From Pyrinomonadales bacterium (lineage in GTDB: Bacteria; Acidobacteriota; Blastocatellia; Pyrinomonadales; Pyrinomonadaceae): 64,000 nucleotides of DNA. Made by a program: the position numbers and the translations under genes. The notes beneath the pieces were generated by a model. That model was not told where the DNA came from, did no database searches, and worked only from the letters and a program-made list of their open reading frames with translations. Below are positions 1 through 64,000 of the stretch, in pieces (positions within the stretch are counted from its first letter, which is position 1; each line of letters opens with the position of its first letter). Where the stretch lies: contig JBBSGG010000005.1 of NCBI GenBank assembly GCA_038254305.1, positions 13,044 through 77,043 of the forward strand, given 5' to 3'.

Positions 1-1
1 C

Positions 2-610
2 ATATCAAGTCAGCCGGTAAACCAGCCGCCAGTCTCAAACAGCGTACCCGATAGAAACAAATCCCTTTCAACCACAATTCTCGCAAACGCTCCCGGAACC
101 CGCCCGGTACTTACAAACAACATTTCCGTCTACAATCCGCTTATCAAAAAGACCGGCTCGTCAAGCCCGGTTAATGCGATGGCGTCGCTCGCTGCCGCAA
201 AGATGGCGTACGCCGCTTCGACGTCGATGACGCTGCTTCACGGCATTCAAGCTCGGATGGGCATTCCGTACCTATACGGTTCTTCCGGACCAAACCGCTA
301 CGATTGTTCGGGATTCGTCTGGAGCGTCTTTAACGAAGCCGGTATCGACTTTGCGAGATCAAACGTACGCACGCTATGGGCAATGTCAGAACCGGTCACG
401 GGCGACGAGCGTTTCAAATTCGGCACGCTTATATTTCTTAACGGCCTCGGCCACATGGGAATCGTCGCGGACGATAAAGGTTTTTATCACGCATCATCCA
501 GCCAAGGAATTACATACTCCACCTTCGAAGGTTACTGGGCAAGCCATATCGTCGGATTCCGACGGCTTCCGGCAACCATTGCTCCTTTAGCTATAGCCTC
601 GGCGAAATAA
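2..610 (+). CDS. NlpC/P60 (C40) family cell-wall peptidase, 5' end outside window
   Basis: Frame 2 has no stop from the window edge to the listed Met at 179. YLYGSSGPNRYDCSGFVW ... GHMGIV matches the Cys/His catalytic core of NlpC/P60. Confidence 0.75.
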   Translation: MSSQPVNQPPVSNSVPDRNKSLSTTILANAPGTRPVLTNNISVYNPLIKKTGSSSPVNAMASLAAAKMAYAASTSMTLLHGIQARMGIPYLYGSSGPNRYDCSGFVWSVFNEAGIDFARSNVRTLWAMSEPVTGDERFKFGTLIFLNGLGHMGIVADDKGFYHASSSQGITYSTFEGYWASHIVGFRRLPATIAPLAIASAK

Positions 611-654
611 CAGCTTCTATACCTTAAGCGGCTCGTCGGCCGTTTTCCACTTTC

Positions 655-954
655 TCATTTTCCAATAAAACCCGGTCGGGCATGAGCATCGGCTCTCTCG
701 TACACTGACGCGATCTTTTCGACAGCTATGTATGTCGTGCTGCCGTTCTCGTCACGCAGATAAAGGATTCCTTCTTTTACCTCCGTTACTTCTCCGCGAA
801 ACGTGCCGCTGGTTCCACAGCCAACGTCTACTGTTTTTCCTAAAAGACCAGTCAACAATTTTTCCATAAAAGCATTCAACTCCGACGAAATTTTTTCGAA
901 GGATGATTGTACAGGATTCGATCTGATTTTCCTTCTACCATCGCGTTCGGTCAC
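655..954 (-). CDS. Hypothetical small protein, possibly an Sm-like beta-barrel
   Basis: 99-codon ORF with a GTG start (cac at 952-954). Coding-like composition. No recognisable catalytic motif. Confidence 0.45.
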   Translation of the reverse strand: MTERDGRRKIRSNPVQSSFEKISSELNAFMEKLLTGLLGKTVDVGCGTSGTFRGEVTEVKEGILYLRDENGSTTYIAVEKIASVYERADAHARPGFIGK

Positions 955-989
955 TTTGACAGACTGTCAATCAATTTGAGAAAAACTTG

Positions 990-1018
990 TTGACATATTT
1001 TCAACAAGGTTGTACTTT
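990..1018 (+). promoter_or_regulatory. Putative sigma70-type promoter for the S8 protease gene
   Basis: TTGACA at 990-995, a 17-nt spacer, then TACTTT at 1013-1018, about 100 nt upstream of the ATG at 1119. The -35 box lies inside the palindrome CTTGTTGA-N7-TCAACAAG (986-1008). Confidence 0.35.
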
Positions 1019-1118
1019 GATAAAGACGCGTCGACACCCGGCGTGTATCCAACTTCAACTTTCCTTTCGTCTAAGCCGTAGCTTCAACTCGAGATCCTAA
1101 CCACCTTCGGAGTTTACA

Positions 1119-3035
<1,917 letters not shown>

Positions 3036-3061
3036 AACTGATCAACTTCATGGTATACAAG

Positions 3062-3089
3062 CGGCCGGTTCACCCCGGCCGTTTTTTTT
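3062..3089 (+). terminator. Intrinsic terminator after the S8 protease gene
   Basis: cggccgg-ttcacc-ccggccg hairpin followed by T8. Confidence 0.85.
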
Positions 3090-3547
3090 GCGCTAAAAAA
3101 AGGCTTGGAATATTTTATTTGGCGCATATCGCAAAAAAATCGCGGCCGTGCTGTCTATTATTATTCATCGATATTTTCAACGGGCGGCCTACGATTTATT
3201 TTTGGAATTCCCGCCCATTGACTATGTAGTTAAGTATTCACAATGGATAGGCACGTGTTCTCGTATTGCGAGGTCCGACAACGAGCTACGCAACTGGTAG
3301 GAAGACAACCCTTTAGAGCGAACACGGGCGGCGGAATTTAGAACGTAGCGGCGGGAAGAATTTAGGCAAGAAATATCTTGACAATGATCATTCGTTCTGT
3401 TAAACACTATCTATCCCTAATTTTATTTTCGTTCAGAACTGCGGGTAAAGGTACGTTCACTAGCGAAAATTTGTGGAAATGTTCCACCTTTGGACATTTA
3501 TGCAAAGATCGACTAATGTGCCGCCCGGTTAATTTACAGGAGTTAAA

Positions 3548-4987
3548 ATGATGAACTATCCCCAGGCAAAAGCCTTGAACAAACAATACGTGACCCGATT
3601 TTTTGGATTGCTGGTCTGCCTCGTTGCAGTCGCGATCTCAGCTTCCGCACAGAAGAGCATCTTCGTGCCCGAGGCCATCGGCGTCACCATCGAACAGTGT
3701 GCCAATGGACCGGCAAGCGCCCCGATCCATTGTAACGTCAACACGGCCAATGACGGTTACACCAGAGGTAACCTGATCGCGAGCAAATCCCATTATTTCG
3801 AAGGCGATTCGGTTCCTATCCGGATCGTGGCGGACGGCTTAACGATCGGCACGGCATACACCGTGACAATCGGTTACGATTATACCAAAGGCGGCAAATA
3901 CGCGACCGATTACCTGACCAGCTACAACAGGACGGAATCGGTCCAGAATGATCCGTGTGTCGGCGTTGCCAGTTGCGGCACGCTTACGACCTTTCCAATC
4001 CCTAGTGACCCGCAGGTCGCGCTTGGATTCGACGGCGTGGCCAGTGCCGATGACATTACACAGATTCCCGGCGTCTTCTCGTGCTTCGGCTGCACAATAA
4101 CCAGCACCAGCGGCTATACCCTGAGCGGTTCGACTACTGGTGACAGCTCGAAATCGATAACGCTCTCATTTACGGCAAATTCGACGAGCATCGTTATTGC
4201 TTATGGTTCGCACATTTCAACCCGCGTGGATTGGGGGTTAGCCAACTCGGCTATCAATATCTCGGGTTCGCCGTATCACAACTATATCGTTGATTTTCCG
4301 GGAGCCAACTCTGGTAATCGCGATCTGCAGCTTTCCGCTGAAGCAGTTGTCTTCCCTGCTAGTATCTCGATCACAAAACTCGTGGCTAACAGCCCTGCCT
4401 TTAGCTCGACTCAGCAGTTCTTATTTACGAGCAATAACACAAATGTCGGCACGTTCTCATTGACCGACACTGACCCTTCCCAGTTTGGTGGCGGCTCGAT
4501 CACGCGGTCGGGACTGACAACATTCGGCACGAATATCACGATAACGGAAGGTCAGATCAATGGTTGGACGCTTTCTGATCTTGTGTGTTCGATAAATAGT
4601 GGCGGAGGCTCGACCGTCGGGACGGCGGTGGCGAATCAGGGAACTCGAACGGTGACGATCAACCTGCAGGAGGGCAATAATGCAGCCTGCACGTTTTCGA
4701 ATACCCAGGCTTTCGTGACTGCTGCACCTGTTTCCGTTTCCGGCCGAGTGGTCGATTGGAGCGGTCGCGGGATCAGCGGAGCACGGATCAACGTCGTGAA
4801 TCCTTCGAACGGTTCGATCAATTCTGTGTTGACCAACGGATTTGGTTATTACACGGTCGACAATCTGCCGGCGGGTGAGTTCTATGTCGTAACGGTGGCT
4901 CACAAGCGGTACACGTTCACCGACGATACGCGAGCGTTGTCGGTGAACGACGACGTCGCCAACATGGATTTCACCGCAAATCCGTAA
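3548..4987 (+). CDS. Secreted hypothetical protein with Ig-like Cys-pair domain and C-terminal CarboxypepD_reg-like domain
   Basis: AGGAG RBS and a signal peptide (VAVAISASAQ). The C-terminus VSVSGRVVD...GFGYYTVDNLPAGEFYVV is typical of the carboxypeptidase-regulatory-like fold. The N-terminal part is not recognised. Confidence 0.7.
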   Translation: MMNYPQAKALNKQYVTRFFGLLVCLVAVAISASAQKSIFVPEAIGVTIEQCANGPASAPIHCNVNTANDGYTRGNLIASKSHYFEGDSVPIRIVADGLTIGTAYTVTIGYDYTKGGKYATDYLTSYNRTESVQNDPCVGVASCGTLTTFPIPSDPQVALGFDGVASADDITQIPGVFSCFGCTITSTSGYTLSGSTTGDSSKSITLSFTANSTSIVIAYGSHISTRVDWGLANSAINISGSPYHNYIVDFPGANSGNRDLQLSAEAVVFPASISITKLVANSPAFSSTQQFLFTSNNTNVGTFSLTDTDPSQFGGGSITRSGLTTFGTNITITEGQINGWTLSDLVCSINSGGGSTVGTAVANQGTRTVTINLQEGNNAACTFSNTQAFVTAAPVSVSGRVVDWSGRGISGARINVVNPSNGSINSVLTNGFGYYTVDNLPAGEFYVVTVAHKRYTFTDDTRALSVNDDVANMDFTANP

Positions 4988-5024
4988 GGCTGTCGGTCAA
5001 ATAGCCTCGAAGAAGGCAATACAA

Positions 5025-5058
5025 CAGGACGCGGAAATGATTTCCGCGTCCTGTTTTT
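5025..5058 (+). terminator. Intrinsic terminator between convergent genes
   Basis: 13-bp perfect stem caggacgcggaaa/tttccgcgtcctg, a 3-nt loop, then T5. Confidence 0.85.
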
Positions 5059-5084
5059 ATTGCCTACGAGTTTATTTGTGGCGA

Positions 5085-6596
5085 TCAGTAGCGGTTCATT
5101 TCTGAAAATCTGCCGGCGGCGGCCCAGCGGCTAGGAGTGTTTCGAGTTGACGTCGGTCGATTCGACGACTTTGTATCGGCAGCAACCGAATGAAGAGCGG
5201 CAGCGATGACGGCAATATCGGTTTCCTCGGTCGAAACTGCCGGTGCTTTCCGACGCTCCATGAACTTTCCTATAAAACCTGTGTCGAGTTTGCCTTCGAT
5301 AAAATCCGCATCTTCCATAACGTCGCGGAAAAATGGGATCGTCGTTTTAATACCGGTAACCTCATACTCGGCGAGAGCCCGCGACATGCGTTCGATCGCC
5401 TGCGTTCGATCGCGGCCGTAGACGGCAAATTTCGAGATCATCGGATCGTAATAGATCGACACCTCTGCACCCGTGTAAACTCCACCGTCGTCGCGAACGC
5501 CCGGACCTTGCGGCAAAGCTAACCGCCCGATCTTTCCTGGCGACGGTAGAAAATTATTTTCCGGGTCTTCGGCATAGATCCGGCATTCGATCGCGTGCCC
5601 GGAGATTCGAACATCGTTCTGCGTAAAGGATAATTTCTCGCCGCACGCCACGCTGATCTGTTCGCGGACGAGATCGATGCCGGTGACCAGCTCCGTGACG
5701 GGATGTTCGACCTGCAGACGCGTATTCATCTCAAGGAAGTAAAAAGATTTATCGAGATCAGAGACGAGAAACTCGACGGTTCCGGCGCCGACGTAATCCA
5801 CTGCTTTTGCGACCATCACGGCGCATGCACCCATCCGGTCGCGCAGGTCCGCGGAATCGAGAGGCGACGGCGCTTCCTCGATCACTTTTTGATGACGGCG
5901 TTGGATCGAACATTCGCGTTCACCGAGATGCACGTGATTGCCGTGCGTATCTGAAAATATCTGGATCTCGATATGCCGCGGCCGCACGATCGCCTTTTCG
6001 ACATATACTGCGTCATCACCGAAACTCGCCATTGCTTCGGATTGCGCGTTTTCGAGAGCGGACCTCAGCTCGTTCTCGGCGCTGACGAGCCGCATACCTT
6101 TTCCGCCGCCTCCGGCTGACGCCTTGAGCATCACCGGATATCCGAAGCGGCCTGCCGTTTCGGCTGCGTCCTCGAACGATCGAAGTGCCTCGGTCGTGCC
6201 CGGAACGACTGGAACACCCGCTTCGATCGCGATTTTGCGTGCGGACATCTTTCCGCCCATCGATTCCATCGCTTCCGGCGGCGGCCCGATAAAGGTGATG
6301 CCGGCGGCAACGACATTTCTAACGAAATCTGAATTCTCCGAAAGAAATCCGTAACCCGGATGAATGGCATCGACACCCGCTGACCGCGCGACGTCGAGGA
6401 TCGTCTCCCATTTTAGATAGCTTTCGCTGGATGGTGCCGGACCAACATTGTATGCCTCATCAGCCATCCGCACGTGCAAAGCGTCGGCATCAGCATCGGA
6501 ATATACAGCCACTGCGATGATCTTAAGTTCGCGGCATGCTCGTATCACGCGGCATGCGATCTCGCCGCGGTTCGCTATCAGGATCTTTTTGAACAT
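5085..6596 (-). CDS. accC: Biotin carboxylase (acetyl/acyl-CoA carboxylase subunit) with C-terminal extension
   Basis: MFKKILIANRGEIACRVIRA N-terminus, ATP-grasp glycine loop GGGGKGMR, and EMNTRLQVEHPVTE. About 50 aa longer than typical AccC. Confidence 0.85.
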   Translation of the reverse strand: MFKKILIANRGEIACRVIRACRELKIIAVAVYSDADADALHVRMADEAYNVGPAPSSESYLKWETILDVARSAGVDAIHPGYGFLSENSDFVRNVVAAGITFIGPPPEAMESMGGKMSARKIAIEAGVPVVPGTTEALRSFEDAAETAGRFGYPVMLKASAGGGGKGMRLVSAENELRSALENAQSEAMASFGDDAVYVEKAIVRPRHIEIQIFSDTHGNHVHLGERECSIQRRHQKVIEEAPSPLDSADLRDRMGACAVMVAKAVDYVGAGTVEFLVSDLDKSFYFLEMNTRLQVEHPVTELVTGIDLVREQISVACGEKLSFTQNDVRISGHAIECRIYAEDPENNFLPSPGKIGRLALPQGPGVRDDGGVYTGAEVSIYYDPMISKFAVYGRDRTQAIERMSRALAEYEVTGIKTTIPFFRDVMEDADFIEGKLDTGFIGKFMERRKAPAVSTEETDIAVIAAALHSVAADTKSSNRPTSTRNTPSRWAAAGRFSEMNRY

Positions 6597-6610
6597 ACAA
6601 AATTTTGCCG

Positions 6611-6901
6611 TTAGACAAGCATCGAATTACCTTGGTTTTTCGGGTCGTAACGCACACCGATCTTCGCGCCAGGTGCATAGCGAAGCGGATCGCGCCGCTG
6701 CTCATCATCGAGCATCTCCGAGGATTCGAAATCAACGCCATTCAGCGTATAGACGTAATAGACGATCTCTTCGCCGCGGCTTGTCGTATCGTTATCGATT
6801 ATTTTCCCGTCTGTTATGCGGCCCTGGGTAAGCAGGAGCCGTTTGCGCTCCGTGTGCGGATCGGTCGTCTCCTTTTTTTTGAACAGCCGGAAAATACCCA
6901 T
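6611..6901 (-). CDS. Hypothetical small protein (DUF3592-like beta-rich pattern)
   Basis: 96-aa ORF co-directional with and tightly spaced to its neighbours. The pattern GKIID...YYVYTLNG...GAKIGVRYDPKNQGNS resembles DUF3592. Confidence 0.45.
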   Translation of the reverse strand: MGIFRLFKKKETTDPHTERKRLLLTQGRITDGKIIDNDTTSRGEEIVYYVYTLNGVDFESSEMLDDEQRRDPLRYAPGAKIGVRYDPKNQGNSMLV

Positions 6902-6903
6902 CG

Positions 6904-7329
6904 CTAATCCATCACCAGCGGCGTTTTGTTGTACCTTGCGCGAAGGTCATTCGCTACAGCCAGTATGACCGGGCGTTTTATTATCCTGGCTTCGAACGGC
7001 CGTTTACCCGGAATATCCATTAAGATAAGGCCGATCAGGATGGTCAGAATTCCCTGTCCCGGTCCGATCAGCATCACGATCCCGGCAAGCACAAGGATCA
7101 CACCGGCGATATTTTTTGCGATGACCGCGCCCCAACGTGTTAGCCACGGAGAGTTCGGCAAAAAATCCGCCTGGTAGTGCGAACTAAAATAATTTTCGGG
7201 AATTTTGACGATCACCAAACCCACGATCAAGCTGCTGCCGACGATCGAAATAATGAACAGCGCCGCGCCAAGCGCCAGCCGGCCCCATGTCAGCGATTCC
7301 GAGAGCCGATGGACCAGATCCGTTATCAC
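6904..7329 (-). CDS. PGPGW-type small integral membrane protein
   Basis: Hydrophobic segments and the IGPGQGILTILIGLILM motif. 4-nt overlap with the upstream gene. Confidence 0.55.
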   Translation of the reverse strand: MITDLVHRLSESLTWGRLALGAALFIISIVGSSLIVGLVIVKIPENYFSSHYQADFLPNSPWLTRWGAVIAKNIAGVILVLAGIVMLIGPGQGILTILIGLILMDIPGKRPFEARIIKRPVILAVANDLRARYNKTPLVMD

Positions 7330-7967
7330 TTCGCTTCAGCGGCCTCCATTTTTTGAAATTCGACCCAGATAAAATACATTCGATGCAGGAAGGTCCAGAG
7401 AGAGCCGACTGCGAGCACCCAAAGAACCTGCGGCATTCGATTGAACAGGAAAAAATCCGACTGCCAATTCCACGTCGACAGCGCACCTATGCTCAGGAGT
7501 ACAATGCGTTCGGGACGCTGAAGAAACCCGACGTTTGCCTTGACGCCAAGCGCCTCGGAACGCGCCGTTGTGTAGCTGACCATTACCGAGCCGATCATTC
7601 CGACGCCTGCGAGCACCACGTTCAGGATCGAATGCTGCGGAGTGTTGCCCGCATAAAAGATCATGATCCCGAAAAACGAAACCATGTCGGATAAACGGTC
7701 GAGCGATGAATCGAGAAAACCGCCGAAGCGTGTTACGTTACCGGTTTGCCTCGCGACGTTACCGTCGAGCATGTCGAAAAGGTTGGCGACGATCAGCACG
7801 ACGCCTGCCCAGAAGAACGCGCCAATGCCGAACAGCACGCCGCACGCTACGTTTATCGTGACACCGATGGCCGTCAGAACATTTGGATGAACCCCTGCAG
7901 ACGCCAGCGCCCGAACCATCGAGTCGATGATCCGCATTGCTCCCCTGCCGATGCTGGCACCTAACAT
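7326..7967 (-). CDS. CDP-alcohol phosphatidyltransferase family protein
   Basis: Signature DMLDGNVARQTGNVTRFGGFLDSSLDRLSD, which fits DG-x2-AR-x8-G-x3-D-x3-D. Multiple TM segments. Confidence 0.8.
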   Translation of the reverse strand: MLGASIGRGAMRIIDSMVRALASAGVHPNVLTAIGVTINVACGVLFGIGAFFWAGVVLIVANLFDMLDGNVARQTGNVTRFGGFLDSSLDRLSDMVSFFGIMIFYAGNTPQHSILNVVLAGVGMIGSVMVSYTTARSEALGVKANVGFLQRPERIVLLSIGALSTWNWQSDFFLFNRMPQVLWVLAVGSLWTFLHRMYFIWVEFQKMEAAEAK

Positions 7968-8007
7968 ATCGCTCGAGATCGGGCACCGCGGCCCATCAAT
8001 TATTGTG

Positions 8008-8484
8008 TTATTGGACGTCCGGTTTATCGTGAATGGTCGTCAAACGCGCGACCTCGAAATTGCGCCAGCCTCCCGGCGTTTTCACCTTGATCTCGTCGCC
8101 CTCTTCTTTTCCCATAAGTGCCTGGCCGATCGGCGATACGGTCGAGATCAATCCGTTTTCGGGATCGCTTTCTTCGGAAGAAACGAGTTTATATGTTACC
8201 TTTTCTTCCTTTTCGACGTCGAACAACACGACGGTCGAACCGTAGGCGGCGCGATCGGTCGGGATCTTCGCGAGGTCGATAGATTCTACCTCGCCGAGGC
8301 GCTGGCGTACCTGCATGATGCGGGCCTGTACAATGGACTGCCGTTCCATCGCCGCCTTATATTCCGCGTTCTCGCGCAGATCGCCGAACTCGCGGGCCTT
8401 TTGTATCTCTTTCGGGAGATGAAAGTGCAGCTCCTCTTCAAGTGAGTCTAGTTCTGCTTTTAATTTCTTTTTGACTGCTTCCAT
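8008..8484 (-). CDS. greA: Transcription elongation factor GreA
   Basis: The listed ORF is trimmed to the internal ATG at 8484 (MEAVKKKLKAEL...), because the longer form overlaps pfk. Motifs: coiled-coil GDLRENAEYKAA and C-terminal SPIGQALMGK. Confidence 0.85.
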   Translation of the reverse strand: MEAVKKKLKAELDSLEEELHFHLPKEIQKAREFGDLRENAEYKAAMERQSIVQARIMQVRQRLGEVESIDLAKIPTDRAAYGSTVVLFDVEKEEKVTYKLVSSEESDPENGLISTVSPIGQALMGKEEGDEIKVKTPGGWRNFEVARLTTIHDKPDVQ

Positions 8485-8501
8485 AAAATTCTGTTTCCAT
8501 A

Positions 8502-9599
8502 CTAGCCGGTCGCGTACAGTTTGGTATTTTTCGGAGCGGCAAACGAGATACCTATATCGCGGGCCGTACGCACAAGCTGGCCGTCGATCGGCACCGTCTT
8601 TATATTCAGGCACGCTTCAGAAAGCGGAGCGGTTACGATCGTTCCCGCCTGAAGTGCGACCATCTTACCGGTCTCGCCGCTGGCGAGTGCCCTCACGGCG
8701 CACGCGCCGAAGTTGGTGCCAAGCATTCGGTCGAATGCGTTCGGACTGCCGCCGCGCTGGAGATGGCCAAGTACTACGCAGCGTGATTCCTTGCCCGTCA
8801 TTTCCTCGACACGCCGACGTACATGATCACCGACGCCGCCCAATCGAAGTTCCGACGAATCCGCGTAGATCTCGCCCTTGCCAAATTCCTTCGCGCCTTC
8901 GGCTATGACAATGTTGGTAAACCGGGACCCGCTTCGTTCGCGCGCGAATACCTTTTTAACGACCGAGTCAAAAGAAAACGGGATCTCGGGTATCAATATC
9001 AGATCCGCACTACCGGCCAGCCCGGCGTGCAGGGCGATCCAGCCCGTATTGCGCCCCATCACTTCGAGGATCATAACGCGATCATGTGATGCGGCCGTTG
9101 TGTGAAGCCGATCGAGTGCTTCGGTCGCGATATCGATCGCCGTCATGAATCCGAAAGTCAGTTCCGTTGCGGCGAGATCGTTATCGATCGTCTTTGGAAC
9201 ACCGATGACCGGAAAGCCGCGTTTGTGAAACTGTTCGGCGATGGCCAGCGTGCCTTCGCCGCCGAGGACGATAAGTGCGTCGATGCCGAGTATATCCAGA
9301 TTAGCCAGCGCCTCGCCGATCGGCATTTCGGGAAACGTCGGCTTGCCGTCGACCATTTTTACGAAGCTGCCGCGGTTGCGAGTGCCGAGAATAGTGCCGC
9401 CGCGCGGCAGAATGCCGCTGACGGTTTTCGTGTCCAGCGTGACCGTCTGTGTCTCGCCCAAAATCCCCTCGAAGCTGTCTTCGATGCCGATGCACTTCAT
9501 TCCGAACTCGCCGATCGCGGTTCTCACAACCGCTCTGATCACTGCGTTTAGCCCGGGTGCGTCGCCGCCGCCGGTTAAAATGCCGATCTGCTTATACAT
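8502..9599 (-). CDS. pfkA: 6-phosphofructokinase (ATP- or PPi-dependent)
   Basis: GILTGGGDAPGLNAVIRAV, GGEGT and PKTIDNDL motifs. Confidence 0.9.
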   Translation of the reverse strand: MYKQIGILTGGGDAPGLNAVIRAVVRTAIGEFGMKCIGIEDSFEGILGETQTVTLDTKTVSGILPRGGTILGTRNRGSFVKMVDGKPTFPEMPIGEALANLDILGIDALIVLGGEGTLAIAEQFHKRGFPVIGVPKTIDNDLAATELTFGFMTAIDIATEALDRLHTTAASHDRVMILEVMGRNTGWIALHAGLAGSADLILIPEIPFSFDSVVKKVFARERSGSRFTNIVIAEGAKEFGKGEIYADSSELRLGGVGDHVRRRVEEMTGKESRCVVLGHLQRGGSPNAFDRMLGTNFGACAVRALASGETGKMVALQAGTIVTAPLSEACLNIKTVPIDGQLVRTARDIGISFAAPKNTKLYATG

Positions 9600-9697
9600 A
9601 AAAAAACGAGTTCGGAGAGCCGGAAATATCTAACTCTAGGAACTCTCAAAATTCTAGAACTTATTAATGATTAGCGCTAGCTTCGCGGTTAAAAAAC

Positions 9698-11332
9698 CTA
9701 CTTCTTCGTGATGTCTTTTTCGGCCGCCTTGCGTGCAATGTCCATCGACTCGATGCCTTTGGCGATCTGAGGATCCGACTCGAGTAGAACTTGGATCCCG
9801 GCCTCGTTCGAGTAGTTTGCGGTTGCCAGTTCTTCGCGAAGACGCATTTTTGCGAAATCGAGCTGATTCGCAAGGTTTTCGCCTAAAAGTCCGTTCGCCT
9901 TGTCGGCAAGGGCGAACGCTCGAAATGCGTCGTAAACCTTGTCCGTAACGGGAAGCTGATTTTTCTGAATGTTGAGGCTCTGGTTCTGCTTGTCGACGCG
10001 GTAAGATTCGAAGCCCGCGATCTTTCCGGCGACGAGCTGCCGGACGAAATAAAACGCGGCATCGTTGATCCTCATGCGAAGCGGGGTGTACTTAAGAGGG
10101 TCGGCTTTAACGTCGGGCTCGATCCCGCGGCCGCCGAAAAGGACACGTCCGTCGGGCATGGTCACCGGACTGCCCACGGGTTTTGGTTTAGGAGCTGCGT
10201 CCGGCTCGTCCGAGTCTTCCTGGCCCTGATGGGTGTAATAATCGTATATCGAACCGCTTGAATAATCCCGCTGCAGGGATCGGCCAAAAGGAGTGTAATA
10301 ACGCGCCGTCGTCAGCGTCAGGCCTGTGTCATAAGGCAGCGGGAAGACGCGCTGGACGAGGCCCTTTCCAAAGCTGTCGGTGCCCACAATGATCCCGCGT
10401 CCGTAATCCTGGATGGCGCCGGCGACGATCTCGGACGCGGACGCCGAACCGCCGTTTATCAGAATTACAAGCGGGAGGTCGTTCGCCTGGCCGCCCGAGG
10501 TTCGCAGCTCCTGTGCATTTGCGTAACGAGAACGACCTTTCACGGACACCACCGTCTTCCCGTCCGGTACGAAACGGCTGACGACGTCGATCGCCTGCGG
10601 AAGCAGACCGCCCGGATTCCCGCGAAGATCCAGCAGCAGTTCCTTCATTCCCTGTTTTTTTAATGCCGAGATCGCATCGTCGAGCTCGGAAGCCGTCGTT
10701 TGCTGAAAGCCTCCGGTCAGGCCGACATAGCCGACGCGGTCGTTCATCATGAAGTAATTTCGAATCGACGGCAGCGGCACACCGGCGCGGACGATCTCGT
10801 ACTCGGTTGGAGTATTCGACGACGCTCGCTCGACCCTAATTTTCACGGACGTTCCGAGCTCACCGCGAACATTCTTCGAAACTTCGGAGCTTGACCATTC
10901 CCGCGCGTCCTTACCGTCGACAGCGACGAGTCGGTCCCCATATCGAAGGCCCGCTTTTTCGGCGGGAGTATTCGGGATCACGGACTGAACGTAAACACCG
11001 TCTCGGTGCTGTAGGATCGAAACGCCGATGCCGTAAAACTGCGAAGACTGTTCCTCGGACAATTTTCTGAACTCGTCGCGCGTAAAAAACGACGAATGCG
11101 GATCGAGCGTCGAGAGCATACTCTGGACGGAAGCCTCGGTCACGCGCTCGTGGTTGACCTTGCCGACGTAATTATTATCGATCACGTCGAGAGCTTCACG
11201 ATAGTCAGCGGTCACTTTCGCGGTAGTCACTTCGCCGTCTGCGGCGCTCGCCTGCAGCCTCCCGAAGGTACCGCCGATAAAGGCACCGAGTACTACTATT
11301 ATTGCTGCACCGAGTGCGAATTTACCTATCAT
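9698..11332 (-). CDS. ctpA: Carboxyl-terminal processing protease (S41) with PDZ domain
   Basis: N-terminal TM segment, PDZ segment (GIGVSI...PAEKAGLRYGDRLVAVDG), and S41 core GGSASASEIVAGAIQDYGRGIIVGTDSFGKG. Confidence 0.85.
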   Translation of the reverse strand: MIGKFALGAAIIVVLGAFIGGTFGRLQASAADGEVTTAKVTADYREALDVIDNNYVGKVNHERVTEASVQSMLSTLDPHSSFFTRDEFRKLSEEQSSQFYGIGVSILQHRDGVYVQSVIPNTPAEKAGLRYGDRLVAVDGKDAREWSSSEVSKNVRGELGTSVKIRVERASSNTPTEYEIVRAGVPLPSIRNYFMMNDRVGYVGLTGGFQQTTASELDDAISALKKQGMKELLLDLRGNPGGLLPQAIDVVSRFVPDGKTVVSVKGRSRYANAQELRTSGGQANDLPLVILINGGSASASEIVAGAIQDYGRGIIVGTDSFGKGLVQRVFPLPYDTGLTLTTARYYTPFGRSLQRDYSSGSIYDYYTHQGQEDSDEPDAAPKPKPVGSPVTMPDGRVLFGGRGIEPDVKADPLKYTPLRMRINDAAFYFVRQLVAGKIAGFESYRVDKQNQSLNIQKNQLPVTDKVYDAFRAFALADKANGLLGENLANQLDFAKMRLREELATANYSNEAGIQVLLESDPQIAKGIESMDIARKAAEKDITKK

Positions 11333-11512
11333 TGGACGTGCTCCGATTCCTCTTTACTATAACATATCTTAGTTGACCCAATTTCCCCGGCGGTTGTCGA
11401 TGTATTCGGATCGCGGCACTGGAATGGGCCCGATTTCCAGCGAAGGTCGAAATTTCAGTGGCGGCCGAGATTTACTTTTACGGGTGCAACCCGTAACATT
11501 GGATTTTTTCAA

Positions 11513-12280
11513 ATGAGGCCATCCGTTTCCATCATTGTGCCGGCTTTTGACGAACAGGAACGCCTCGGCGGCTCGATCGCCGAAATACTTTCCTACGTCG
11601 CCGATTCAGGGATCGCCGCGGAACTTATCGTCGTGGACGATGGATCGCACGACCGAACAAAACAAGTGGCCGAAACCGCGTTTTCCGATTTTCCGAACGC
11701 CGACGCCCGTGTTATCCGCTATGAGCAAAATCGCGGTAAGGGTTTTGCGGTGCGAACAGGCTTACTCGCCGCTGTCGCCGACTTCGCTCTATTCAGCGAC
11801 GCAGATCTTTCGACTCCGATCGCGGAAATGAATAAGCTTCTCGACCCGATCGAGCGCGACGAAGATGATGTGACTTTCGGTTCGAGAGCGCTCGACCGAA
11901 CGCTGATCGGAACGCATCAGCCGTGGCGGCGTGAACAGGGCGGGAAGGTCTTTAACCTAATCGTCCGTACGCTGACAGGGCTTCCTTTTTGGGACACGCA
12001 GTGCGGATTCAAGGCATTCAATTTAAAGAAGTTCCGGCCGCTTCTGGAGGTAATGCAGATAGACAAATTCGGCTTCGACGTCGAATTTCTATATGTTGCC
12101 CAGAGAAGCGGCCTTCGCCTAAGAGAGGTACCCGTGATCTGGAACAATGACGAGCGTAGTAAGGTGAGCGTCATACGCGACAGTCTGAGGATGTTCGACG
12201 AGGTCAGACAGATCAGGCGCAATTCTAAACGCGGGGTATATGACGGTGCCGTCGAATTGTCATACAATCCGGAAACATGA
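11513..12280 (+). CDS. Family 2 glycosyltransferase (dolichyl-phosphate glucosyltransferase-like)
   Basis: SIIVPAFDEQERL, VVDDGSHDRT and SDADLSTP (DxD) motifs. ATGA overlap with pdxJ. Confidence 0.8.
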   Translation: MRPSVSIIVPAFDEQERLGGSIAEILSYVADSGIAAELIVVDDGSHDRTKQVAETAFSDFPNADARVIRYEQNRGKGFAVRTGLLAAVADFALFSDADLSTPIAEMNKLLDPIERDEDDVTFGSRALDRTLIGTHQPWRREQGGKVFNLIVRTLTGLPFWDTQCGFKAFNLKKFRPLLEVMQIDKFGFDVEFLYVAQRSGLRLREVPVIWNNDERSKVSVIRDSLRMFDEVRQIRRNSKRGVYDGAVELSYNPET

Positions 12281-13020
12281 CCGCTAAACTCAATGTAAAC
12301 ATCGACCACGTCGCGACTATCCGCGAAGCTCGAAAAACGATCGAACCGAGCATCATCGCAGCCGCTGTCATATGCGAGCAGGCTGGAGCGAACGGCATTA
12401 CCGTCCACCTGCGACAGGACCGACGGCATATTCAGGACCGCGATATCGAGCTGCTCCGCGATGTAGTAACCACCTATTTGAATGTCGAAATGGCTGCGAC
12501 TGACGAAATGGCCGCGATCGCCGTTCGGACAATGCCCGACGCCGTTTCGCTGGTGCCCGAAAGCCCGAACGAGATCACGACCGAAGGCGGTCTGGATGTC
12601 GTTCGAAATTTTGAAAATGTCCGTTCCAATTGTGAACAATTGCGGTCGGCCGGCATATTCGTCAGCATTTTTATCGATCCTGATGCGGAACAGATCGACG
12701 CGGCAAAACGCGCGGATGCCCAGCAGGTCGAACTGTGCACCGCCGAATACGCTGAACTGACGCTCGGGGCCCGTTCCGCCCACGGCGACGGGCACAGAAA
12801 AGCCGCCGAAGAGATCATCCGCATAAAAAATGCCGCCGTCCATGCCGCCGGCCGCGGCCTGATAGTCGCCGCCGGCCACGGCCTAACCTACCGAAACATC
12901 GCCGACCTGGCAGCCATCCCCGAAATAACCGAATTCAACATCGGCCACAACATCATCTCGCGTGCGGTTTTTGTTGGCCTCGATGAAGCCGTTCGCGAAA
13001 TGATCGAAGCGATTTCATAG
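12277..13020 (+). CDS. pdxJ: Pyridoxine 5'-phosphate synthase
   Basis: LNVNIDHVATIREARKT..EPS, ITVHLRQDRRHIQDRD and NIGHNIISRAVFVGL. Confidence 0.9.
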   Translation: MTAKLNVNIDHVATIREARKTIEPSIIAAAVICEQAGANGITVHLRQDRRHIQDRDIELLRDVVTTYLNVEMAATDEMAAIAVRTMPDAVSLVPESPNEITTEGGLDVVRNFENVRSNCEQLRSAGIFVSIFIDPDAEQIDAAKRADAQQVELCTAEYAELTLGARSAHGDGHRKAAEEIIRIKNAAVHAAGRGLIVAAGHGLTYRNIADLAAIPEITEFNIGHNIISRAVFVGLDEAVREMIEAIS

Positions 13021-13190
13021 CGGTGCCGGCCGGGCGCTACTTTTCCTCGCACGGTGAACTTTATATCGCTGGAGCTTTCAGAAAGCTTTCGGTCGTTACC
13101 GTTAAACGCCTCGACTTGGATCGAATAGGAACCGGGCTTTAGCGGTTTGTCTAGAGTGAGCTTCGCGGCGCGATCCATCAAGCTGAAAAT

Positions 13191-16085
13191 CTAATTGAAA
13201 GCGGCCTTGAGCGCCTGGCCGGTGTATGAACGGCGGACTTTGACGATCTCTTCTGGCGTTCCGGTAGCGACCACCTTTCCGCCGCCGGAACCGCCTTCTG
13301 GCCCAAGATCGACGATGTAGTCGGCCGATTTGATGACATCGAGATTATGCTCGATCACGATCACAGTGTTGCCAGTGTCAACTAGCTTTTGCAGCACTTC
13401 CAGCAATTTATGCACGTCAGCGAAATGAAGGCCCGTTGTCGGTTCGTCGAGGATATAGATCGTCTTTCCCGTCGCCCGTTTTGACAGTTCCTTGGCGAGT
13501 TTTATCCGCTGTGCCTCGCCGCCGCTCAAGGTCGTCGCGGACTGGCCGAGCTTGATGTAGCCGAGGCCGACATCGAGCAGCGTTTGCAGCTTCTGCTTGA
13601 TCTGCGGAATATTTTCGAGGATCGGGAGCGCGTCTTCGATAGTTGTGTCGAGAAGATCGGCGATCGACAAGCCTTTATATTTTACCGCGAGCGTTTCGCG
13701 GTTGTAGCGGTGGCCACGGCAGACGTCGCACATGACATAAACGTCAGGCAGAAAATTCATCTCGATCCGCTTCATTCCGTCGCCCTCACAGCCTTCGCAG
13801 CGGCCGCCTTTGACGTTGAACGAGAAACGGCCTGCCTTGTATCCGCGAGTTCTCGATTCTGGCAGCATCGCGTAAAGCTCACGGATCGGCGTGAAGAGGC
13901 CCGTATATGTCGCCGGATTCGATCGCGGCGTCCGGCCGATCGGCGTCTGGTCGATCTCTATGATCTTATCGACGAGATCAAGCCCTTCGATCTTATCGTG
14001 AGCGAGCGGTTCGACGGCAGATTTGTAAACGTGTCGATAAAGCGCCGGATAAAGGATATCCTCGACAAGCGTCGATTTCCCCGAGCCGGAAACGCCGGTT
14101 ACGACGGTCAAGAGTCCCAGTGGAAACTCGACATCGATGTTCTTTAAGTTATGCGCCCGTGCGCCTTTTACCTTTATCCGGTTCCCATTCGGCAGGCGCC
14201 GCAATTCCGGAATATCGATCTTCAATTCACCTTTGAGATACCTTCCGGTGAGCGAATACGCGTTGTTTTCGATCTCCTGAGGCGTGCCTGTCGCTACCAC
14301 TTCACCACCGTGCGTTCCCGCCAGTGGCCCGAGATCGACGACATAATCCGCGTGTTCGATCGTCTCCTGGTCGTGTTCCACGACAAGAACCGTGTTGCCA
14401 AGATCGCGAAGCAGCTGAAGCGTCGTCAACAGTTTTTGATTGTCACGCGGGTGAAGGCCGATGCTCGGCTCATCCAGAACATACAACACGCCGCGCAGTT
14501 GCGAACCGATCTGTGTGGCGAGGCGAATCCGCTGCCCTTCGCCGCCGGAGAGTGAAGCCGATGCACGGTCGAGCGTTAGATAACCGAGACCGACGGCCTC
14601 CAGAAAACGCAGCCGGTCTTTGATCTCTTTGAGCACAAGGCCGGCGATCTTTTCTTCGCGGTCGCTCATGCTGATCTTATCGAATTCCTTAAGCGATTCG
14701 TCTATCGTCAGTGCCGTGTAATCGGCGATGCCGAGGCCGTTGATCCTGACCGCCAGGCTTTCGGGCTGGAGACGACTGCCTTCGCAGATCGGACACGGGA
14801 TCGGCGAGATCAGCTCTTCGAGCGCCGCACGCGTTTTTTCGGACGGCGGGTTTTCCATCCGCTCACGCATTGCACGCAATGCACCTTTCCAATCGCTTTC
14901 GTAACGATAAGTTCCCTGGCGAAACGTCAGTCTGCGTTTCGTGCCGTTGAAAAACGCCGAGCGAATTTCCTGCGGCAGGTCGGCAAAAGGTGTCTTCAGC
15001 AGCACATCGCCCGCACTGGTCGCTTTTTTCCCCTTGAGTCTGGTCTTTATCTTAGAGATCAACGAATCGTCAGGCGGCTCTAGTTTATCGCCATCACTGA
15101 ATTTTTCGATGATCGCATTGAGCGCCGACTGCAGGTACTTACCGCTCGTCTTATCGACATCGCCTAGGAACGTCATTTTTCCTGCAGGCGTGCTTTGGTC
15201 GGGAACGATCTTGTTCGCGTCCATCTCCATCACCGTACCGAGCCCCTGACAGCGTTTGCATGCACCGTAGGCCGAATTGAAAGAGAACGAACGCGGTTCG
15301 AGCGTCGCGATATTGATGCCGCAATTGATGCAGGCCATCCGCTCGGAATACAGCTTTTCTTCGCCGTCGACGATCGAGACGAGCACCGCGCCGCCGGTCA
15401 GACGGAGCGCCGTTTTTACCGATTCGCTCAGACGCTCTTTGATGCCGTCTTTTATCAGCAGGCGATCGATAACGACCTCGACGGTGTGGTTTTTTCGCTT
15501 ATCGAGCGAGATCTCTTCGTCGAGTTGTCGCATCTCACCGTCGACGCGAGCCCGCAAGAAGCCGTCACGATGAAGCTTTTCGAGCTCCTTTTTAAATTCG
15601 CCCTTTCGGCCGCGAACGATCGGGGCAAGTATCATCACGCGTTCACCTTCGGGCAATTTGAGAATTCCGGTGACGATCTGCTCGACCGACTGCCGCGTTA
15701 TCGGATCGCCGCATTCGTGGCAATGCGGCTGGCCTATCGACGAAAACAACAGCCGCAGATAATCATAGATCTCGGTCACGGTACCGACGGTCGAACGCGG
15801 GCTGCGCGACACCGTCTTTTGCTCGATCGAGATCGCCGGCGACAGGCCTTCGATCGAATCGACATCCGGTTTTTCGAGCTGATCCAAAAACTGCCGCGCG
15901 TACGCCGATAGCGATTCCACATAGCGACGCTGGCCTTCGGCGTAAATCGTGTCGAACGCAAGCGAAGACTTTCCGGAACCCGAAAGCCCGGTGATCACCG
16001 TGAACTTGTCGCGCGGGATGTCGACGTCGATGTTCCGCAGATTGTGCTGGCGTGCGCCGCGAACCGTTATTTGCTTAATGCTCAT
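13191..16085 (-). CDS. uvrA: Excinuclease ABC subunit A
   Basis: Two ABC ATPase modules ([23 protein letters not shown]), LSGGE signatures and zinc-finger Cys pairs. First ATG at 16085. Confidence 0.95.
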
Positions 16086-16173
16086 GCGTCCCACAGATCA
16101 AAAATCGGCTGTTGGTCGAAACGAGTATTTTAGCAAATCCAGACGTCGAAAAAAAGGCGACAGGAAGCCATGA

Positions 16174-16422
16174 TCAACCCAGTTTTTCGTTTACGAAGGT
16201 AAAGATAGCCGTAGCGATACTTACGACGATGAATGTGGCGATCGCACGCCAGACGGCATCCGATTCGGTAAATTTCCAGATCGCGAGAATACAGAGAACC
16301 GTGCATGCGACCAGCGAAACGGTGATCACGGCGAAAGCGATCCACCGCACGATCTCAGGGTTGACGACTCCGCGCGTGTCAGTCTTCAGTTTTACAACTA
16401 CATCGGTGTCGTCCTTTTGCAT
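16174..16422 (-). CDS. Hypothetical small membrane protein (two TM helices)
   Basis: Trimmed to the ATG at 16422 (MQKDDTD...). Two hydrophobic helices. No known motif. Confidence 0.4.
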   Translation of the reverse strand: MQKDDTDVVVKLKTDTRGVVNPEIVRWIAFAVITVSLVACTVLCILAIWKFTESDAVWRAIATFIVVSIATAIFTFVNEKLG

Positions 16423-16503
16423 ATCGTGATTATAACAAACTACCTCGATTAAAAATGAACGGCCGACGCGCCTATGCGGCACGATTCGGCACGCTCTTTT
16501 TGT

Positions 16504-17442
16504 TTAAAGGAGACGCATGACCGCCCAAAGCGCCGCAACCGATATCACGATCCACAAAAGGACTCCCTGCATCATCGGACGAACCCCGACCTTTCTTATC
16601 GTTGCACGAGACAGGCTCGCACCGATCAGGAAAAGCGTTACTGTCATTCCTGCCTTGGCAAGATTGACCAGCGAATCGAAAAAGCTTGGGATGAGCCAAA
16701 CCGGAGCGAAAGTATGGAATGCACAGGCGAGTAGAAATAAAAAAATGAACCACGGTACGGCGATCTTGCGCCGCTCGCTGCCGATCTCCTTCCGGTTGAT
16801 CATTAGAAAGAAGAGAGCGACCGGAGCGATCCATAGAGCGCGTGCGAGTTTCACCGTCGTCGCAATGGCGAGAGCTTCGGCACCGTAAGCCTGCGCGGCA
16901 CCGACGACCGAGCTCGTGTCGTGTATCGCGACCGCCGACCAAACGCCGAACTGTGCCTGCGACAGGCCGATCGATCTGCCGATGATCGGAAACGCGATCA
17001 ACGCGATCGAGTTAAGAATGAAAACCGTTCCGAGCGCAACCGAGATCTCTTCAGGATCGGCGTCGATGACCGGAGCCACCGCGGCGATCGCGCTTCCGCC
17101 GCAAATGGCGGTGCCAGATGATATGAGCGACGAGGTTTTGGGATCTACCTTCAGGAAACGGCCGGCGAAATAACCGAGGGTCAATGTTCCGAAGATCGTC
17201 GCGATCGTGAAAAGAATTCCGTTCTTTCCGGCCTGGATGACGGCGGTAAGATTCATGCCGAAGCCAAGCAGAACCACTGAAGCCTGGAGGAGGAGTTTCG
17301 TCGGTTTTCCGGCAACGCCCGGATATGGATTTCCGATGACGAGCGCGAGTATCAATCCAAGCAGAAGGGCCGCCGGCGGCGAGCCGTACGGCGATAGGCA
17401 AAATAAGATCAGGAGAACAAAAACGGCTTTTCGCCAAAACAT
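16504..17442 (-). CDS. YeiH/UPF0324-family putative sulfate exporter membrane protein
   Basis: About 10 TM segments. N-terminus LGLILALVIGNPYP and overall pattern resemble the YeiH family. Confidence 0.65.
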   Translation of the reverse strand: MFWRKAVFVLLILFCLSPYGSPPAALLLGLILALVIGNPYPGVAGKPTKLLLQASVVLLGFGMNLTAVIQAGKNGILFTIATIFGTLTLGYFAGRFLKVDPKTSSLISSGTAICGGSAIAAVAPVIDADPEEISVALGTVFILNSIALIAFPIIGRSIGLSQAQFGVWSAVAIHDTSSVVGAAQAYGAEALAIATTVKLARALWIAPVALFFLMINRKEIGSERRKIAVPWFIFLFLLACAFHTFAPVWLIPSFFDSLVNLAKAGMTVTLFLIGASLSRATIRKVGVRPMMQGVLLWIVISVAALWAVMRLL

Positions 17443-17468
17443 AGCATTCGGAACGTTCGTTGAGATTT

Positions 17469-18215
17469 CTATTTGGCTTTGCCTTGATTTGCGACCGCCT
17501 CTTGAGCGGCGCTTATCGCGGCCTGATTGCCGAGATAATAATTCTTTTGCGGCTTCATGTCGTCGTCAAGTTCGTAAACAAGCGGTATTCCGGTCGGGAT
17601 ATTGGTGTTGATAATGTCCGCATCCGAGATCGAATCGAGATATTTGACAACCGCCCGGAGCGAATTGCCATGTGCCGCAACGATCAGTCGTTTACCGGCT
17701 TTCACTCTGGGCAATATCTCACTTTCAAAGTAAGGAATCACGCGGGCGACCGTGTCTTTCAGGCACTCGGCCTTCGGAAATTTGCCGGGCGCGATCGAGC
17801 TGTATCGCGGATCGGTTCCGAGATAACGTTCGTCGGTCTCGTCGAGTGCTCTTGGCGGAATGTCAAAGCTCCGGCGCCAGATCAGTACTTGTTCGTCCCC
17901 GTACTGAGCCGCGGTTTCAGCTTTGTTCAGGCCTTGGAGTGCACCGTAATGACGTTCGTTAAGAAGCCACGACTTCGTCTCGGGTATCCACATCAGGTCC
18001 ATCTCGTCGAGGATTATCCAGAGCGTACGGATCGCCCTTTTCAGCACAGACGTGTAGGCTTCGTCGAACGAATAACCTTCTGCCTTGAGGAGCTTTCCGG
18101 CGGCCAGTGCCTCCGCTCTTCCCTTTTCAGAGAGATCAACGTCCTTCCAACCGGTGAAGCGGTTTTCCTTATTCCACTCACTCTCGCCGTGCCGTATCAG
18201 AACTAATTTATGCAT
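17469..18215 (-). CDS. gpmA: 2,3-bisphosphoglycerate-dependent phosphoglycerate mutase
   Basis: [20 protein letters not shown] with the catalytic His, and AAHGNSLRA. Confidence 0.9.
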
Positions 18216-18277
18216 ACTATCAATTACCCGTCCGAGTCGTTCCGCGTAACCTCAAACAATATCAAAGAACGCAACGG

Positions 18278-19681
18278 CTATAAAAGCGTGCCGTCGAATT
18301 CTTGCAAGTTGCCGTTGGTTTTATTTATGACGCGTTTAATGTCGCCGACCAGATACAGAGAGCCGGTGACCAGGACGAACGAATGTGATCGAACACCTTG
18401 CTGTTCCGCCAGCCGAACTGCAAGAGCGATCGCTTCACCAACGTCCTGACGTACGCGCGTGCGATCCTTCGATTCGCACAATGCTTCCGACCCTGCGATC
18501 TCGGCGGCCGGAACGGCTCTGGTGTTTTCCGGTTGAGTCAGAACGACGTCGCCGGCGAGCGGAAGAAGGATTTTAAGGATCGAACCGTAAGCCTTCCCTT
18601 TCATTGTTCCGTAGAGCAGCACGATCTTCGCGTCGATATATTCGGCGGTCAAATACGCCGCTAACGCCTTGGCGCCGGATTCGTTGTGCGCTCCGTCCAG
18701 GAGAACCCGCATGCCCTTGTACTCCGTCCATTCCAGCCGCCCCGCGTGACGGGCATCTCTCAGGCCGTCGGTAATACTTTCCGGCGTGATCTCGAATTCA
18801 TCACTAAGAATTTCAGCGACAAGAATCGCAACTTCGGCATTTTCGATCTGGTGTGCGCCGGCAAGGCCGAGGCTGACGTTTTCGTAGCGTGATCTGGATG
18901 TTCGGAACGCGGGCAGGAGAACAGGAAAGGGTTCCGTCGTTTGTGCCGCTGGGTGCTCGGTGGGTTGCCGTTCGGGAATCTTGTCGCTGATGCTTCCGGT
19001 TCTGACGGGAATGACGCCGGCTACTGCGCAGACCGAATCGACGACAGCCATTGCGCGCGATGATTGCTCGCCGATAATCACCTTCGAATGGGGCCGAATG
19101 ATGGCAGCTTTCTCGGCCGCGATTTCTTCGATCGTTTCGCCTAGATATTCCTGATGGTCGAGGTCAAGCCGCGTGATCACGGCGATCTCGGCGTCGGCGG
19201 CGGTCGTCGCGTCAAGACGGCCGCCGAGTCCGGTTTCGAGAATGGCGAGCTCGACGCCCGCTTCGGCAAACGCGACGAGGCCGACCGCGGTAACCTGTTC
19301 GAAATACGTCGGGACGGTTTTCAGGTCACCGGATGTTACAAGTTTCTCGCACGTGGCCCGAACTTGGGCCGCGAAACGGGCAAAATCATCTTCGGATATT
19401 TCAACCCCCGCGATCCTGATACGTTCCGTCATGGAAACGAGGTGCGGCGACGTATAAACGCCCGTTCGGATATCGGCTGAGCGGCAGATCGCGTCGAGAA
19501 ACGCGCACACTGAGCCTTTGCCATTTGTGCCGGCAACCTGAATTTTTAAATAATTTTTTTGGGGATCGCCGAGGGCGTGAAGCAGTCTGCGAATATTCTC
19601 GAGGCCGAGCTTCATCGCCGAAACTTCGTTGCCCAGCGACAGCAGGTAATCCACCGAGTCCTGGTAGTGCGTTGACGACAT
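18278..19681 (-). CDS. folC: Bifunctional folylpolyglutamate synthase/dihydrofolate synthase
   Basis: Trimmed to the ATG at 19681 (MSSTHYQDSVDYL...). P-loop VAGTNGKGS. The start overlaps the accD stop by 1 nt (TGATG). Confidence 0.85.
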   Translation of the reverse strand: MSSTHYQDSVDYLLSLGNEVSAMKLGLENIRRLLHALGDPQKNYLKIQVAGTNGKGSVCAFLDAICRSADIRTGVYTSPHLVSMTERIRIAGVEISEDDFARFAAQVRATCEKLVTSGDLKTVPTYFEQVTAVGLVAFAEAGVELAILETGLGGRLDATTAADAEIAVITRLDLDHQEYLGETIEEIAAEKAAIIRPHSKVIIGEQSSRAMAVVDSVCAVAGVIPVRTGSISDKIPERQPTEHPAAQTTEPFPVLLPAFRTSRSRYENVSLGLAGAHQIENAEVAILVAEILSDEFEITPESITDGLRDARHAGRLEWTEYKGMRVLLDGAHNESGAKALAAYLTAEYIDAKIVLLYGTMKGKAYGSILKILLPLAGDVVLTQPENTRAVPAAEIAGSEALCESKDRTRVRQDVGEAIALAVRLAEQQGVRSHSFVLVTGSLYLVGDIKRVINKTNGNLQEFDGTLL

Positions 19682-20562
19682 CAGGCGGAAGCAGCCGCGT
19701 CCTTGTTCATCATAAACCCGAGCACGCGGACAAGCGTATCGTTCATCTTGCGTCGGTCGACGACCATATCGACCATGCCATGCTCGAGCAGAAATTCGCT
19801 GCGCTGAAATCCCTTGGGCAATTTCTGGCGGATCGTCTGTTCGATGACGCGCGGTCCAGCAAAACCAATAAGAGCTTTCGGCTCCGCGACGATGAGATCG
19901 CCGAGCATAGCAAAGCTCGCCGTGACACCGCCCGTGGTCGGATCGGTCAACACGGAGATGAACGGCAATCTTGCTTCGTGCAAGCGTGAAAGAGCGCCTG
20001 AGATCTTGGCCATCTGCATCAGACTGAGTGTGCCTTCCTGCATTCTCGCGCCGCCGGACGCCGAAAAAATGATAACGGCGCCGTGGTTGTCTATCGCGCG
20101 TTCGATCACGCGTGTGATCTTTTCGCCGACAGCCGAGCCCATCGATCCGCCGATGAATGACATGTCCATCGCGCCGGCGTAAACTTTGTGGCCGCCGACC
20201 GTGCCGAAGCCTGTGACGATCGCCTCGGGCAAACCGGAACTTTCCTTCGCCTGTTCGATCCGGTCTATGTAAGGTTTGGTGTCGACGAAATCGAGCGGGT
20301 CGGCGGAAGTGACGTCTTCGTCGAGCCGTTCGTACTGCCCAGCGTCGAAAAGTGAATCGAGCCGCACGCGCGCCGGAAGGCGAAAATGATAATCGCAGTG
20401 CGTGCAGACCTGCAGAGACTCTTTTAGTTCGGGACGATAGAGCGGGCTTTCGCATTCGGGACACTTTACGAATATACCTTCGGTTTTAACCGTCCGCTCT
20501 TCATCAACGTCGGCGTCCTCGATCTTAGGTTTGTCTCTGCGAAACCACGACATAATTTCCAA
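19681..20562 (-). CDS. accD: Acetyl-CoA carboxylase carboxyltransferase beta subunit
   Basis: N-terminal Zn ribbon CPECESPLY...CTHCDYHFR and carboxyltransferase core GGSMGS...GGARMQEG. Confidence 0.9.
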   Translation of the reverse strand: MEIMSWFRRDKPKIEDADVDEERTVKTEGIFVKCPECESPLYRPELKESLQVCTHCDYHFRLPARVRLDSLFDAGQYERLDEDVTSADPLDFVDTKPYIDRIEQAKESSGLPEAIVTGFGTVGGHKVYAGAMDMSFIGGSMGSAVGEKITRVIERAIDNHGAVIIFSASGGARMQEGTLSLMQMAKISGALSRLHEARLPFISVLTDPTTGGVTASFAMLGDLIVAEPKALIGFAGPRVIEQTIRQKLPKGFQRSEFLLEHGMVDMVVDRRKMNDTLVRVLGFMMNKDAAASA

Positions 20563-20624
20563 ATCGGCAAGTAGAATAGGTTATCACACGGATTTTTCAG
20601 CGAAAAGGCGGCCTCATCGCGTAT

Positions 20625-21386
20625 TCAGCGCAGAACGTCTAGCATCTGTGAATGAATGCGGCCGTTGCTGGCGCAGATCGGCGGTTCGTAAACGCCGAAC
20701 GGCGAGCCGTCGTAATAGGTGACGTAGCCACCCGCTTCGGCGATAAGCAGAGTGCCCGCAGCGACGTCCCACGGATTCAATCCTTCTTCCCAAAAGCCGT
20801 CGAAACGTCCGCAGGCGACGTATGCCATGTCGATCGCGGCCGAACCGTCGCGCCGGACGCCGCGCGATTCGAGCATAAATCCGGTCAAATGTTTCGCGAA
20901 ATCGGCCTTTTGTTTAAAGTTATAAGGAAAGCCCGTGACGATCAGCGAATCGCCAAGAACGTCGGTAGCCGAAACGCGGATCGGCCTGCCGTTGAGCGTT
21001 GCGCCCTGCCCTCTTTCTGCGGCGAAAAGCTCGTTGCGGGTCGGGTCGAATGTCACGCCGATGACGATCTCGGAATCGTGTTCGACCGCGAGGGTAACGC
21101 AGAAACAGGGGTAGCCATGTGCGTAGTTGGTCGTGCCGTCGAGCGGATCGATTATCCATTTCCAATTAGGATCGCCGTCCTTGATGACAGCTTCGCCCGA
21201 TTCTTCGGCAAGAATGGAATGTTTCGGATAGTAAGACCGAATTCGTTCGATTATCAAAGCTTCCGAAGCATGATCCGCGTCGGTGACGAGGTCGATATCG
21301 CCCTTTTTCATCACATTCACACGGCCAAATTTTTCAAGCAGCAGTTGGCCGGCATCTCGGGCGGTTTCGATCGCAAAATTCAGCAT
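20625..21386 (-). CDS. suhB: Inositol monophosphatase family protein
   Basis: WIIDPLDGTTNYAHG and the AAEEG-type ILAEESG motif. Confidence 0.85.
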   Translation of the reverse strand: MLNFAIETARDAGQLLLEKFGRVNVMKKGDIDLVTDADHASEALIIERIRSYYPKHSILAEESGEAVIKDGDPNWKWIIDPLDGTTNYAHGYPCFCVTLAVEHDSEIVIGVTFDPTRNELFAAERGQGATLNGRPIRVSATDVLGDSLIVTGFPYNFKQKADFAKHLTGFMLESRGVRRDGSAAIDMAYVACGRFDGFWEEGLNPWDVAAGTLLIAEAGGYVTYYDGSPFGVYEPPICASNGRIHSQMLDVLR

Positions 21387-21507
21387 ATAAAGATCTTACC
21401 GGAGAGGCGTCGCAGCAGAGAGTTCGGAACGAAACTATTTTGGTAACAGATATGCGGGCGATCGGCCGAGTATCTCTCGGCGGCCGGCGTCGCGTCGGCA
21501 GGTCGCC

Positions 21508-22770
21508 TCATTTCATTATGGGAATTATCTCGGTTTGGTGTGGGGCGGTTATGACGGCGTCGTGATCGGAAACGTAAACGTCGATCTCGGAACGAATGCC
21601 GAACTTGCCGTCGAGATAAATGCCGGGTTCGATCGAGAACGCGGTTCCGGGAATCAGCGTTCGGGTGTCGCGGGTTTCGAGATTGTCTATGTTTGCACCG
21701 TTTCCATGGCCTTCTTCGCCTATCGAATGCCCGGTGCGGTGCAGGAACTGGTCGGCGTAGCCGGCTTTTCGGATCACACCGCGAGCAACGTCATCGACGT
21801 CTGCCCCATTTATCACTTTTCCGTTCTGGAATGAGGTTTTTACAAAATTGAAAGCTTCGTCGCGTGCCGCGGCGACGATGTTCCAGATCTTTACATACTC
21901 GTCCGGAACTTTTTCGCCGACGTATCCGACCCACGTCAGATCGACGGCAGGAGCTTTCGGTTTCGACAGCTTGCTGACCGAATCGATTAGCACAAGGTCA
22001 CCGGGTTTTATCGGCGAGTTGCGCTCGGCAGTGGGGAAATAATGCGGCGATGCGGCATTGGCGTTGACGGCGACGATCATCGGCTCGGGATTCATCGATT
22101 CTTCGGTGAATCGTTTCATCATGAATTTCTGCACGTCGATCTCGGTCGTCGGGACCGAAGCGTTCATTCGCCGTTTGATCTCACCGAATGCCTCGATGAT
22201 TATTTTCTGCAGTTTCGCACACGCTTCGTTGTGCATGGCGAGCTGCTCCGGCGTCCAGACAGCCTCGAACTGCTGCACAAGATCGGCGCTCGTAACGACG
22301 TCGACGCCGAGCGAACGCACCATTTCAACGGTGCCGGCGTCCACGCGTGAAATATACGGGATGTCGTTATTCGGCGAATACTCCATCGCGATTCTCGGCT
22401 TTCGGTCAGATTTGAAATTCTCGGTTATCGCTTGCTTGAGGTTTGAATTGATGAGCTGCCATTCGCGATAGATCAGCTTCTTTCCCGGAAGCGAATCCAG
22501 CTTCTCCGGTTCGATAGCATGAACCACTTTCGTCGGCTCGCCGGAAGCCGGAATGTAGTAGTACCAACGGCGTGTGCCGCTGAGCCGTTCCGTTTTTAGG
22601 ATCCGCGGTATGAGAATATCGCTCCCGCGAAAATCGTAAAACAGCCAGCCGTCGAGCTTGGCCTTTTGAAGGGCGGTTTGAATCTCCGTGATCCGGGCGG
22701 ATCGGTCCGATTGTGCGCAAATCGACAGAGAAAAGAAAAAGATAGCGGCGATGATGACTGTAATTTTCAT
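21508..22770 (-). CDS. Secreted M24-family metallopeptidase (Xaa-Pro aminopeptidase-like)
   Basis: Trimmed to the ATG at 22770, giving the signal peptide MKITVIIAAIFFFSLSICAQ. M24 metal ligand context HRTGHSIG...FSIEPGIY. Confidence 0.8.
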   Translation of the reverse strand: MKITVIIAAIFFFSLSICAQSDRSARITEIQTALQKAKLDGWLFYDFRGSDILIPRILKTERLSGTRRWYYYIPASGEPTKVVHAIEPEKLDSLPGKKLIYREWQLINSNLKQAITENFKSDRKPRIAMEYSPNNDIPYISRVDAGTVEMVRSLGVDVVTSADLVQQFEAVWTPEQLAMHNEACAKLQKIIIEAFGEIKRRMNASVPTTEIDVQKFMMKRFTEESMNPEPMIVAVNANAASPHYFPTAERNSPIKPGDLVLIDSVSKLSKPKAPAVDLTWVGYVGEKVPDEYVKIWNIVAAARDEAFNFVKTSFQNGKVINGADVDDVARGVIRKAGYADQFLHRTGHSIGEEGHGNGANIDNLETRDTRTLIPGTAFSIEPGIYLDGKFGIRSEIDVYVSDHDAVITAPHQTEIIPIMK

Positions 22771-22974
22771 TGAATTATGAGACGAGCGAAGCGTGAATAA
22801 CATCGCGGTCTTAGGCCTATCGCAGCATCTTCGAGCAATATGGAAGGACAGCAACAACTGGACGCCGGGATTTACGAGATAGGTAAGCTATCTACTTGCA
22901 TTCCCTTCCTATGGCAGATCAAAGATTATCGATTCATGACGGTTCACCATACCGCAAAGCTAGGCGCATTGCTT

Positions 22975-23895
22975 CTAGTTTTTTAATCGGCGGTCGGCGA
23001 GCGTCAGGAACTCCCTCACCTGATCGTCCCAGAAGATCCAGTCATGCACGCCGGGATGCTCGCGATATTCGTGCGGCACCTTTTTGTCGTTAAGAACGCC
23101 GACGAAATCGCGGTTATTCTGAAATAGAAAGTCTTCGGTGCCGCAGGATAGATAGAAATAAGGAAACGTTTTTATTTTATCCGCGGTCGCGTCGCGGACA
23201 ATGGCGGTGATGTCATTCGCCTTCTGAACCGGCCCGCCGCCTTCGCCAAAGATCGCGACGAGCGAGGTGCGAATATTTCCGGGCGGCAGCTGCTCAGCGG
23301 ACTTGTATGTCGAGGCGAAGAGAGCTCCGCTGAAACTTCCGACGAGCGAAAACATCTCGGGGTACTTCAATCCAAATTTGATCGAACCAAACCCGCCCAT
23401 CGACAATCCGGCGATCGCACGATGATCACGGTCGGCGATGGTCCGAAAATTCTTATCGATCTCAGGGATGAGTTCATTCACGATATAGCTTTCGTACTTA
23501 TCTGTCGGAACCCTTGAACTGTCGGTGTACCACCCGTCGTTGCCTTCGGGTGTGACGATTATGAAATTGTGCGACGCAGCGTATTCCGCAAGTCTCGTCT
23601 TGTCGGTCCAATTGTTGAAATGTCCGGTCAGGCCGTGCAAAAGATAGATTACCGGATAGCCGGGCTGTCTCTGTTTGAGCGCCGAATACCCTGCCGGAAG
23701 AATTACGCGGTATGGCATATCGCGAGCCATAAGCGAGCTTTTCAGTTGAAGAGTCTGAACCGAATTTCCAATTGACCGATCAATTACATCTCTCGGTTTC
23801 CCTTCGGGAATGGCACGGCTTTGCCCAAAACCCGACGAGCACGCAAGTATGAATAACCAAAAGAAACCGCTAACGCTTAGCTTTTTAAATGACAT
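22975..23895 (-). CDS. Secreted esterase (esterase D / PF00756-like alpha/beta hydrolase)
   Basis: First ATG at 23895 (MSFKKL...). YLLHGLTGHFNNW and nucleophile elbow GLSMGG. Confidence 0.75.
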   Translation of the reverse strand: MSFKKLSVSGFFWLFILACSSGFGQSRAIPEGKPRDVIDRSIGNSVQTLQLKSSLMARDMPYRVILPAGYSALKQRQPGYPVIYLLHGLTGHFNNWTDKTRLAEYAASHNFIIVTPEGNDGWYTDSSRVPTDKYESYIVNELIPEIDKNFRTIADRDHRAIAGLSMGGFGSIKFGLKYPEMFSLVGSFSGALFASTYKSAEQLPPGNIRTSLVAIFGEGGGPVQKANDITAIVRDATADKIKTFPYFYLSCGTEDFLFQNNRDFVGVLNDKKVPHEYREHPGVHDWIFWDDQVREFLTLADRRLKN

Positions 23896-23903
23896 CTCTC
23901 TCA

Positions 23904-24188
23904 CTAGTTGAATAGACCACTGAACCAGCCGCCTTTTTCCTTGTCGATCACCTGCGCAAGTTCGCCCGCGTCAAACCAAACGCCCGAGCATTTGTCGCAC
24001 ATGTCGATCTTGATGTTTTCGAAATCCGTCTCGTGGAGCGTGCCGTCGCATTTCGGGCACTTCAGTTCGAGGCTCTTAGCCTGGTCGCCGGCGATCTTGG
24101 CCTTCATCTTCTCGATCAGTTCCTGCTCGCGGCGATGAAAATACTCGTTTTCGAGCGCCTGCCCGCGATCCTCCAATTCAAACGGCAT
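23904..24188 (-). CDS. TFIIB-type zinc-ribbon domain protein
   Basis: CPKCDG...CDKCSGVWFDAGEL is a four-Cys zinc ribbon. Confidence 0.6.
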   Translation of the reverse strand: MPFELEDRGQALENEYFHRREQELIEKMKAKIAGDQAKSLELKCPKCDGTLHETDFENIKIDMCDKCSGVWFDAGELAQVIDKEKGGWFSGLFN

Positions 24189-24296
24189 AAAAATAATTAC
24201 TCCTATGATCGATAAATTCTATACGGGCAAAATAACAGAGTGCGCCGCAAGTTTCAAAAACCGCGGCCTTTTCCTTAGGCAAAAAAGCATTTTTGG

Positions 24297-25232
24297 TCAG
24301 CTTTCCGTCTTATGGATCGCGCGCATTCGCTGGCGCGCCTTTCGCGAGCGGCGAACGGGAGCGCGGCGGGTAAAATTCGTCTCAGCCCAATCCGAGACTT
24401 GCTTTAACGGATGCCACTCGAAACTCTCGAGCGGCATGAGCTCGCTCGATGCATCACGAAGCTTCAAAGTGCTAAAAGCGACAAAAAAGATCAGGAAATT
24501 GAATAGCGCTCCGGCGGCAACTACGAGCCAGCCCGGAGCAAGCCCAACCTGTGCACGCTGCAGGACGATGTCCCAAAATCTTTGGCGGTCAAGGATCGTT
24601 GTGGTCGGGATAGGCGACGGATGAATATAGATCTTCAGCGTCCATGAAAGAGCAAGAAGGATGAAGATCCAAAGATAATTTGCACGCAATCGCCGCCCGA
24701 CGGCTTCCCATTCGCTGATCGTAAAACGCGGTGAGATGAGATCGGCGGAAATGTGTTCGGCCCAGTCGGTATCGGGCGGGATCGTCTTATGCGAAAGCAT
24801 CGGAGCAAAATATCCGGTTTCCAGCACGCGCACGCGGTTCGCCCATACCTCGTAGTATCGGTAGCGGCGCGCTTCCATGAACAAAAAGATCGAGACAAGT
24901 ATCGAATTTATCGGTATCGCAAAATGCGGGTTGTCCGGTGAGCTGAAAACGAACGACAGCGTCGCTCCGCCCGTGATCACAGCCCAGTTCGTGGTAGCGT
25001 CGAGACGGGTGCGCCAAACATTCGAACGCTGTACTTCGCCGCGATAGAAATGCACCATCGCCGTGTTGAATTCGGCAGGCTGCAGCTTTTGGGCGATGTT
25101 GACCGGCGTCGCCTTCGGCGTCTGGTTCCGTTGGTGGACCTCTTCGGCTAAAGCGCGAAACGAATCGGGAACGGTCGTGATGTGAACATCGGCGTCACCC
25201 GCTGACACGGCAGGCCGAACATCATCTTTCAT
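24297..25232 (-). CDS. DUF2270-like integral membrane protein
   Basis: First ATG at 25232. RGEVQRSNVWRTRLDATTNWAVITGGATLSF and MEARRYRYYEVW resemble DUF2270. Confidence 0.55.
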   Translation of the reverse strand: MKDDVRPAVSAGDADVHITTVPDSFRALAEEVHQRNQTPKATPVNIAQKLQPAEFNTAMVHFYRGEVQRSNVWRTRLDATTNWAVITGGATLSFVFSSPDNPHFAIPINSILVSIFLFMEARRYRYYEVWANRVRVLETGYFAPMLSHKTIPPDTDWAEHISADLISPRFTISEWEAVGRRLRANYLWIFILLALSWTLKIYIHPSPIPTTTILDRQRFWDIVLQRAQVGLAPGWLVVAAGALFNFLIFFVAFSTLKLRDASSELMPLESFEWHPLKQVSDWAETNFTRRAPVRRSRKARQRMRAIHKTES

Positions 25233-25385
25233 AATGGCGCAGAAGGCGTGAACGGGCTTTGGTGGTAAGCTTCCCGTCAACTAGAAGGTTTATCATTTTA
25301 AAGATGCGTGTGCAAGAAAATCGGCGTTTCGGGCGCGGATTTTGCGTTCTTTCCATCACCGCGTATCAAAGTTAGAATTCTTTCA

Positions 25386-25901
25386 ATGGGCAAAATGGAC
25401 GAATCAATGGCCGAAATGCACGAAACGTGGATGCGGGCCGCACTTACCGCTGCCGGCGAAGCCGCGAATGCGGGCGAAGTGCCCATCGGCGCCTGTATCG
25501 TCTCGGCATCCGGAGAATTGCTCGCGTCGGCGTTCAACTTGACGGTCGAAAACAGCGATCCGACCGCGCACGCGGAGATACTCGCCATACGTGACGCCGC
25601 CGCGTCGCTCGGGAATTATCGACTTACGGGAGCGACACTCTACACAACGATCGAGCCATGCGTAATGTGCGCCGGTGCGATCCTAAATGCACGCATCTCG
25701 CGTCTTGTATTCGGCGCCCGTGACGAAAGATTCGGCGCCGTCGAAAGCCATTTTCAGCTTTGTGATTCAGCCATACTCAATCACCGGCTTGAGGTGGTTT
25801 CGGATATACTTTCCGCCCAAAGCCGCGAGATGATCCAGCAGTTCTTTCGGCGAAGGCGCTCCGAAATACGTGCCATACGCGAAACTCAAAGCCTAACTTG
25901 A
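25386..25901 (+). CDS. tadA: tRNA-specific adenosine deaminase
   Basis: Deaminase zinc motifs HAEILAIRDA and PCVMCAGAI. The start is uncertain: in-frame ATGs at 25386, 25395 and 25407, and the listed ORF starts at GTG 25308. Confidence 0.85.
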   Translation: MGKMDESMAEMHETWMRAALTAAGEAANAGEVPIGACIVSASGELLASAFNLTVENSDPTAHAEILAIRDAAASLGNYRLTGATLYTTIEPCVMCAGAILNARISRLVFGARDERFGAVESHFQLCDSAILNHRLEVVSDILSAQSREMIQQFFRRRRSEIRAIRETQSLT

Positions 25902-25940
25902 TATTTTCCGGGCTGAACCTTTAGAATTGAAGGTTCGCGC

Positions 25941-26031
<91 letters not shown>

Positions 26032-26039
26032 GTAGTTTT

Positions 26040-26130
26040 GGAAAGGTGCAAGAGCGGTTGAATTGGCAGCATTGGAAATGCTGTGAACCTCAAAAGGGTT
26101 CCGTGGGTTCGAATCCCACCCTTTCCGCCA
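26040..26130 (+). tRNA. tRNA-Ser (anticodon GGA)
   Basis: Acceptor GGAAAGG/CCTTTCC, anticodon loop TT-GGA-AA, long variable arm, same T-arm as the first tRNA-Ser, encoded CCA. Confidence 0.9.
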
Positions 26131-26317
26131 GAATTCGGTGGAGAAATGAGCGGTAAGCGGTGAGCAGTATTTCCTGCTTACTGCTATCGACTCACTGCTA
26201 CCGGCATATGGCTTCAGGCTCCGCACAAGGTTTGAGTTGTGAACTCCGCTAGGCGAGGAATCGAGCAACGGTAGCGATTTCAGCCTGTGTTGCGGGTAAG
26301 TCTGAAGCCACCAATTC
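26131..26317 (+). ncRNA. ffs: Signal recognition particle RNA candidate (S-domain hairpin 26210-26309 plus 5' hairpin enclosed by a terminal helix)
   Basis: Long hairpin with apex CGCU-AGG-CGA-GGAA-UCG-AGCA-ACGG. This reproduces the conserved helix-8 pattern of 4.5S/SRP RNA (AGG / GGAA tetraloop / AGCA). It lies immediately upstream of dnaX, as in many bacteria. Confidence 0.6.
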
Positions 26318-26330
26318 TAGTCAAAAGTAG

Positions 26331-26380
26331 ATCGTGAATCGTAAATCGAGACGGCTCGTTTACTATTCACGATTTACTAT
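26331..26380 (+). terminator. Hairpin plus T-rich tract after the SRP RNA candidate
   Basis: atcgtgaatcgtaaatcgag-acgg-ctcgtttactattcacgat is a near-perfect stem, followed by tttactattt. The T tract is interrupted, so termination may be weak. Confidence 0.4.
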
Positions 26381-26397
26381 TTACAATTCACTCAATA

Positions 26398-28188
26398 ATG
26401 TCTTACCAGGTAATTGCGAGAAAATGGCGGCCGAAGACCTTTGACGAGGTCACAGGGCAGGAGCATATTACCCGCACGCTGCGCAATGCCATCGAGCATG
26501 ACCGGCTTCACCACGCGTACCTTTTTTCAGGTGCCCGCGGCGTCGGCAAAACGACTACCGCCCGCTTGCTCGCCAAAGCTCTGAACTGTCGAAAGACCGA
26601 TAAAGCCAACGTTTTTCCGTGTGACACGAGCGACGCGGATGCGTGTCCGTCGTGCATTGAGATCTCCGAAAGTCGTTCGATCGACGTGTTCGAATTTGAC
26701 GCGGCTTCGAACACGCAGGTCGAAAAAATCCGCGAAATAATCCTCGAAAGCATCAACGTCGCACCTGCCCGCGACCGTTACAAGATCTTCATCATCGACG
26801 AGGTACACATGCTCTCGCAGTCATCGTTTAACGCGCTGCTCAAGACGGTCGAGGAGCCGCCGCCGCAGGTGGTGTTCATCATGGCAACGACAGTGCTGCA
26901 TAAGGTGCCGGACACGATTCTTTCACGGTGTCAGCAGTTCGAATTCCGGACGATCTCCAATCAAAAGATATTTGACCGGCTGAAGCTGATCGCCGATGCC
27001 GAAGGTATTCCAGCATCTGACGACGCCTTGCGCGAAATTGCACGTTCCGGCGAAGGGTCGATGCGTGACGCGCAGTCGAATTTCGATCAGGTGATCAGTT
27101 TTTCGGGAGAAAAAATAGGCGCCGCCGACGTGTCCGCGGCCCTCGGTATCGCCGGCAGCGATATGATCGCCAAAGTGCTGCGCGCGATCGCTGATAAGCA
27201 GCCGCTCGCGGCTCTCGAAGTGGTCGACGAACTTATTACGCTAGGCCACGATCTCCGAAATTTTGCCCGCGACCTGTTAGGCCTCTTTCGTGACCTGCTG
27301 GTTTTCAAGGTCGGCGGTGGAACCGAGGGCTTGATCGAAAGCTCGATCTTTAACGCGGAGCAGATGCGTGAACATTCAGCCGCGTTTTCCGAAAGCGATT
27401 TTCTCCGTTTTTTCAATTCGCTTGCCGAAACAGAATCGAAGCTCAAAGAAGCCACGCAGCAACGTTATGTACTCGAGATCGGCTTGGTAAAGTTGATCGA
27501 GATGCGGCGTTCGCTCGCGATCGAAGACGTTATCGCCCGCCTTTCGCTTCTCGAAAAGGGCTTGCCCGAACAAACAGTCGCGCCGGCGAATACCGAACGA
27601 GCTCGCACCGGCGCCGCACAGGAAAAAAAAACTTTAATTCCTGAGATCAAGCCGCCTGCCGCCGTCGAAGAGCTGCCGGAAGAACCGAAAGACCTCTTTC
27701 GCAGCGATTCGGCATCGGAGATCGAATCTGAAACTGCCGAAAAACCTCCCGACCCGACGGTATCAAAGTTCGATCTCAGCTTTCTCGATTCGATGCCGAC
27801 GAGGCTGTCATCGATCGAAGCCGGAGAGCTCGAACACGTCGACGACACGTGGCTCGACAATGCTTTTGAACTCAAATTGATGCGAAGCGGCGACGATCTC
27901 GGACGTTTGCCCGGAGTGTCACAGTTTCTGAAGGCTGCGGAGAATACTCCATCGACGCTATCCACTCTTCCCAGCGCCGTTCGATCCAACGGAAATGGCT
28001 CAGCCGCCGCGATCGCAGCCGATTTCACCAAGCAGATCCCGGAGCCTGAAGAGATATCGACAGAGATTCCCGAACTGCCGGAAAATCCTACCTACGATCA
28101 GCTTCTCGCCTACGCTCAATCCCATCCGCTGGTTAGGCAGGCTTTACGCGTTTTCCGCGGTAAGATCGTCGGCGTAAACAAGGCCTGA
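26398..28188 (+). CDS. dnaX: DNA polymerase III subunits tau (and possibly gamma)
   Basis: AAA+ clamp-loader motifs GARGVGKTT, IFIIDEVHML and SRC (ILSRCQQF), plus a Zn module CDTSDADACPSC. Confidence 0.95.
   Translation: MSYQVIARKWRPKTFDEVTGQEHITRTLRNAIEHDRLHHAYLFSGARGVGKTTTARLLAKALNCRKTDKANVFPCDTSDADACPSCIEISESRSIDVFEFDAASNTQVEKIREIILESINVAPARDRYKIFIIDEVHMLSQSSFNALLKTVEEPPPQVVFIMATTVLHKVPDTILSRCQQFEFRTISNQKIFDRLKLIADAEGIPASDDALREIARSGEGSMRDAQSNFDQVISFSGEKIGAADVSAALGIAGSDMIAKVLRAIADKQPLAALEVVDELITLGHDLRNFARDLLGLFRDLLVFKVGGGTEGLIESSIFNAEQMREHSAAFSESDFLRFFNSLAETESKLKEATQQRYVLEIGLVKLIEMRRSLAIEDVIARLSLLEKGLPEQTVAPANTERARTGAAQEKKTLIPEIKPPAAVEELPEEPKDLFRSDSASEIESETAEKPPDPTVSKFDLSFLDSMPTRLSSIEAGELEHVDDTWLDNAFELKLMRSGDDLGRLPGVSQFLKAAENTPSTLSTLPSAVRSNGNGSAAAIAADFTKQIPEPEEISTEIPELPENPTYDQLLAYAQSHPLVRQALRVFRGKIVGVNKA
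27622..27644 (+). other. Putative programmed slippage site in dnaX (A9 run with nearby stops in both alternative frames)
   Basis: GAA AAA AAA ACT, with nine A at 27623-27631. The -1 frame reads AAC TTT AAT TCC TGA. The +1 frame reads CTT TAA. Confidence 0.5.
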
Positions 28189-28272
28189 ACTTTCCCGCTT
28201 TGCTACTTCAAGGAACCGAATGGCCTTTGCTTTCGTATTTCGTTAAGATTTGACACAATCGTTGAAACGAAA

Positions 28273-29133
28273 ATGATCGTAACGCCGTGGTTCGCAAAAC
28301 TTAGATATTCGTTCGCCCTCGGGCTGGCCGTTCTTCTCGCCGGTGCCGCGGCGGCCCAATCTCCGGCGACCGAATCTCCGCTGCCTGCACCGACCGGTTT
28401 TATTAACGATTACGCCGGCGTCCTCGACGCGTCGACAAAACAGGCACTCGAAACAAAGCTCACCGATTTTAAGGCAAAAAGCTCGCCGTCTACAGAACTC
28501 GCGGTCGCGATCATCAAAACTACAGGCGACCGTCCGATCTTCGACTATTCACTTGCGGTCGCACGCGGCTGGAAGATCGGTTCAAAACTCGACGATAACC
28601 CGAGTGCACTGCTTTTGATCGCAGTCGACGACCGGAAATATTTCACGCAAGTAAGCCGCGATCTCGAAGACGAACTTCCCGACGGTCTCGTCGGCAGTTT
28701 GCAGCGGCAATATCTTGTTCCCGAATTCAAACAGGCAAATTACGCGAAAGGCGTCTCGGACACGATCGACGCGTACATTCGTACGATCGGGGAGCGGCGT
28801 GCCGGCGGTCCTCAGCCCGCTTTCTCGGCGACACCGGTTCCAACGGGCGGACGGCAAGGTCAACAGTCGTTCCCAAGTCTCCTGTGCTGCCTCGGTGTCG
28901 GCATTCTGCTCGCATTTATCTTTATCTCAAGAATGGGCCGAGGCGGCCGCGGCGGTGGTGGCGGTGGCCTGGGCAGCGCCCTGCCGTGGATAATCGGTTC
29001 GATGATCGCAAATTCCGGCAGCTCGTCGGGCGGCTGGGGCGGCGGCGGCGGCGGCAGCGGTGGCAGTGGAGGCTTCGGCGGTTTCGGCGGCGGCGGCGAT
29101 TTCGGCGGAGGCGGAGCCGGCGGCAGTTGGTAA
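28273..29133 (+). CDS. TPM-domain (YgcG-like) protein with TM segment and Gly-rich tail
   Basis: Signal peptide. FINDYAGVLD...ELAVAIIKTT...LLLIAVDDRKYF is typical of the TPM phosphatase-like domain. C-terminal GGGGSGG low complexity. Confidence 0.75.
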   Translation: MIVTPWFAKLRYSFALGLAVLLAGAAAAQSPATESPLPAPTGFINDYAGVLDASTKQALETKLTDFKAKSSPSTELAVAIIKTTGDRPIFDYSLAVARGWKIGSKLDDNPSALLLIAVDDRKYFTQVSRDLEDELPDGLVGSLQRQYLVPEFKQANYAKGVSDTIDAYIRTIGERRAGGPQPAFSATPVPTGGRQGQQSFPSLLCCLGVGILLAFIFISRMGRGGRGGGGGGLGSALPWIIGSMIANSGSSSGGWGGGGGGSGGSGGFGGFGGGGDFGGGGAGGSW

Positions 29134-29138
29134 AACAA

Positions 29139-29855
29139 ATGAGAAACGAATTCGACGCATTTATCGACGACCTTCGGCATTCGCATGGAAAGAATCTCGT
29201 GTCCGTGATCTTGTACGGTTCCGCCGCGGCGGGCGATTTCGTCGCGAGCCGTTCGGACTACAACATTCTTATAGCACTGCAGCGGATAACGCCGCAGGAC
29301 CTTCGAAACGCACATGCCAGCGTTCGCGAGTGGCAGAAAATGGGACACCCTGTTCCGGTCTATTTCACCGTATCGGAACTGCAAAATTCGGCAGATGTGT
29401 TCCCGATCGAGTTTCTGCAGATGGAAACCGCGAGAAAAGTGATATTTGGAAAGGACGTCTTAGAGGGATTGACGATATCGGACGAATCGCTCAGGCATCA
29501 GGTCGAATACGAATTGCGCAGCAAGCTCATTCGGCTCCGGCGTCAGTACATACCGGCTTCACAATCTGTCGAGGGACTTGCTCGGCTGATGTCGGAAAGC
29601 TTGTCGAGCTTTGCCGCATTATTTCGCGCCGTCCTCGCACTTTTGGATGTCGAGCCGCCCGCGAAAAAACACGATGTAGTTGCATTAACCGCCAGCCGTG
29701 TAGGTATAGATTTTTTACCATTTGAAAAGATATTCAATATCCGCGGGGACAATTTTGCGTTGAGCCTCGACGAGGTGCATGCGAACAAACTTTTTGCGGA
29801 GTACCTGGAACAAATCGAACGCGTGATCGATTTTGTCGATTCGATGGAAAAATAG
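29139..29855 (+). CDS. Nucleotidyltransferase-fold domain protein (degenerate active-site motif)
   Basis: Trimmed to the ATG at 29139 (MRNEFDAF...). The upstream part of the listed ORF is an out-of-frame reading of the Gly-rich tail. ILYGSAAAGDFVASRSDYNILI fits hG[GS]-x11-D-h-[D/E], but with N in place of the second acidic residue. Confidence 0.55.
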   Translation: MRNEFDAFIDDLRHSHGKNLVSVILYGSAAAGDFVASRSDYNILIALQRITPQDLRNAHASVREWQKMGHPVPVYFTVSELQNSADVFPIEFLQMETARKVIFGKDVLEGLTISDESLRHQVEYELRSKLIRLRRQYIPASQSVEGLARLMSESLSSFAALFRAVLALLDVEPPAKKHDVVALTASRVGIDFLPFEKIFNIRGDNFALSLDEVHANKLFAEYLEQIERVIDFVDSMEK

Positions 29856-29911
29856 ACGATTCGGAAAGTATGTCGTAACGTTTTATAGCTTGACCTATTA
29901 AGGAGAAGATT

Positions 29912-30601
29912 ATGAGAAAAACATTTCTATTAACCGTCGTTTTGCTGGCCGCTTTTGGGCTTTCGGGCTGCAGCTACAACGATCTCACGGCCAAGCAGCA
30001 GGGCGTTAAAGGCAAGTGGGCCAACGTCGAGAGCTCGCTGCAGCGACGGGCCGACCTGGTCCCGAATCTCGTGAAGGCCGCGCAGATGTCAGCCGTGCAG
30101 GAACAGGAAGTCTTCAACTCGATCGCTGAGGCGCGTTCGCGATTGCTGAACGCAACGGCCGCGGCTCCCGCAGGAGCTGACGGCGACAAGACTCCTGAAC
30201 AGAAGCAGGCAGTACTCGACGCGAACAATAGTTTTGGCGGAACGATCGGCCGCCTTTTGAGCCTTCAGGAAAATTATCCGACCCTCAAGTCCAGTGAGCT
30301 TTTCGCGAACGTGCAGACCGAGCTTGCGGGGACGGAAAACCGCATCAACGTGGCACGTACCGACTATAACAATGCGGTCACGGAATACAACACGACGCGC
30401 AATTCGTTTCCGGCTGTGCTGACGGCCGGCTTGCTCGGATTTAAGGAAGAGCCGTTTTTCCAGGCGGACCCGTCAGCGAGGACCGCTCCGGACCTTGGCG
30501 ATCCGAACTCGCTTCGCCGCAACACGAACGGAGCCGCACCGGCTGCCCCCGCGGCACCCGCGTCGAACTTCGCTCCGTCGAACGTCGCACCGGCGCGATA
30601 G
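29912..30601 (+). CDS. lemA: LemA family protein
   Basis: AAGGAG RBS, lipoprotein-like N-terminus (LSGCS), and the LemA core YNDL...KGKWANVESSLQRRADLVPNLV...YNNAVTEYNT. Confidence 0.85.
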   Translation: MRKTFLLTVVLLAAFGLSGCSYNDLTAKQQGVKGKWANVESSLQRRADLVPNLVKAAQMSAVQEQEVFNSIAEARSRLLNATAAAPAGADGDKTPEQKQAVLDANNSFGGTIGRLLSLQENYPTLKSSELFANVQTELAGTENRINVARTDYNNAVTEYNTTRNSFPAVLTAGLLGFKEEPFFQADPSARTAPDLGDPNSLRRNTNGAAPAAPAAPASNFAPSNVAPAR

Positions 30602-30631
30602 CGACGGTTTGCAAACGTCCGAAACGCGAAA

Positions 30632-30658
30632 AGGCGCCTGTCCATCAGGCGCCTTTTT
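30632..30658. terminator. Bidirectional intrinsic terminator (LemA on one side, microcompartment operon on the other)
   Basis: aggcgcctg-tccat-caggcgcct stem, flanked by an A-run upstream and T5 downstream. Confidence 0.85.
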
Positions 30659-30698
30659 AATTTGTATTTCCCTATCTCAAGCAACGTGCAGGTTTCAT

Positions 30699-31016
30699 TT
30701 AAAACCCGCGCGAGCTGCACATTGAGCAGTGATCACACGGCTTGCCGTTCGGCTCGAACGTGCAGGCCTTTTCTTTTTGAAAGCCCTCAAAGATCTCGTC
30801 GGCGATCGCTTCAGCAACGGAGAATTTATCCTGAGAAGGATGTTCCGGCTTTATCGTTGGAACCTGTATTTTGGTTTCCGCGATCGATCGTTCGATCCGC
30901 TCGAGGCGCGCGTTGAGTTCCGCGATGCTCGTTTCGAGCGAGTTCGGCGACGGCGACGCATCTCGAAGCAGGTTCGCGATCTTTTGAGCTATATCTTCGG
31001 GTGAGTACTGCGACAT
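30699..31016 (-). CDS. Hypothetical BMC-operon protein: N-terminal amphipathic helix, coiled coil, C-terminal Cys cluster
   Basis: The ATG at 31016 lies 1 nt after the stop of the upstream BMC-P gene. MSQYSPEDIAQKIANLLRD is followed by a Pro/Ser linker. C-terminus is C-x8-C-x2-C-x2-C (CTFEPNGKPCDHCSMC). Confidence 0.5.
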   Translation of the reverse strand: MSQYSPEDIAQKIANLLRDASPSPNSLETSIAELNARLERIERSIAETKIQVPTIKPEHPSQDKFSVAEAIADEIFEGFQKEKACTFEPNGKPCDHCSMCSSRGF

Positions 31017-31017
31017 C

Positions 31018-31299
31018 TTACTGTGCGGGAAGAAGATCGATGTAATCGACAACGCCGACGATCGCGGAATCGATGGCTGCGCCGGCTTTTCCAGTCGCCG
31101 CCGTTGATGCTGACCAGCCTTCCTGAGCGATCACGACGAGATCGCCTTCGCCCGCGCTGACCGAATCGAGAGCCAGACAGGTGTAATCCATGTCGTCGCC
31201 TTCAGGCGTTACCTGCCGGCAAAGCATGATGCGCGAGCCTTCGTAACGCTGATTCTTTTGCGTTGCGACGACATTTCCGATGACACGGGCAAGAAGCAT
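31018..31299 (-). CDS. BMC-P pentameric vertex protein (EutN/CcmL family), paralogue 3
   Basis: Trimmed to the ATG at 31299. MLLARVIGNVVATQK...AIVGVVDYIDL fits the EutN/CcmL fold. Confidence 0.85.
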   Translation of the reverse strand: MLLARVIGNVVATQKNQRYEGSRIMLCRQVTPEGDDMDYTCLALDSVSAGEGDLVVIAQEGWSASTAATGKAGAAIDSAIVGVVDYIDLLPAQ

Positions 31300-31330
31300 T
31301 GTCTTACGAACTTTGGGGCGTTGGACGTAT

Positions 31331-31612
31331 TCACCGTTCGCCGTTAAAAACGTGGCTGTCGGAATCGATGATCCCGACGATGGTGCAGTCGGTCGGCGTT
31401 TCATCACGTTTGAACGGAAACGACGCCTCCTTTCCGCGGCACCAGAAAACGAGTTCGCCCACTCCCGCTCCGACGGCGTCGAGCGCTATAGTCGGCTTCC
31501 CTTTCGGCTTAAGCTTGGCGTCAAGCGTCTGAACGAGTAGAAACGTTCTTCCCTCAAGAGCTTCGTTCTTGACCGAGGAAACTACCGTTCCGATGACGCG
31601 TGCGATCTGCAT
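31331..31612 (-). CDS. BMC-P pentameric vertex protein (EutN/CcmL family), paralogue 2
   Basis: Trimmed to the ATG at 31612. MQIARVIGTVVSSVKNEALEG...DAVGAGVGELV...TIVGIID. Confidence 0.85.
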   Translation of the reverse strand: MQIARVIGTVVSSVKNEALEGRTFLLVQTLDAKLKPKGKPTIALDAVGAGVGELVFWCRGKEASFPFKRDETPTDCTIVGIIDSDSHVFNGER

Positions 31613-31620
31613 TGTCGGAT

Positions 31621-31902
31621 CTATTTGGCTTCGTCCCGAACGAAATCGATCTCGTCGATGACGCCGATAATGGCGGCGTCGACTGGGCAATCCTTGTTTC
31701 CCTCGGCAAGCCGCGCGGACGAACCGCTGACGACGATGACCTTTTCGTGAAAACCGGCGCCGACCGTATCGACGGCCACGGTGTAGCCCGATTGATCGCT
31801 GCCGTCAAGATTGACGGGCTTAACGATCAAAAGTTTCTTGCCGTGCAGGCGTTCGTCTTTTTGAGTGGAAACGACGGTGCCGAGTATTCGTCCGATTATC
31901 AT
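31621..31902 (-). CDS. BMC-P pentameric vertex protein (EutN/CcmL family), paralogue 1
   Basis: MIIGRILGTVVSTQKDERLHGKKLLIV...DTVGAGFHEKVIV...AIIGVIDEID. Confidence 0.88.
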   Translation of the reverse strand: MIIGRILGTVVSTQKDERLHGKKLLIVKPVNLDGSDQSGYTVAVDTVGAGFHEKVIVVSGSSARLAEGNKDCPVDAAIIGVIDEIDFVRDEAK

Positions 31903-31982
31903 GGGTCAGTGATCGGTCGTCAGTGGTCAGTGGTCGGTAGTCAGAGATCAGCATTCAACTGTCCGCAGTCCACTGACAACTG

Positions 31983-32261
31983 TTATTTCATTACTATCGG
32001 CAATGCTTCGTCGACGCTGGCATGAGGACGCGGAATGACGTGTACGCTGACGAGTTCGCCGACACGGCGGGCTGCGGCGGCACCGGCATCGGTTGCGGCT
32101 TTGACGGCGGCAACGTCGCCACGGACGATCGCGGTCACAAAACCGGCGCCGATCTTTTCATAGCCAACAAGCTGCACGTTCGCGGCCTTGACCATTGCGT
32201 CGGCGGCCTCGATCATCGCGACCAGGCCCTTACATTCAACCATTCCTAATGCTTCCTGCAT
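31983..32261 (-). CDS. BMC-H hexameric shell protein (PduA/EutM/CcmK-like)
   Basis: [60 protein letters not shown] is near-canonical PduA-type sequence. Confidence 0.92.
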
Positions 32262-32348
32262 TGTTTCGAATCACTCCTCGAGAGGTTATTAAAAGGTAGA
32301 CTATACAATGTCGCCACGTTTTTAGCGAACACGTGGCGGCCGAGCTTT

Positions 32349-33146
32349 CTAATTTCGAAGTGCGTCAGCTTTGACCAGCAGCTCGATCAATTCTTCGCGC
32401 GTGAGCGAGAGTTTGGTGCCGTTTGACGGCGGCATCGTCATCGCGGTCGAGCCACATTTTATGCCGTTGTCGTGCAGGTATCCGCAGGCCTGGCAACGCG
32501 CCGTTTCGGTGAGATAACCTGCCTTTTCGCGTATATTTATAAGCTTTTCGATGGCGTCCGCCGGCAAATCGGTCGCTCCGCCCAGTGCTTTTGCTAGTAT
32601 CGCGATCTTCGCCGTATGCTCAAGCGTCTCCAGTCGGTCAAACGCCTGCCAAAGGTCCTCGCCATAGGCGACAGCACCGTGATTCGCCATCAAAAGTGCG
32701 TTGTGATGCTTTATGAACGGACGCATCGCCTGAGTCAATTCATCGGTTGACGGTGTGCCGTAATCGGTCAGTGGAACGCAGCCGAGCGTCAGGATCACTT
32801 CGGACAGAATAGGTTTGTCGATCGCCAGGCCGGCGACCGCAAATGCCGTCCCGTGGGGCGGATGTGCGTGGCAAACGGCTTTGATGTCGGGCCGCTCCTT
32901 ATAGATCAGAAGGTGCATCGACAGCTCGGATGACGCCTTTTTGTCGGTCAGCGAATTCCCGTCCATGTCCGTAACGGCGAGCGAATCTTCGGTCATGCGG
33001 CCTTTGCAAGTCATGGTCGGCGTGGCCAAAATGCGGTCTTCGCCGATCCGAACGCTGACATTCCCATCGGACGAAACGACATAGCTGCGGTCGTAAAGCA
33101 AACGGCCTATTTCGCAGATCAGTTTACGGGCTTCGAGTTCGTTCAT
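32349..33146 (-). CDS. Class II aldolase (L-fuculose/rhamnulose-phosphate aldolase-like) with C-terminal encapsulation-peptide-like extension
   Basis: Trimmed to the ATG at 33146. Zn/catalytic residues are in conserved context: SSELSMHLLIY (Glu), CHAHPPHGTAF (His-x-His) and LMANHGAVAYG (His). An extra tail of about 55 aa ends in LSLTREELIELLVKADALRN. Confidence 0.85.
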   Translation of the reverse strand: MNELEARKLICEIGRLLYDRSYVVSSDGNVSVRIGEDRILATPTMTCKGRMTEDSLAVTDMDGNSLTDKKASSELSMHLLIYKERPDIKAVCHAHPPHGTAFAVAGLAIDKPILSEVILTLGCVPLTDYGTPSTDELTQAMRPFIKHHNALLMANHGAVAYGEDLWQAFDRLETLEHTAKIAILAKALGGATDLPADAIEKLINIREKAGYLTETARCQACGYLHDNGIKCGSTAMTMPPSNGTKLSLTREELIELLVKADALRN

Positions 33147-33154
33147 AAGAAAGA

Positions 33155-33198
33155 AACCACAGATTAACACATCATTGAATGTGCATTAACCTGTGGTT
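33155..33198 (-). promoter_or_regulatory. 44-nt imperfect palindrome/hairpin immediately upstream of the aldolase start
   Basis: aaccacag ... ctgtggtt outer arms with a partly complementary interior. On the minus strand it is followed by tttctttctt, then the ATG. It could be a terminator of the upstream gene, an attenuator or an operator. Confidence 0.45.
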
Positions 33199-33219
33199 CA
33201 TTCCAAAACCGACGATTTC

Positions 33220-33522
33220 TTACCTGATGCGTTCGAACCGCGATGCTCGCGGCGGAGGCGGCGGTGCGTCAGGAACTTCCGGAACATCAAATTCTCCGGC
33301 TTCGAGTTTGTGCATCTGCAGCTGGTGGCGCAGCATTTCGTTCTCGGTCCGAAGTTGATCGTTTTCCATCCGCATCTGCTGCATCTCAGCCCTGCGACCG
33401 TTACGATTTCGGCTCGGCAGCGACGGCAGCGAGAGAGAAACAAAGAAACTGGCGAGGAAAAGCCCGGCGGCAAATGTCACAAGAAAGGGGACAAAACGCT
33501 TGAGCAAACCGATGTACATCAT
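33220..33522 (-). CDS. Hypothetical membrane-anchored coiled-coil protein with Pro-rich tail
   Basis: N-terminal TM helix (FVPFLVTFAAGLFLASFFVSL), heptad-like EMQQMRMENDQLRTENEMLRHQLQM, and PPPPP near the C-terminus. Confidence 0.45.
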   Translation of the reverse strand: MMYIGLLKRFVPFLVTFAAGLFLASFFVSLSLPSLPSRNRNGRRAEMQQMRMENDQLRTENEMLRHQLQMHKLEAGEFDVPEVPDAPPPPPRASRFERIR

Positions 33523-33755
33523 AAAACTTACCTCTCGTATTACTCCACGATACTATTTACGCCCGTTCGGGCAATTTGGTTTCACGTCTCTCTTCAGATG
33601 TCAGAAAACAATCGCTCGACTGCAATTTAATATTAACGCTTTTGCGGCCTGACGAAAAGTCTTTTCGTGCAGACGGCCGATAATTCTTTGAATATCGCCG
33701 ATCTTTGCCTAAGACGAGCCAATCATTTACAATTCACGCTTTCAAGTGTGAAACA

Positions 33756-34364
33756 ATGATCGCATTTCTTTCCGGCAAGCTTTTAGAAAAAGACGCGAAT
33801 ACTGTGATAGTCGATGTCGCGGGCGTCGGATACGAGGTCACCATTCCGCTTTCGACGTTTTACGAACTTGGCGAAGTCGGCTCCGATGTGCGTCTGCGAA
33901 TATTTACGCACGTTCGCGAAGATGCGCTTCAGCTTTTTGGATTCAAAACCACACGCGAACGCGAACTCTATCTCAAGCTGATCTCAGTTCAGGGAATCGG
34001 CGCCAAATCGGGCATAACAATGCTTTCAGGCATGAGTGCCGAGGAGATCATCGCGGCGATCCGCACCGACAACCTTGCCCGGCTGACGTCGATTCCCGGC
34101 GTCGGGCGAAAGACCGCCGAACGGCTTGTGATCGAACTTCGCGACAAGGTCGGCCAGCTTTCTCAAAACGCCGCGGCGGCTTCGAAAGGTGAACAGCCGT
34201 CGACGGACGGCGCCGACGTGTTCGACGACGCGCTGTCGGCGCTGGTCAATCTCGGCTATCAGCGAAACGCGGCCGAAAAAGCCCTGCAGCTGGCTGCGAA
34301 AGACGGCGCGGACCAGACCGTGCAAAAACTTCTGCGTGCCGCGCTGCAAATTCTCGCTAAGTAA
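33756..34364 (+). CDS. ruvA: Holliday junction branch migration complex subunit RuvA
   Basis: Trimmed to the ATG at 33756 (MIAFLSGKL...VDVAGVGYEV). HhH motifs LISVQGIGAKSG and IPGVGRKTAERL. Confidence 0.9.
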   Translation: MIAFLSGKLLEKDANTVIVDVAGVGYEVTIPLSTFYELGEVGSDVRLRIFTHVREDALQLFGFKTTRERELYLKLISVQGIGAKSGITMLSGMSAEEIIAAIRTDNLARLTSIPGVGRKTAERLVIELRDKVGQLSQNAAAASKGEQPSTDGADVFDDALSALVNLGYQRNAAEKALQLAAKDGADQTVQKLLRAALQILAK

Positions 34365-34383
34365 ACGGACAAGCGAAACCGAC

Positions 34384-35148
34384 ATGCGTCGCATCATCGA
34401 ACAATTTCGGATCGATATAGCGACGCTCGACCGCCGTGCGATCTTCGCGTTTCTCTACGCCGGATTCGGGCTCGCGAGTATCTATTACCTTAAGAATCAG
34501 GCCGCGATCGCGGCCTACTTGCACGGGACGCGGTTCGAAGCATTCGGCGAATGGATCGCGATCGCGAATGACAACAATTTGCCCGCACTGAGCTGGTGGG
34601 TGTTGGTCGTAACGATATTTTATTTCGTGCTGCCGGCGGTCGCCATCAAATTTCTTTACCGCGAAGACCTTTCGGATTACGGCCTGCGGCTCGCGACCGA
34701 GCCGGGATTTTGGAAAGTGCTCGCGGTCTGCATTGCGGTGATGCTGCCGATCGTTATTCTGGTTTCGACGACTGCCGGGTTTTCCGCGAAATATCCGTTT
34801 TTCCAGATATACAATGGCGACGCGTACCTCGGTTCAAGGTTTCTACTCTGGGAGCTGATATATTTCTTTCAGTTTTTCGGACTCGAATTCTTCTTTCGAG
34901 GCTTTCTTTTGCACAGCCTGAAACCGTCACTCGGATTGTATTCGATCTTCGCGATGACGGTTCCCTATTGCATGATCCATTTTGGCAAACCGCCGGCCGA
35001 AACGCTTGCGGCGATCATCGCCGGTGTATTTCTCGGCTGGCTCAGTTACCGAAACGGAAGCATTCTGCTCGGCCTTATACTTCATTGCACGATCGCGTTC
35101 TCGATGGATATTTTGGCTTTGATGCACAAAGGGCTATTATTTAAATAA
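34384..35148 (+). CDS. CPBP family (CAAX/Abi) intramembrane glutamic endopeptidase
   Basis: Trimmed to the ATG at 34384. Multi-TM protein with an EFFFRGFLL motif (EExxxR type) and a later HxxxN/D-like region (HCTIAFSMD). Confidence 0.7.
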
Positions 35149-35176
35149 GTACGGCTGGCAATTCCTTACGGGTGAA

Positions 35177-36220
35177 ATGCAAAGTGAAGCTGCGATAAAT
35201 ATTAGGGACGAAGCACTTGCGAGCGACGAAAAACAGTTTGACGCGTCGCTGCGTCCTGCTCAGCTGAGCGAGTATATCGGCCAGAAAAAGGTCAAGGACA
35301 ACCTCCGCGTTTTTATGACGGCGGCTCTGAAACGTCGCGAGGCGCTCGACCATATTCTGCTTACCGGCCCGCCTGGTGTCGGCAAGACGACGCTGTCGAA
35401 TATAGTCGCGGCAGAAATGGGTTCGGCACTGAAATCGACGGCCGGGCCGATCATCGAGAAAGCAGGCGATCTCGCCGCGATTCTGACTAATCTCGAGGAA
35501 GGCGACGTATTATTCATAGACGAGATCCACCGTCTGAATCCGGCGATCGAAGAAATACTCTATCCCGCAATGGAGGATTATAATCTCGATATCATGATCG
35601 GTCAGGGCACGGCTGCACGATCGATCAAATTAGAGCTGCCAAAATTCACTCTTGTCGGTGCAACGACGCGTCCCGGAATGATCACGGCGCCGCTACGGGG
35701 GCGTTTTGGCATAATTTTTCATCTCGATTTCTACGGCATCGCCGAACTGCGGCAGATCGTTATGCGGTCTGCGGGAATTCTGGGCGTGTCGGTGGACGAT
35801 GCGGGATCGCTCGAGATCGCCCGCCGCTCCCGCGGAACGCCGCGTATCGCGAACCGACTCCTTCGCCGCGTGCGCGATTTTGCTGAGGTTGATCACGATG
35901 GCGAGGTGACGGAACAGATCGCAAATGAAGCTCTCGACCGAATGGATGTCGATACCTTCGGGCTCGACGAGCTTGATCGCAAGCTGCTGCTGACGATCAT
36001 CGAAAAATTCGACGGCGGGCCGGTCGGTCTGAGCACGCTTTGCGCGGCTCTTCAAGAAGAAAAAGATTCGCTCGAGGAGATAATCGAGCCTTATTTACTG
36101 CAGATCGGATTTTTGAACCGCACGCCGCGCGGCCGCATGGCGACGCGGCTTGCTTACGAGCATTTCGGGCTTAACACGCCGACGACCGCAGCCGATCCGC
36201 CGACGCTGTTCCCCGCATAG
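35177..36220 (+). CDS. ruvB: Holliday junction DNA helicase RuvB
   Basis: Walker [10 protein letters not shown], Walker [10 protein letters not shown], and sensor [16 protein letters not shown]. Confidence 0.95.
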
Positions 36221-36242
36221 ATTCCCGCCCGTCGCGTCTTAA

Positions 36243-37292
36243 ATGAACGAAACTTCGATAAAAGTCACGGTCAGCAGAGGCTCGCACGTTGCGCCGGAGC
36301 CGGCGATCAGTATCGTGATCCCGAATTACAACACCGCAGCGTACATCGCCGAAACACTCGATTCGGTCTTCGCCCAGACGTTCACTAATTTCGAGGTTAT
36401 CGTTATTAACGATGCCTCGCCCGACACGGCGGATCTGCCCGGCGTGCTCGCGCCCTATCGCGACCGCATAGTGTTCATCGACAAGGATATAAACGAGGGA
36501 ACCTCCTCTACGCGCAACCGCGGCGCCGGATACGCACGGGCCGCTGTCATCAGCTTTTTAGACGCCGACGACATCTGGTTTCCGACCTATCTCGCAGAAC
36601 TCTACGATTTTCTTCAAGCCAATGCTTACGACATGGCTTACGCCGATGCCGAGACCTTTCTCACCGGTACGACCGAAAAATATCACGACCTACTGCACTG
36701 CAATCCCGAGCAGGGCGATGTGACGCGGCGAATGCTGATCGACGGCCGGTGCCACATCTTGCCGACGGGAACGCTGATCCGGAAAGCGGCGTTCGAAGAG
36801 ATCGGCGGTTTCGATCCAAGTGTTGCACGAACCGAGGATTTCGATCTTTGGATGCGGCTGCTGTTCGCCGAAAAGCGTGTCGGATATCTCCGCAAGATCC
36901 TTTTCAAATTTCGCCTAAGTCCCGGAAGTGGTTCGGGCGATTCGGTCGTTAGACTGCAGCGAAACGGAGACGTCTGGCGCGTCCTGCAGAAAAAGCTGCC
37001 TTTCACCACTGACGAAACTAAGGTTATCGCGAAACATATCGGCGAAGCTGATGCCGGTGTCGTCCGGGCAAAAGGCCGTGTTTATATCAACGAGCGAAAC
37101 TGGCCTGCGGCGCGCGCCGCTTTCAGCGATGCCATCAAACGTGCCGAAGAGTTACGTCTTCCGCTTTCGCATCGTCTGAAAATGAGAGCGATACTTTTGC
37201 TTTTGCACGTTTCGCCGCGGCTGGTTTGGCGAATGATGCGTCGCCTTCGCTCCGAAGAGCTCGAGTACATGCCGCTGAACAACACTGCGTAA
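36243..37292 (+). CDS. Family 2 glycosyltransferase
   Basis: ISIVIPNYNTAAYIAETLDSVFAQTFTNFEVIVINDASPD and the DADD motif. Confidence 0.8.
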   Translation: MNETSIKVTVSRGSHVAPEPAISIVIPNYNTAAYIAETLDSVFAQTFTNFEVIVINDASPDTADLPGVLAPYRDRIVFIDKDINEGTSSTRNRGAGYARAAVISFLDADDIWFPTYLAELYDFLQANAYDMAYADAETFLTGTTEKYHDLLHCNPEQGDVTRRMLIDGRCHILPTGTLIRKAAFEEIGGFDPSVARTEDFDLWMRLLFAEKRVGYLRKILFKFRLSPGSGSGDSVVRLQRNGDVWRVLQKKLPFTTDETKVIAKHIGEADAGVVRAKGRVYINERNWPAARAAFSDAIKRAEELRLPLSHRLKMRAILLLLHVSPRLVWRMMRRLRSEELEYMPLNNTA

Positions 37293-37295
37293 AAA

Positions 37296-37330
37296 AGAAG
37301 CCTCGCCGATGCCGGCAAGGCTTCTTTTCT
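37296..37330. terminator. Bidirectional intrinsic terminator between the GT2 gene and gyrA
   Basis: agaagcct...aggcttct stem with GC-rich interior pairing. A6 upstream and TTTTCT downstream. Confidence 0.7.
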
Positions 37331-37347
37331 ATTCACTGTAATTATCG

Positions 37348-39894
37348 CTATTCGTCGACCGATTCGTCGAGAGCGAGAAGCGAGGCGCTGGTCACTCGGT
37401 CCTCGTCGCCGGTCTTGATCAGCGTCACGCCCTGTGCGCTCCGGCCCGTTTCGCGTATCTTGTCGACGCCGAGACGGATCAGTTTCGCCTGCTGCGTAAT
37501 GATCATGATCTCGGAATCTTCATTGACCGGAAACGCCGCGACGACCTTGCCGGTCTTCGCCGTTGCCTTCATATTGATGACGCCTTTACCGCCGCGTTTG
37601 GTCAGTCGATAGTTCTTCACCTGCGTCTGCTTGCCGAAACCGTTCTCGGAGACCGACAGAATGTTTTCCGTTCCGTCCTGTGAGACGGCACACACCGAAA
37701 CAACGAAATCGCCTTCCCGCAGGTTAACGCCGCGAACTCCGCGTGTCGCACGTCCCATCGGCCGAACGTCGGACTCGTTAAATCGAACCGCCATACCGTC
37801 GTGCGTGGCAATGAAGATCTGGCAGCTTCCGTCCGTGCGAATAATGTCGAGCAGTTCGTCGCCGTCATCGATATTTATGGCGTTGATGCCCATCGCCCGG
37901 ATGTTCTGATAGTCGGCGAGTGCGGTCTTTTTGATGACGCCGTGCTTCGTAACCATCGTCAGGTAGATCTGCTCGCTGAAATCGCGAACCGGCATTACAG
38001 CCACGAGTTTGCGCTCGCTGGAAAGCTGAACCAGATTTACGACCGCCTTTCCGCGTGCCGACGGATCGGCTTCGGGTATCTCGTGCACCTTCATTTTGAA
38101 GACCTGGCCGTCGTCGGTAAAGATCATCAGGTAAGCGTGCGTCGACGCAATGAAAAGGTGTTCGACAAAATCCTCGTTCTTCGCCTTCGCGCCGAGTCTG
38201 CCTTTGCCGCCGCGGCCCTGTTTTGAATAGACCGAAACCGGCGTTCGCTTGATGTAGCCGGCATTGGTCACAGTGATCGCGACGTCTTCGTCCGGAATGA
38301 GATCTTCGATCGTGAGTTCGACTCCGGCATCGACGATGACCGTGCGGCGAGCGTCGCCGAAATTCTTTTTGACCTCGAGCAGCTCGTCCGTGATCACCTG
38401 GAACAACACACTGTCGTTTTGCAGGATGTTCTCGAGTTCCGCAATATGTCTGATGACCGATTCGTACTCGTCGAGTATCTTCTGACGTTCAAGCGCAGAC
38501 AATCTGCGAAGCTGCAGGTCTAAGATGGCCTGTGCCTGAATGTCCGAGAACGCGAGTGCAGCGACTACGCGGTCGAGCTCCTTTAGGAACGCCGAGACAT
38601 TCGTCTCCGTCGAGATACCTCGCCAGGACGTGACCTCGCCGACGGTCGCAAGGTTGCCGGTCAGCCACGATTTTGCTTCATCGACCGCTCTGGAATTCCG
38701 GATAAGAGGAATGATGTAATCGAGCGCGTCGATGGCTTTGTTCAAGCCTTCCAAAATGTGGGCGCGTGCCTGAGCTTTACGCAGTTCGAATTCCGTCCGG
38801 CGCCTGACAACCTCGCGGCGAAATTCGACAAACGCCTCGAGCATTTGCTTGAGCGTCAGCACACGCGGCTGTCCGTCGACGATAGCGATGTTGATGATGC
38901 CGAACGAACTCTGCAGCGGTGTCAGCTTATACAGCTTGTTGAGGACGACCTGCGGGATCGCGTCGCGTTTGAGTTCGATGACTACGCGAATTCCTTCGCG
39001 GCTCGATTCGTCGCGGATCTCCGAAATGCCGTCAAGCTTCTTTTCGTTTACCAGCTCGGCGATCTTTTCGATCAGCCGCGATTTATTTACCTGATAAGGA
39101 ATCTCCGTAACGACAACAGCATCTCGTTCGCGTTCGCCGCGGCCGATACGGTCGATCGCGGCTTTCGCACGCATTTGCAGCACACCGCGGCCTTCGCGAT
39201 ACGCACGATGGATCTCTTCACGGCCGTAGATAAATCCCGCGGTCGGAAAGTCCGGGCCCGGAACGATCTTGATAAGTTGATCGACCGTTATCGCCGGATT
39301 CTTAATCAGGGCAATCGTCGCGTCGAGGATCTCACTGAGATTATGCGGCGGGATCTTGGTCGCCATCCCGACGGCAATTCCTTCCGAGCCGTTGACGAGC
39401 AGCAGCGGGACCTTGGTCGGCAGAACCTTCGGTTCGGAAAGCGACTCGTCGTAATTTGGCTGGAAATCGACCGTCTCCTTTTCAATATCGTCGAGAACGG
39501 AGTTAGCGATCTTGGCGAGGCGGACTTCGGTGTATCGCATTGCCGCCGGGTTATCGCCGTCGATCGAACCGAAATTACCCTGTCCGTCAACCAGCGTATA
39601 TCGCATTGAAAAGTCCTGCGCCATCCGGACCACGCTGTCGTAAATAGCCGTATCGCCATGCGGATGGTACTTACCCATCACGTCGCCGACCGCACGGGCG
39701 GACTTCCGATACGGCTTGCCGGCCGTATTTCCTTGCTCGAACATGCCGAAAAGGATGCGTCTGTGAACGGGTTTGAGTCCGTCGCGAACATCGGGCAGGG
39801 CGCGGCCGATTATCACCGACATCGCGTAATCGAGGTACGACCGGCGCATCTCGTCTTCGATGTTTATTTGATTGCGGTCTACAAGTGAATCCAT
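37348..39894 (-). CDS. gyrA: DNA gyrase subunit A
   Basis: [16 protein letters not shown], active-site context AAMRYTE, and a C-terminal beta-pinwheel repeat region. Confidence 0.97.
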
Positions 39895-40134
39895 TTGAAA
39901 CTATTTTTTGCGAACAAAAATGACTGATCGGCGTATTTACAACAAGGGATGGCACGCGAAAACAAAATTAAAAAAAGATGGAAATAATCGCCGCTTGGTG
40001 ATATCCTTATTTTACAGGCCATCAGCCTGTTTAGCAACTTGCTAACCTCTCGCAAGACCTCGCTAGAATCGACCAAAACCAATCACCAATTCGATGAGAG
40101 CGGAACGTTGTTCCAGCTACTCCGAGATCTCTGA

Positions 40135-40890
40135 ATGTCATCAACCGTAATAGAAAAGGATAGCCGAAGGATCCAGCGATATGAACTCGCCCTGCCTGTC
40201 CGCGTCGAAGTTCAGATCGATAACGCCTTCGCGTGGAATGAGATAACCAGGCTTGAGGATATTTCGGCCTTCGGTGCGGGTTTTCGCCTAAAGCGGCCCG
40301 TAAAACGCGGCCGACTGCTCGTGATGAGCGTCCCGATGCCGCGGCAGCTTCGCTGCTATGACTATCTTGAGCCTCAGTACAGGGTTTGGGGACTGGTGCG
40401 TCGCTGTGTGTCGATCGATGCAGCCGACGCCGAAGAAAGCTACGCCGTCGGCGTTGCGTTCATCGGAAAAAATGCTCCGCAAAGTTATAACGAAAATCCG
40501 TCTAAACTCTACGATCTGTCGACTCGCGAAGACGGAGGCCTGTGGCAGCTCGTCGATGCAAATCCGGATCCGGACGAGGTCGATCTGCCCGCGTACCTTC
40601 GCCGACATACGCGGTTTGCGATCCCGGAATCGCTGCTTCTCGAGCTTTTGGACCAAAAAGGCGATATCGCCGCCAGCGAGGTCAGCGTCACGGAAAACCT
40701 GAGCCTGGGAGGCGCTTCGGTTTTTACTTCGTTCAACGTCAACATTGGAACGTTTTTGAGGGTCAGCAGCGAACGTCACGACCTGACGATTATTTCTATC
40801 GTCCGCGGCAAACATTTGGGCCCGGACGGCATTATTCGTCTTCATATTGAGTTTATCGATCGGCTGTTCCCGCTTGAAGGCATCGAATAG
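40135..40890 (+). CDS. Tandem PilZ-domain protein (two apparently canonical c-di-GMP binding motif sets)
   Basis: Domain 1 has RRIQR (RxxxR) and DISAFG (DxSxxG). Domain 2 has RRHTR and NLSLGG. Confidence 0.7.
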   Translation: MSSTVIEKDSRRIQRYELALPVRVEVQIDNAFAWNEITRLEDISAFGAGFRLKRPVKRGRLLVMSVPMPRQLRCYDYLEPQYRVWGLVRRCVSIDAADAEESYAVGVAFIGKNAPQSYNENPSKLYDLSTREDGGLWQLVDANPDPDEVDLPAYLRRHTRFAIPESLLLELLDQKGDIAASEVSVTENLSLGGASVFTSFNVNIGTFLRVSSERHDLTIISIVRGKHLGPDGIIRLHIEFIDRLFPLEGIE

Positions 40891-40943
40891 GCCACGTTGG
40901 ATCATTTGAGAGTATTATCTACATGGGAGTTTCCGGAGGAACA

Positions 40944-41696
40944 ATGTCAGCCAGTACCGAATTGCTCAAGCGTAGAGCCGATCTTACTTCGATGTCCTTA
41001 TATTCCGTTGTAAAAGTTAAGGAAGATGCCGACAACTTCTGGAAGGAGGTGGCTGATGTGATCAGCATTTCCGCGAGCGGCGCCGGATTTTTGCTTCCTC
41101 GTCCTTGCGAAGTAGGACGACTCGTTTCGCTTATGATGCCGATGCCGGCAAACCTCCGCAGTTACGATCAGGACAAAGAGCTTTATCGTGTCTGGGGACT
41201 AGTCCAGCACTGCAACGAAACGAAGGCGGAGGATGCTAATGGGTTTCAGGTAGGCGTCGCGTTCGTCGGTAAGAATCCTCCCGAGAGTTATTTCGTCGAC
41301 CCGGCAACCAACTACAAGATCTGCGGGATGACCGAGGAAGGTCTGTGGAAGATCACGGAAGCAAAAGGATCGTTCAAGAAGCGTCAGCACATGCGTTACT
41401 GGACGAAGATCGATCTTTATCTGGCTCTGGTTGACGGTAAGAAAGATGCGATCCGCGGCGAAAGGACCGTCACCGAAAACATCAGCCGCAGCGGCGCGGC
41501 GGTAATAACCACGCTCGATGTCAACGTCGGCGATCGTGTGAAGTTTATCAGCGAGAAATACGATTTTTCCGGACTTGCGGTGGTCTGCAACAGACAAGAG
41601 GGCGACGATAAACGCTCGCGTCTGCATCTGCAGTTTGTCGATTCGGCGTTTCCCATCGACGGGCTCGACCTCGACGCAAACGCGATCAGCGACTAA
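40944..41696 (+). CDS. Tandem PilZ-domain protein, paralogue (N-terminal domain degenerate)
   Basis: I prefer the ATG at 40944 because it is preceded by GGAGG. Domain 1 lacks RxxxR and has SISASG. Domain 2 has RQHMR and NISRSG. It is collinear with its neighbour (MPMP..LR.YD....YRVWGLV..C). Confidence 0.65.
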   Translation: MSASTELLKRRADLTSMSLYSVVKVKEDADNFWKEVADVISISASGAGFLLPRPCEVGRLVSLMMPMPANLRSYDQDKELYRVWGLVQHCNETKAEDANGFQVGVAFVGKNPPESYFVDPATNYKICGMTEEGLWKITEAKGSFKKRQHMRYWTKIDLYLALVDGKKDAIRGERTVTENISRSGAAVITTLDVNVGDRVKFISEKYDFSGLAVVCNRQEGDDKRSRLHLQFVDSAFPIDGLDLDANAISD

Positions 41697-41720
41697 ACGA
41701 TCTTAAACTTAGGAAAAGAA

Positions 41721-41750
41721 AAGCACCCCGTTCCCTGCGGTGCTTTTTTG
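41721..41750. terminator. Bidirectional intrinsic terminator
   Basis: gcacc(c)c...g(c)ggtgc stem flanked by an A-rich tract and T6, between convergent genes. Confidence 0.7.
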
Positions 41751-41773
41751 CGTCAGACGGTCCCGCTCGACCA

Positions 41774-42661
41774 TCAAGCTTCTTCGCCTTTGAACCACGA
41801 TTCGGTCATGTCGCACCAGATAGCCAGGCCTCTCCATTCACCGAAAGTTTTGTAATGCCGTTCGATCTTTTTGTCGGGGCAAACCTTCGATTTGTTGTGC
41901 CTTTCGTAAAATTTAGCCCGCAGCCAGGAATCGAGAGCTAATCCATCGTAGCGACCGAGCAGCTTCAACAAGTTTTCCGAGGCGTAATCGCCGAAACCCT
42001 TGATCTGCTTGATCTCCTTTTTAAGTTCGGCGGTGGAAAGCTCGGTCGAGAGCCAGCTTTCCGGATCGATCTCGCCGGAATGTACCGCTTTCGCCATTTC
42101 GAAGAAATAGGCCGATCGGTAGCCCGCCTTTATCTCGCTCCGATAAAAATCCTCACCGACAGCCGCCATTGCCTCTGGCGTCGGGAACGCTCGTCGGCCG
42201 CCTGCTGACGGTTCACCGAGCTTTCCGACAAGATTGTTGACCATATTCCGCGTCAGGCCCCACGAGCAATTGGTCGTGCAAAGGGTCTTCACAAGATCTT
42301 CAAAAACCGTCGGCGAGCGAAGCATTCGCCCGGCGCCGACTTCGCCGATCCACTTCATGTTTTCGATGCCCGCAACCTTCGCGTATAGCCCGTCGATATC
42401 GTCGTCGAGCCGCAAAATATGACGTGTCGCCCGAGTGATGGCTTCCTTGTTGAATTCACCCGCGCCCAGTTCGACGCGGATCGACTTTCCCGTGTCGCTG
42501 ATGGTGCCCTCGATCGGCATGTGGAGGCCCGAGAAAACGTAGCGCAGACGCAGTTTTTCGCGGTCGAGTCCAAACGGCGCGAGGTCAACCCAGCCGTGGC
42601 TCGTAACCGTGTGCCGGTAACTGAAACCCGCGGGTTTTCGGATATGAATTACCGGGCTCAT
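41774..42661 (-). CDS. HhH-GPD superfamily DNA glycosylase (AlkA / 3-methyladenine glycosylase II-like)
   Basis: Helix-hairpin-helix IKGFGDYASENLLKLLG followed by the catalytic Asp context LALDSW. Confidence 0.7.
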   Translation of the reverse strand: MSPVIHIRKPAGFSYRHTVTSHGWVDLAPFGLDREKLRLRYVFSGLHMPIEGTISDTGKSIRVELGAGEFNKEAITRATRHILRLDDDIDGLYAKVAGIENMKWIGEVGAGRMLRSPTVFEDLVKTLCTTNCSWGLTRNMVNNLVGKLGEPSAGGRRAFPTPEAMAAVGEDFYRSEIKAGYRSAYFFEMAKAVHSGEIDPESWLSTELSTAELKKEIKQIKGFGDYASENLLKLLGRYDGLALDSWLRAKFYERHNKSKVCPDKKIERHYKTFGEWRGLAIWCDMTESWFKGEEA

Positions 42662-42921
42662 ATGACAAATACTGCTTTCGCCGATATTTCTTTACAAACC
42701 ATGTGATTTGATAGACTATTCATCGGGCCGAACACTCTAACAACCTGTAATGCGAATCGGGATTCGGGATGACTCGCCCAAAAATTGATGTTGCGGTCTA
42801 TTGGCGATTTCTCTATAGTAGATAGTGCTAAATAACATTTAACACACGTCCCGGGATCTTCGCGTTTTTTCTACATAATAATTCAAGTCACAGACTACGC
42901 TACTCTTCTGGAGGAACAGGC

Positions 42922-45123
42922 ATGGTAAGCACGAACTCGATCTGGCTCCGCCGTCTATCGGGAATATTTCTCGCGACTCTGATGTTTCTGAGCACGGCCG
43001 CCTTTGCTCAGGACAATACCGACCCCGATCCGAATTCGCCGACGCCTGTCCTGTTAAGCGAAAATGATTCGACGCGTGCGCTCGTTTCGGCGCCGAACCA
43101 GCGAAAAGGACGAACTGCGCCGCTCGCTGCCAGTCGTGCTTTCGCGCTAGGAAACAAAATAAACCTGTTCGCTTCGAATATCGCATTGATGGACGGCGAA
43201 GGTGTCAACGCCTTTCGCATCAACGTCGAAGATGCCGCAGGACGCGCTTATCGATTTCCCGTTATCGAAATGCAGCGCGTAAAGGGCGACGACGGTGTTT
43301 ATCAGTTCACGGTTCTGCTTCGTGATGAACTCGGTTTTTGGACCGACCCGCTGCCGGACGGCGATGTGCTGGTCGCTCTGACGTGGCGCGGGCTTTCCAG
43401 CAACCGCGTACGCCTCGGCCTCGGCGCAACCGGCGGCTCTATAAAAGACGATCCGGGCGCTGTGCCGACACCTCGCGGCGCAAGTGCCGCAAAGATCTCT
43501 TCACCGAACACTGCCGACTACATCGGCTATCGTTACTCCGGCGACCGAAAGCGTTTTCTGGAACAAGCGACGTTCGGCCCGACCGTCGATCTCGACCAGC
43601 AGATCCGCCGCATCGGCATTCGAACATGGCTAGCTCAGCAATTTGAGGCGTCATATCCGTCGCTCAACAATCCGTATCCGGATATCTCTCTCAAATCGAC
43701 CAATCAGAACGATGTCACGCTTGGCTGCGGCGCCAACGACGGTTCGGCCGCATACCGGATCTGTATACGCGATTATTACTCGATGTACCCGGTACAGAAA
43801 TGGTTCTACACCGAGGCATTTTACGGCGATTCGCAGCTTCGCCACCGCGTTTCCTGGGCACTAGACCAGATGTGGGTCATCTCGGGGAGCGACACGCAGC
43901 AGTCGAGCTGGATGATCACTTATCAACAGGCGATCTCGAAGAACGCGTTCGGTAATTTCAAGACGCTCATAAAGGACATGACGCTTAATCCGGGAATGGG
44001 AAATTACCTCGACATGGTCAGGAGCACCAAGGCGAACCCAAATGAGAATTATGCCCGTGAGATAATGCAGCTTTTCACGGTCGGTCTTTACATGCTCAAT
44101 CAGGACGGAACTCTGCAGCGTGACGCTTCAAATAATCCGATCCCGACCTATGACCAGACGGCCGTGACCAATCTGACCAAGGTGCTCACCGGCTGGACAT
44201 TTTGCAACGTCGGCTGCGTAAACTCGCTGCCGGGAATCGTCAATTACAAGGACCCGCTGATCCTTAATCAAACAAATCACGACGTGACAGCAAAAACCCT
44301 GCTCGCATATCCGAACGCCGTGAACCAAAATATTCCCGCGAATCAAAACGGTGCGGCGGAACTCGACCTGGCGATCGACAACATCTTTTACCACCCGAAT
44401 CTCGGACCGACGGTAGGCAAATTCCTGATCCAACACTTGGTCACCAGCAATCCGACGCCGGCATACGTGGGGCGTGTCGCGGCTGCATTTAACAACAACG
44501 GCCTCGGCGTTCGCGGTGATATGAAAGCCGTCGTTCGTGCCATTCTTACCGATCCGGAAGCACGGGGCGACGTTAAAACGGATCCGAATTACGGCAAACT
44601 TCGCGAACCCGTTCAACTTGTTACGAACATCGCCCGCCAGTTCGACGTGAAATCGGCAAACCTCGGCGGCCCGAGCGACGGTGTGGTAAATAATCTTGCT
44701 TCTGCCATCGGCCAGAATGCCTTTAACTCGCCCACCGTGTTCAATTTCTATCCGCCGGATTACATGATCCCGGGAACCGCCCTTCCTGGGCCCGAATTCG
44801 CGATCATGACCACGAGCACCTCGATCGGTCGTGCCAACCTCGGCAATTCGATGGTATACAGCCAGATCGGCGTCAGCGAAAATGCTCCGGCAGGGACGAA
44901 GATCGATCTGACAGCAATGCAGGCACTGGTTGCCGCCGATCCGAGCTGCAATCGGCTGCTTGACGTTTTGAACGATCGGATGCTCGGCGGAACGATGTCG
45001 GCGGATATGCGGCAATCGATACTCACGGCTATCACCTCCATCGCCGCCTCAAGCACGCTTGCACGTGCGCAGGGTGCGGTTTATCTAGTGGCAACTTCGT
45101 CGCAGTATCAGGTCCAGAGGTAA
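42922..45123 (+). CDS. DUF1800 domain-containing secreted protein
   Basis: GGAGG RBS and a signal peptide. RFLEQATFGPT and NENYAREIMQLFTVG are typical DUF1800 motifs. Confidence 0.8.
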   Translation: MVSTNSIWLRRLSGIFLATLMFLSTAAFAQDNTDPDPNSPTPVLLSENDSTRALVSAPNQRKGRTAPLAASRAFALGNKINLFASNIALMDGEGVNAFRINVEDAAGRAYRFPVIEMQRVKGDDGVYQFTVLLRDELGFWTDPLPDGDVLVALTWRGLSSNRVRLGLGATGGSIKDDPGAVPTPRGASAAKISSPNTADYIGYRYSGDRKRFLEQATFGPTVDLDQQIRRIGIRTWLAQQFEASYPSLNNPYPDISLKSTNQNDVTLGCGANDGSAAYRICIRDYYSMYPVQKWFYTEAFYGDSQLRHRVSWALDQMWVISGSDTQQSSWMITYQQAISKNAFGNFKTLIKDMTLNPGMGNYLDMVRSTKANPNENYAREIMQLFTVGLYMLNQDGTLQRDASNNPIPTYDQTAVTNLTKVLTGWTFCNVGCVNSLPGIVNYKDPLILNQTNHDVTAKTLLAYPNAVNQNIPANQNGAAELDLAIDNIFYHPNLGPTVGKFLIQHLVTSNPTPAYVGRVAAAFNNNGLGVRGDMKAVVRAILTDPEARGDVKTDPNYGKLREPVQLVTNIARQFDVKSANLGGPSDGVVNNLASAIGQNAFNSPTVFNFYPPDYMIPGTALPGPEFAIMTTSTSIGRANLGNSMVYSQIGVSENAPAGTKIDLTAMQALVAADPSCNRLLDVLNDRMLGGTMSADMRQSILTAITSIAASSTLARAQGAVYLVATSSQYQVQR

Positions 45124-45128
45124 ATACA

Positions 45129-46619
45129 ATGAATGATTCAAGACGTGATTTTTTAAAAAAATCTGTATGCGGCCTCGGCATGGTCACACTTGCGACGCAG
45201 ATGGAGCATTTCGGCCTGATAAGCGCTCTCGCGCAGAAAACGGCGAGTGAACCCGTCCCGGAAGGAGGCGCGGCATACAAGGCGCTCGTTCTCGTTTATA
45301 TGGCTGGCGGGAATGACGGAAACAACACTCTCATACCCAATCACAGCGACGCGACCATCAGTAATTACGGCGCGTATTCGGCGGCCCGTTCGGCGCAAGG
45401 GCTTGCGATACCACAGGGACAGCTTTTGCCGATCGCGGTTCCGCGAATGGGCGGGTTGACCTACGGCCTGAACCCGAACCTCGGCCCGATCACCGGCGGA
45501 ATCAATAACGGGATTCATGAACTTTGGGCACAAGGCAAAATGGCAATGGTTCCGAATGTCGGCAACCTCGTACGGCCCCTGACGAAAACGACCTATCAAA
45601 ACGGAACGGTGCAAAGGCCCTATCAGTTGTTTTCGCACTCCGATCAAGTCAATCAATCGCAGACGAGCAATTCGAGCGGCGAAGTATTTACCGGCTGGGG
45701 CGGTCGCGTTTCCGACAAGATGACCCTCGGCAATAATCCGAACGGGCTGATCCCAATGATCACATCGATCTCGGGCTCACAGCTTTTCACCGCCGGGCAG
45801 TCGACTCTGCCGCTTGCGATCAACAATGCCGGTACGGCCTTGGCGAACGTTCTTAATCCCAGCGGATTCACCAACACGGGCGGGCCGGCACGCCTGACAT
45901 CGTTCAACCAGCTCCGCACATACGACCTGAGCTCGAACTACATCGCGGCTGCAAGCCACGTCACCGACCTTGCCATGCAGGCGAACGCGGCGCTGGCGTC
46001 GACCCAGGAAGTCACCGTGACATTTCCGACGACGAGCATCGGCCTACAGTTGAAGCAGGTCGCCCGGCTCGTTAAGGACCGCTTTGATCTGAATATCAAC
46101 CGGCAGATCTTTTACGTGCAGATCGGCAGCTTTGACACGCATACCAGCCAGCTTTCGAACAACGGTCAAACCGGGTTGCTCGGACAGTTCGGCCAGGCGG
46201 TACGTGCTTTCTATGACGAGATGACCGCACAGGGCGTCCAAAACGACGTGACGCTATTCACGCTTTCCGACTTCGGACGCACGCTGATCCCGGCCGGAAG
46301 CGGAGCAACCGTCGGAACCGATCATGCCTGGGGCAATCACATGTTCGTCATCGGCGGATCGGTGCTCGGCGGGGATTTCTACGGAGTTAACGGTTCGAAT
46401 GGAACGCCGTTCCCGACACTTTCGGTGGGTACGGCTGCACCGGACGACACGGACAACGGGAGCGGAGCACGCGGACGCTGGATACCGACTACATCTGTCG
46501 ATCAGTACGCGTCGACATTGGCTGGATGGTTCGGCTTGCCGCAGGACACTGCCACGCTCAATTCGGTCTTTCCGAATCTCGGCAATTTCTCGACCTCCAA
46601 CCTCGGTTTCCTGCCGTAA
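45129..46619 (+). CDS. DUF1501 domain-containing protein (sulfatase-like fold) with Tat signal
   Basis: Twin-arginine leader SRRDFLKKS and IGSFDTH/DHAWGNH metal-site-like motifs. It forms the canonical pair with DUF1800. Confidence 0.85.
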   Translation: MNDSRRDFLKKSVCGLGMVTLATQMEHFGLISALAQKTASEPVPEGGAAYKALVLVYMAGGNDGNNTLIPNHSDATISNYGAYSAARSAQGLAIPQGQLLPIAVPRMGGLTYGLNPNLGPITGGINNGIHELWAQGKMAMVPNVGNLVRPLTKTTYQNGTVQRPYQLFSHSDQVNQSQTSNSSGEVFTGWGGRVSDKMTLGNNPNGLIPMITSISGSQLFTAGQSTLPLAINNAGTALANVLNPSGFTNTGGPARLTSFNQLRTYDLSSNYIAAASHVTDLAMQANAALASTQEVTVTFPTTSIGLQLKQVARLVKDRFDLNINRQIFYVQIGSFDTHTSQLSNNGQTGLLGQFGQAVRAFYDEMTAQGVQNDVTLFTLSDFGRTLIPAGSGATVGTDHAWGNHMFVIGGSVLGGDFYGVNGSNGTPFPTLSVGTAAPDDTDNGSGARGRWIPTTSVDQYASTLAGWFGLPQDTATLNSVFPNLGNFSTSNLGFLP

Positions 46620-46641
46620 GTGAATGGTTAAGCGCTTGCAC

Positions 46642-46676
46642 AGGCCCCGACGGGCAATTGCTGTCGGGGCCTTTTT
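46642..46676 (+). terminator. Intrinsic terminator after the DUF1800/DUF1501 pair
   Basis: aggccccgac-N11-gtcggggcct followed by T5. Confidence 0.85.
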
Positions 46677-46759
46677 ACGTTTCCGCTTGGCTTCGGTGCT
46701 CACTCGATCGGGCACCATTCTTGAACTTTTCCCGCCCGCACCATAATATTTACGCAGCC

Positions 46760-47449
46760 GTGAACCTTCCCAATTACTTAACGCTTACCCGCATCCTGAT
46801 CGTTCCGCTGCTTGTCGTCGTTCTTCTGACGCCGGTGGCCGAGCAATGGGTTGGCGTCAGCGGCGACGCTCTCGCGATCGCGATCTTTCTGGTTGCATCC
46901 TTCACCGATGTTCTGGACGGACACCTGGCGCGCCGCCGCAATCAGGTCTCGACGCTCGGCAAATTTCTCGATCCGATCGCCGACAAGCTGCTAGTATCCG
47001 CCGCGTTGATCGTTCTCGTCGAGAAACATCTCGCGCCGTCGTGGGCGGTGGTGATGATACTTGGACGCGAATTCATCGTCACCGGGCTGCGGTCGGTCGC
47101 CGCCGCTGAGGGCATAATAATTTCGGCGAAAAACAGCGGTAAGATAAAAATGTGGGCGCAGTGCGTCGCGATCGTTTCACTGCTTGTCGCGTCCGCGGCC
47201 GGTCCGCCGCCGGTGTCTAACTTCGGTATGGAATACCCGACTTTTCGATTTTGGGAAGTCGCCGAGGTTCAGACCGCGTTCACGCACCTTCCCTCATTTG
47301 CACTAACAACCGCCGACTGGCGAGTCTTCGGCTATCTCGTCGGCCGGGCCGCTCTGTGGGTGTCGGTGATCACGGCGTGCTGGTCGATGTACGAATATAT
47401 CTCCTACTTTGTCCGCGAACGACAAAAACCCGCGGACGTGGAAGCCTAA
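46760..47449 (+). CDS. pgsA: CDP-diacylglycerol--glycerol-3-phosphate 3-phosphatidyltransferase
   Basis: GTG start at 46760 (VNLPNYLTLTRIL...). The listed longer ORF runs through the upstream terminator. Signature DVLDGHLARRRNQVSTLGKFLDPIADK. Confidence 0.8.
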   Translation: MNLPNYLTLTRILIVPLLVVVLLTPVAEQWVGVSGDALAIAIFLVASFTDVLDGHLARRRNQVSTLGKFLDPIADKLLVSAALIVLVEKHLAPSWAVVMILGREFIVTGLRSVAAAEGIIISAKNSGKIKMWAQCVAIVSLLVASAAGPPPVSNFGMEYPTFRFWEVAEVQTAFTHLPSFALTTADWRVFGYLVGRAALWVSVITACWSMYEYISYFVRERQKPADVEA

Positions 47450-47486
47450 GTTTTTCATTACAAAAAAAGACCCGGACAAAAAAAGA

Positions 47487-47508
47487 CCCGGCTGTTCGAT
47501 CAGCCGGG
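47487..47508 (-). terminator. Intrinsic terminator for the minus-strand secreted-protein gene
   Basis: cccggctg-ttcgat-cagccggg stem. On the minus strand it is followed by TCTTTTTTT. Confidence 0.7.
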
Positions 47509-47531
47509 CCGTTCCAGTTTGAGAAGATCGA

Positions 47532-48539
47532 TCACTGCACTTCGACCCAGTCGCCCGGGTGTATCTCCTGCGCCGTCCGCGTGATGACAGCCGTCGCAGT
47601 TCGTTCCTTTACGTTCAGAATGACCATCTCACCGACGACCTTGCGAACCGGAACATGGCGAAATTCCTTGGCATATTCCGTCGTTACGACCGGGCCGCGC
47701 GCATGTTCGCCTGATTTGCGTCCGGCCTGATTCGAGAATTTTCCGCCGCGATAGTGATCGCTTTGATAGCCTTCGCTGCGCGCCGGTACGGATTCGTCCT
47801 CGTCGTTGATAAAGAGATTGCCTTTGCCGAGCGGCCTGAATATTGTTAGATAATCGCCGACCTGCACGTGGTCTTCGGCGCCGAGGTCGATATAGACTAT
47901 CTGATCGCGGCCTATAAGGTCGATGTTGTCACGTGCCATAAGCAATCGTCCCATTGCTTTACCGGACGGGTCGCCGTATAGGTCAAGTGCCGGTCGCTGG
48001 GAGAATGTCGGGCTCACGCGTACCTGCATCGGCTGGACGAGGTCGCCCATCATTAAATTGTCGCAGGACGTCTTTACGCGGACCACCGAGATCGTCGGCT
48101 TGACACGCATCACTTCGACCGATCCTACTTCCTGTACGTAAAACCCCAGCTCATCCTTTTTCGACCAGTGCGAATGCACCTGGCCGCGTGGACGCACGAC
48201 GCTGAAAACATCGCCCACCTGGGCGCCTTTATTTGCGCCGAAGTTCAGGTACATTACGTTATTCTCCGAATAGAGATTTCCGTCCTGTTCATTCACGGCA
48301 CCCATGATCTTGCGGCTGGTATCGATACCCGCCACCTGCACGTAGCCGGCACAGTAAAGGTTGTTCCGCGCCGCTACCGGCATCTCGCGCCGGACCTCAA
48401 CGATCTGCTGTTGGACCGGCGGCGGGGGCGATTTTGGACGAGGGCGCGATTTTACCTGACCGTCGGATCCCGCCGCAAAGAATGCGCACAGCAAAGCGAC
48501 GACGGTGACTGCGTTCTTGGAAAAGCTTTGAAAATTCAC
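47532..48539 (-). CDS. Hypothetical secreted protein with two similar beta-rich modules
   Basis: GTG start with an AGGAG RBS, and a signal peptide. The repeated pattern G..V.VGD...V.R...V(E/R)V suggests an internal duplication. No confident family. Confidence 0.55.
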   Translation of the reverse strand: MNFQSFSKNAVTVVALLCAFFAAGSDGQVKSRPRPKSPPPPVQQQIVEVRREMPVAARNNLYCAGYVQVAGIDTSRKIMGAVNEQDGNLYSENNVMYLNFGANKGAQVGDVFSVVRPRGQVHSHWSKKDELGFYVQEVGSVEVMRVKPTISVVRVKTSCDNLMMGDLVQPMQVRVSPTFSQRPALDLYGDPSGKAMGRLLMARDNIDLIGRDQIVYIDLGAEDHVQVGDYLTIFRPLGKGNLFINDEDESVPARSEGYQSDHYRGGKFSNQAGRKSGEHARGPVVTTEYAKEFRHVPVRKVVGEMVILNVKERTATAVITRTAQEIHPGDWVEVQ

Positions 48540-48861
48540 GATTTTCTCCTTTGGAAAGATGATGTTTTGTACAGGAATTTGGATGCGTACAAAGAAAAAA
48601 CAGGCAGGAAAATAGCAGCCGATCTGGCCAATATCTATGTTAGCTTGCCGGTTTATGCGCAGTCAACAATTATTTTTAATGTTAAACACCCGGTCAGCCG
48701 GCGGGCATTATCGTTTGCCCAGAGGTCTGATCGTCAGCCCGCCCGTTTGCCGTTGAGCGCTCAAATCGATAATGCACTTTGTGCGATCGGCTGGTTTGCC
48801 ACCTCGAACAACGCTTTGCTAGTATTGTCGTTTGCGGCGAAGCGGCCGTGACCCACCATTA

Positions 48862-48937
<76 letters not shown>

Positions 48938-49035
48938 GTATTTATAGGCGTTTCAACAATTTGGGTGAGTCGGCTTCACATCAATACCGGGTTGCACTTC
49001 CCAAAACCAACGATTCGGAAATCGTGTTCGTTGGG

Positions 49036-50697
49036 CTATTTCAAGGCCATTGAATCATAGACGACCTTGCCAGCGACCAACGTAAAAACGCTGTGGGTCT
49101 TGGGCAGTTGGTCGAGCGGTGCTGTAAAGATGTCCTGCGATAGGACGATCAGATCAGCCTGTTTGCCAATTGCGAGAGTGCCTTTTTCCTTTTCGGCAAA
49201 TTCTGCGTAGGCCGAACCGCGGGTGTATGCCTCGACTGCCTGTTCGCGTGTGATCGCTTCCGAGGGCCTCACCGGGTGAATAGCCGCAAACATTATATTC
49301 AAATACGGATTCATCGCGCCAATCGGACTATCTGTAGCATCCGTGTTAGCATCCGAGCCCATCGCTATCTGAATGCCGGCATCGATCAGCGAGCGCAGCG
49401 GCAGATATTTGTGATCGTTTCCGTAACGACTGTTCAGCACGTCTCTTAGCGTAAAGTGCGTTGGATTCACGACAACGACGACTCCGAGGCGGCTAGCCCG
49501 GGGAATCAGATCGGGTAGTAACCCATCTCCATGCTCGATTCTCACACGCTTTGACTTCCAATCGATCTTTGTGCCCGCCTTTTCCATACCGTTCAGAAGC
49601 GCTTCGTTTGTCCTATCGCCTACGGCGTGTAAAATCAGCTGCTGTTTGAACATCAGTGATTCTTTGACCATTGATGCAATATCCGCTTCGTCGAAGTTGA
49701 GCTTACCGGACCAGTCGGGGCGGTCATTATAAGGTTTGCGGAGCGCCGCCGCGCGTTCGATAGGCGATCCGTCGGGTATCCATTTGATGCCGCTGACGGT
49801 CACTCTCGAATGTGGGAACTGAAGCTTGGGAATTTGTAGAATTTCCGACAAGTCGCGGCCCCGCGTGGTTGTCATCGAAAATGGGATCGCCCGCACGCGG
49901 ATGGGCAAGTCGGCTTTTACCAGAAGACGGGCGAAGCGATCGATCGGCAAGAACGCCATAATTTGCATTGACGTAATGCCGTCGCGGACCGCCTCATCCG
50001 CCAAGACCCGCAAATGCTTTATGATGTCCTGATCTGATATTTGGCTAGCGAGAAACCGATTTGGCTTCCACTGAGCATATTCCCACAGCTTGCCATTGAT
50101 GCGTTGTGAACCTGCGACGCGCTCATAGTAGCCGCCGACGGGGTCGGGTTCCTTATCGATTATGTGCAAGACCGGCATCGCCGCCGAGTTGATGATATAT
50201 CCGTGCCCATCGTACCGGATCAGAACGGGATTATCCGGGGCGACCCGGTCAATAGCAAATCGCGTTGCCTCAGCTCCGGGCCTTTCGGCTAACCCGAGAT
50301 TGGCAAATATCCAGGTTCCCTTGGGTATTTGTTTGGCCGCCGCCGCGATCGCGTCAACGGTTTCACCCCAACTCGGGTTCGTTGTTTTGAATTGCAGCGT
50401 GAAGCCCTTAGGGTCGGGCATAAAGTGAAAATGCGCGTCATTGATGCCGGGAATTACCACGCGGCCTTGTAAATCAATCAGGCGAGTTCTTGCTCCGGCG
50501 AGGGACCTGATCTCAGCAGAAGTGCCGATCGCAATAATGCGCTCGCCGCGAATGGCAACGGCCTGTACGTACGGTTGTACCGAATTGGCGGTGAAAACCT
50601 TTCCGTTTAGCAATATCAAGTCAGCGGGTGCTTGCTGTCCTAAAACCAAAAGAGGCAGTGATGCGCTAAGCAGTACGATAAGTACGATGCTATTCAT
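49036..50697 (-). CDS. Secreted amidohydrolase-family (Amidohydro_3-like) metallo-hydrolase
   Basis: Signal peptide, PGINDAHFHF metal-binding motif, and a later VRIEHGD histidine context. Confidence 0.8.
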   Translation of the reverse strand: MNSIVLIVLLSASLPLLVLGQQAPADLILLNGKVFTANSVQPYVQAVAIRGERIIAIGTSAEIRSLAGARTRLIDLQGRVVIPGINDAHFHFMPDPKGFTLQFKTTNPSWGETVDAIAAAAKQIPKGTWIFANLGLAERPGAEATRFAIDRVAPDNPVLIRYDGHGYIINSAAMPVLHIIDKEPDPVGGYYERVAGSQRINGKLWEYAQWKPNRFLASQISDQDIIKHLRVLADEAVRDGITSMQIMAFLPIDRFARLLVKADLPIRVRAIPFSMTTTRGRDLSEILQIPKLQFPHSRVTVSGIKWIPDGSPIERAAALRKPYNDRPDWSGKLNFDEADIASMVKESLMFKQQLILHAVGDRTNEALLNGMEKAGTKIDWKSKRVRIEHGDGLLPDLIPRASRLGVVVVVNPTHFTLRDVLNSRYGNDHKYLPLRSLIDAGIQIAMGSDANTDATDSPIGAMNPYLNIMFAAIHPVRPSEAITREQAVEAYTRGSAYAEFAEKEKGTLAIGKQADLIVLSQDIFTAPLDQLPKTHSVFTLVAGKVVYDSMALK

Positions 50698-50792
50698 TTT
50701 TCTTTTCCTATAGCGGCGAAACTCGGTGCGACCTAACGATTGAGATGACGTGGGGCGAAACGCCAGCGACGAAACTGGGTTGCGCCTGAATG

Positions 50793-51761
50793 TTAGTGCG
50801 GCGGCAAGTTGAACCGATGCACCGTAATCTTCTCTCCTACCTCGACGGACATTAAGTCTTCACCTACTTCTAACGGGCCTGGATAAGTTTGCCTTGTGCG
50901 CGTTACCAGATCCTCAACTGTCGGCGGGCTTATTGCGAGATCGGTACTTAACAATACGATATGCGTGTACACCGCGAGCCGGGGTTTCACCCGGTCGAAA
51001 ACTCTGCCTGCATCTTCTGGCGTCGTGTGATGGCCGATGATTCGTCGCGCCGCATCCGACGTGCTCAGGTTTTCCGCTTTCGCCACCCCGACCTCATGAA
51101 ACAATACATCCGCTTTCTTGGAGAAATGGATCAGGTTTTCGCTGAACCGCGTATCACCAGAGAGCACAACGGACCGGCCCTGATAGTCTATGCGATAACC
51201 GAAGGCCGGTTTGATGAACTCACCATGATCTACGTTGAATGCCGTGACCTTGACACCGTTCTTCTCATAGACCACCCCCTCTGTGATCTCCTTGGTAATA
51301 ATCTCCGCGCCTACTGGAGGAATTTTCTCGTCCGCCATGCGAATCCGAAGGTCGGCCTGATACGCCTTCTTCAAATAAAGCATCATCTGCGTCGTTCCCA
51401 CCGGGCCATACACACGCATCGGCTTATTCCGGAGACCGAAAGGGGACGGGAGCCATCCCGTCAACCAAAGATCAGGAAACCCCACGACGTGGTCCGAGTG
51501 GAGGTGAGTGAAAAACACAGCAGTCAAATCGCGCATTGGGATATGAAGCTGCCAAAGACGAACCGAAGAGCCGCGGCCACAATCAAAAAGCAGTTTTTCC
51601 GATCCCGCTTCGACCAGGATGCTTGGGCCGAACCGTTCGATTATAGGAACAGGAGTCCCGGTTCCCAGCAAGGTCACTTTGAGAGTTTGCGACCCAGCAG
51701 TCATCGGGATTAAGAGAATGAGAAAAATTCTCAAACATTTGGGCGAGAAAGTTTTAACCAT
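50793..51761 (-). CDS. Secreted MBL-fold metallo-hydrolase
   Basis: Trimmed to the ATG at 51761 with a signal peptide. HxHxDH motif THLHSDHVVG. Confidence 0.8.
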   Translation of the reverse strand: MVKTFSPKCLRIFLILLIPMTAGSQTLKVTLLGTGTPVPIIERFGPSILVEAGSEKLLFDCGRGSSVRLWQLHIPMRDLTAVFFTHLHSDHVVGFPDLWLTGWLPSPFGLRNKPMRVYGPVGTTQMMLYLKKAYQADLRIRMADEKIPPVGAEIITKEITEGVVYEKNGVKVTAFNVDHGEFIKPAFGYRIDYQGRSVVLSGDTRFSENLIHFSKKADVLFHEVGVAKAENLSTSDAARRIIGHHTTPEDAGRVFDRVKPRLAVYTHIVLLSTDLAISPPTVEDLVTRTRQTYPGPLEVGEDLMSVEVGEKITVHRFNLPPH

Positions 51762-51986
51762 AGCGATTCCTCCTAACCGAGGGCGCGACCTAAAGACGGA
51801 ATGAATCAAGGCCAGCAAATGACATTCAACTTCCGCTGGCTGAAGGAACAGAGATGAACTGTATTCTCTCGAACATTCCGGTCGAATGACTTATCGATGG
51901 CGCTGATCGATTAATTACTCTACCGCAGTTACTTGATTTGTTTTGGCTATAAACGCTTGGCCGTCAGCACAACGGTACCGACGATT

Positions 51987-52970
51987 TTACTGTTTCAGGT
52001 CGATTGGAATCGTTTCGGTTTTTTCGACGCCCGTCTTACCGACCTCAAGGTCAACTGCGGCCGCACTTGCCGGAACTACGTAAGACATAGCGTAATCCTG
52101 CGAAACGGGACAGGTAAGCACGGTGTTGTCGCTCGAGTTTTCCGGTAAGGACGGAGCGCCGTCAATCAACAAACGAAAGAATTCGGGAAGGAACTCGTTG
52201 CCTCCGTCTTTACACGTGATATGGACCGTTAAATTCAAGTAACGCTTGCCTGATGCCGCACGTTGGCTAAAGCCGTCCATATCTATGTTCGCACTTTGGA
52301 CGGCGTAGGTGATCGTCGGATCTTTGGTTGTTTTTTCGTCGCTTTTTAGATTAAGAGTCATCGGATATTGAGGCGGCGAAATAGGGCCGTCGAGCATGAT
52401 CGTAGCCGGTTCTTTATCCTGTTCGTCGAGAGTGATCTGCGAGCCCGTCCATTGTGACGACTCAGGCACGTGAAAACTTATCTTGCGCTCCTGTGTATCT
52501 CGCGGTTCGAGGTTGTCTTCATAAGGACGTTTGTAAACCGAGCCGTCGCCGAGTTTCAGCTGCCATTGCCCATTTCTGATACTGACGCCCTCTTTCGCCA
52601 TATTGACAATTGAAAATGTTACGTCCGCAACGGCGGGTTTTGAATTGTCTATCGGCAGATCGTCCGCAACTCGCACAGAGATCACGGCTTTGGTCACGGT
52701 GTATTGCAGATTCGCGTATTTGAACATGCGCGGCTGTGTACTTTGCAGTGCGAGTTCGACGGGCGACGACGCGGGCCTAGCACTCACAGCTGGTTGATTT
52801 GAGTTTGCACTGGGACCGACGCTGCCCGAAAGAGTCTTTCCGATGCTACTGCATCCGGCGACCAAAAAAATGCCGCAAAGGAGCACTAAAATAAGATTTT
52901 GGCTTGCCGAGTGCGTAGGCTGTCGGGAATCTCGTCTGTCGATTCTTAAATCCGATATAGAGTTTTTCAT
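51987..52970 (-). CDS. Hypothetical lipoprotein with beta-sandwich (DUF4352-like) repeats
   Basis: GGGAGA RBS. Charged N-region, TM segment and lipobox LVAGCS. Its N-terminal ~50 aa are paralogous to the neighbouring gene. Confidence 0.55.
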   Translation of the reverse strand: MKNSISDLRIDRRDSRQPTHSASQNLILVLLCGIFLVAGCSSIGKTLSGSVGPSANSNQPAVSARPASSPVELALQSTQPRMFKYANLQYTVTKAVISVRVADDLPIDNSKPAVADVTFSIVNMAKEGVSIRNGQWQLKLGDGSVYKRPYEDNLEPRDTQERKISFHVPESSQWTGSQITLDEQDKEPATIMLDGPISPPQYPMTLNLKSDEKTTKDPTITYAVQSANIDMDGFSQRAASGKRYLNLTVHITCKDGGNEFLPEFFRLLIDGAPSLPENSSDNTVLTCPVSQDYAMSYVVPASAAAVDLEVGKTGVEKTETIPIDLKQ

Positions 52971-53082
52971 AATATTCTCCCTTAATGATGGTTGATGGCG
53001 GACAGATGAATATGAAAGGTCCGGCTATTTTGAACTTCGTTTGAGCCTACATCCATATTAATTCGCCGCCCCGAATAGCTTG

Positions 53083-53535
53083 TTATTTCTTATTGGCGTT
53101 TTCGTCCGCCTTATATTTTTCAAGCTGCGCTTTGAAATCCCGGCAATTTTTGGCCAATGCAACTTTATCGGTTTTGTTTTCCTCAATACTTGCCTTTACG
53201 TTTTCCCTTATCTTATTTAGGAAAGTTGCTTTAATTGCTTTCGCAATATATCCGTCATCCGGATTATTAGCCTCTGCCGATAGCATATTCATAACCTCAT
53301 CGCATTCCGGCACGCCGGTTGTTTCATCGGACAAATCGGGCGTCGAGCTTAAGGCCGGTCGATTTGCATTCGTGCCGGAATCACCGCCGCCAGACAAAGA
53401 CTTTCCAATCCTGCTGCATCCCGCGACTAAAACTATGCCGCAAAGAATTACTAGGACTAGATCAGAGCTTGCCGAACGTTCCGGACGTCCGGCATCCCGC
53501 CGGTCTGTACTAGAATGCGTTGATGAGTTTTTCAT
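53083..53535 (-). CDS. Hypothetical lipoprotein, helical C-terminal domain
   Basis: Same N-terminal module (MKNSS...LVAGCS) as 51987..52970. AT-rich coding sequence. Confidence 0.5.
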   Translation of the reverse strand: MKNSSTHSSTDRRDAGRPERSASSDLVLVILCGIVLVAGCSRIGKSLSGGGDSGTNANRPALSSTPDLSDETTGVPECDEVMNMLSAEANNPDDGYIAKAIKATFLNKIRENVKASIEENKTDKVALAKNCRDFKAQLEKYKADENANKK

Positions 53536-53656
53536 GCGTTTTTATCCTGATAATGACATTCAAAGACGCCGACATTCACACTGCCGGATGCAATGGCGGA
53601 TCGACGAGGCCGCGATTGAAACGGCTCTCGTAAAATACACGAAATAGTGAGTAACG

Positions 53657-54295
53657 CTATGGTCGAACCGTTACACTACGAATGAGACTGAGATCAATGT
53701 CCTTCGTCGTGCCGTTTTTCATTCTGATATGCAGGGTGCCGGTTGCGGGTAAATCTAAATTCTCGCCGTTGTCCCGGCCGCCGCGATTGCCACGATTCCG
53801 GTCATCAGCGTTGCCGTTATTGTTACTATTGCCGTAGCCGCCGTCGTTGGGTAAGCCGCCGCCGCTAAATGAAGTCGCTCCGCCAAGACGAATCGTAAAG
53901 GTTCCACCGCCGATCGGCCCGTTTGTCGTGTGCAAAATGACGGTCTGCCGTTTAGTCAGATTAAATGTGGCAACGTCTCTGCCCGTACCGCCGCCGTCTC
54001 CTTGGGCGTAATAGCAACACGCGAGCGATGTCGCGCCATTGCGGGCGAGAACTTCGAAATTGAGTAAGCCTTGCTCGTCGCGCTGTGCCTTCACGTCGAC
54101 TGTTATTGTTACATCGCCCGGACCGGCGGTGAAGGAATAGAAGCTTTCTTTGCCCCGGTCGTTCATATTTCCCGTAATTGCCGCGGAATTTAACGGGATT
54201 GGGTTATCGCGGTCAGACGACTGCGCGGATGCCATTCCGCCTAAAGAAAATAGGACAAATACCAAAACGAAAAAAATGTATCGCAAACGTTTCAT
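53657..54295 (-). CDS. Hypothetical secreted protein (pre-peptidase C-terminal-like beta domain, Gly/Asn-rich tail)
   Basis: Signal peptide MKRLRYIFFVLVFVLFSLGGMASA. DRDNPIPL...ESFYSFTAGPGDVTITVDV resembles PPC-type domains. Confidence 0.5.
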   Translation of the reverse strand: MKRLRYIFFVLVFVLFSLGGMASAQSSDRDNPIPLNSAAITGNMNDRGKESFYSFTAGPGDVTITVDVKAQRDEQGLLNFEVLARNGATSLACCYYAQGDGGGTGRDVATFNLTKRQTVILHTTNGPIGGGTFTIRLGGATSFSGGGLPNDGGYGNSNNNGNADDRNRGNRGGRDNGENLDLPATGTLHIRMKNGTTKDIDLSLIRSVTVRP

Positions 54296-54789
54296 TAGTC
54301 AACTACACGAAAAAAGGCTGTGTCGGTCAGATGGTTTGGCGGGTTCCAAAAAACTGAAAAAAGAGGTGAGCCTACTCGATTCATCCGAATCGTAGGCTCA
54401 ATCGGGCAGTTTGTCAAAATATCCGGCTATCTCAGTCTAACGGACAGTCCCGTCGAGATATACAAGGTCGGCAAAGGAAAACCGGTCGCTACTGATCCTG
54501 GTTCTGACTAAAAACGATGAAAGTCCAATAATGGTGAAATGTGAATGGTGAATTATGAAGTCCTATAAATGAACATTGCACAAAAACCCGTGTGATATAA
54601 TTACCCTGTTTCATCCCGTTTCGAGATTCTTGTAAAAAACGTTTGTATTATTTTTCACTAGAATTCTTTAGTATTCCTCTCTATAATGTCATTGCCCACC
54701 AAGTACGAATGCCTGTTTTTGCCTCAGCGGAAACGGGCCCGGCTTATTATACGACCCACTTCAAATAATATTCAGGAGAAACATTCAAG

Positions 54790-57700
54790 ATGGCCGAAGT
54801 GTCAACGGGAAAGTCCGCCCGTAAAGCCAAAACCAACGGAAGTTCCGTTAAGTCCTCAATCGGTGCGAAAAGAAATGGCAATGGCTCGGATCATATAGAT
54901 AACGTCCAGCTCCTCACTGTGCTGACGGCGGTTCGCAGCGGCGATTTCACCCACCGGCTGCCGCTTGGCGGCGAAGGCAACGCGGGGAGGATTTACGATG
55001 CCCTCAATGAGATCATCGAGCGAAACGAGCGTCTCGCTTCTGAGCTCGGCAGGATCAGCGAGGTCGTAGGAAAGGAAGGCAAGATCGCCCAGCGCGCGCG
55101 GCTTCCGCAAGCGACAGGCGGTTGGGCTTCCTGTATCGATTCGGTCAATACATTGATCACGGACCTTGCGCAGCCGACGACCGAAGTTGCGCGTGTGATC
55201 GGTGCTGTTGCCCAGGGCGACCTTTCGCAAAATTTCAATCTCGAGATCGACGACCGACCGCTCCGCGGCGAATTCCTCCGAACCGGTAAGACAGTGAACA
55301 CAATGGTGGCGCAGCTCGGTGCGTTTGCGTCAGAAGTTACGCGCGTCGCCCGCGAGGTAGGTACCGAAGGAAAGCTCGGCGGACAGGCACAGATCAAAGG
55401 CGTTTCCGGAACATGGAAGGATCTGACCGATAACGTGAACCTGATGGCTTCGAACCTAACGGGCCAGGTTCGCAACATTGCCGATGTGACCACGGCTGTT
55501 GCCAACGGCGATCTTTCGAAGAAGATAACGGTAGACGTTAAGGGTGAAATTCTCGAGCTCAAAAACACTATCAACACGATGGTCGATCAGCTCTCCTCAT
55601 TCGCATCTGAGGTGACGCGAGTAGCGCGTGAGGTGGGAACCGAAGGAAAACTCGGCGGACAGGCCGAGGTGAAAGGCGTATCGGGAACGTGGAAGGATCT
55701 GACCGACAACGTGAACCTGATGGCCAACAACCTTACCGGCCAGGTGCGAAACATTGCCGAAGTTACGACCGCTGTGGCGAATGGCGATCTATCCAAGAAA
55801 ATTACCGTTAACGTACGCGGCGAAATTCTCGAATTGAAAGACACCATCAACACGATGGTGGATCAGCTTTCGTCGTTCGCGTCGGAAGTTACGCGTGTGG
55901 CCCGCGAGGTAGGTACTGAAGGAAAGCTCGGCGGACAGGCAGAAGTAAAAGGCGTTGCCGGCGTGTGGAAGGACCTGACCGACAACGTGAACCTGATGAC
56001 CAGTAACCTTACCGGCCAAGTTCGTAATATCGCAGACGTTGCGACATCTGTAGCAAACGGCGATCTTTCGAAAAAGATCACGGTGGACGTTCGCGGCGAA
56101 ATTCTAGAACTCAAAAACACGCTGAACACAATGGTGGATCAGCTCAATTCATTCGCATCCGAAGTTACCCGCGTGGCCCGCGAGGTTGGTACCGAAGGAA
56201 AGCTCGGCGGACAGGCCGAAGTGCAGGGCGTCGGCGGCGTTTGGAAGGATCTGACCGACAACGTAAACCTTATGACCTCGAACCTGACGGCTCAGGTACG
56301 AAATATCGCCGAGGTTGCAACGTCGGTGGCAAACGGTGACCTTTCGAAAAAGATCACCGTGCAGGTGCGCGGCGAGATCCTCGAGCTGAAAGATACGCTG
56401 AACACAATGGTGGATCAGCTCAACTCATTCGCATCGGAAGTTACGCGTGTAGCCCGTGAGGTTGGAACCGAAGGAAAGCTTGGCGGACAGGCACAGGTGA
56501 AAGGCGTTTCCGGAACGTGGAAGGATCTCACCGACAACGTAAATTTCATGGCGTCGAACCTAACCGGCCAGGTGCGCAACATCGCTGCCGTTACGACAGC
56601 CGTTGCCAACGGCGATCTTTCGAAGAAGATCACCGTCGATGTGCAGGGAGAAATTCTCGAGCTTAAAGACACTATCAACACGATGGTCGATCAGTTATCG
56701 TCGTTCGCGTCCGAAGTTACGCGTGTCGCCCGTGAGGTCGGTACCGAAGGAAAACTTGGCGGCCAGGCGGTCGTGGGCGGCGTTTCGGGAACATGGAAGG
56801 ATCTCACGGATAACGTGAATTTCATGGCTTCGAACCTGACGTCTCAGGTGCGTAACATTGCCGACGTTACAACGGCCGTCGCGACGGGCGACCTTTCGAA
56901 GAAGATCACGGTCGACGTTAAGGGCGAAATTCTCGAGCTTAAAAACACCATCAATACGATGGTGGACCAATTGTCCTCATTCGCCTCCGAAGTTACGCGT
57001 GTGGCCCGTGAGGTCGGTACCGAAGGAAAGCTCGGCGGACAGGCGCAGGTAAAAGGCGTCTCCGGAACATGGAAGGATCTGACCGAGAACGTAAATTTCA
57101 TGGCGTCGAACCTAACCGGCCAGGTGCGCAACATCGCTGCCGTTACGACAGCTGTTGCCAACGGTGATCTTTCGAAAAAGATCACGGTCGATGTGCAGGG
57201 TGAAATTCTCGAGTTGAAAGACACTATCAACACGATGGTCGATCAGCTCAATTCGTTCGCATCGGAAGTGACGCGGGTAGCCCGCGAGGTTGGTACCGAA
57301 GGAAAGCTCGGCGGGCAGGCCGAGGTGAAAGGCGTCGCCGGCGTCTGGAAAGATCTCACCGACAACGTGAACTTCATGGCGTCGAACCTCACGACACAGG
57401 TGCGCGGAATCGCCCGCGTTGTGACGGCTGTGGCGAACGGCAACCTTAACAGAAAGCTCGAAGTGGAAGCTCTCGGCGAAATCGCGGAGCTTGCCGACAC
57501 CATCAACGCCATGATCGACACCCTTGCCACCTTCGCCGATCAGGTAACGACCGTGGCCCGCGAGGTCGGGATCGAAGGCGAACTTGGCGGACAGGCGAAC
57601 GTGCCCGGAGCGTCGGGAACATGGCGCGACCTTACGGATAACGTGAACCAGCTCGCCGCTAACCTGACAAACCAGGTGCGGGCGATGGCTGACGTGGCGA

Positions 57701-60672
57701 CCGCAGTTACCAAGGGCGATCTTACGCGTTCGATAACAGTGGACGCTTCCGGCGAGGTCGCGTTTTTGAAAGATAACGTGAACGAGATGATCCGCAATCT
57801 GCGCGAAACGACGCAGAAGAACACGGAACAGGATTGGCTGAAAACAAACCTTGCAAAGTTCACGCGGCTGCTGCAGGGCCAGCGTGATCTTTTGACGGTC
57901 GCACGCCTGATCCTTTCGGAGATGGCCCCGCTCGTCGAGATGCAGCACGGTGTCTTTTACATTACGGACGTCACGGACGAAGAGACCGTCCTCAAGCTGC
58001 TCGCGAGTTATGCATACCGAAAGCGTAAATCGATGTCGAGCGAATTTAAGCTCGGCGAGAGCATCGTCGGACAATGCGCGCTCGAAAAGGAAAGGATAAT
58101 TATTCACAACCCGCCGTCGGAATACGTGAAGATAAATTCGGGGCTTGGCGAAGCGCCGCCGACGAACATCGTCGTGCTTCCGGTGCTGTTCGAAGGCCAG
58201 ATCAAGGCCGTCATCGAGCTTGCGTCCTTCACGCCTTTCAACGAGATCCATTTCGCGTTTCTCGATCAGCTTACGGAATCGATCGGTATAGTCATCAATA
58301 CGATCGAAGCGAACATGCGTACCGAAGAGCTGCTCAAGCAATCGCAGTCGCTTGCGCAGGAGCTGCAGCTCGGCCAGGCCGAATTGCAGGAGACGAACAG
58401 CCGTCTCGAGCTGCAGGCGCAATCACTCAAGACCTCGGAAGAACTTCTCAAACAGCAACAGGAAGAGCTGCAGCAGACCAACCAGGAGCTTGAAGAAAAG
58501 GCAACGCTTCTCTCCGAACAAAAAAGCGAAGTCGAACAGAAGAATCGCGAGATCGAACTCGCTCGAATGGCGCTTGAGGACAAAGCGAAACAGCTTGCTC
58601 TTAGCTCCAAATACAAATCCGAGTTTCTGGCGAACATGTCGCACGAACTGCGAACCCCGCTTAACTCGATGCTTATCCTTTCAAGAATGCTTTCGGATAA
58701 TCCCGACAGCAACCTCAACGAGAAGCAGGTCGAATTCGCCGAAACCATCCACTCGTCCGGTGCCGACCTGCTCGCTTTGATAAACGAGATCCTCGATCTT
58801 TCAAAGATCGAATCGGGAACTATGGGTGTCGAGATCGGCGAGGTCCGCTTCGACGAACTCGAAGGCGATATCGAACGAACCTTCAGCCAAGTCGCCGAAG
58901 ACAAAGGCCTCCAGCTCGTCGTCGACCTCGATCAAAAGCTCCCCGAACGGTTGCAGACCGACGTCAAGCGTCTGCGGCAGGTGCTCAAGAATCTGCTTTC
59001 AAACGCGTTCAAATTCACGCAGCAGGGACGCGTCACGGTCGGCATCGGCGTAGCGGACAGCGGCTGGAGCTTTGACAACAACAGTCTTAACCGAGCTTCG
59101 TCCGTCATTGCGTTTCACGTGCATGACACAGGGATCGGAATTTCCGAGGACAAGCAGCAGCTCATTTTCGAAGCCTTTCAACAAGAAGACGGAACGACCA
59201 GCCGCAAATACGGCGGCACCGGCCTTGGGCTTTCGATCAGCCGCGAGATCGCACGCCTGCTCGGCGGCGAGATCACGCTGGAGAGCAAGCCGGGCGAAGG
59301 CAGTACATTCACATTCTACCTGCCTGAAAGCTATGAGCCGGTCAGTCTTTACCCACAGAATGATGAACGATATGACGACGGTGCTTCGAATGACGGGGCA
59401 CAGCGAAGCCTGATATCGCTCTCGCGGGAAACGGAAGAGCGCCTGCCGTCACGCGTTCAGATAATCATCAGTGACGACCGCCATCAATTAAATCCGGACG
59501 ATCTGGTGTTACTCATCATTGAGGACGACAACAGCTTTGCCCGTATTCTGATGGACATCGCGCGCGAGCAGGGATTCAAATGCCTTGTTTCGCAACACGG
59601 CGAAGATGCGCTTATGACGGCACGAAAGTTTCGTCCGAGCGCGATCTCGCTCGATCTCACGCTGCCGGGAATGCATGGATACGCCGTGCTCGACCGCCTC
59701 AAGCACGATCCGTCGACGCGACACATTCCCGTAATGATCGTATCCGTGATCGACGATCTAAAGAGCGTTCTTAAACTCGGAGCTCTGGGCCACATTCCCA
59801 AACCGACACAGCGTGAAAAGCTGGTCGACGGCGTTGTGAACCTGAAAGAGTTCGTTGAGAGAAAAGTGAAATCACTGCTTCTTGTCGAAGACGACGAAGT
59901 CCTCCAGAACAGCATCATCGAGTTGCTTCACGGCCCTGACATATCCGTTACGCCGGCGAGCACCGGGAAGGAAGCTCTCGCCCTGCTCGAAGGCGCTCGG
60001 TTCGACTGTGCAATTGTCGATCTCATGCTTCCCGACATGCAGTGGTCGGAATTGATCGGCAAGATCAAACAGGATGCCGGCTTTCCGGAACTGCCCGTTA
60101 TCGTCCACACCGGCAAAGATCTTTCGAAACGCGAGACGTCGAAGATCAAGAAACTGGCCGAGACGATCATTATAAAGGACGCCGATTCGCTCGAGCGTCT
60201 TGTCGATGAGACCGCGCTGTTTCTCCATCGCGACGTTGCCGATCTTAGCGACGCGCAAAAGAACATGATGAAGCGGGCAAATGTCACCGATCCGCGGCTG
60301 CACGGCAAAAAGGTGCTGATCGTAGACGACGACATCAGGAACATTTTCGCTTTGACCAGTGCGCTCGAACGACAGCAAATGGTGGTGGTTTACGCCGAGA
60401 ACGGCAAGGACGGCATCGATATGCTGAGTAAGACGCCCGGCATCGACGGCGTCCTGATGGACATCATGATGCCCGAGATGGACGGTTTCGAAGCAATGCG
60501 TGCGATCCGTCAGATCTCGAAATTCAAGGGCGTTCCGATCATCGCGGTCACCGCAAAAGCGATGAAGGGCGATCGGCAAAAATGCCTCGAAGCCGGAGCG
60601 TCCGATTACATTACAAAGCCTGTCGATACCGAACAGCTGCTTTCCCTTCTGCGGATTTGGCTCGATAGATAA
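54790..60672 (+). CDS. Soluble giant hybrid sensor histidine kinase: poly-HAMP array, GAF, coiled coil, HisKA/HATPase and three receiver domains
   Basis: AGGAG RBS. Ten 92-aa di-HAMP modules, then a GAF-like segment, H-box [10 protein letters not shown] (His codon at 58642-58644) and G-box GGTGLGLSI. Three REC domains: LIIEDD...[14 protein letters not shown]...VDLMLPD, and LIVDDD...[11 protein letters not shown]...TAKAMKGD. No TM segment seen. Confidence 0.95.
55324..57531 (+). repeat. Eight tandem, in-frame, near-identical 276-bp repeats (di-HAMP modules); diverged copies flank at 55033-55323 and 57532-57807
   Basis: Each unit starts with the [21 protein letters not shown] codons, at 55324, 55600, 55876, 56152, 56428, 56704, 56980 and 57256. 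That is an exact 276-nt period. Confidence 0.95.
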
Positions 60673-60692
60673 ATGTGGCAGAATTTGAATAA

Positions 60693-62969
60693 ATGAGCGA
60701 GGGGCCGAAAACCAAAATCCTTCTTGTCGATGATCGTCCCGAGAACCTTCTGGTAATGCGAAGCGTCCTCGGTGACGACAAGTACGATCTCATCTGCGTT
60801 TCCTCCGGCCGCGAAGCTCTAAAGGCTCTGCTCAACCATGAGGTCGCGTTGATCTTGCTCGATGTCCAAATGCCCGGCTTGAATGGCTTCGAACTCGCCG
60901 AACTCATTCGTGAACGCGAGTCCACACAGAACACTCCGATCATTTTTGTATCTGCCGAGAGCGTCGACGAACATTATATCTTTCAGGGTTATTCGCTCGG
61001 AGCGGTAGATTATCTGACCAAACCGGTCAACCCTGAGATACTCAAATCGAAGGTCGGATTTTTCGCCCGCCTTTTTCAGCAAAACCAGGAGATCAAACGC
61101 CAGGCCGGATTGCTTGAAGATGCAAATACGCGGCTCGATCAGCTCAACGGCGAGCTTGAGATACGCGTTCGGACGCGAACCGCGGAGCTAGAGGCCAGCA
61201 ATATCAAACTCGCAGAGCAGGTCGAATCGCGAAAGCTGTCCGAAGCACGGCTTGCGATCGAGCATTCTATAACACGGTCGCTCGCCCACGCCGAAGGTAT
61301 CGAGAGTGCCGCAAACGAGATCCTCGATGCATTTTGGCGCCATCTGAATTCTGATTATTCAGCGTTTTGGATACTCAACGATGCCGGGACGGAACTCGTC
61401 TGCGTTGGTGCCCGCTCGAACGACAAGTCGGGCTTGCTGCAGCCGCTCGTAAACGCGTCGCTCACTTCGAACTTTCGCCGCGGAGTTGGTCTTCCCGGGC
61501 ACGTCTGGAATGAGAACGGAACCATCTGGCACTCCGGCACCTACGAAGGTGAGCAATACCCGGGTGCTGCTATTGCAACGGCGGCCCGAGTTCACACGGC
61601 GGTTGGTTTCCCAATAATGATCGGTGACGAGTTTTTCGGTGTTATCGAGCTTTTCACGAGAAAGCATCTAGGCGATAAGCCAAGTCTTTTAAATATGTTT
61701 TTCGCGATCGGCAGCGAGATCGGCCAGTTCGTGCGCCGCAAACGCATCGAAGGGGAACGCAAAAATCTGCTCCAGCGTGAAAAGGCGCTCCGTCGGCAAG
61801 CTGAAAAAGCAAACCGCATGAAGGACGAATTTCTAGCGACCGTCTCGCACGAACTGCGGACACCTTTGAATTCCATCCTTGGTTGGGGACAGATACTCAA
61901 TACCGGCGGACTGTCTGACGATGAACAGAGTAACGCTCTCAACGCCATCTTCCGCAACGCGAAATCGCAATCGCAGCTGATCGACGACCTCCTCGATACG
62001 TCTCGACTGATCGGCGGAAATGTTCATCTCGAATTGTCGCCGACGGACATAATTCCCCTTATCGAAGCCGCGATCGAGGTAGTACGTCCGGCAGCCGGAG
62101 CGAAAAATATAAAGCTCTCGGCCAAGTATCTTTCAACTTTTTCGACGATCACGTGCGATTCGCAGCGGCTGCAGCAGATGGTTTGGAACCTACTGACGAA
62201 TGCGGTGAAGTTCACATCGAGCGGCGGCGAGGTGGGTGTTGTGTTCGCACGGTCTTCGCACGGTGCGGAGATCGTGGTGACGGACACCGGCTGTGGAATC
62301 GCACCAGAATTCGTACCGCACGTGTTCGATCGTTTTCGCCAGGCTGATAGCTCAAGCACGCGAACCCACGACGGGCTCGGCCTTGGGCTTGCGATCGTGC
62401 GCCATCTCGCGGAGCTGCACGGCGGAACCGTTTCGGTCACAAGCGACGGGCTCGGTCACGGTTCTACGTTTACGATCTCGATGCCGGCGGCGGCGCTTGC
62501 GGCAGCCGTGCCGGAGCAAATGCCGATGATGACGACAGCCAGTCCAAACAGTGCAACGTCCGCGAACGGCCATCGACTGGACGGTATAAAGGTATTGATC
62601 GTCGACGATGACCTTGACGCCGTCGCGATGCTGAAGTTTGCCCTAAATAGTTCCGGTGCGGATGTCCGAACTTCCGGATCCGTGCCCGAAGCCTTTGAAT
62701 CAATATCTCAAACTATCCCCGACGTATTGCTTGCCGATATCAACATGCCGGGCCAGGACGGCTATTCCCTCATCCGTGAACTTCGCTCGCGAACAACCGA
62801 AGACGGTGCGGATATTCCAGCTATAGCGTTGACCGCGATGGCACGAACCGAAGACAGTGAACTGGCTCTCGCGTCGGGTTTTCAGATGCACATTTCAAAG
62901 CCCGTGAATATTGATGAGATTGCTCACGCCGTCGCCCGTCTTGCAGGCAAAAATGGCCATGATGCCTGA
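60693..62969 (+). CDS. Hybrid histidine kinase: REC, coiled coil, GAF, HisKA/HATPase, REC
   Basis: N-terminal REC (LLVDDRPENL...LLDVQMPGLNG), H-box [11 protein letters not shown]-box DGLGLGLAI, and C-terminal REC (LIVDDD...LADINMPGQDG...ISKP). Confidence 0.9.
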   Translation: MSEGPKTKILLVDDRPENLLVMRSVLGDDKYDLICVSSGREALKALLNHEVALILLDVQMPGLNGFELAELIRERESTQNTPIIFVSAESVDEHYIFQGYSLGAVDYLTKPVNPEILKSKVGFFARLFQQNQEIKRQAGLLEDANTRLDQLNGELEIRVRTRTAELEASNIKLAEQVESRKLSEARLAIEHSITRSLAHAEGIESAANEILDAFWRHLNSDYSAFWILNDAGTELVCVGARSNDKSGLLQPLVNASLTSNFRRGVGLPGHVWNENGTIWHSGTYEGEQYPGAAIATAARVHTAVGFPIMIGDEFFGVIELFTRKHLGDKPSLLNMFFAIGSEIGQFVRRKRIEGERKNLLQREKALRRQAEKANRMKDEFLATVSHELRTPLNSILGWGQILNTGGLSDDEQSNALNAIFRNAKSQSQLIDDLLDTSRLIGGNVHLELSPTDIIPLIEAAIEVVRPAAGAKNIKLSAKYLSTFSTITCDSQRLQQMVWNLLTNAVKFTSSGGEVGVVFARSSHGAEIVVTDTGCGIAPEFVPHVFDRFRQADSSSTRTHDGLGLGLAIVRHLAELHGGTVSVTSDGLGHGSTFTISMPAAALAAAVPEQMPMMTTASPNSATSANGHRLDGIKVLIVDDDLDAVAMLKFALNSSGADVRTSGSVPEAFESISQTIPDVLLADINMPGQDGYSLIRELRSRTTEDGADIPAIALTAMARTEDSELALASGFQMHISKPVNIDEIAHAVARLAGKNGHDA

Positions 62970-63140
62970 AATAAATTCGTACAACTAACGCGTACCATTG
63001 TATTACGTTCGCAGCGTTTCAGAGCGGACCATAAATCGTTAACATTGCCGCTGATCGACTTGGAGTTTGGGGAACGAATTTTGCAGATCTGAGCCGTTAC
63101 GTACACGATCATAGAATAGAGACGTCCGGAGGCTTAGATC

Positions 63141-63527
63141 ATGCACACTTCATCGAATGTTCCCGTAATTGTTCTTATCGAAAATTCGACGTCCAGCGAC
63201 GCTCAGTTCGTTCGTCAGTGGCTTCTTGAGAGCCGGTACGAATCGTGCGAAGCCAGCGACGTTTTCGCCGCGCTCGAGGAGATCTCGGATTTTACTATGC
63301 AGAGCCGCCCCGACGTTATCCTTCTAGATGCCGGATCCACAGTTGGCGAACTCAGTTTCATACGAGAGATGGTCAAGTCCGCTCCGGGCGAACCGGAAGC
63401 GAGCATCATCTCGATGTCCGCGATCGCCATTTCGACCGATGAGAGCGACTTTTACGCCGGCGATCTCTCGCAGGTTGCGGCGAGGCTCGAATCATTGATC
63501 CCCGACCGGAGAATTCCTGCAAATTAG
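63141..63527 (+). CDS. Stand-alone receiver-like protein with degenerate active site
   Basis: GGAGG RBS and a REC-like beta-alpha pattern (VIVLIEN...DVILLDAGS...). The N-terminal acidic pair is EN instead of DD/ED, and no clear conserved Lys motif is present. Confidence 0.55.
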   Translation: MHTSSNVPVIVLIENSTSSDAQFVRQWLLESRYESCEASDVFAALEEISDFTMQSRPDVILLDAGSTVGELSFIREMVKSAPGEPEASIISMSAIAISTDESDFYAGDLSQVAARLESLIPDRRIPAN

Positions 63528-63554
63528 AACTTCCACCTGACATTGATCTTGAAC

Positions 63555-64000
63555 ATGCCTGGATCTTCGATCTCCGACCCTGGCGGGACATTTCTTAATC
63601 CCGTTTATCCCAAATCATTTCCGGATCCATTCGTGCTAAAACACGGCGGAACTTATTACGCGTACAGCACAGGGTTTGCGCCGGATGGCACGGTTTTCGG
63701 GATCATTACGTCTCCTGATCTAGTTAACTGGCAGGAGGTCGGCGGCGCGATGCAGCCGCTCGAGAGTGCGCCGCCCTTTTACTGGGCGCCCGAGGTGGCT
63801 TACGACAACGGAAAGTTTTATCTCTATTACAGTTGCGGTAACGAAACGCTGATGCATATCCGCGTTGCAGTCTCCGATCGGCCAGACGGCGGTTTCGAGG
63901 ATGCGGGACGCGAACTGACCAGCGAGCAATTTGCTATTGATGCGCATGTGTTCGTCGATACCGACGGTTCGAAGTACATGTTCTACGCGACCGATTTTCT
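63555..64000 (+). CDS. Glycoside hydrolase family 43-like protein, 3' end outside window
   Basis: My own translation from the ATG at 63555 gives MPGSSISDPGGTFLNPVYPKSFPDPFVLKHGGTYYAYSTG...YWAPEVAYDNGKFYLYYS...IDAHVFVDTDGSKYMFY. The frame is open to the window end. FPDPF and WAPE are GH43 five-bladed propeller hallmarks. Confidence 0.75.
   Translation, partial: MPGSSISDPGGTFLNPVYPKSFPDPFVLKHGGTYYAYSTGFAPDGTVFGIITSPDLVNWQEVGGAMQPLESAPPFYWAPEVAYDNGKFYLYYSCGNETLMHIRVAVSDRPDGGFEDAGRELTSEQFAIDAHVFVDTDGSKYMFYATDF

What the first reader, a model, noticed from the sequence alone, without database searches (positions are those of the whole stretch)
27622..27644. A9 slippery run in dnaX, positioned to make a gamma-like truncated clamp-loader subunit
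- **The run:** codons E409-K410-K411 are GAA AAA AAA, followed by ACT. This gives nine consecutive A at 27623-27631.
- **Location in the protein:** just after the conserved clamp-loader domains and at the start of the Pro/Glu-rich tau linker.
- **Alternative frames both stop almost at once:** the -1 frame reads AAC TTT AAT TCC TGA, giving about 415 aa. The +1 frame reads CTT TAA, giving about 412 aa. The full-length protein is 596 aa.
- **Precedent:** E. coli dnaX makes gamma by -1 ribosomal frameshifting at A AAA AAG. Thermus thermophilus dnaX uses transcriptional slippage on an A9 run. The geometry here matches the Thermus solution.
- I am not aware of this having been shown for this lineage.
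Basis: partly seen in the sequence, partly recalled or inferred. Interest (0 to 1): 0.65.

Follow-up and report, generated by a model that had tools for sequence, protein, structure and literature searches.

The report
Conserved A9 slippage site in dnaX
A run of nine A's in the DNA-replication gene dnaX of a soil acidobacterium is kept letter-for-letter across a whole deep clade with stop codons waiting in both other reading frames, so it is very probably a programmed slip site that makes a short (gamma-like) clamp-loader subunit as in Thermus, though no RNA or protein data exist to prove it.

Summary
dnaX (26398-28188, +, 596 aa) carries A9 at 27623-27631 (GAA AAA AAA ACT). It is the only homopolymer of 8 nt or more in coding sequence in the window. 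A10 gives ...EKKNFNS* (415 aa) and A8/A11 gives ...EKKL* (412 aa).

The site is under nucleotide-level selection:
- Seventeen sequences (protein identity 50-85%, gene GC 37-61%) from one deep monophyletic Pyrinomonadaceae clade all carry GAAAAAAAAACT.
- Of 169 invariant-amino-acid degenerate columns, only these four codons are codon-invariant.
- This 12-mer is the only invariant nucleotide run of 8 nt or more in the gene.
- The +1-frame stop is immediate in 14/17 (p~1e-14). The -1-frame stop is within 4 codons in 14/17 (p~8e-8).
- 'EKKT' is invariant in 120 homologues inside a hypervariable linker.
- No conserved downstream hairpin or upstream SD element exists.

The site lies ~35-40 residues past domain III, as in E. 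coli gamma. A sister Pyrinomonadaceae clade and other Acidobacteriota lack it.

Best reading: Thermus-type programmed transcriptional slippage, possibly with some -1 ribosomal frameshifting on A_AAA_AAA, making a ~46 kDa gamma. No RNA runs exist, so the mechanism and the product are inferred. I found no earlier report for Acidobacteriota. This is a new member of a known kind.

The parts
26398..28188 (+). dnaX, full-length tau-like product (596 aa, 65.7 kDa)
   Evidence: ORF. Pfam finds PF13177, PF22608 and PF12169. Residues 1-400 align to E. coli DnaX 1-390 in PDB 8giy/8gj0/1jr3. Mass.
27622..27633 (+). 12-nt invariant cassette GAAAAAAAAACT (codons E409 K410 K411 T412); A9 slip-prone run at 27623-27631; also a canonical in-frame A_AAA_AAA heptamer at 27624-27630
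   Evidence: Identical in 17/17 clade members. These are the only 4 codon-invariant columns among 169 invariant-amino-acid degenerate columns, and the only invariant nucleotide run of 8 nt or more in the gene. The probability of this codon choice from each gene's own usage is ~1e-24 over 14 sequences.
27635..27637 (+). TAA stop in the +1 frame (read in A8 or A11 transcripts); product ...EKKL*, 412 aa (A11: EKKKL*, 413 aa)
   Evidence: A stop at this exact position occurs in 14/17 relatives against a null of 6.5% (p~1e-14). The Leu codon is always YTR, and YTG is always followed by A.
27642..27644 (+). TGA stop in the -1 frame (read in A10 or A7 transcripts, or after a -1 ribosomal shift); product ...EKKNFNS*, 415 aa, 46.1 kDa
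   Evidence: The -1-frame stop is within 4 codons in 14/17 and within 9 in 17/17, against a null of 20% (p~8e-8).
27634..28185 (+). tau-only C-terminal region lost in the short product: hypervariable Pro/Glu-rich linker, then conserved blocks at aa ~461-500 and ~561-596
   Evidence: Conservation profile over 120 homologues. No Pfam domain reaches significance.
26212..26310 (+). SRP RNA (ffs) immediately upstream of dnaX; context only
   Evidence: Rfam RF00169, 63 bits.

Best explanation
The A9 run is a programmed recoding site that lets one gene make two clamp-loader subunits.

**Shown**
- The 12-nt GAAAAAAAAACT, and a stop codon shortly after it in each of the two other frames, are held by purifying selection at the nucleotide level throughout a deep Pyrinomonadaceae clade.
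- The site lies ~35-40 residues after domain III of DnaX.

**Inferred**
- While transcribing the nine A's (T's in the template), RNA polymerase lets the all-A:T hybrid realign. This yields a population of mRNAs with A8, A10, A11 and so on.
- Transcripts with 9 or 9+3n A's give full-length tau (596 aa).
- All other transcripts terminate within 1-4 codons, giving a ~46 kDa gamma-like protein (412-415 aa). It keeps the ATPase and collar domains I-III but lacks the conserved C-terminal tau modules.
- A minor contribution from -1 ribosomal frameshifting on the in-frame A_AAA_AAA heptamer would give the same 415-aa product and cannot be excluded.
For: - **Unique synonymous-site constraint.** In a 17-sequence codon alignment (pairwise identity 50-85%), only E409-K410-K411-T412 are codon-invariant among 169 invariant degenerate columns. 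GAAAAAAAAACT is the only invariant run of 8 nt or more.
- **Codon choice against background.** The codons are the same across gene GC from 37 to 61%. Their joint probability from each gene's own codon usage is ~1e-24.
- **Fixed length.** The run is exactly 9 in 17/17. 'EKKT' with exactly two K is present in all 120 homologues inside an otherwise hypervariable linker.
- **Both alternative frames are closed.** The +1-frame stop is immediate in 14/17 (p~1e-14). The -1-frame stop is within 4 codons in 14/17 (p~8e-8). Leu is always YTR and YTG is always followed by A. The residue after EKKTL always starts with A or G in 111/111 proteins. A -1 ribosomal shift alone would not need the +1-frame stop, whereas slippage that adds or removes 1 or 2 A's needs both.
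- **E and T extend the run.** The invariant E (GAA) and T (ACT) lengthen the run from the 7 A's a ribosomal heptamer needs to 9, which matches the Thermus run length.
- **No ribosomal stimulators.** Downstream 70 nt folds give z-scores from -1.75 to +1.45, and the flanks share nothing beyond ~15 nt.
- **Single origin.** Carriers form one deep monophyletic clade.
- **Position.** The site is analogous to the end of E. coli gamma.
- **Real DNA sequence.** A9 appears in four independent assemblies.
- **Thermus precedent.** Thermus has an A9, a ~1:1 tau:gamma ratio and stops in both frames.
Against: - There is no direct evidence. No RNA run holds this organism or the two relatives tried, and there are no protein data.
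- Whether acidobacterial RNA polymerase slips on A9, and how often, is unknown.
- The sister clade and the rest of the phylum lack any such site. Gamma is therefore not generally required in this phylum.
- One member (L081) has the +1 frame open for 65 codons, and the EKKTS subclade has that stop 6 codons away. The +1-frame stop is therefore not absolutely required.
- The invariant T at the third position of Thr412 is not explained by either stop.
- The p-values treat sequences as independent, although they share ancestry.
Confidence: 0.65

Rival explanations
1. The short product is made mainly by -1 programmed ribosomal frameshifting on the in-frame A_AAA_AAA heptamer, as in E. coli dnaX, from a uniform A9 mRNA.
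For: - The heptamer is in the correct X_XXY_YYZ phase in every clade member.
- The -1-frame stop is conserved.
- Thermus dnaX was first read as a translational frameshift site and still carries such a signature.
Against: - This model does not explain the conserved +1-frame stop (14/17).
- It does not explain the invariance of the two extra A's supplied by GAA and ACT.
- No conserved downstream stem-loop or upstream SD-like stimulator is present.
- In E. coli, A_AAA_AAA is much less shift-prone than A_AAA_AAG (PMC5009743), yet AAG is never used here in 17/17.
Confidence: 0.17
2. The conserved feature is a peptide motif (EKKTL) in the tau linker, such as a partner-binding or protease-recognition site like the ClpXP processing of Caulobacter DnaX. 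The A-run is a by-product of that motif.
For: - EKKT[L/S] is invariant at the protein level in 120 homologues.
- Proteolysis is a known third route to gamma.
Against: - Peptide-level selection cannot fix synonymous positions. All four codons are invariant across GC3 from 24 to 75%, while the other 165 invariant-residue columns vary.
- The Leu codon is restricted to YTR and covaries with the next base so that a +1-frame stop is kept.
Confidence: 0.05
3. The run is selected at the nucleotide level for some other reason and makes no functional short protein. Examples are a DNA- or RNA-level signal, a pause site, or a regulatory slip site that merely lowers tau output.
For: - The invariant flanking G and CT, which neither stop requires, hint that more than the A-run is constrained.
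- There is no direct evidence for a gamma protein.
Against: - The conserved stops in both alternative frames, right after the run, are what one expects if the truncated products matter, or at least if long out-of-frame tails must be avoided.
- The position at the domain III/linker boundary matches gamma in E. coli.
Confidence: 0.1
4. A chance homopolymer, a sequencing artefact, or a DNA-level phase-variable tract.
For: None beyond the fact that homopolymers are error-prone in sequencing.
Against: - The iid expectation is 0.08 per window.
- A9 is identical in four independent assemblies with no indel and in 17 divergent genomes.
- dnaX is an essential replication gene, so heritable frameshifts in it would be lethal (established knowledge).
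Confidence: 0.01

Closest known systems
Thermus thermophilus dnaX programmed transcriptional slippage (Larsen et al. 2000, as described in PMC1088944, PMC5009743, PMC4320859)
   Same: - Tau is encoded in a single ORF.
- The sense strand carries a run of exactly nine A's after the clamp-loader core.
- Stop codons lie close by in both non-zero frames, so every non-3n length variant yields a short gamma.
- No need for ribosomal stimulators is evident.
   Different: - The lineage is unrelated (Acidobacteriota, Blastocatellia versus Deinococcota), so the origin is evidently independent.
- The stops are tighter here: 1 and 4 codons, against 2 and 16 in Thermus.
- A 12-nt G-A9-CT is invariant here, not only the A-run.
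- The Thermus case is experimentally shown, and this one is not.
E. coli / enterobacterial dnaX -1 ribosomal frameshifting (A_AAA_AAG with an upstream SD and a downstream stem-loop)
   Same: - The gene is the same.
- The outcome is the same: gamma ends a few tens of residues after domain III, with a stop 1-4 codons into the new frame.
- An in-frame Lys-Lys heptamer is present.
   Different: - The heptamer here is A_AAA_AAA, inside a 9-A run.
- No SD-like element or stem-loop is conserved.
- The +1 frame is also closed.
Two-ORF dnaX with A10 (or A7-A9), where tau needs the slip (Antonov et al. 2013, PMC3711429)
   Same: A poly-A slip site lies at the same domain boundary of dnaX, and it was predicted from genomes alone.
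   Different: - There, the zero frame stops after the run and recoding is needed for the long product.
- Here, the zero frame encodes tau.
- Examples of the two-ORF layout were seen in passing (L150 and L160, A11).
Caulobacter crescentus DnaX processing by ClpXP
   Same: It yields tau and shorter gamma forms from one gene.
   Different: It is post-translational and needs no nucleotide-level signal. The synonymous constraint seen here argues against that route.

Membership tests
DnaX (DNA polymerase III gamma/tau clamp-loader subunit) | AAA+ ATPase module, lid and domain III (collar) in the DnaX arrangement | tested here: met
   Pfam PF13177 (1.8e-39), PF22608 and PF12169. Residues 1-400 align to E. 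coli DnaX 1-390 at E~1e-77. The synteny tadA - tRNA-Ser x2 - SRP RNA - dnaX is present.
Thermus-type dnaX programmed transcriptional slippage | Homopolymeric A run of slippage-prone length (about 9) in the sense strand, within a single tau ORF, after the clamp-loader core | tested here: met
   A9 at 27623-27631, codons 409-412 of 596. Domain III ends at about aa 371-380.
Thermus-type dnaX programmed transcriptional slippage | [quoted passage not shown] | tested here: met
   The +1-frame stop comes after 1 codon and the -1-frame stop after 4 codons. These are conserved in 14/17 and 14/17 (17/17 within 9 codons for the -1 frame).
Thermus-type dnaX programmed transcriptional slippage | Evolutionary conservation of the run beyond what the protein sequence requires | tested here: met
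   These are the only codon-invariant columns in the gene, and the 12 nt are invariant in 17/17. p~1e-24 from codon usage.
Thermus-type dnaX programmed transcriptional slippage | mRNA population heterogeneous in A-run length while the DNA is uniform | not testable with these tools
   The DNA is uniform in four assemblies. No RNA run is available for the window, L006 or L007.
Thermus-type dnaX programmed transcriptional slippage | Two protein products (tau and gamma) in vivo | not testable with these tools
   No proteomic or western data are accessible. The predicted sizes are 65.7 kDa and 45.7-46.1 kDa.
E. coli-type dnaX -1 programmed ribosomal frameshifting | X_XXY_YYZ heptamer in the zero-frame phase | tested here: met
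   A_AAA_AAA is in phase in all clade members.
E. coli-type dnaX -1 programmed ribosomal frameshifting | Conserved stimulators: an internal SD about 10 nt upstream and a stable stem-loop a few nt downstream | tested here: not met
   The flanks are not conserved. Downstream 70-nt folds are no more stable than shuffles (z from -1.75 to +1.45) and have no common structure.

The most novel reading that the evidence does not exclude
A whole deep clade of soil Acidobacteriota (one of the two main branches labelled Pyrinomonadaceae) independently evolved the Thermus solution for making gamma, and has kept a 12-nt G-A9-CT cassette with both off-frame stops ever since. Its sister clade does without.

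Together with the similar A9-A11 runs seen here in Fibrobacter, Neomarinimicrobiota, Melioribacteraceae and Geobacterales, this would mean two things:
- Homopolymer-driven transcriptional slippage is a common route to two DnaX forms that has arisen repeatedly.
- Earlier surveys missed it systematically. Baranov 2005 excluded truncation-type sites, and GeneTack only sees split ORFs.

The invariant flanking G and CT would then be part of a tuned slippage signal rather than passive context.
Probability: 0.4. Interest if true: 0.6.

Novelty: new member of a known kind. Interest (0 to 1): 0.5.

Why it matters
- **Purpose of gamma.** Why bacteria make both tau and gamma has been debated for over 30 years. 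Each independent invention of a way to make gamma is evidence that the short form is selected. Here, a clade that carries the site and a sister clade that lacks it give a natural comparison.
- **Method.** Truncation-type slippage sites were thought hard to call from sequence (Baranov 2005). This case shows they can be recognised by synonymous-site invariance combined with conservation of both off-frame stops.
- **Annotation.** dnaX in this clade should carry a second product (gamma, 412-415 aa). The run should not be 'corrected' or flagged as a sequencing error in MAGs.
- **RNA polymerase.** It predicts that acidobacterial RNA polymerase slips efficiently on A9.

Tried and rejected
- **RNA evidence.** I searched public runs for the window's dnaX (any kind and RNA) and for two relatives (L006, L007). 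I found only DNA metagenomes kept as contigs, plus one run of unknown kind (X5) that shows A9 in a single contig. Transcript heterogeneity could not be assessed.
- **Larsen et al. 2000 (PMC26496).** The paper is not held. Thermus details were taken from PMC1088944, PMC5009743 and PMC4320859.
- **Ribosomal frameshift stimulators.** I looked for a downstream hairpin and an upstream SD element and found none conserved.
- **Pfam on the tau-only C-terminus.** No significant domain was found, so I could not name the tau modules that are lost.
- **Alternative recoding signals in the non-A9 sister clade.** I looked for in-frame heptamers and homopolymers and found nothing consistent.
- **Rejected readings.** Chance or assembly error, a peptide-motif-only explanation, and DNA-level phase variation, since dnaX is an essential gene and the run length is fixed.
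- **Not attempted.** I did not identify a cultured member of the A9 clade. No named isolate appeared among the 80 genome loci.

Full report
**1. The observation**

The sequence at 27620-27644 reads AG GAA AAA AAA ACT TTA ATT CCT GAG. The only long ORF covering it is 26398..28188 on the + strand, 596 aa. Position 27622 is the first base of codon 409, so the codons are E409 (GAA), K410 (AAA), K411 (AAA) and T412 (ACT).

Editing the run confirms the predicted products:
- A10 gives ...EKKNFNS* (415 aa).
- A8 gives ...EKKL* (412 aa).
- A11 gives ...EKKKL*.
- A7 gives ...EKNFNS*.

The protein is DnaX. Pfam finds PF13177, the DnaX lid PF22608, and domain III PF12169 at aa 241-371. The protein is identical to a 'DNA polymerase III subunit gamma/tau' from a Pyrinomonadaceae MAG (Acidobacteriota, Blastocatellia).

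The run is the only homopolymer of 9 or more in the 64-kb window, against an iid expectation of 0.08. The two T8 runs in the window are non-coding terminator-like tails. Contigs from four independent public metagenome runs from four different studies show the same A9 without any indel, so the run length is real.

**2. Is it more than a chance Lys-Lys?**

In a MAFFT alignment of the 120 best homologues (56-68% identical to the query), the motif E-K-K-T is invariant. It is followed by L in 111 of them. The 30-40 residues on either side are hypervariable in both sequence and length.

I fetched DNA for relatives from GTDB species representatives, from JGI/ENA metagenomes, and by exact-protein look-up. 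Seventeen sequences including the window carry the run. All seventeen read GAA AAA AAA ACT, always exactly nine A's, at codon 398-416 of genes 565-698 codons long.

These genes range from 37% to 61% GC (GC3 24-75%). Outside the site they use AAA for as few as 22% of Lys codons and ACT for as few as 3% of Thr codons. The joint probability of the observed codon choice, given the amino acids and each gene's own usage, is about 1e-24 for 14 sequences.

A codon alignment of all 17 (pairwise protein identity 50-85%, median 59%) gives the cleanest result:
- Of 169 columns where a degenerate amino acid is invariant, only four are also codon-invariant.
- Those four are the consecutive codons 409-412.
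- GAAAAAAAAACT is the only invariant nucleotide stretch of 8 nt or more in the whole gene.

Selection therefore acts on the nucleotides, not on the peptide.

**3. The off-frame stops are selected too**

- **+1 frame** (read by A8 and A11 transcripts). The stop comes right after one Leu codon in 14/17. The per-gene null is 6.5%, giving a binomial p~1e-14.
- **How the +1-frame stop is kept.** The zero-frame Leu codon is always YTR (14/14, against 52% elsewhere). The next base is always a purine, and YTG is always followed by A (7/7).
- **Protein-level check.** At the protein level, the residue after EKKTL is I, T, K, N, V, S or A in 111/111, which is always compatible with a first base of A or G.
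- **-1 frame** (read by A10 and A7 transcripts, or after a -1 ribosomal shift). The stop lies within 4 codons in 14/17 (null 20%, p~8e-8) and within 9 codons in 17/17. It is usually the same NNT GAN position.
- **Exceptions.** L081 has the +1 frame open for 65 codons. The 'EKKTS' subclade (L161, L162) has that stop 6 codons downstream.
- **Caveat.** The p-values ignore shared ancestry. At this divergence, however, synonymous sites elsewhere in the gene are clearly randomised (mean modal-codon fraction 0.60).

**4. Distribution**

A neighbour-joining tree of the N-terminal 372 residues places all A9 carriers in one deep monophyletic clade. Its sister is a large clade also labelled Pyrinomonadaceae. 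That sister clade has a Ser/Thr/Gly/Pro-rich linker, no A-run and no consistent slippery heptamer. More distant Acidobacteriota (other Blastocatellia, Chloracidobacterium, Vicinamibacteria, Terriglobia) also lack the run. The simplest reading is a single origin at the base of the clade followed by strict retention.

**5. Position in the protein**

Residues 1-400 align with E. coli DnaX 1-390, including the 431-aa gamma chain of PDB 8giy. The short products would end ~35-40 residues after domain III, as E. coli gamma does.

They would lack 181-184 residues. The lost region includes two blocks conserved among homologues, aa ~461-500 and ~561-596. No Pfam family matches this region. Predicted masses are 65.7 kDa for tau and 45.7-46.1 kDa for the short forms.

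**6. Mechanism**

Two known mechanisms could use this sequence.

*Transcriptional slippage.* This is the mechanism shown for Thermus thermophilus dnaX. There, an A9 in a single tau ORF gives mRNAs of variable A-run length. Stops in both other frames, 2 and 16 codons downstream, give two gamma forms at about 1:1 with tau (PMC1088944; PMC5009743; PMC4320859).

*-1 ribosomal frameshifting.* This would act on the in-frame A_AAA_AAA heptamer, as at A_AAA_AAG in E. coli.

Five observations favour slippage:
- The +1-frame stop is conserved, which a -1 ribosomal shift does not need.
- The invariant GAA and ACT codons extend the run from the 7 A's a heptamer needs to 9.
- AAG is never used, although A_AAA_AAG is the far shiftier heptamer, at least in E. 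coli.
- The length is fixed at 9. That is the length at which selection against runs in coding regions appears in many bacteria.
- No downstream stem-loop or upstream SD-like element is conserved. Folds of the 70 nt downstream are no more stable than shuffles, with z from -1.75 to +1.45.

None of this excludes a ribosomal contribution, and the two routes give the same 415-aa product. I could not test the decisive prediction, RNA length heterogeneity. No RNA run holds the window's gene or those of two relatives.

**7. Comparison with what is known, and novelty**

The anatomy meets every sequence-level criterion of the Thermus-type system (see the membership table). The two experimental criteria are untestable here. 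It fails the stimulator criterion of the E. coli-type system.

The literature searches found:
- the Thermus case;
- the enterobacterial frameshift;
- the two-ORF A10 type in about 12 genera (Antonov 2013);
- Caulobacter proteolysis.

They found nothing for Acidobacteriota. The only paper holding 'dnaX', 'Acidobacteria' and 'frameshift' that deals with recoding is Antonov 2013. The passages I read from it describe only split, two-ORF dnaX genes.

Baranov 2005 explicitly left truncation-type sites out of its survey as hard to judge, and GeneTack detects only split ORFs. Single-ORF sites like this one would have escaped both. I therefore rate this as a new member of a known kind. It is well supported comparatively and unproven experimentally.

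**8. Unexplained**

The T at the third position of Thr412 (ACT, 17/17) and the G before the run are invariant, yet neither stop requires them. They may tune slippage or fix the C-terminal residues of the short products (Leu, or Asn-Ser/Phe).

**Verdict**

- Confidence that this is a selected recoding site is ~0.9.
- Confidence that it yields a gamma-like DnaX is ~0.8.
- Confidence that transcriptional slippage is the main route is ~0.65.
- Interest is moderate at 0.5. It is a clean, independently evolved second example of the Thermus design in a major soil phylum, with a sister clade that lacks it for comparison. It is not a new kind of mechanism.

Noticed in passing
L038:1501-3285, L044:1501-3216, L055:1117-2853, L057:1501-3228, L126:301-2043: Five Geobacterales/Desulfuromonadales dnaX genes carry an A9 much later, at codon ~530-542 of 571-594. 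The -1-frame stop follows after 1-2 codons past the Lys codons (EKKKP*, EKKNS*, KKKRE*) and the +1-frame stop within 12-15 codons. L044 even reads GAAAAAAAAACTCTTGA, like the Pyrinomonadaceae cassette. Slippage there would remove only the last ~40 residues of tau. Other relatives in the sample (L037, L039, L041-L043, L048, L051) lack the run.
   Followed up: partly
L073:1501-3180 (Neomarinimicrobiota), L077:1501-3234 (Fibrobacter), L053:1501-2844 (Melioribacteraceae), L136, L142: Other phyla show A9-A10 runs right after domain III (codons 378-398) of single-ORF dnaX genes. In L053, L073 and L077 both alternative frames close within 4-11 codons, and in L136 and L142 within 5-8 codons. The Thermus-type design therefore seems to recur widely.
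   Followed up: partly
L150:301-1473, L160:301-1473: In these dnaX genes the zero frame stops just after an A11 run (390-aa ORF), and the tau continuation is open in the -1A/+2A frame. This is the two-ORF layout described by Antonov et al. 2013, where the long product needs the slip.
   Followed up: partly
L009-L022, L085-L105 (sister Pyrinomonadaceae clade): The sister clade's DnaX has a Ser/Thr/Gly/Pro-rich linker with no homopolymer and no consistent slippery heptamer. Whether it makes a gamma at all, for example by proteolysis, is open.
   Followed up: partly
window 25308-26310: The upstream neighbourhood holds a deaminase-like ORF, probably tadA (25308-25901), then tRNA-Ser(CGA) at 25941-26030, tRNA-Ser(GGA) at 26040-26130, and the small SRP RNA at 26212-26310, directly before dnaX. 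A TPM-domain gene follows dnaX here, and also in L161-L163.
   Followed up: partly
window 3060-3090 and 6873-6880: T8 runs. The first follows a GC-rich hairpin (ggccggttcaccccggccg-T8) just after the ORF 1119-3035, which is a typical intrinsic terminator. The second lies between short ORFs, just downstream of the minus-strand ORF 6904-7329.
   Followed up: partly
window 28950-29130 and the overlapping frames: The protein encoded downstream of dnaX (28273-29133) ends in a long Gly-rich tail (GGRGGGGGGLG...GGWGGGGGGSGGSGGFGG). This produces several long shadow ORFs in other frames and on the other strand.
   Followed up: no

Follow-up and report, generated by a model that had tools for sequence, protein, structure and literature searches.

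A compact six-gene operon of a Pyrinomonadaceae bacterium as the probable main locus of an ACI-type microcompartment

Within a 64-kb stretch of acidobacterial DNA (hereafter the window), six co-oriented genes on the minus strand, from position 33146 to 30699, encode in 5' to 3' order a class II aldolase, a BMC-H protein, three BMC-P paralogues and a 105-aa Cys-rich protein. What kind of microcompartment is encoded by an operon of this kind, when an aldehyde dehydrogenase (AldDh), a phosphotransacylase (PTAC), a BMC-T protein, a hydroxyacid dehydrogenase and a regulator are all missing from the 64 kb? The lack of an aldehyde-oxidising core had been reported in the initial annotation of the window, and it was borne out when essentially all ORFs of the window from about 95 aa upwards were scanned with Pfam, which returned no match to PF00171, PF06130, PF00389 or PF02826. 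The answer reached here, with a probability of roughly 85%, is that the operon is the main locus of an ACI-type microcompartment, of the compact form that Pyrinomonadaceae and Blastocatellia typically have, operating by the mechanism proposed below.

The initial description of six minus-strand genes was upheld by Pfam and NCBIfam family assignments and by independent gene calls, those of assembly GCA_051001635.1, whose products were 265, 92, 93, 93, 93 and 105 aa long (Table 1). Gene starts were corrected as follows: the aldolase from a GTG at 33170, which falls within the right arm of the upstream hairpin, to the ATG at 33146; BMC-P2 to 31612; BMC-P3 to 31299; and the Cys protein to 31016. 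The housekeeping genes flanking the operon stand as first described. The host MAG was labelled Pyrinomonadaceae (Acidobacteriota), a family that we take to belong to Acidobacteria Subdivision 4, and a Cys protein 100% identical to the one in the window bore the same label.

Table 1. Positions, strands and defining properties of the operon genes and associated elements in the 64-kb window.
Feature	Position	Strand	Description
orf100	33220..33522	-	100 aa; N-terminal transmembrane segment, then coiled coil and Pro-rich region
Conserved RNA hairpin	33154..33199	-	Core arms CCACAGGUUAAU and GUUAAUCUGUGG; stem reaching into spacer
Class II (metal-dependent) aldolase-family enzyme	32349..33146	-	265 aa; PF00596, E 2e-48
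Cys motif of aldolase tail	32454..32495	-	aa 218-231, R-C-Q-x-C-G-Y-L-H-x5-C; between catalytic domain and linker
C-terminal encapsulation-peptide helix of aldolase (predicted)	32361..32411	-	aa ~246-262, SLTREELIELLVKADAL; from AF2 and conservation
BMC-H, canonical PduA/EutM-type hexamer protein	31983..32261	-	92 aa; PF00936, E 1e-30
BMC-P paralogue 1, pentameric vertex protein	31621..31902	-	93 aa; PF03319, E 1e-30
BMC-P paralogue 2	31331..31612	-	93 aa; PF03319, E 3e-29; PDB 4I7A, 5V74
BMC-P paralogue 3	31018..31299	-	93 aa; PF03319, E 1e-19; PDB 4I7A, 5V74
ACI small Cys protein	30699..31016	-	105 aa; ORF without Pfam/NCBIfam family
Bidirectional intrinsic terminator	30628..30658	.	13-bp stem, 7 GC pairs, A-run and T-run flanks

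The BMC-H scored 139.6 bits against the NCBIfam EutM model (cutoff 133), shared about 70% identity with the HO-5815 hexamer and with PduA, carried the KAA lysine and PRPH motifs, and was 89-99% identical among related loci. The three adjacent BMC-P proteins were mutually 33-37% identical, yet each was 70-95% conserved across species. BMC-P2 shared 35-37% identity with its paralogues vs. 73-90% with its orthologues; BMC-P3, the most divergent of the three, shared 33-35% with its paralogues; and the nearest solved structures of BMC-P1 were CcmL and the HO BMC-P in 5V74. The three paralogues diverged anciently. Searching the window by tblastn with the shell proteins yielded no further BMC-H or BMC-P. 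The 1:3 ratio of BMC-H to BMC-P genes, at first read as inverted, corresponds to the BMC-P triplet that the ACI catalogue already lists for locus types ACI, HO and FRAG (Sutter, Melnicki, Schulz, Woyke and Kerfeld 2021, Nat Commun 12:3809, Supplementary Data 2; PMC8217296).

The aldolase was 32% identical to E. coli FucA (PDB 1FUA), a member of the same fold family. Residues E74, H93, H95 and H156, invariant in 40 homologues, aligned with FucA E73, H92, H94 and H155, and the catalytic Glu and the three metal-binding (in FucA, Zn-binding) His are intact. FucA differs from the operon enzyme in lacking the 55-aa tail with its Cys motif and predicted encapsulation peptide (EP). We infer the reaction class (aldolase, decarboxylase or epimerase) and the substrate, because the enzyme fell below every NCBIfam equivalog cutoff, that of FucA included, and its best neighbours were not FucA: an OtnC-type decarboxylase (143 bits vs. 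a cutoff of 250) and, among solved structures, 6VOQ and 6VOP, deposited as 'Aldolase' (E 5e-29). Homologues of the enzyme number more than 3,200. Within the ACI microcompartment, it would be the signature cargo enzyme.

The aldolase tail was composed of the conserved Cys motif, a variable linker (aa ~232-245) and the conserved terminal helix. The Cys motif was kept across the best 80 related loci; C218, C221 and C231 were invariant and H225 was at least 90% conserved (alignment A4). It is a possible small metal-binding site. The terminal helix kept the consensus NGxK(V/I)SFTREELIELLSQAAKL, while the linker varied in length and sequence. An AF2 model that was poor overall (pLDDT 58) and was used solely for the secondary structure of the tail gave the linker a pLDDT of ~35 and helix 250-262 a pLDDT of ~80. 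The hydrophobic moment of this helix was modest. The initial proposal that the tail is a predicted EP is supported by the conserved terminal helix and by the C-terminal EP that the catalogue gives for ACI aldolases.

The small Cys protein had 1,513 homologues. It comprised an N-terminal amphipathic, EP-like helix (6-20) with the highest hydrophobic moment of the protein, followed by a second helix (24-47) and, after a variable linker, a C-terminal domain of ~48 aa. The helices were taken from an AF2 model that was weak (pLDDT 69, pTM 0.26, Cys tail ~55). Invariant residues were H59, C85, C94, H96, C97 and C100 (C-x8-C-x-H-C-x2-C; alignment A1). Presumably the protein is encapsulated and binds a metal or an Fe-S cluster. 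A profile of the Cys domain was also used to seek the satellite AldDh, because the '~50 aa domain after EP' of the ACI AldDhs might be this domain. Among 1.84 billion proteins the exhaustive profile search gave only 191 representatives, of which the 150 listed span 31-212 aa; no protein of AldDh length was among those 150, and a satellite AldDh sharing the Cys domain was rejected.

The ACI type comprises 125 loci, found in Acidobacteria only and mainly in Subdivisions 4 and 6 (Sutter et al. 2021, PMC8217296). According to the catalogue (PMC8217296), the ACI main locus contains a PF00596 aldolase with a C-terminal EP, a BMC-P triplet, a canonical BMC-H, a short protein of ~80 aa that has an N-terminal EP and carries three conserved C-terminal Cys, a 2-hydroxyacid dehydrogenase (PF00389/PF02826), and two more proteins without known homologues, one of them with three conserved His. 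The AldDh, with its own near-C-terminal EP, is consistently on a satellite locus (PMC8217296). ACI aldolases have a separate HMM (HMMaldol_5_aci2) and are placed nearest to those of HO/MIC3 (PMC8217296).

The operon shared with this description an acidobacterial host, a PF00596 aldolase with a predicted C-terminal EP, one BMC-H with standard interface motifs, three adjacent BMC-P genes and a short Cys protein with an EP-like N-terminal helix, together with a main locus devoid of AldDh, PTAC and BMC-T. It differed from the consensus given in the catalogue in having no 2-hydroxyacid dehydrogenase and neither of the two other proteins, and in a Cys protein of 105 aa whose invariant residues are four Cys and two His, where the published entry gives '~80 aa, three Cys'. 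The missing hydroxyacid dehydrogenase was put down to gene content that varies among ACI loci, and the ACI assignment was kept in view of the agreement in shell set, aldolase and Cys protein. The locus belongs to the described ACI type as an ordinary member, in its most compact, six-gene form. Neither the Cys motif in the tail of the aldolase nor the RNA hairpin upstream nor the Rex linkage of relatives is mentioned in the catalogue entry for ACI. The modest new details are the covarying hairpin with its U-tract, the frequent Rex linkage in relatives and the aldolase-tail Cys motif. No experimental work on ACI was found in the searchable literature.

Among other systems, the HO compartment of Haliangium ochraceum (PDB 5V74, 5DJB) resembled the operon in its BMC-P triplet and in the hexamer protein compared above. 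Its class II aldolase is the nearest to the ACI aldolase according to the catalogue. Unlike the operon, HO loci carry an AldDh and three BMC-T, have a myxobacterial host and contain no small Cys protein. The PVM and PVM-like fucose/rhamnose microcompartments share with the operon a PF00596 signature aldolase and a BMC-P triplet, and both systems plausibly make an aldehyde from a sugar phosphate. PVM main loci, however, carry AldDh, phosphotransacylase and kinase, have an aldolase of another clade (PvmN-like, per the catalogue HMMs), occur in Planctomycetes, Verrucomicrobia and gut bacteria, and contain no Cys protein. The PVM-like resemblance first noted for the locus gives way to the Acidobacteria-specific ACI type of the catalogue (PMC8217296).

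The six-gene block and its flanks were syntenic in ~100 loci from different species, which argues that the operon is not a chance arrangement, and the compact layout and every component were kept across these loci. Nearly every one of the best 80 related loci carried the label Acidobacteriota, Pyrinomonadaceae, Blastocatellia or Chloracidobacterium. A single 'Leptolyngbya' record consisted of a 4.8-kb block that matched an acidobacterial contig at 99.98% identity. No 2-hydroxyacid dehydrogenase was found in the operon or immediate flanks of the ~100 related loci, and the two further ACI proteins, including the one with three conserved His, were found neither in the window nor beside the related operons. 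Genes interrupting the operon in relatives encoded DoxX, TPR, 23S_rRNA_IVP, Band_7, Uma2 and methyltransferase proteins; all belong to unrelated families, and they were rejected as candidate cargo.

A gene for the redox regulator Rex was linked to the operon in 37 of the best 80 related loci. In most of 22 'long-form' loci, an ORF of 236-278 aa lay directly before the aldolase gene; its identity as Rex was confirmed by Pfam for one locus (L127) and by precomputed Rex matches for another (L167). Beside the window's own operon the Rex gene was missing, and no Rex box with up to three mismatches was found in the window. ACI expression is probably linked to redox sensing via Rex in many species. 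The block downstream of the long-form operons (~146, 325, 160, 690 and 490 aa) had been considered as hydroxyacid dehydrogenase and AldDh; this was rejected, as Pfam identified it as the dcw cluster (mraZ, mraW, ftsL, PBP, murE, mraY and murD). Divergent long-form Cys proteins sat on contigs of ~1 kb without context, and a metagenome scan supplied loci instead.

Directly upstream of the operon and in the same orientation lies orf100, which matched no Pfam family. It preceded the aldolase gene in 70 of the best 80 related loci and was missing from the long-form loci, where Rex takes that place; only its N-terminal transmembrane segment was conserved. It is probably co-transcribed with the operon and is not evidently a microcompartment component. 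As the related loci showed no conserved His or His triad in orf100, it was rejected as the ACI 'three-His' protein.

Between orf100 and the aldolase gene, the hairpin initially placed at 33155-33198 proved to be real, to span 33154-33199 and to be stable as RNA (-26.6 kcal/mol, z = -5.9 vs. shuffles). It is followed directly by a U-rich tract (33147-33153 and onward) and then by the aldolase AUG. Of 81 sequences, 70 had the hairpin, once per locus and in every case after orf100. Its arms were paired in 93.9% of cells vs. 33-43% in slid controls; five AU-to-GC double changes were seen, and nearly all one-sided changes were G.U or U.G wobbles on the operon-sense strand. The spacer, of 8-47 nt and variable in sequence, and wobble-type variation confined to one strand make a DNA operator improbable. 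Also rejected were identities as a REP-like repeat, as a regulon operator and as a known RNA, given one pair per locus, no other exact copy in the 64 kb and no match to an Rfam family. Candidate roles for the hairpin are those of an intrinsic terminator or attenuator, or of an element for 5' stability or processing. At the other end of the operon, the bidirectional terminator first marked at 30632-30658 was borne out with slightly wider limits; it is common to the operon and the convergent LemA gene.

In the proposed mechanism, the shell would be small and lack BMC-T, its facets built from BMC-H hexamers and its vertices closed by BMC-P pentamers. The aldolase would be recruited to the lumen via its C-terminal peptide and the Cys protein via its N-terminal peptide. 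The aldolase may split a ketose-1-phosphate (fuculose- or rhamnulose-1-phosphate-like) into DHAP and an aldehyde, and, going by the literature, an EP-bearing AldDh from a satellite locus elsewhere would consume the aldehyde. The Cys4His2 domain, and possibly the Cys motif of the aldolase tail, may hold a metal or Fe-S centre whose role would be structural, scaffolding or redox. Transcription would enter upstream, via orf100 and, in many relatives, the Rex gene, and the hairpin with its U-tract would modulate transcription of the operon by attenuation or termination.

Other readings of the locus differ in where they place the missing core. The organelle might be self-sufficient, i.e., a shell holding aldolase and Cys protein in a genome with no AldDh at all, and not a usual metabolosome. 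Neither the 64 kb nor the ~10 kb around the operon in ~100 related loci contained an AldDh, a PTAC or a hydroxyacid dehydrogenase, and the six-gene unit is cleanly bounded, by the hairpin upstream and the terminator downstream. A satellite arrangement, however, predicts exactly such an absence from the neighbourhood, and Subdivision 4 is one of the two main ACI-bearing groups in the catalogue (PMC8217296); we consider a self-sufficient organelle unlikely. The operon as a satellite of a PVM or PVM-like fucose/rhamnose locus, with AldDh, PTAC, kinase and BMC-T in a main locus elsewhere, would account for the aldolase family and the BMC-P triplet that the catalogue gives for PVM loci. Against it stand the acidobacterial host, the labels of the best 80 related loci, nearly all Acidobacteriota, and the small Cys protein with an N-terminal EP, an ACI-specific component in the catalogue; it is very improbable. 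Because the full shell set (BMC-H and triplet) is present, the operon is a main locus by definition, so that the initial suggestion of a satellite of a distant main locus is reversed: the block is the ACI main locus, and it is the AldDh that the catalogue places on a satellite.

Equally improbable is a reading of the operon as what is left of a larger, decaying ACI locus, stripped of the hydroxyacid dehydrogenase and other genes and unable to form a functional organelle any more. Components listed for the ACI main locus are indeed missing, and the operons of relatives are repeatedly interrupted by unrelated genes. Yet all six genes are intact, their proteins are 75-99% conserved over ~100 species while intergenic and linker sequences vary, the catalytic residues, EP and Cys/His ligands are invariant, and the hairpin has accumulated wobble-compatible and compensatory changes, all of which argues for purifying selection on a working unit. 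A more speculative idea, which we hold to be doubtful, is that the Pyrinomonadaceae ACI is a minimal system with two hitherto undescribed features: the aldolase Cys motif and the Cys4His2 domain would jointly bind a metal or Fe-S centre that nucleates the cargo core or acts as its redox switch, and the hairpin, with its invariant arms and U-tract, would be a new factor-dependent attenuator tying organelle expression to the redox state. This idea counts Rex as lying just upstream in about half of the relatives. If it were true, the compartment might work without the canonical core of AldDh, PTAC and AlcDh.

Overall, the ACI main locus remains the preferred reading, and as a routine member of its type the locus leaves the picture of ACI unchanged. 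ACI microcompartments occur in a phylum able to dominate soil communities. For their study the locus offers handles: the minimal conserved unit consists of six genes, the hydroxyacid dehydrogenase is not universal, and the conserved Cys-rich motifs in both predicted cargo proteins point to a metal or Fe-S component.

The locus in the window was a real, well-bounded microcompartment main locus of the ACI type. In the catalogue of Sutter et al. (2021; PMC8217296) this type is described from 125 loci, found only in Acidobacteria and chiefly in Subdivisions 4 and 6, with components that include a PF00596 aldolase carrying a C-terminal encapsulation peptide (EP), a hydroxyacid dehydrogenase, a triplet of pentamer shell proteins (BMC-P), and at least one hexamer shell protein (BMC-H). 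The window locus matched ACI in its host, tailed aldolase, BMC-P triplet, BMC-H and Cys protein (the last operon product), and in the absence of an aldehyde dehydrogenase (AldDh). Unlike the ACI consensus, it contained neither the hydroxyacid dehydrogenase nor two other proteins catalogued as "unknown". The six-gene compact form seems typical of the lineages sampled, since these missing proteins were found in the operon or immediate flanks of none of the approximately 100 loci examined.

The match to ACI means that the puzzle raised by the initial annotation had already been answered in print (PMC8217296). That annotation offered two explanations, a satellite of a distant main locus or an aldolase-only organelle. 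The first inverts the arrangement described in the ACI text of the catalogue, where the aldolase and shell block is the main locus and AldDh the satellite. The second, unsupported by the literature, is an unlikely alternative. The 1:3 ratio of hexamer to pentamer genes, which had seemed odd, is the BMC-P triplet already described in the same text. No experimental follow-up on ACI was found in the searchable literature.

Features of the ACI locus and other features of the window
Feature	Position	Strand	Description
Operon	33146 to 30699	minus	six closely spaced genes
Aldolase	32349-33146	minus	Pfam Aldolase_II, E 2e-48; 265 aa
Aldolase tail Cys motif	32454-32495		R-C-Q-x-C-G-Y-L-H-x5-C; aa 218-231, between catalytic domain and EP linker
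BMC-H		minus	Pfam BMC, E 1e-30; 92 aa
BMC-P paralogues P1, P2, P3		minus	Pfam EutN_CcmL, E 1e-30, 3e-29, 1e-19; 93 aa each
Terminator, bidirectional	30628-30658	both	13-bp; between operon and convergent LemA gene
Hairpin	33154-33199	minus	imperfect palindrome
orf100	33220-33522	minus	100 aa; small membrane-anchored coiled-coil and Pro-rich protein
Hybrid histidine kinase	54790-60672	plus	1,960 aa; approximately 9-10 tandem HAMP, GAF, HisKA/HATPase, three receiver domains
Second hybrid kinase	60693-62969	plus	receiver, GAF and kinase domains

Gaps between the operon genes were, in order, 87, 80, 8, 31, and 1 nt. The gene calls of assembly GCA_051001635.1, a Pyrinomonadaceae MAG, were identical to those of the window (265, 92, 93, 93, 93, and 105 aa). 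The aldolase starts at ATG 33146 and not, as first annotated, at GTG 33170. Otherwise the gene content and the absences initially reported were borne out by Pfam scans and tblastn of the 64 kb: the scans covered essentially all remaining ORFs and gave only housekeeping and signalling families, with none of PF00171, PF06130, PF00389, or PF02826, and searches with the shell proteins revealed no extra BMC-H or BMC-P. The two consecutive hybrid kinases were unrelated to the BMC locus.

With a single genome taken per species, a scan recovered no fewer than 456 aldolase relatives. The best 80 of these (77-83% identity) carried, with few exceptions, Acidobacteriota labels (mostly Pyrinomonadaceae, Blastocatellia, or Chloracidobacterium), and their loci shared the order ruvB-CPBP-ruvA <- / orf100 -> aldolase -> BMC-H -> P1 -> P2 -> P3 -> Cys protein / <- LemA <- ORF <- TPM. 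A further 22 long metagenomic loci, reached through divergent "long-form" Cys proteins, contained aldolases approximately 70% identical to that of the window, within the same compact operon flanked by ruvA and LemA.

In many species among the best 80, unrelated genes interrupted the operon at varying junctions (aldolase/BMC-H, P1/P2, P3/Cys protein, and orf100/aldolase). The inserted families were DoxX, TPR/CarboxypepD_reg, a 23S_rRNA_IVP four-helix bundle, Band_7/SPFH, DUF2059, Methyltransf_24, Uma2 endonuclease, and TonB_C; none lay between operon genes in the window. A 4,815-bp block spanning the operon through LemA was 99.98% identical between locus L167 (Logan SRR24079484), whose contig context was acidobacterial, and locus L168 (NCBI CP070897.1, "Leptolyngbya sp. 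7M", 2283661-2304461), part of a 6.99-Mb chromosome labelled as cyanobacterial in which cyanobacterial genes such as HetR flanked the block. The likeliest origin of the L168 block is a chimeric assembly of a non-axenic culture; otherwise it would represent a very recent transfer.

The aldolase was 32% identical to E. coli FucA. Residues E73, H92, H94, and H155 of FucA, the catalytic Glu and the Zn ligands, aligned with E74, H93, H95, and H156, all invariant in 40 homologues. The protein fell below every curated NCBIfam equivalog cutoff, its best match being an OtnC-type decarboxylase (3-oxo-tetronate 4-phosphate decarboxylase; 143 bits against a cutoff of 250), and the nearest solved structures were 6VOQ and 6VOP, deposited as "Aldolase", rather than FucA. 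For both reasons the "aldolase" label of the ACI signature enzyme is not secure; its substrate and exact reaction we infer.

The aldolase tail was composed of three parts: the Cys motif, a linker whose length and sequence both varied, and a conserved helix with the consensus SFTREELIELLSQAAKL. AF2 placed a confident terminal helix at residues 250-262 after a low-confidence linker; the core was modelled poorly because the MSA was shallow. Motif residues C218, C221, and C231 were invariant among homologues, and the catalogue's ACI entry makes no mention of the motif. The Cys protein, identical (100%) to a hypothetical protein of the MAG, had no family match in Pfam or NCBIfam. Its family was narrow (191 representatives in 1.84 billion proteins, the 150 listed all being 31-212 aa) and its layout fixed: an N-terminal helix of amphipathic character (consensus LAEKIARLLE) precedes a second helix, after which come a variable linker and a domain of approximately 48 aa in which H59, C85, C94, H96, C97, and C100 were invariant. 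The pattern C-x8-C-x-H-C-x2-C points to a possible Zn or Fe-S site. Together, the tail motif and this Cys4His2 domain hint at a metal or Fe-S theme common to both cargo proteins.

Among the shell proteins, BMC-H had the standard motifs and was approximately 70% identical to both the Haliangium HO-5815 hexamer and PduA. The BMC-P paralogues were 33-37% identical to each other, compared with 70-95% to their own orthologues, which indicates an ancient triplication, as expected for a clade-mixed triplet.

The hairpin upstream of the aldolase (RNA fold -26.6 kcal/mol, z = -5.9) was present as a single copy per locus in 70 of 81 sequences, in every case past orf100 and ahead of the next gene; the loci compared included the best 80 and L167. 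The window contained no second exact copy, and no Rfam family matched. The hairpin's right arm was nearly invariant (GUUAAUCUGUGG), and its left arm varied in wobble-compatible and compensatory fashion. In an arm-anchored alignment 93.9% of cells paired, against 33-43% in slid controls. AU-to-GC double changes were present, and nearly all one-sided changes were G.U/U.G wobbles that pair on the operon-sense strand only. The spacer (8-47 nt) varied in sequence and lengthened the stem; such variability in length speaks against a dimeric DNA operator. A U-rich tract lay 3' of the hairpin, with the aldolase start codon 8-14 nt downstream. The orf100 stop was only approximately 20 nt upstream, leaving scant room for a promoter, so transcription of the operon probably runs through this terminator-like hairpin, which would then act as an attenuator or as a processing/stability signal. 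The hairpin is a candidate attenuator of the BMC operon, confined to the clade with orf100. Upstream, orf100 was always bordered by Rex or ruvA, and downstream by the hairpin, beyond which a TonB_C-domain ORF followed in 24 relatives. The orf100 protein could represent a truncated member of the TonB family.

Of the best 80 loci, 37 carried, between ruvA and orf100 on the operon strand, a gene for a redox-sensing repressor of the Rex type (Put_DNA-bind_N and CoA_binding; PF06971 and PF02629). Most long-form loci had an ORF of Rex-like size directly 5' of the aldolase; Pfam confirmed Rex in locus L127 (6962-7798), and precomputed Rex hits were present in L167 (8869-9546). The window contained no Rex gene, at that position or elsewhere, and no Rex box. 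With Rex immediately upstream in about half of related loci, gene neighborhood suggests that ACI expression is under redox (NADH/NAD+) control. The window locus alone makes ACI function no more testable; the hairpin and the Rex linkage are new regulatory details, and the leads it offers, small ones only, are this regulation and the Cys motifs.

What the first reader, a model, noticed from the sequence alone, without database searches (positions are those of the whole stretch)
30699..31016. Uncharacterised terminal gene of the BMC operon: amphipathic N-helix, coiled coil and a C-x8-C-x2-C-x2-C tail
- **Coupling:** the ATG lies 1 nt after the stop of the last BMC-P gene, suggesting translational coupling.
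- **N-terminus:** SPEDIAQKIANLLRD followed by a Pro/Ser linker has the form of an N-terminal encapsulation peptide.
- **Middle:** LETSIAELNARLERIERSIAETK is coiled-coil-like.
- **C-terminus:** CTFEPNGKPCDHCSMCSSRGF carries four Cys plus a His in a spacing that could bind a metal or Fe-S centre.
- **Related feature:** the aldolase tail also contains a Cys triad (CQAC...KC) just before its own helix.
- I do not recognise this protein as a known BMC component. It could be a scaffold, redox or assembly factor.
Basis: partly seen in the sequence, partly recalled or inferred. Interest (0 to 1): 0.65.

Follow-up and report, generated by a model that had tools for sequence, protein, structure and literature searches.

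The report
Small cysteine-rich protein of Acidobacteria microcompartments
The last gene of a bacterial-microcompartment operon in a soil Acidobacterium encodes a real 105-residue protein (targeting-type helix, probable trimer-forming coiled coil, four-cysteine metal-binding tail) that accompanies the shell genes wherever the contigs allow a check; the family was mentioned once in a 2021 catalogue and its function is still unknown.

Summary
A minus-strand CDS at 30699-31016 starts 1 nt after the stop of the third BMC-P gene. It encodes an amphipathic N-terminal helix, a heptad coiled coil and a C-x8-C-x2-C-x2-C tail.

It is a real gene under strong purifying selection. About 1,500 homologues (90%-identity clusters) were found, and 511 species-level genomes encode a relative; the 80 best loci are all Acidobacteriota.

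The four Cys, the Asp after Cys2 and the terminal Gly-Phe are essentially invariant. The His is present in only about 90% of members.

Gene order is always aldolase II, BMC-H, three BMC-P, then this gene. This held in 80 of 80 target-seeded loci and in 23 of 23 informative aldolase-seeded loci.

New here:
- The coiled coil carries the R-h-x-x-h-E trimerisation motif in the correct register.
- Long (140-217 aa) and short (70-86 aa) forms exist.
- The protein is never fused to an enzyme.
- It has no Pfam, NCBIfam, PDB or Foldseek relative.

It is not unknown. Sutter et al. 2021 (ACI locus type) mention a short protein with an N-terminal encapsulation peptide and conserved cysteines.

Most likely it is a lumen-targeted, trimeric adaptor with a metal-stabilised head. 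A redox or Fe-S role is the main rival. Function is inferred, not shown.

The parts
30699..31016 (-). CDS of the small Cys-rich BMC protein (105 aa plus stop)
   Evidence: Translation. About 1,500 homologues. Codon-position pattern of purifying selection.
30957..31001 (-). Helix 1 (residues 6-20), an amphipathic encapsulation-peptide-like helix with family motif L-A-E-K-I-A-R-L-L
   Evidence: AlphaFold2 helix. Hydrophobic moment 0.66, reached by 0.3% of shuffles. The motif is conserved in short and long forms.
30873..30947 (-). Helix 2 (residues 24-48), a three-heptad coiled coil with core residues L27, I31, L34, L38, I41 and I45
   Evidence: AlphaFold2 helix. Heptad register. Weak PDB profile hit to the coronin-1A trimeric coiled coil, E = 0.13.
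30891..30908 (-). R37-L38-E39-R40-I41-E42, the R(g)-h(a)-x-x-h(d)-E(e) trimerisation motif
   Evidence: R37 invariant and L38, E42 at least 90% conserved in A1. [RK]-h-x-x-h-E occurs in 330 of 367 members, and the R form in 207 against 2.3% of shuffles. The motif is defined in PMC3653964.
30843..30872 (-). Variable Pro-rich linker (residues 49-58), expanded to 60-100 residues in long-form relatives
   Evidence: Alignment A1. Long-form sequences. Low pLDDT.
30702..30842 (-). Conserved C-terminal module (residues 59-105): H-P-S, an amphipathic helix at 61-80, then the Cys4 knuckle
   Evidence: Alignments A1 and A2. AlphaFold2 domain model with pLDDT about 80 over the Cys region.
30717..30764 (-). 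C85-x8-C94-D-H-C97-x2-C100, the putative Cys4 metal or Fe-S site
   Evidence: The Cys are invariant or nearly so (C85, C94, C97 invariant; C100 invariant in A1, at least 90% in A2) and the Asp is invariant. Family tail statistics. TGT and TGC are both used.
30628..30658 (.). GC-rich hairpin flanked by an A-run and a T-run, a likely bidirectional terminator between this gene and the convergent LemA gene
31018..31299 (-). BMC-P (third of the triplet); its stop lies 1 nt before the target ATG
   Evidence: PF03319, E = 3.8e-20. Sequence.
31331..31612 (-). BMC-P (second of the triplet)
   Evidence: PF03319, E = 1.5e-29.
31621..31902 (-). BMC-P (first of the triplet)
   Evidence: PF03319, E = 1.1e-30.
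31983..32261 (-). BMC-H shell hexamer protein
   Evidence: PF00936, E = 1.4e-30.
32349..33170 (-). Class II aldolase with a C-terminal extension. The true start is probably the ATG at 33146.
   Evidence: PF00596, E = 2.1e-48. Alignment A3.
32454..32495 (-). Aldolase tail Cys triad C226-x2-C229-x9-C239 (RCQACGYLH...C)
   Evidence: Conserved in 67 of 67 aldolase tails and in long-form lineages.
32358..32417 (-). Aldolase C-terminal helix (KLSLTREELIELLVKADAL), the encapsulation peptide described for ACI aldolases
   Evidence: Described in Sutter et al. 2021.

Best explanation
**What it is**
The gene encodes the sixth, invariably linked component of the core operon of the Acidobacteria-specific 'ACI' bacterial microcompartment. 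That operon is aldolase II, BMC-H, three BMC-P, then this gene.

The protein is modular:
1. An N-terminal amphipathic helix of the encapsulation-peptide type.
2. A three-heptad coiled coil carrying the R-h-x-x-h-E motif, which specifies parallel trimers.
3. A variable flexible linker.
4. A 47-residue C-terminal module whose four invariant Cys hold a metal ion. Most simply this is a structural Zn or Fe in a knuckle-plus-helix fold.

**Proposed mechanism (inferred)**
- The protein trimerises.
- Its three targeting helices dock on the luminal face of the shell.
- Its three metal-stabilised heads bind a conserved ACI-specific partner. Candidates are the Cys-bearing aldolase tail and the satellite aldehyde dehydrogenase.
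- It would therefore act as a multivalent shell-to-cargo adaptor or nucleator, with the logic of CcmN in beta-carboxysomes.

**Shown**
- The gene is real and under purifying selection.
- The motifs are invariant across the family.
- Linkage to the BMC genes is obligatory in the data examined.

**Inferred**
- Encapsulation, trimer state, metal identity and binding partner.
For: - **Reality and selection.** About 1,500 homologues. Third-codon-position differences are about five times those at positions 1 and 2 in the tail.
- **Linkage, target-seeded.** All 80 genome loci show the same gene order wherever the contig extends far enough, despite insertions at three different positions.
- **Linkage, divergent lineages.** Divergent long-form lineages have different downstream neighbours and a Rex-like gene upstream, yet keep the order. 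A divergent 82-aa form also follows a BMC-P triplet.
- **Linkage, reverse test.** Starting from the aldolase, 23 of 23 informative loci have the gene, and none with room lacks it.
- **Targeting helix.** Hydrophobic moment 0.66. The phi-A-E-[KR]-phi-A motif is conserved in both forms. The same reading is given in Sutter et al. 2021.
- **Trimer motif.** R37(g)-L38(a)-x-x-I41(d)-E42(e) sits in register with six hydrophobic core positions. [RK]-h-x-x-h-E occurs in 90% of members. Some members give weak hits to Pfam Trimer_CC and the profile gives a weak hit to the coronin-1A coiled coil. The rule is from PMC3653964.
- **Head as a binding surface.** Not only the Cys but about 15 non-ligand residues and the free C-terminal Gly-Phe are near-invariant. 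That is more than a bare metal site needs. AlphaFold2 places C85 and C94 on a hairpin and C97 and C100 in the first turn of a short helix, as in mononuclear Cys4 knuckles.
- **No enzyme context.** The module is never fused to an enzyme, and only 188 clusters at 50% identity were found among 1.84 billion representative proteins.
Against: - No experiment or expression data were obtained. No RNA runs were found.
- AlphaFold2 confidence is modest: pLDDT 69.5 for the full protein and 72 for the domain, with pTM 0.25-0.33.
- The C-x2-C-x2-C spacing is also typical of Fe-S cluster ligation, so a redox role is not excluded.
- Short forms lack a separate helix 1, so the 'encapsulation peptide' and the coiled coil may be one element.
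- No partner has been identified.
- Co-variation between this tail and the aldolase tail is confounded by phylogeny.
Confidence: 0.4

Rival explanations
1. It is an encapsulated redox or electron-transfer protein. The four Cys bind a [4Fe-4S], [2Fe-2S] or rubredoxin-type Fe centre that shuttles electrons inside the lumen, for example for cofactor recycling or towards a PduS/PduT-type conduit.
For: - The C-x2-C-x2-C motif plus a remote Cys is a classic Fe-S ligand set, and all four Cys are invariant or nearly so.
- The invariant Asp and the common His next to Cys2 could tune a cluster.
- Sutter et al. 2021 note PduS/PduT pairs in some ACI genomes and suggest metal binding matters for this locus type.
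- This operon has no alcohol dehydrogenase for NAD+ recycling, and none was found among the large ORFs scanned in the window.
- Long-form lineages place a Rex-like redox regulator upstream.
Against: - There is no match to any ferredoxin, rubredoxin or other Fe-S family in Pfam, NCBIfam, PDB sequences or Foldseek.
- The motif lacks the ferredoxin C-x3-C-P signature and the rubredoxin C-x2-C-G knuckles.
- No flavoprotein or other redox partner lies in the conserved operon.
- The aldolase chemistry is not redox.
Confidence: 0.3
2. It is a thiol or zinc redox switch, or a metallochaperone. In the first case the Cys4-Zn site releases metal or forms disulfides on oxidation, so that core assembly is gated by redox state. 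In the second case it supplies Zn to the Zn-dependent class II aldolase inside the shell.
For: - Two proteins of the same operon carry conserved Cys clusters next to their targeting helices.
- Class II aldolases are Zn enzymes; this is established knowledge of the PF00596 family.
- A Rex-like regulator sits upstream in sister lineages.
Against: - This is purely inferential, and no family-level similarity to known Zn switches such as Hsp33 or RsrA was found.
- The strict conservation of non-Cys residues and of the C-terminal Gly-Phe is not explained.
Confidence: 0.15
3. It is a ribosomally synthesised peptide precursor (SCIFF or ranthipeptide-like) whose Cys-rich C-terminus is the modified core.
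For: - The ORF is small.
- The N-terminal half is variable and the Cys-rich C-terminal 24 residues are near-invariant.
Against: - No radical-SAM or other maturase, protease or exporter is present in the conserved operon in any of the 80 and more loci.
- Instead the gene is strictly linked to shell genes.
- The N-terminal half has its own conserved structural motifs.
Confidence: 0.03

Closest known systems
Unnamed small protein of the ACI-type BMC locus (Sutter et al. 2021, Nat Commun 12:3809, Supplementary Data 2)
   Same: - Acidobacteria-only distribution.
- Sits in the main locus with a PF00596 aldolase that has a C-terminal encapsulation peptide, a BMC-H and a BMC-P triplet.
- Short protein with an N-terminal encapsulation-peptide-like helix, conserved Cys in the C-terminal domain and no known homologues.
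   Different: - The catalogue gives about 80 aa and three conserved Cys. This protein is 105 aa and the family has four invariant Cys.
- The family also includes 70-86 aa and 140-217 aa forms.
- No accession could be cross-checked, so identity rests on the description.
CcmN, the beta-carboxysome adaptor with a C-terminal encapsulation peptide
   Same: - A non-enzymatic protein.
- One end is an amphipathic shell-binding helix on a flexible linker and the other end binds core components.
- Encoded next to shell genes.
   Different: - No sequence or fold relationship.
- CcmN uses a hexapeptide-repeat domain and has no Cys4 site or trimer motif.
- The helix is C-terminal in CcmN and N-terminal here.
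Short parallel trimeric coiled coils with the R-h-x-x-h-E motif (coronin-1A, ccbeta, cortexillin variants)
   Same: Arg at g, hydrophobic residues at a and d, and Glu at e, within a coiled coil of about three heptads. The profile gives a weak hit to 2akf.
   Different: - The resemblance is an analogous motif, not homology.
- The oligomeric state is untested here.
Fe-S elements of microcompartments (PduS, the PduT pore cluster, the PduK C-terminal motif)
   Same: Cys-based metal centres associated with BMCs. PduS/PduT pairs are reported in some ACI genomes.
   Different: - No sequence similarity.
- Those centres sit in a flavoprotein or in shell proteins, not in a free protein of about 100 aa with a targeting helix.
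Mononuclear Cys4 knuckles (zinc ribbon, treble clef, rubredoxin)
   Same: Four Cys within 16 residues, with the predicted hairpin-plus-helix-N-terminus ligand geometry.
   Different: - The spacing C-x8-C-x2-C-x2-C matches none of their signatures.
- No Pfam or Foldseek match.

Membership tests
ACI-type BMC main locus (Sutter et al. 2021) | Found in Acidobacteria only | tested here: met
   511 species genomes encode a relative. The 80 best loci are all titled Acidobacteriota, Pyrinomonadaceae, Blastocatellia or Chloracidobacterium, apart from one MAG titled only 'bacterium' (L027).
ACI-type BMC main locus (Sutter et al. 2021) | PF00596 class II aldolase with a C-terminal encapsulation peptide | tested here: met
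   PF00596, E = 2.1e-48. A conserved C-terminal ...SFTREELIELL... helix follows a linker.
ACI-type BMC main locus (Sutter et al. 2021) | Adjacent BMC-P triplet plus at least one BMC-H | tested here: met
   Three PF03319 genes and one PF00936 gene. The same order is seen in every locus whose contig extends far enough.
ACI-type BMC main locus (Sutter et al. 2021) | Hydroxyacid dehydrogenase (PF00389/PF02826) in the main locus. This is described as a typical component, not as a classifier. | tested here: not met
   It is absent from the operon and from 30 larger ORFs scanned across the 64-kb window. It is also absent from the related loci L001, L002, L085 and L086. This is therefore a reduced core version of the described locus.
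ACI-type BMC main locus (Sutter et al. 2021) | Aldehyde dehydrogenase on a satellite locus | not testable with these tools
   No PF00171 protein was found among the large ORFs scanned in the window. That is consistent with the feature, but the rest of the genome is not available.
ACI small Cys protein with an encapsulation peptide (Sutter et al. 2021, Supplementary Data 2) | Very short protein (about 80 aa) with no known homologues | tested here: met
   This protein is 105 aa and family members range from about 70 to 217 aa. There are no Pfam, NCBIfam or PDB hits.
ACI small Cys protein with an encapsulation peptide (Sutter et al. 2021, Supplementary Data 2) | N-terminal encapsulation peptide | tested here: inconclusive
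   An amphipathic N-terminal helix followed by a Pro/Ser linker is present and conserved. Shell binding cannot be tested here.
ACI small Cys protein with an encapsulation peptide (Sutter et al. 2021, Supplementary Data 2) | Three conserved cysteines in the C-terminal domain | tested here: met
   Four conserved Cys, which include a C-x2-C-x2-C triad.
R-h-x-x-h-E parallel trimeric coiled coil | Arg(g)-h(a)-x-x-h(d)-Glu(e) in register with a heptad repeat | tested here: met
   R37-L38-E39-R40-I41-E42 with core residues L27, I31, L34, L38, I41 and I45. The motif occurs in 90% of the family when Lys is allowed in place of Arg.
R-h-x-x-h-E parallel trimeric coiled coil | Trimeric state in solution | not testable with these tools
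   This needs SEC-MALS, analytical ultracentrifugation or a structure.
Ferredoxin-type [4Fe-4S] or rubredoxin | C-x2-C-x2-C-x3-C-P motif, or two C-x2-C-G knuckles, with a family HMM match | tested here: not met
   The motif is C-x8-C-x2-C-x2-C. No Pfam or NCBIfam hit was found even at E up to 10 across 135 members. Foldseek found nothing.
RiPP precursor (SCIFF or ranthipeptide type) | Adjacent radical-SAM or other maturase | tested here: not met
   No such gene is present in any annotated neighbourhood or in the window operon.

The most novel reading that the evidence does not exclude
The protein would be a new class of microcompartment core organiser. It would be a trimeric hub whose Cys4 heads form metal or Fe-S centres, possibly shared with or docked to the conserved Cys3 tail of the encapsulated aldolase. 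Cargo assembly, or electron flow, inside this abundant soil-bacterial organelle would then depend on metal and redox state.
Probability: 0.2. Interest if true: 0.7.

Novelty: new member of a known kind. Interest (0 to 1): 0.45.

Why it matters
- The ACI microcompartment is confined to Acidobacteria, which are among the most abundant soil bacteria, and its substrate and function are unknown.
- This small protein was found with the shell genes in every locus that could be checked, so it is probably essential to how the organelle is built or works.
- A defined architecture (targeting helix, trimer motif, Cys4 head) gives concrete, cheap experiments.
- If the adaptor idea holds, it also gives a compact natural module for loading cargo into engineered shells.
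- If the head binds Fe-S, it would point to redox chemistry inside a metabolosome that lacks the usual alcohol dehydrogenase.

Tried and rejected
- **Pfam and NCBIfam on the protein.** No hits.
- **Pfam on 135 family members at E up to 10.** Only coiled-coil noise and a short, insignificant VG15 match to the Cys stretch.
- **PDB sequence-profile search.** Only coiled-coil hits to the N-terminal half.
- **Structure prediction and fold search.** AlphaFold2 on the full-length protein and on the C-terminal domain with a deeper alignment, then Foldseek against the PDB. No match.
- **Fusions of the Cys module to enzymes, such as the extra domain on ACI aldehyde dehydrogenases.** An exhaustive HMM search listed none. 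The only long hit, 886 aa, matched the coiled-coil region.
- **Expression evidence.** No RNA runs were indexed. One run of unknown type gave fragmentary low-depth contigs, which is uninformative.
- **Cross-check against the 2021 catalogue's supplementary tables by locus tag.** No match.
- **Frameshifted extension of BMC-P.** Rejected, because relatives have intergenic gaps of up to hundreds of nt.
- **Opposite-strand ORFs 30662-30916 and 30729-31004.** Rejected, because the codon-position pattern fits the minus-strand frame.
- **RiPP precursor.** Rejected, because no maturase is present.
- **Hydrophobic moment as an encapsulation-peptide test.** It is not discriminating, because the aldolase's accepted encapsulation peptide scored low on the same measure.
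Full report
**1. What is in the sequence**

The finding lies on the minus strand. The CDS 30699-31016 translates to a 105-residue protein, MSQYSPEDIAQKIANLLRDASPSPNSLETSIAELNARLERIERSIAETKIQVPTIKPEHPSQDKFSVAEAIADEIFEGFQKEKACTFEPNGKPCDHCSMCSSRGF.

A longer ORF from a TTG at 31052 exists. Homologues all begin at the position of this ATG.

Pfam identifies the genes upstream on the same strand:
- three EutN/CcmL pentamer proteins (31018-31299, 31331-31612, 31621-31902);
- one BMC-H (31983-32261);
- a class II aldolase (32349-33170).

Downstream, a GC-rich hairpin with an A-run on one side and a T-run on the other (30628-30658) separates the gene from a convergent LemA gene. It probably terminates both transcripts. 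The target is therefore the terminal gene of the operon.

**2. It is a real gene under selection**

A search of 5.8 billion clustered proteins gave 1,513 relatives, nearly all 100-110 aa. A scan of one genome per species found 511 genomes with a relative. The 80 best are all Acidobacteriota: Pyrinomonadaceae, Blastocatellia, Chloracidobacterium and Aridibacter (one MAG is titled only 'bacterium').

Differences across 77 orthologous genes show strong purifying selection on the tail:

| Region | Measure | Count |
|---|---|---|
| Last 24 codons | differences at codon position 1 | 3,736 |
| Last 24 codons | differences at codon position 2 | 4,240 |
| Last 24 codons | differences at codon position 3 | 22,021 |

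TGT and TGC are both used at the Cys codons. This excludes the overlapping plus-strand ORFs and shows that the reading frame is translated. No transcript data could be found.

**3. Anatomy and conservation**

AlphaFold2 predicts helices at 6-20, 24-48 and 61-80, followed by a small hairpin-plus-short-helix knuckle. Mean pLDDT is 69.5 for the full protein. For the C-terminal domain modelled with 135 diverse sequences it is 72, and about 80 over the Cys region.

- **Helix 1.** It is strongly amphipathic: hydrophobic moment 0.66, reached by 0.3% of shuffles. Its motif L-A-E-K-I-A-R-L-L is conserved, and recurs as I-A-E-R-V-A-R-R-V in a divergent long form. A Pro/Ser stretch follows. This is the form of a BMC encapsulation peptide, defined as a 15-20-residue terminal amphipathic helix on a flexible linker (PMC8217296, PMC11157265).
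- **Helix 2.** It has hydrophobic residues at every a and d position over three heptads: L27, I31, L34, L38, I41 and I45. It contains R37(g)-L38(a)-E39-R40-I41(d)-E42(e). This is the Arg-h-x-x-h-Glu trimerisation motif, which specifies short parallel three-stranded coiled coils, although it also occurs in some dimers (PMC3653964). R37 is invariant and L38 and E42 are at least 90% conserved in alignment A1. Across 367 family members, [RK]-h-x-x-h-E occurs in 330 and the Arg form in 207, against 2.3% of shuffled N-terminal regions. The only PDB sequence hits are coiled coils, including the coronin-1A trimer at E = 0.13.
- **Linker.** After a variable linker comes a conserved H-P-S, an amphipathic helix, and the tail E-K-x-C-x2-[ED]-P-x-G-K-P-C-D-H-C-x-M-C-x2-R-G-F.
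- **Tail statistics.** Of 367 members selected for having the Cys4 motif at the C-terminus, 365 end in Gly-Phe at the very C-terminus. The first spacing is 8 residues in 351 and 7 in 16. Asp after the second Cys is invariant. His follows in 332 and is otherwise N, Q, K, Y, E, A or S. Conservation of the Cys themselves is shown independently in alignments A1 and A2: C85, C94 and C97 are invariant in both, C100 is invariant in A1 and at least 90% in A2. The ligand set is therefore Cys4, and His is not obligatory.

**4. Family breadth**

An exhaustive profile search of 1.84 billion representative proteins found only 188 clusters at 50% identity. Lengths run from about 60 to 217 aa, apart from one 886-aa protein that matched only the coiled-coil region, and none shows fusion to an enzyme.

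Besides the roughly 105-aa form there are two others:
- **Long forms (140-217 aa).** They have the same helix 1, coiled coil and C-terminal module, but a linker of 60-100 residues rich in Pro and Ser, with a conserved S-P-W-L motif.
- **Short forms (70-86 aa).** A single N-terminal helix leads into the Cys module.

There is no Pfam, NCBIfam, PDB-sequence or Foldseek relative.

**5. Genomic linkage**

In every one of the 80 target-seeded genome loci whose contig extends far enough, the order is aldolase, BMC-H, BMC-P, BMC-P, BMC-P, target. Other genes are inserted at variable points:
- a TPR/CarboxypepD_reg protein between the first and second BMC-P;
- a 23S_rRNA_IVP protein before the target;
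- a 255-aa protein that looks SPFH-like after the aldolase.

The whole neighbourhood, from RuvA to LemA, is conserved in this clade, so that result alone could be simple inheritance. Three further results make the link stronger:
- Long-form lineages have different downstream genes (DinB-like; ZIP and MraZ) and a Rex-like regulator upstream, yet keep the six-gene order.
- A divergent 82-aa form overlaps the stop of a BMC-P triplet.
- In the reverse test, 80 metagenome contigs were fetched with the aldolase as bait. Of these, 29 reach a third BMC-P and 23 carry the target. The other six end within 400 nt of the third BMC-P. None has room for the target and lacks it.

Tight start-stop coupling is not conserved:

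| Gap from BMC-P stop to target ATG | Loci (of 75) |
|---|---|
| 10 nt or less, including overlaps | 17 |
| 11-100 nt | 37 |
| over 100 nt | 21 |

**6. The aldolase tail**

All 67 aldolase tails examined carry an invariant R-C-Q-[AS]-C-G-Y-L and a third Cys 9-12 residues later. A linker and the helix ...SFTREELIELL... follow. The pattern is also present in long-form lineages.

Loci whose target tail reads C-P-Y-E-P-T mostly have a non-His residue after G-Y-L in the aldolase (10 of 11). Loci with C-T-F-E-P-N mostly have His. I did not correct this co-variation for phylogeny, so I treat it only as a lead.

**7. Comparison with what is known**

The operon matches the ACI locus type of Sutter et al. 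2021: Acidobacteria only, mainly subdivisions 4 and 6, with a PF00596 aldolase carrying a C-terminal encapsulation peptide, a BMC-P triplet, a BMC-H and a satellite aldehyde dehydrogenase.

[quoted passage not shown] By description this is the same family, so the protein is not an unnoticed component.

The hydroxyacid dehydrogenase listed for ACI is absent from this operon, from the scanned ORFs of the window and from the related loci examined. No aldehyde dehydrogenase was found among the scanned ORFs of the window, consistent with a satellite location. I found no later paper on ACI microcompartments or on this protein.

**8. How it most likely works**

*Shown:* a translated, strongly constrained, Acidobacteria-restricted protein obligatorily linked to shell genes and the aldolase, with a modular architecture and four essentially invariant Cys.

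*Inferred:*
- Helix 1 targets the protein to the luminal shell surface.
- Helix 2 makes a parallel trimer.
- The four Cys hold a metal.
- The head binds a conserved partner.

I favour a trimeric shell-to-cargo adaptor or nucleator with a structural metal site (about 0.4). The reasons are:
- About 15 non-ligand residues and the free C-terminal Gly-Phe are as conserved as the Cys, which suggests a binding surface.
- The predicted ligand geometry is that of mononuclear knuckles.
- The linker length varies freely, as expected for a tether.
- No redox partner is present in the operon.

The main rival is an encapsulated Fe-S or rubredoxin-like electron carrier (about 0.3). C-x2-C-x2-C plus a remote Cys is a classic cluster-binding set. 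The operon lacks the usual NAD+-recycling dehydrogenase. A Rex-like regulator and occasional PduS/PduT pairs point to redox themes.

A redox switch or Zn-chaperone role (about 0.15) and a RiPP precursor (about 0.03, with no maturase anywhere) follow.

**9. Verdict**

The claim of an unrecognised component is not right, because the family was noted, uncharacterised, in 2021.

What is added here:
- a four-Cys rather than three-Cys definition;
- the invariant Asp and the terminal Gly-Phe;
- the trimerisation motif;
- the three length classes;
- a quantitative demonstration of obligatory linkage;
- the absence of any known fold or family relative.

Interest is moderate. This is a well-defined, abundant and experimentally tractable unknown in an organelle whose function is itself unknown.

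Noticed in passing
window 33220-33522 (-): A 100-aa ORF encodes an N-terminal transmembrane helix, a Gln/Met/Arg-rich coiled coil and a Pro-rich tail. It sits just upstream of the aldolase on the same strand. A homologue occupies the same place, between RuvA and the aldolase, in most of the 80 related loci. It gave only weak Pfam hits (E 0.008 or worse, all below the gathering cut-offs). It may or may not belong to the BMC operon.
   Followed up: partly
L085 6706-7416; L086 6520-7230: In the lineages that carry the long form of the protein, a Rex-like regulator (PF06971 plus PF02629) sits directly upstream of the aldolase, in place of the small membrane protein. This hints that the operon responds to the NADH/NAD+ ratio.
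   Followed up: no
window 32454-32495 (-), and the aldolase tails of L001-L082: The aldolase tail carries an invariant RCQ[AS]CGYL...C Cys triad just before its encapsulation helix. The residue after GYL (His or non-His) co-varies with the target tail variant (C-T-F-E-P-N or C-P-Y-E-P-T). This was not corrected for phylogeny.
   Followed up: partly
L001 7904-8899 and 9655-10008; L016 3811-4578; L037 2870-3463; L086 8155-8580: Unrelated genes are inserted at different points inside the otherwise fixed operon in different genomes:
- a TPR/CarboxypepD_reg protein between BMC-P genes;
- a 23S_rRNA_IVP four-helix protein before the target;
- a 255-aa protein that looks SPFH/band-7-like (not checked against any profile library);
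- a further 197-aa ORF of unchecked identity in L037;
- a Clp_N-domain protein.
   Followed up: no
window 33146-33170 (-): The aldolase ORF as listed starts at a GTG at 33170. Homologues begin at the position of the internal Met (MNELEARK...), so the true start is probably the ATG at 33146.
   Followed up: partly
window 25941-26030 and 26040-26130 (+): Two adjacent tRNA-Ser genes (anticodons CGA and GGA) lie between the deaminase gene and dnaX. They explain the spurious minus-strand ORFs listed there.
   Followed up: yes
window 28273-29133 (+): The TPM-domain protein ends in a long Gly-rich tail (GGRGGGGGGLG...GGWGGGGGGSGGSGGFGGFGGGGDFGGGGAGGSW) after a transmembrane segment.
   Followed up: no
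window 40135-40890 and 40923-41696 (+): Two tandem paralogous proteins of about 250 aa each carry a C-terminal PilZ domain.
   Followed up: no
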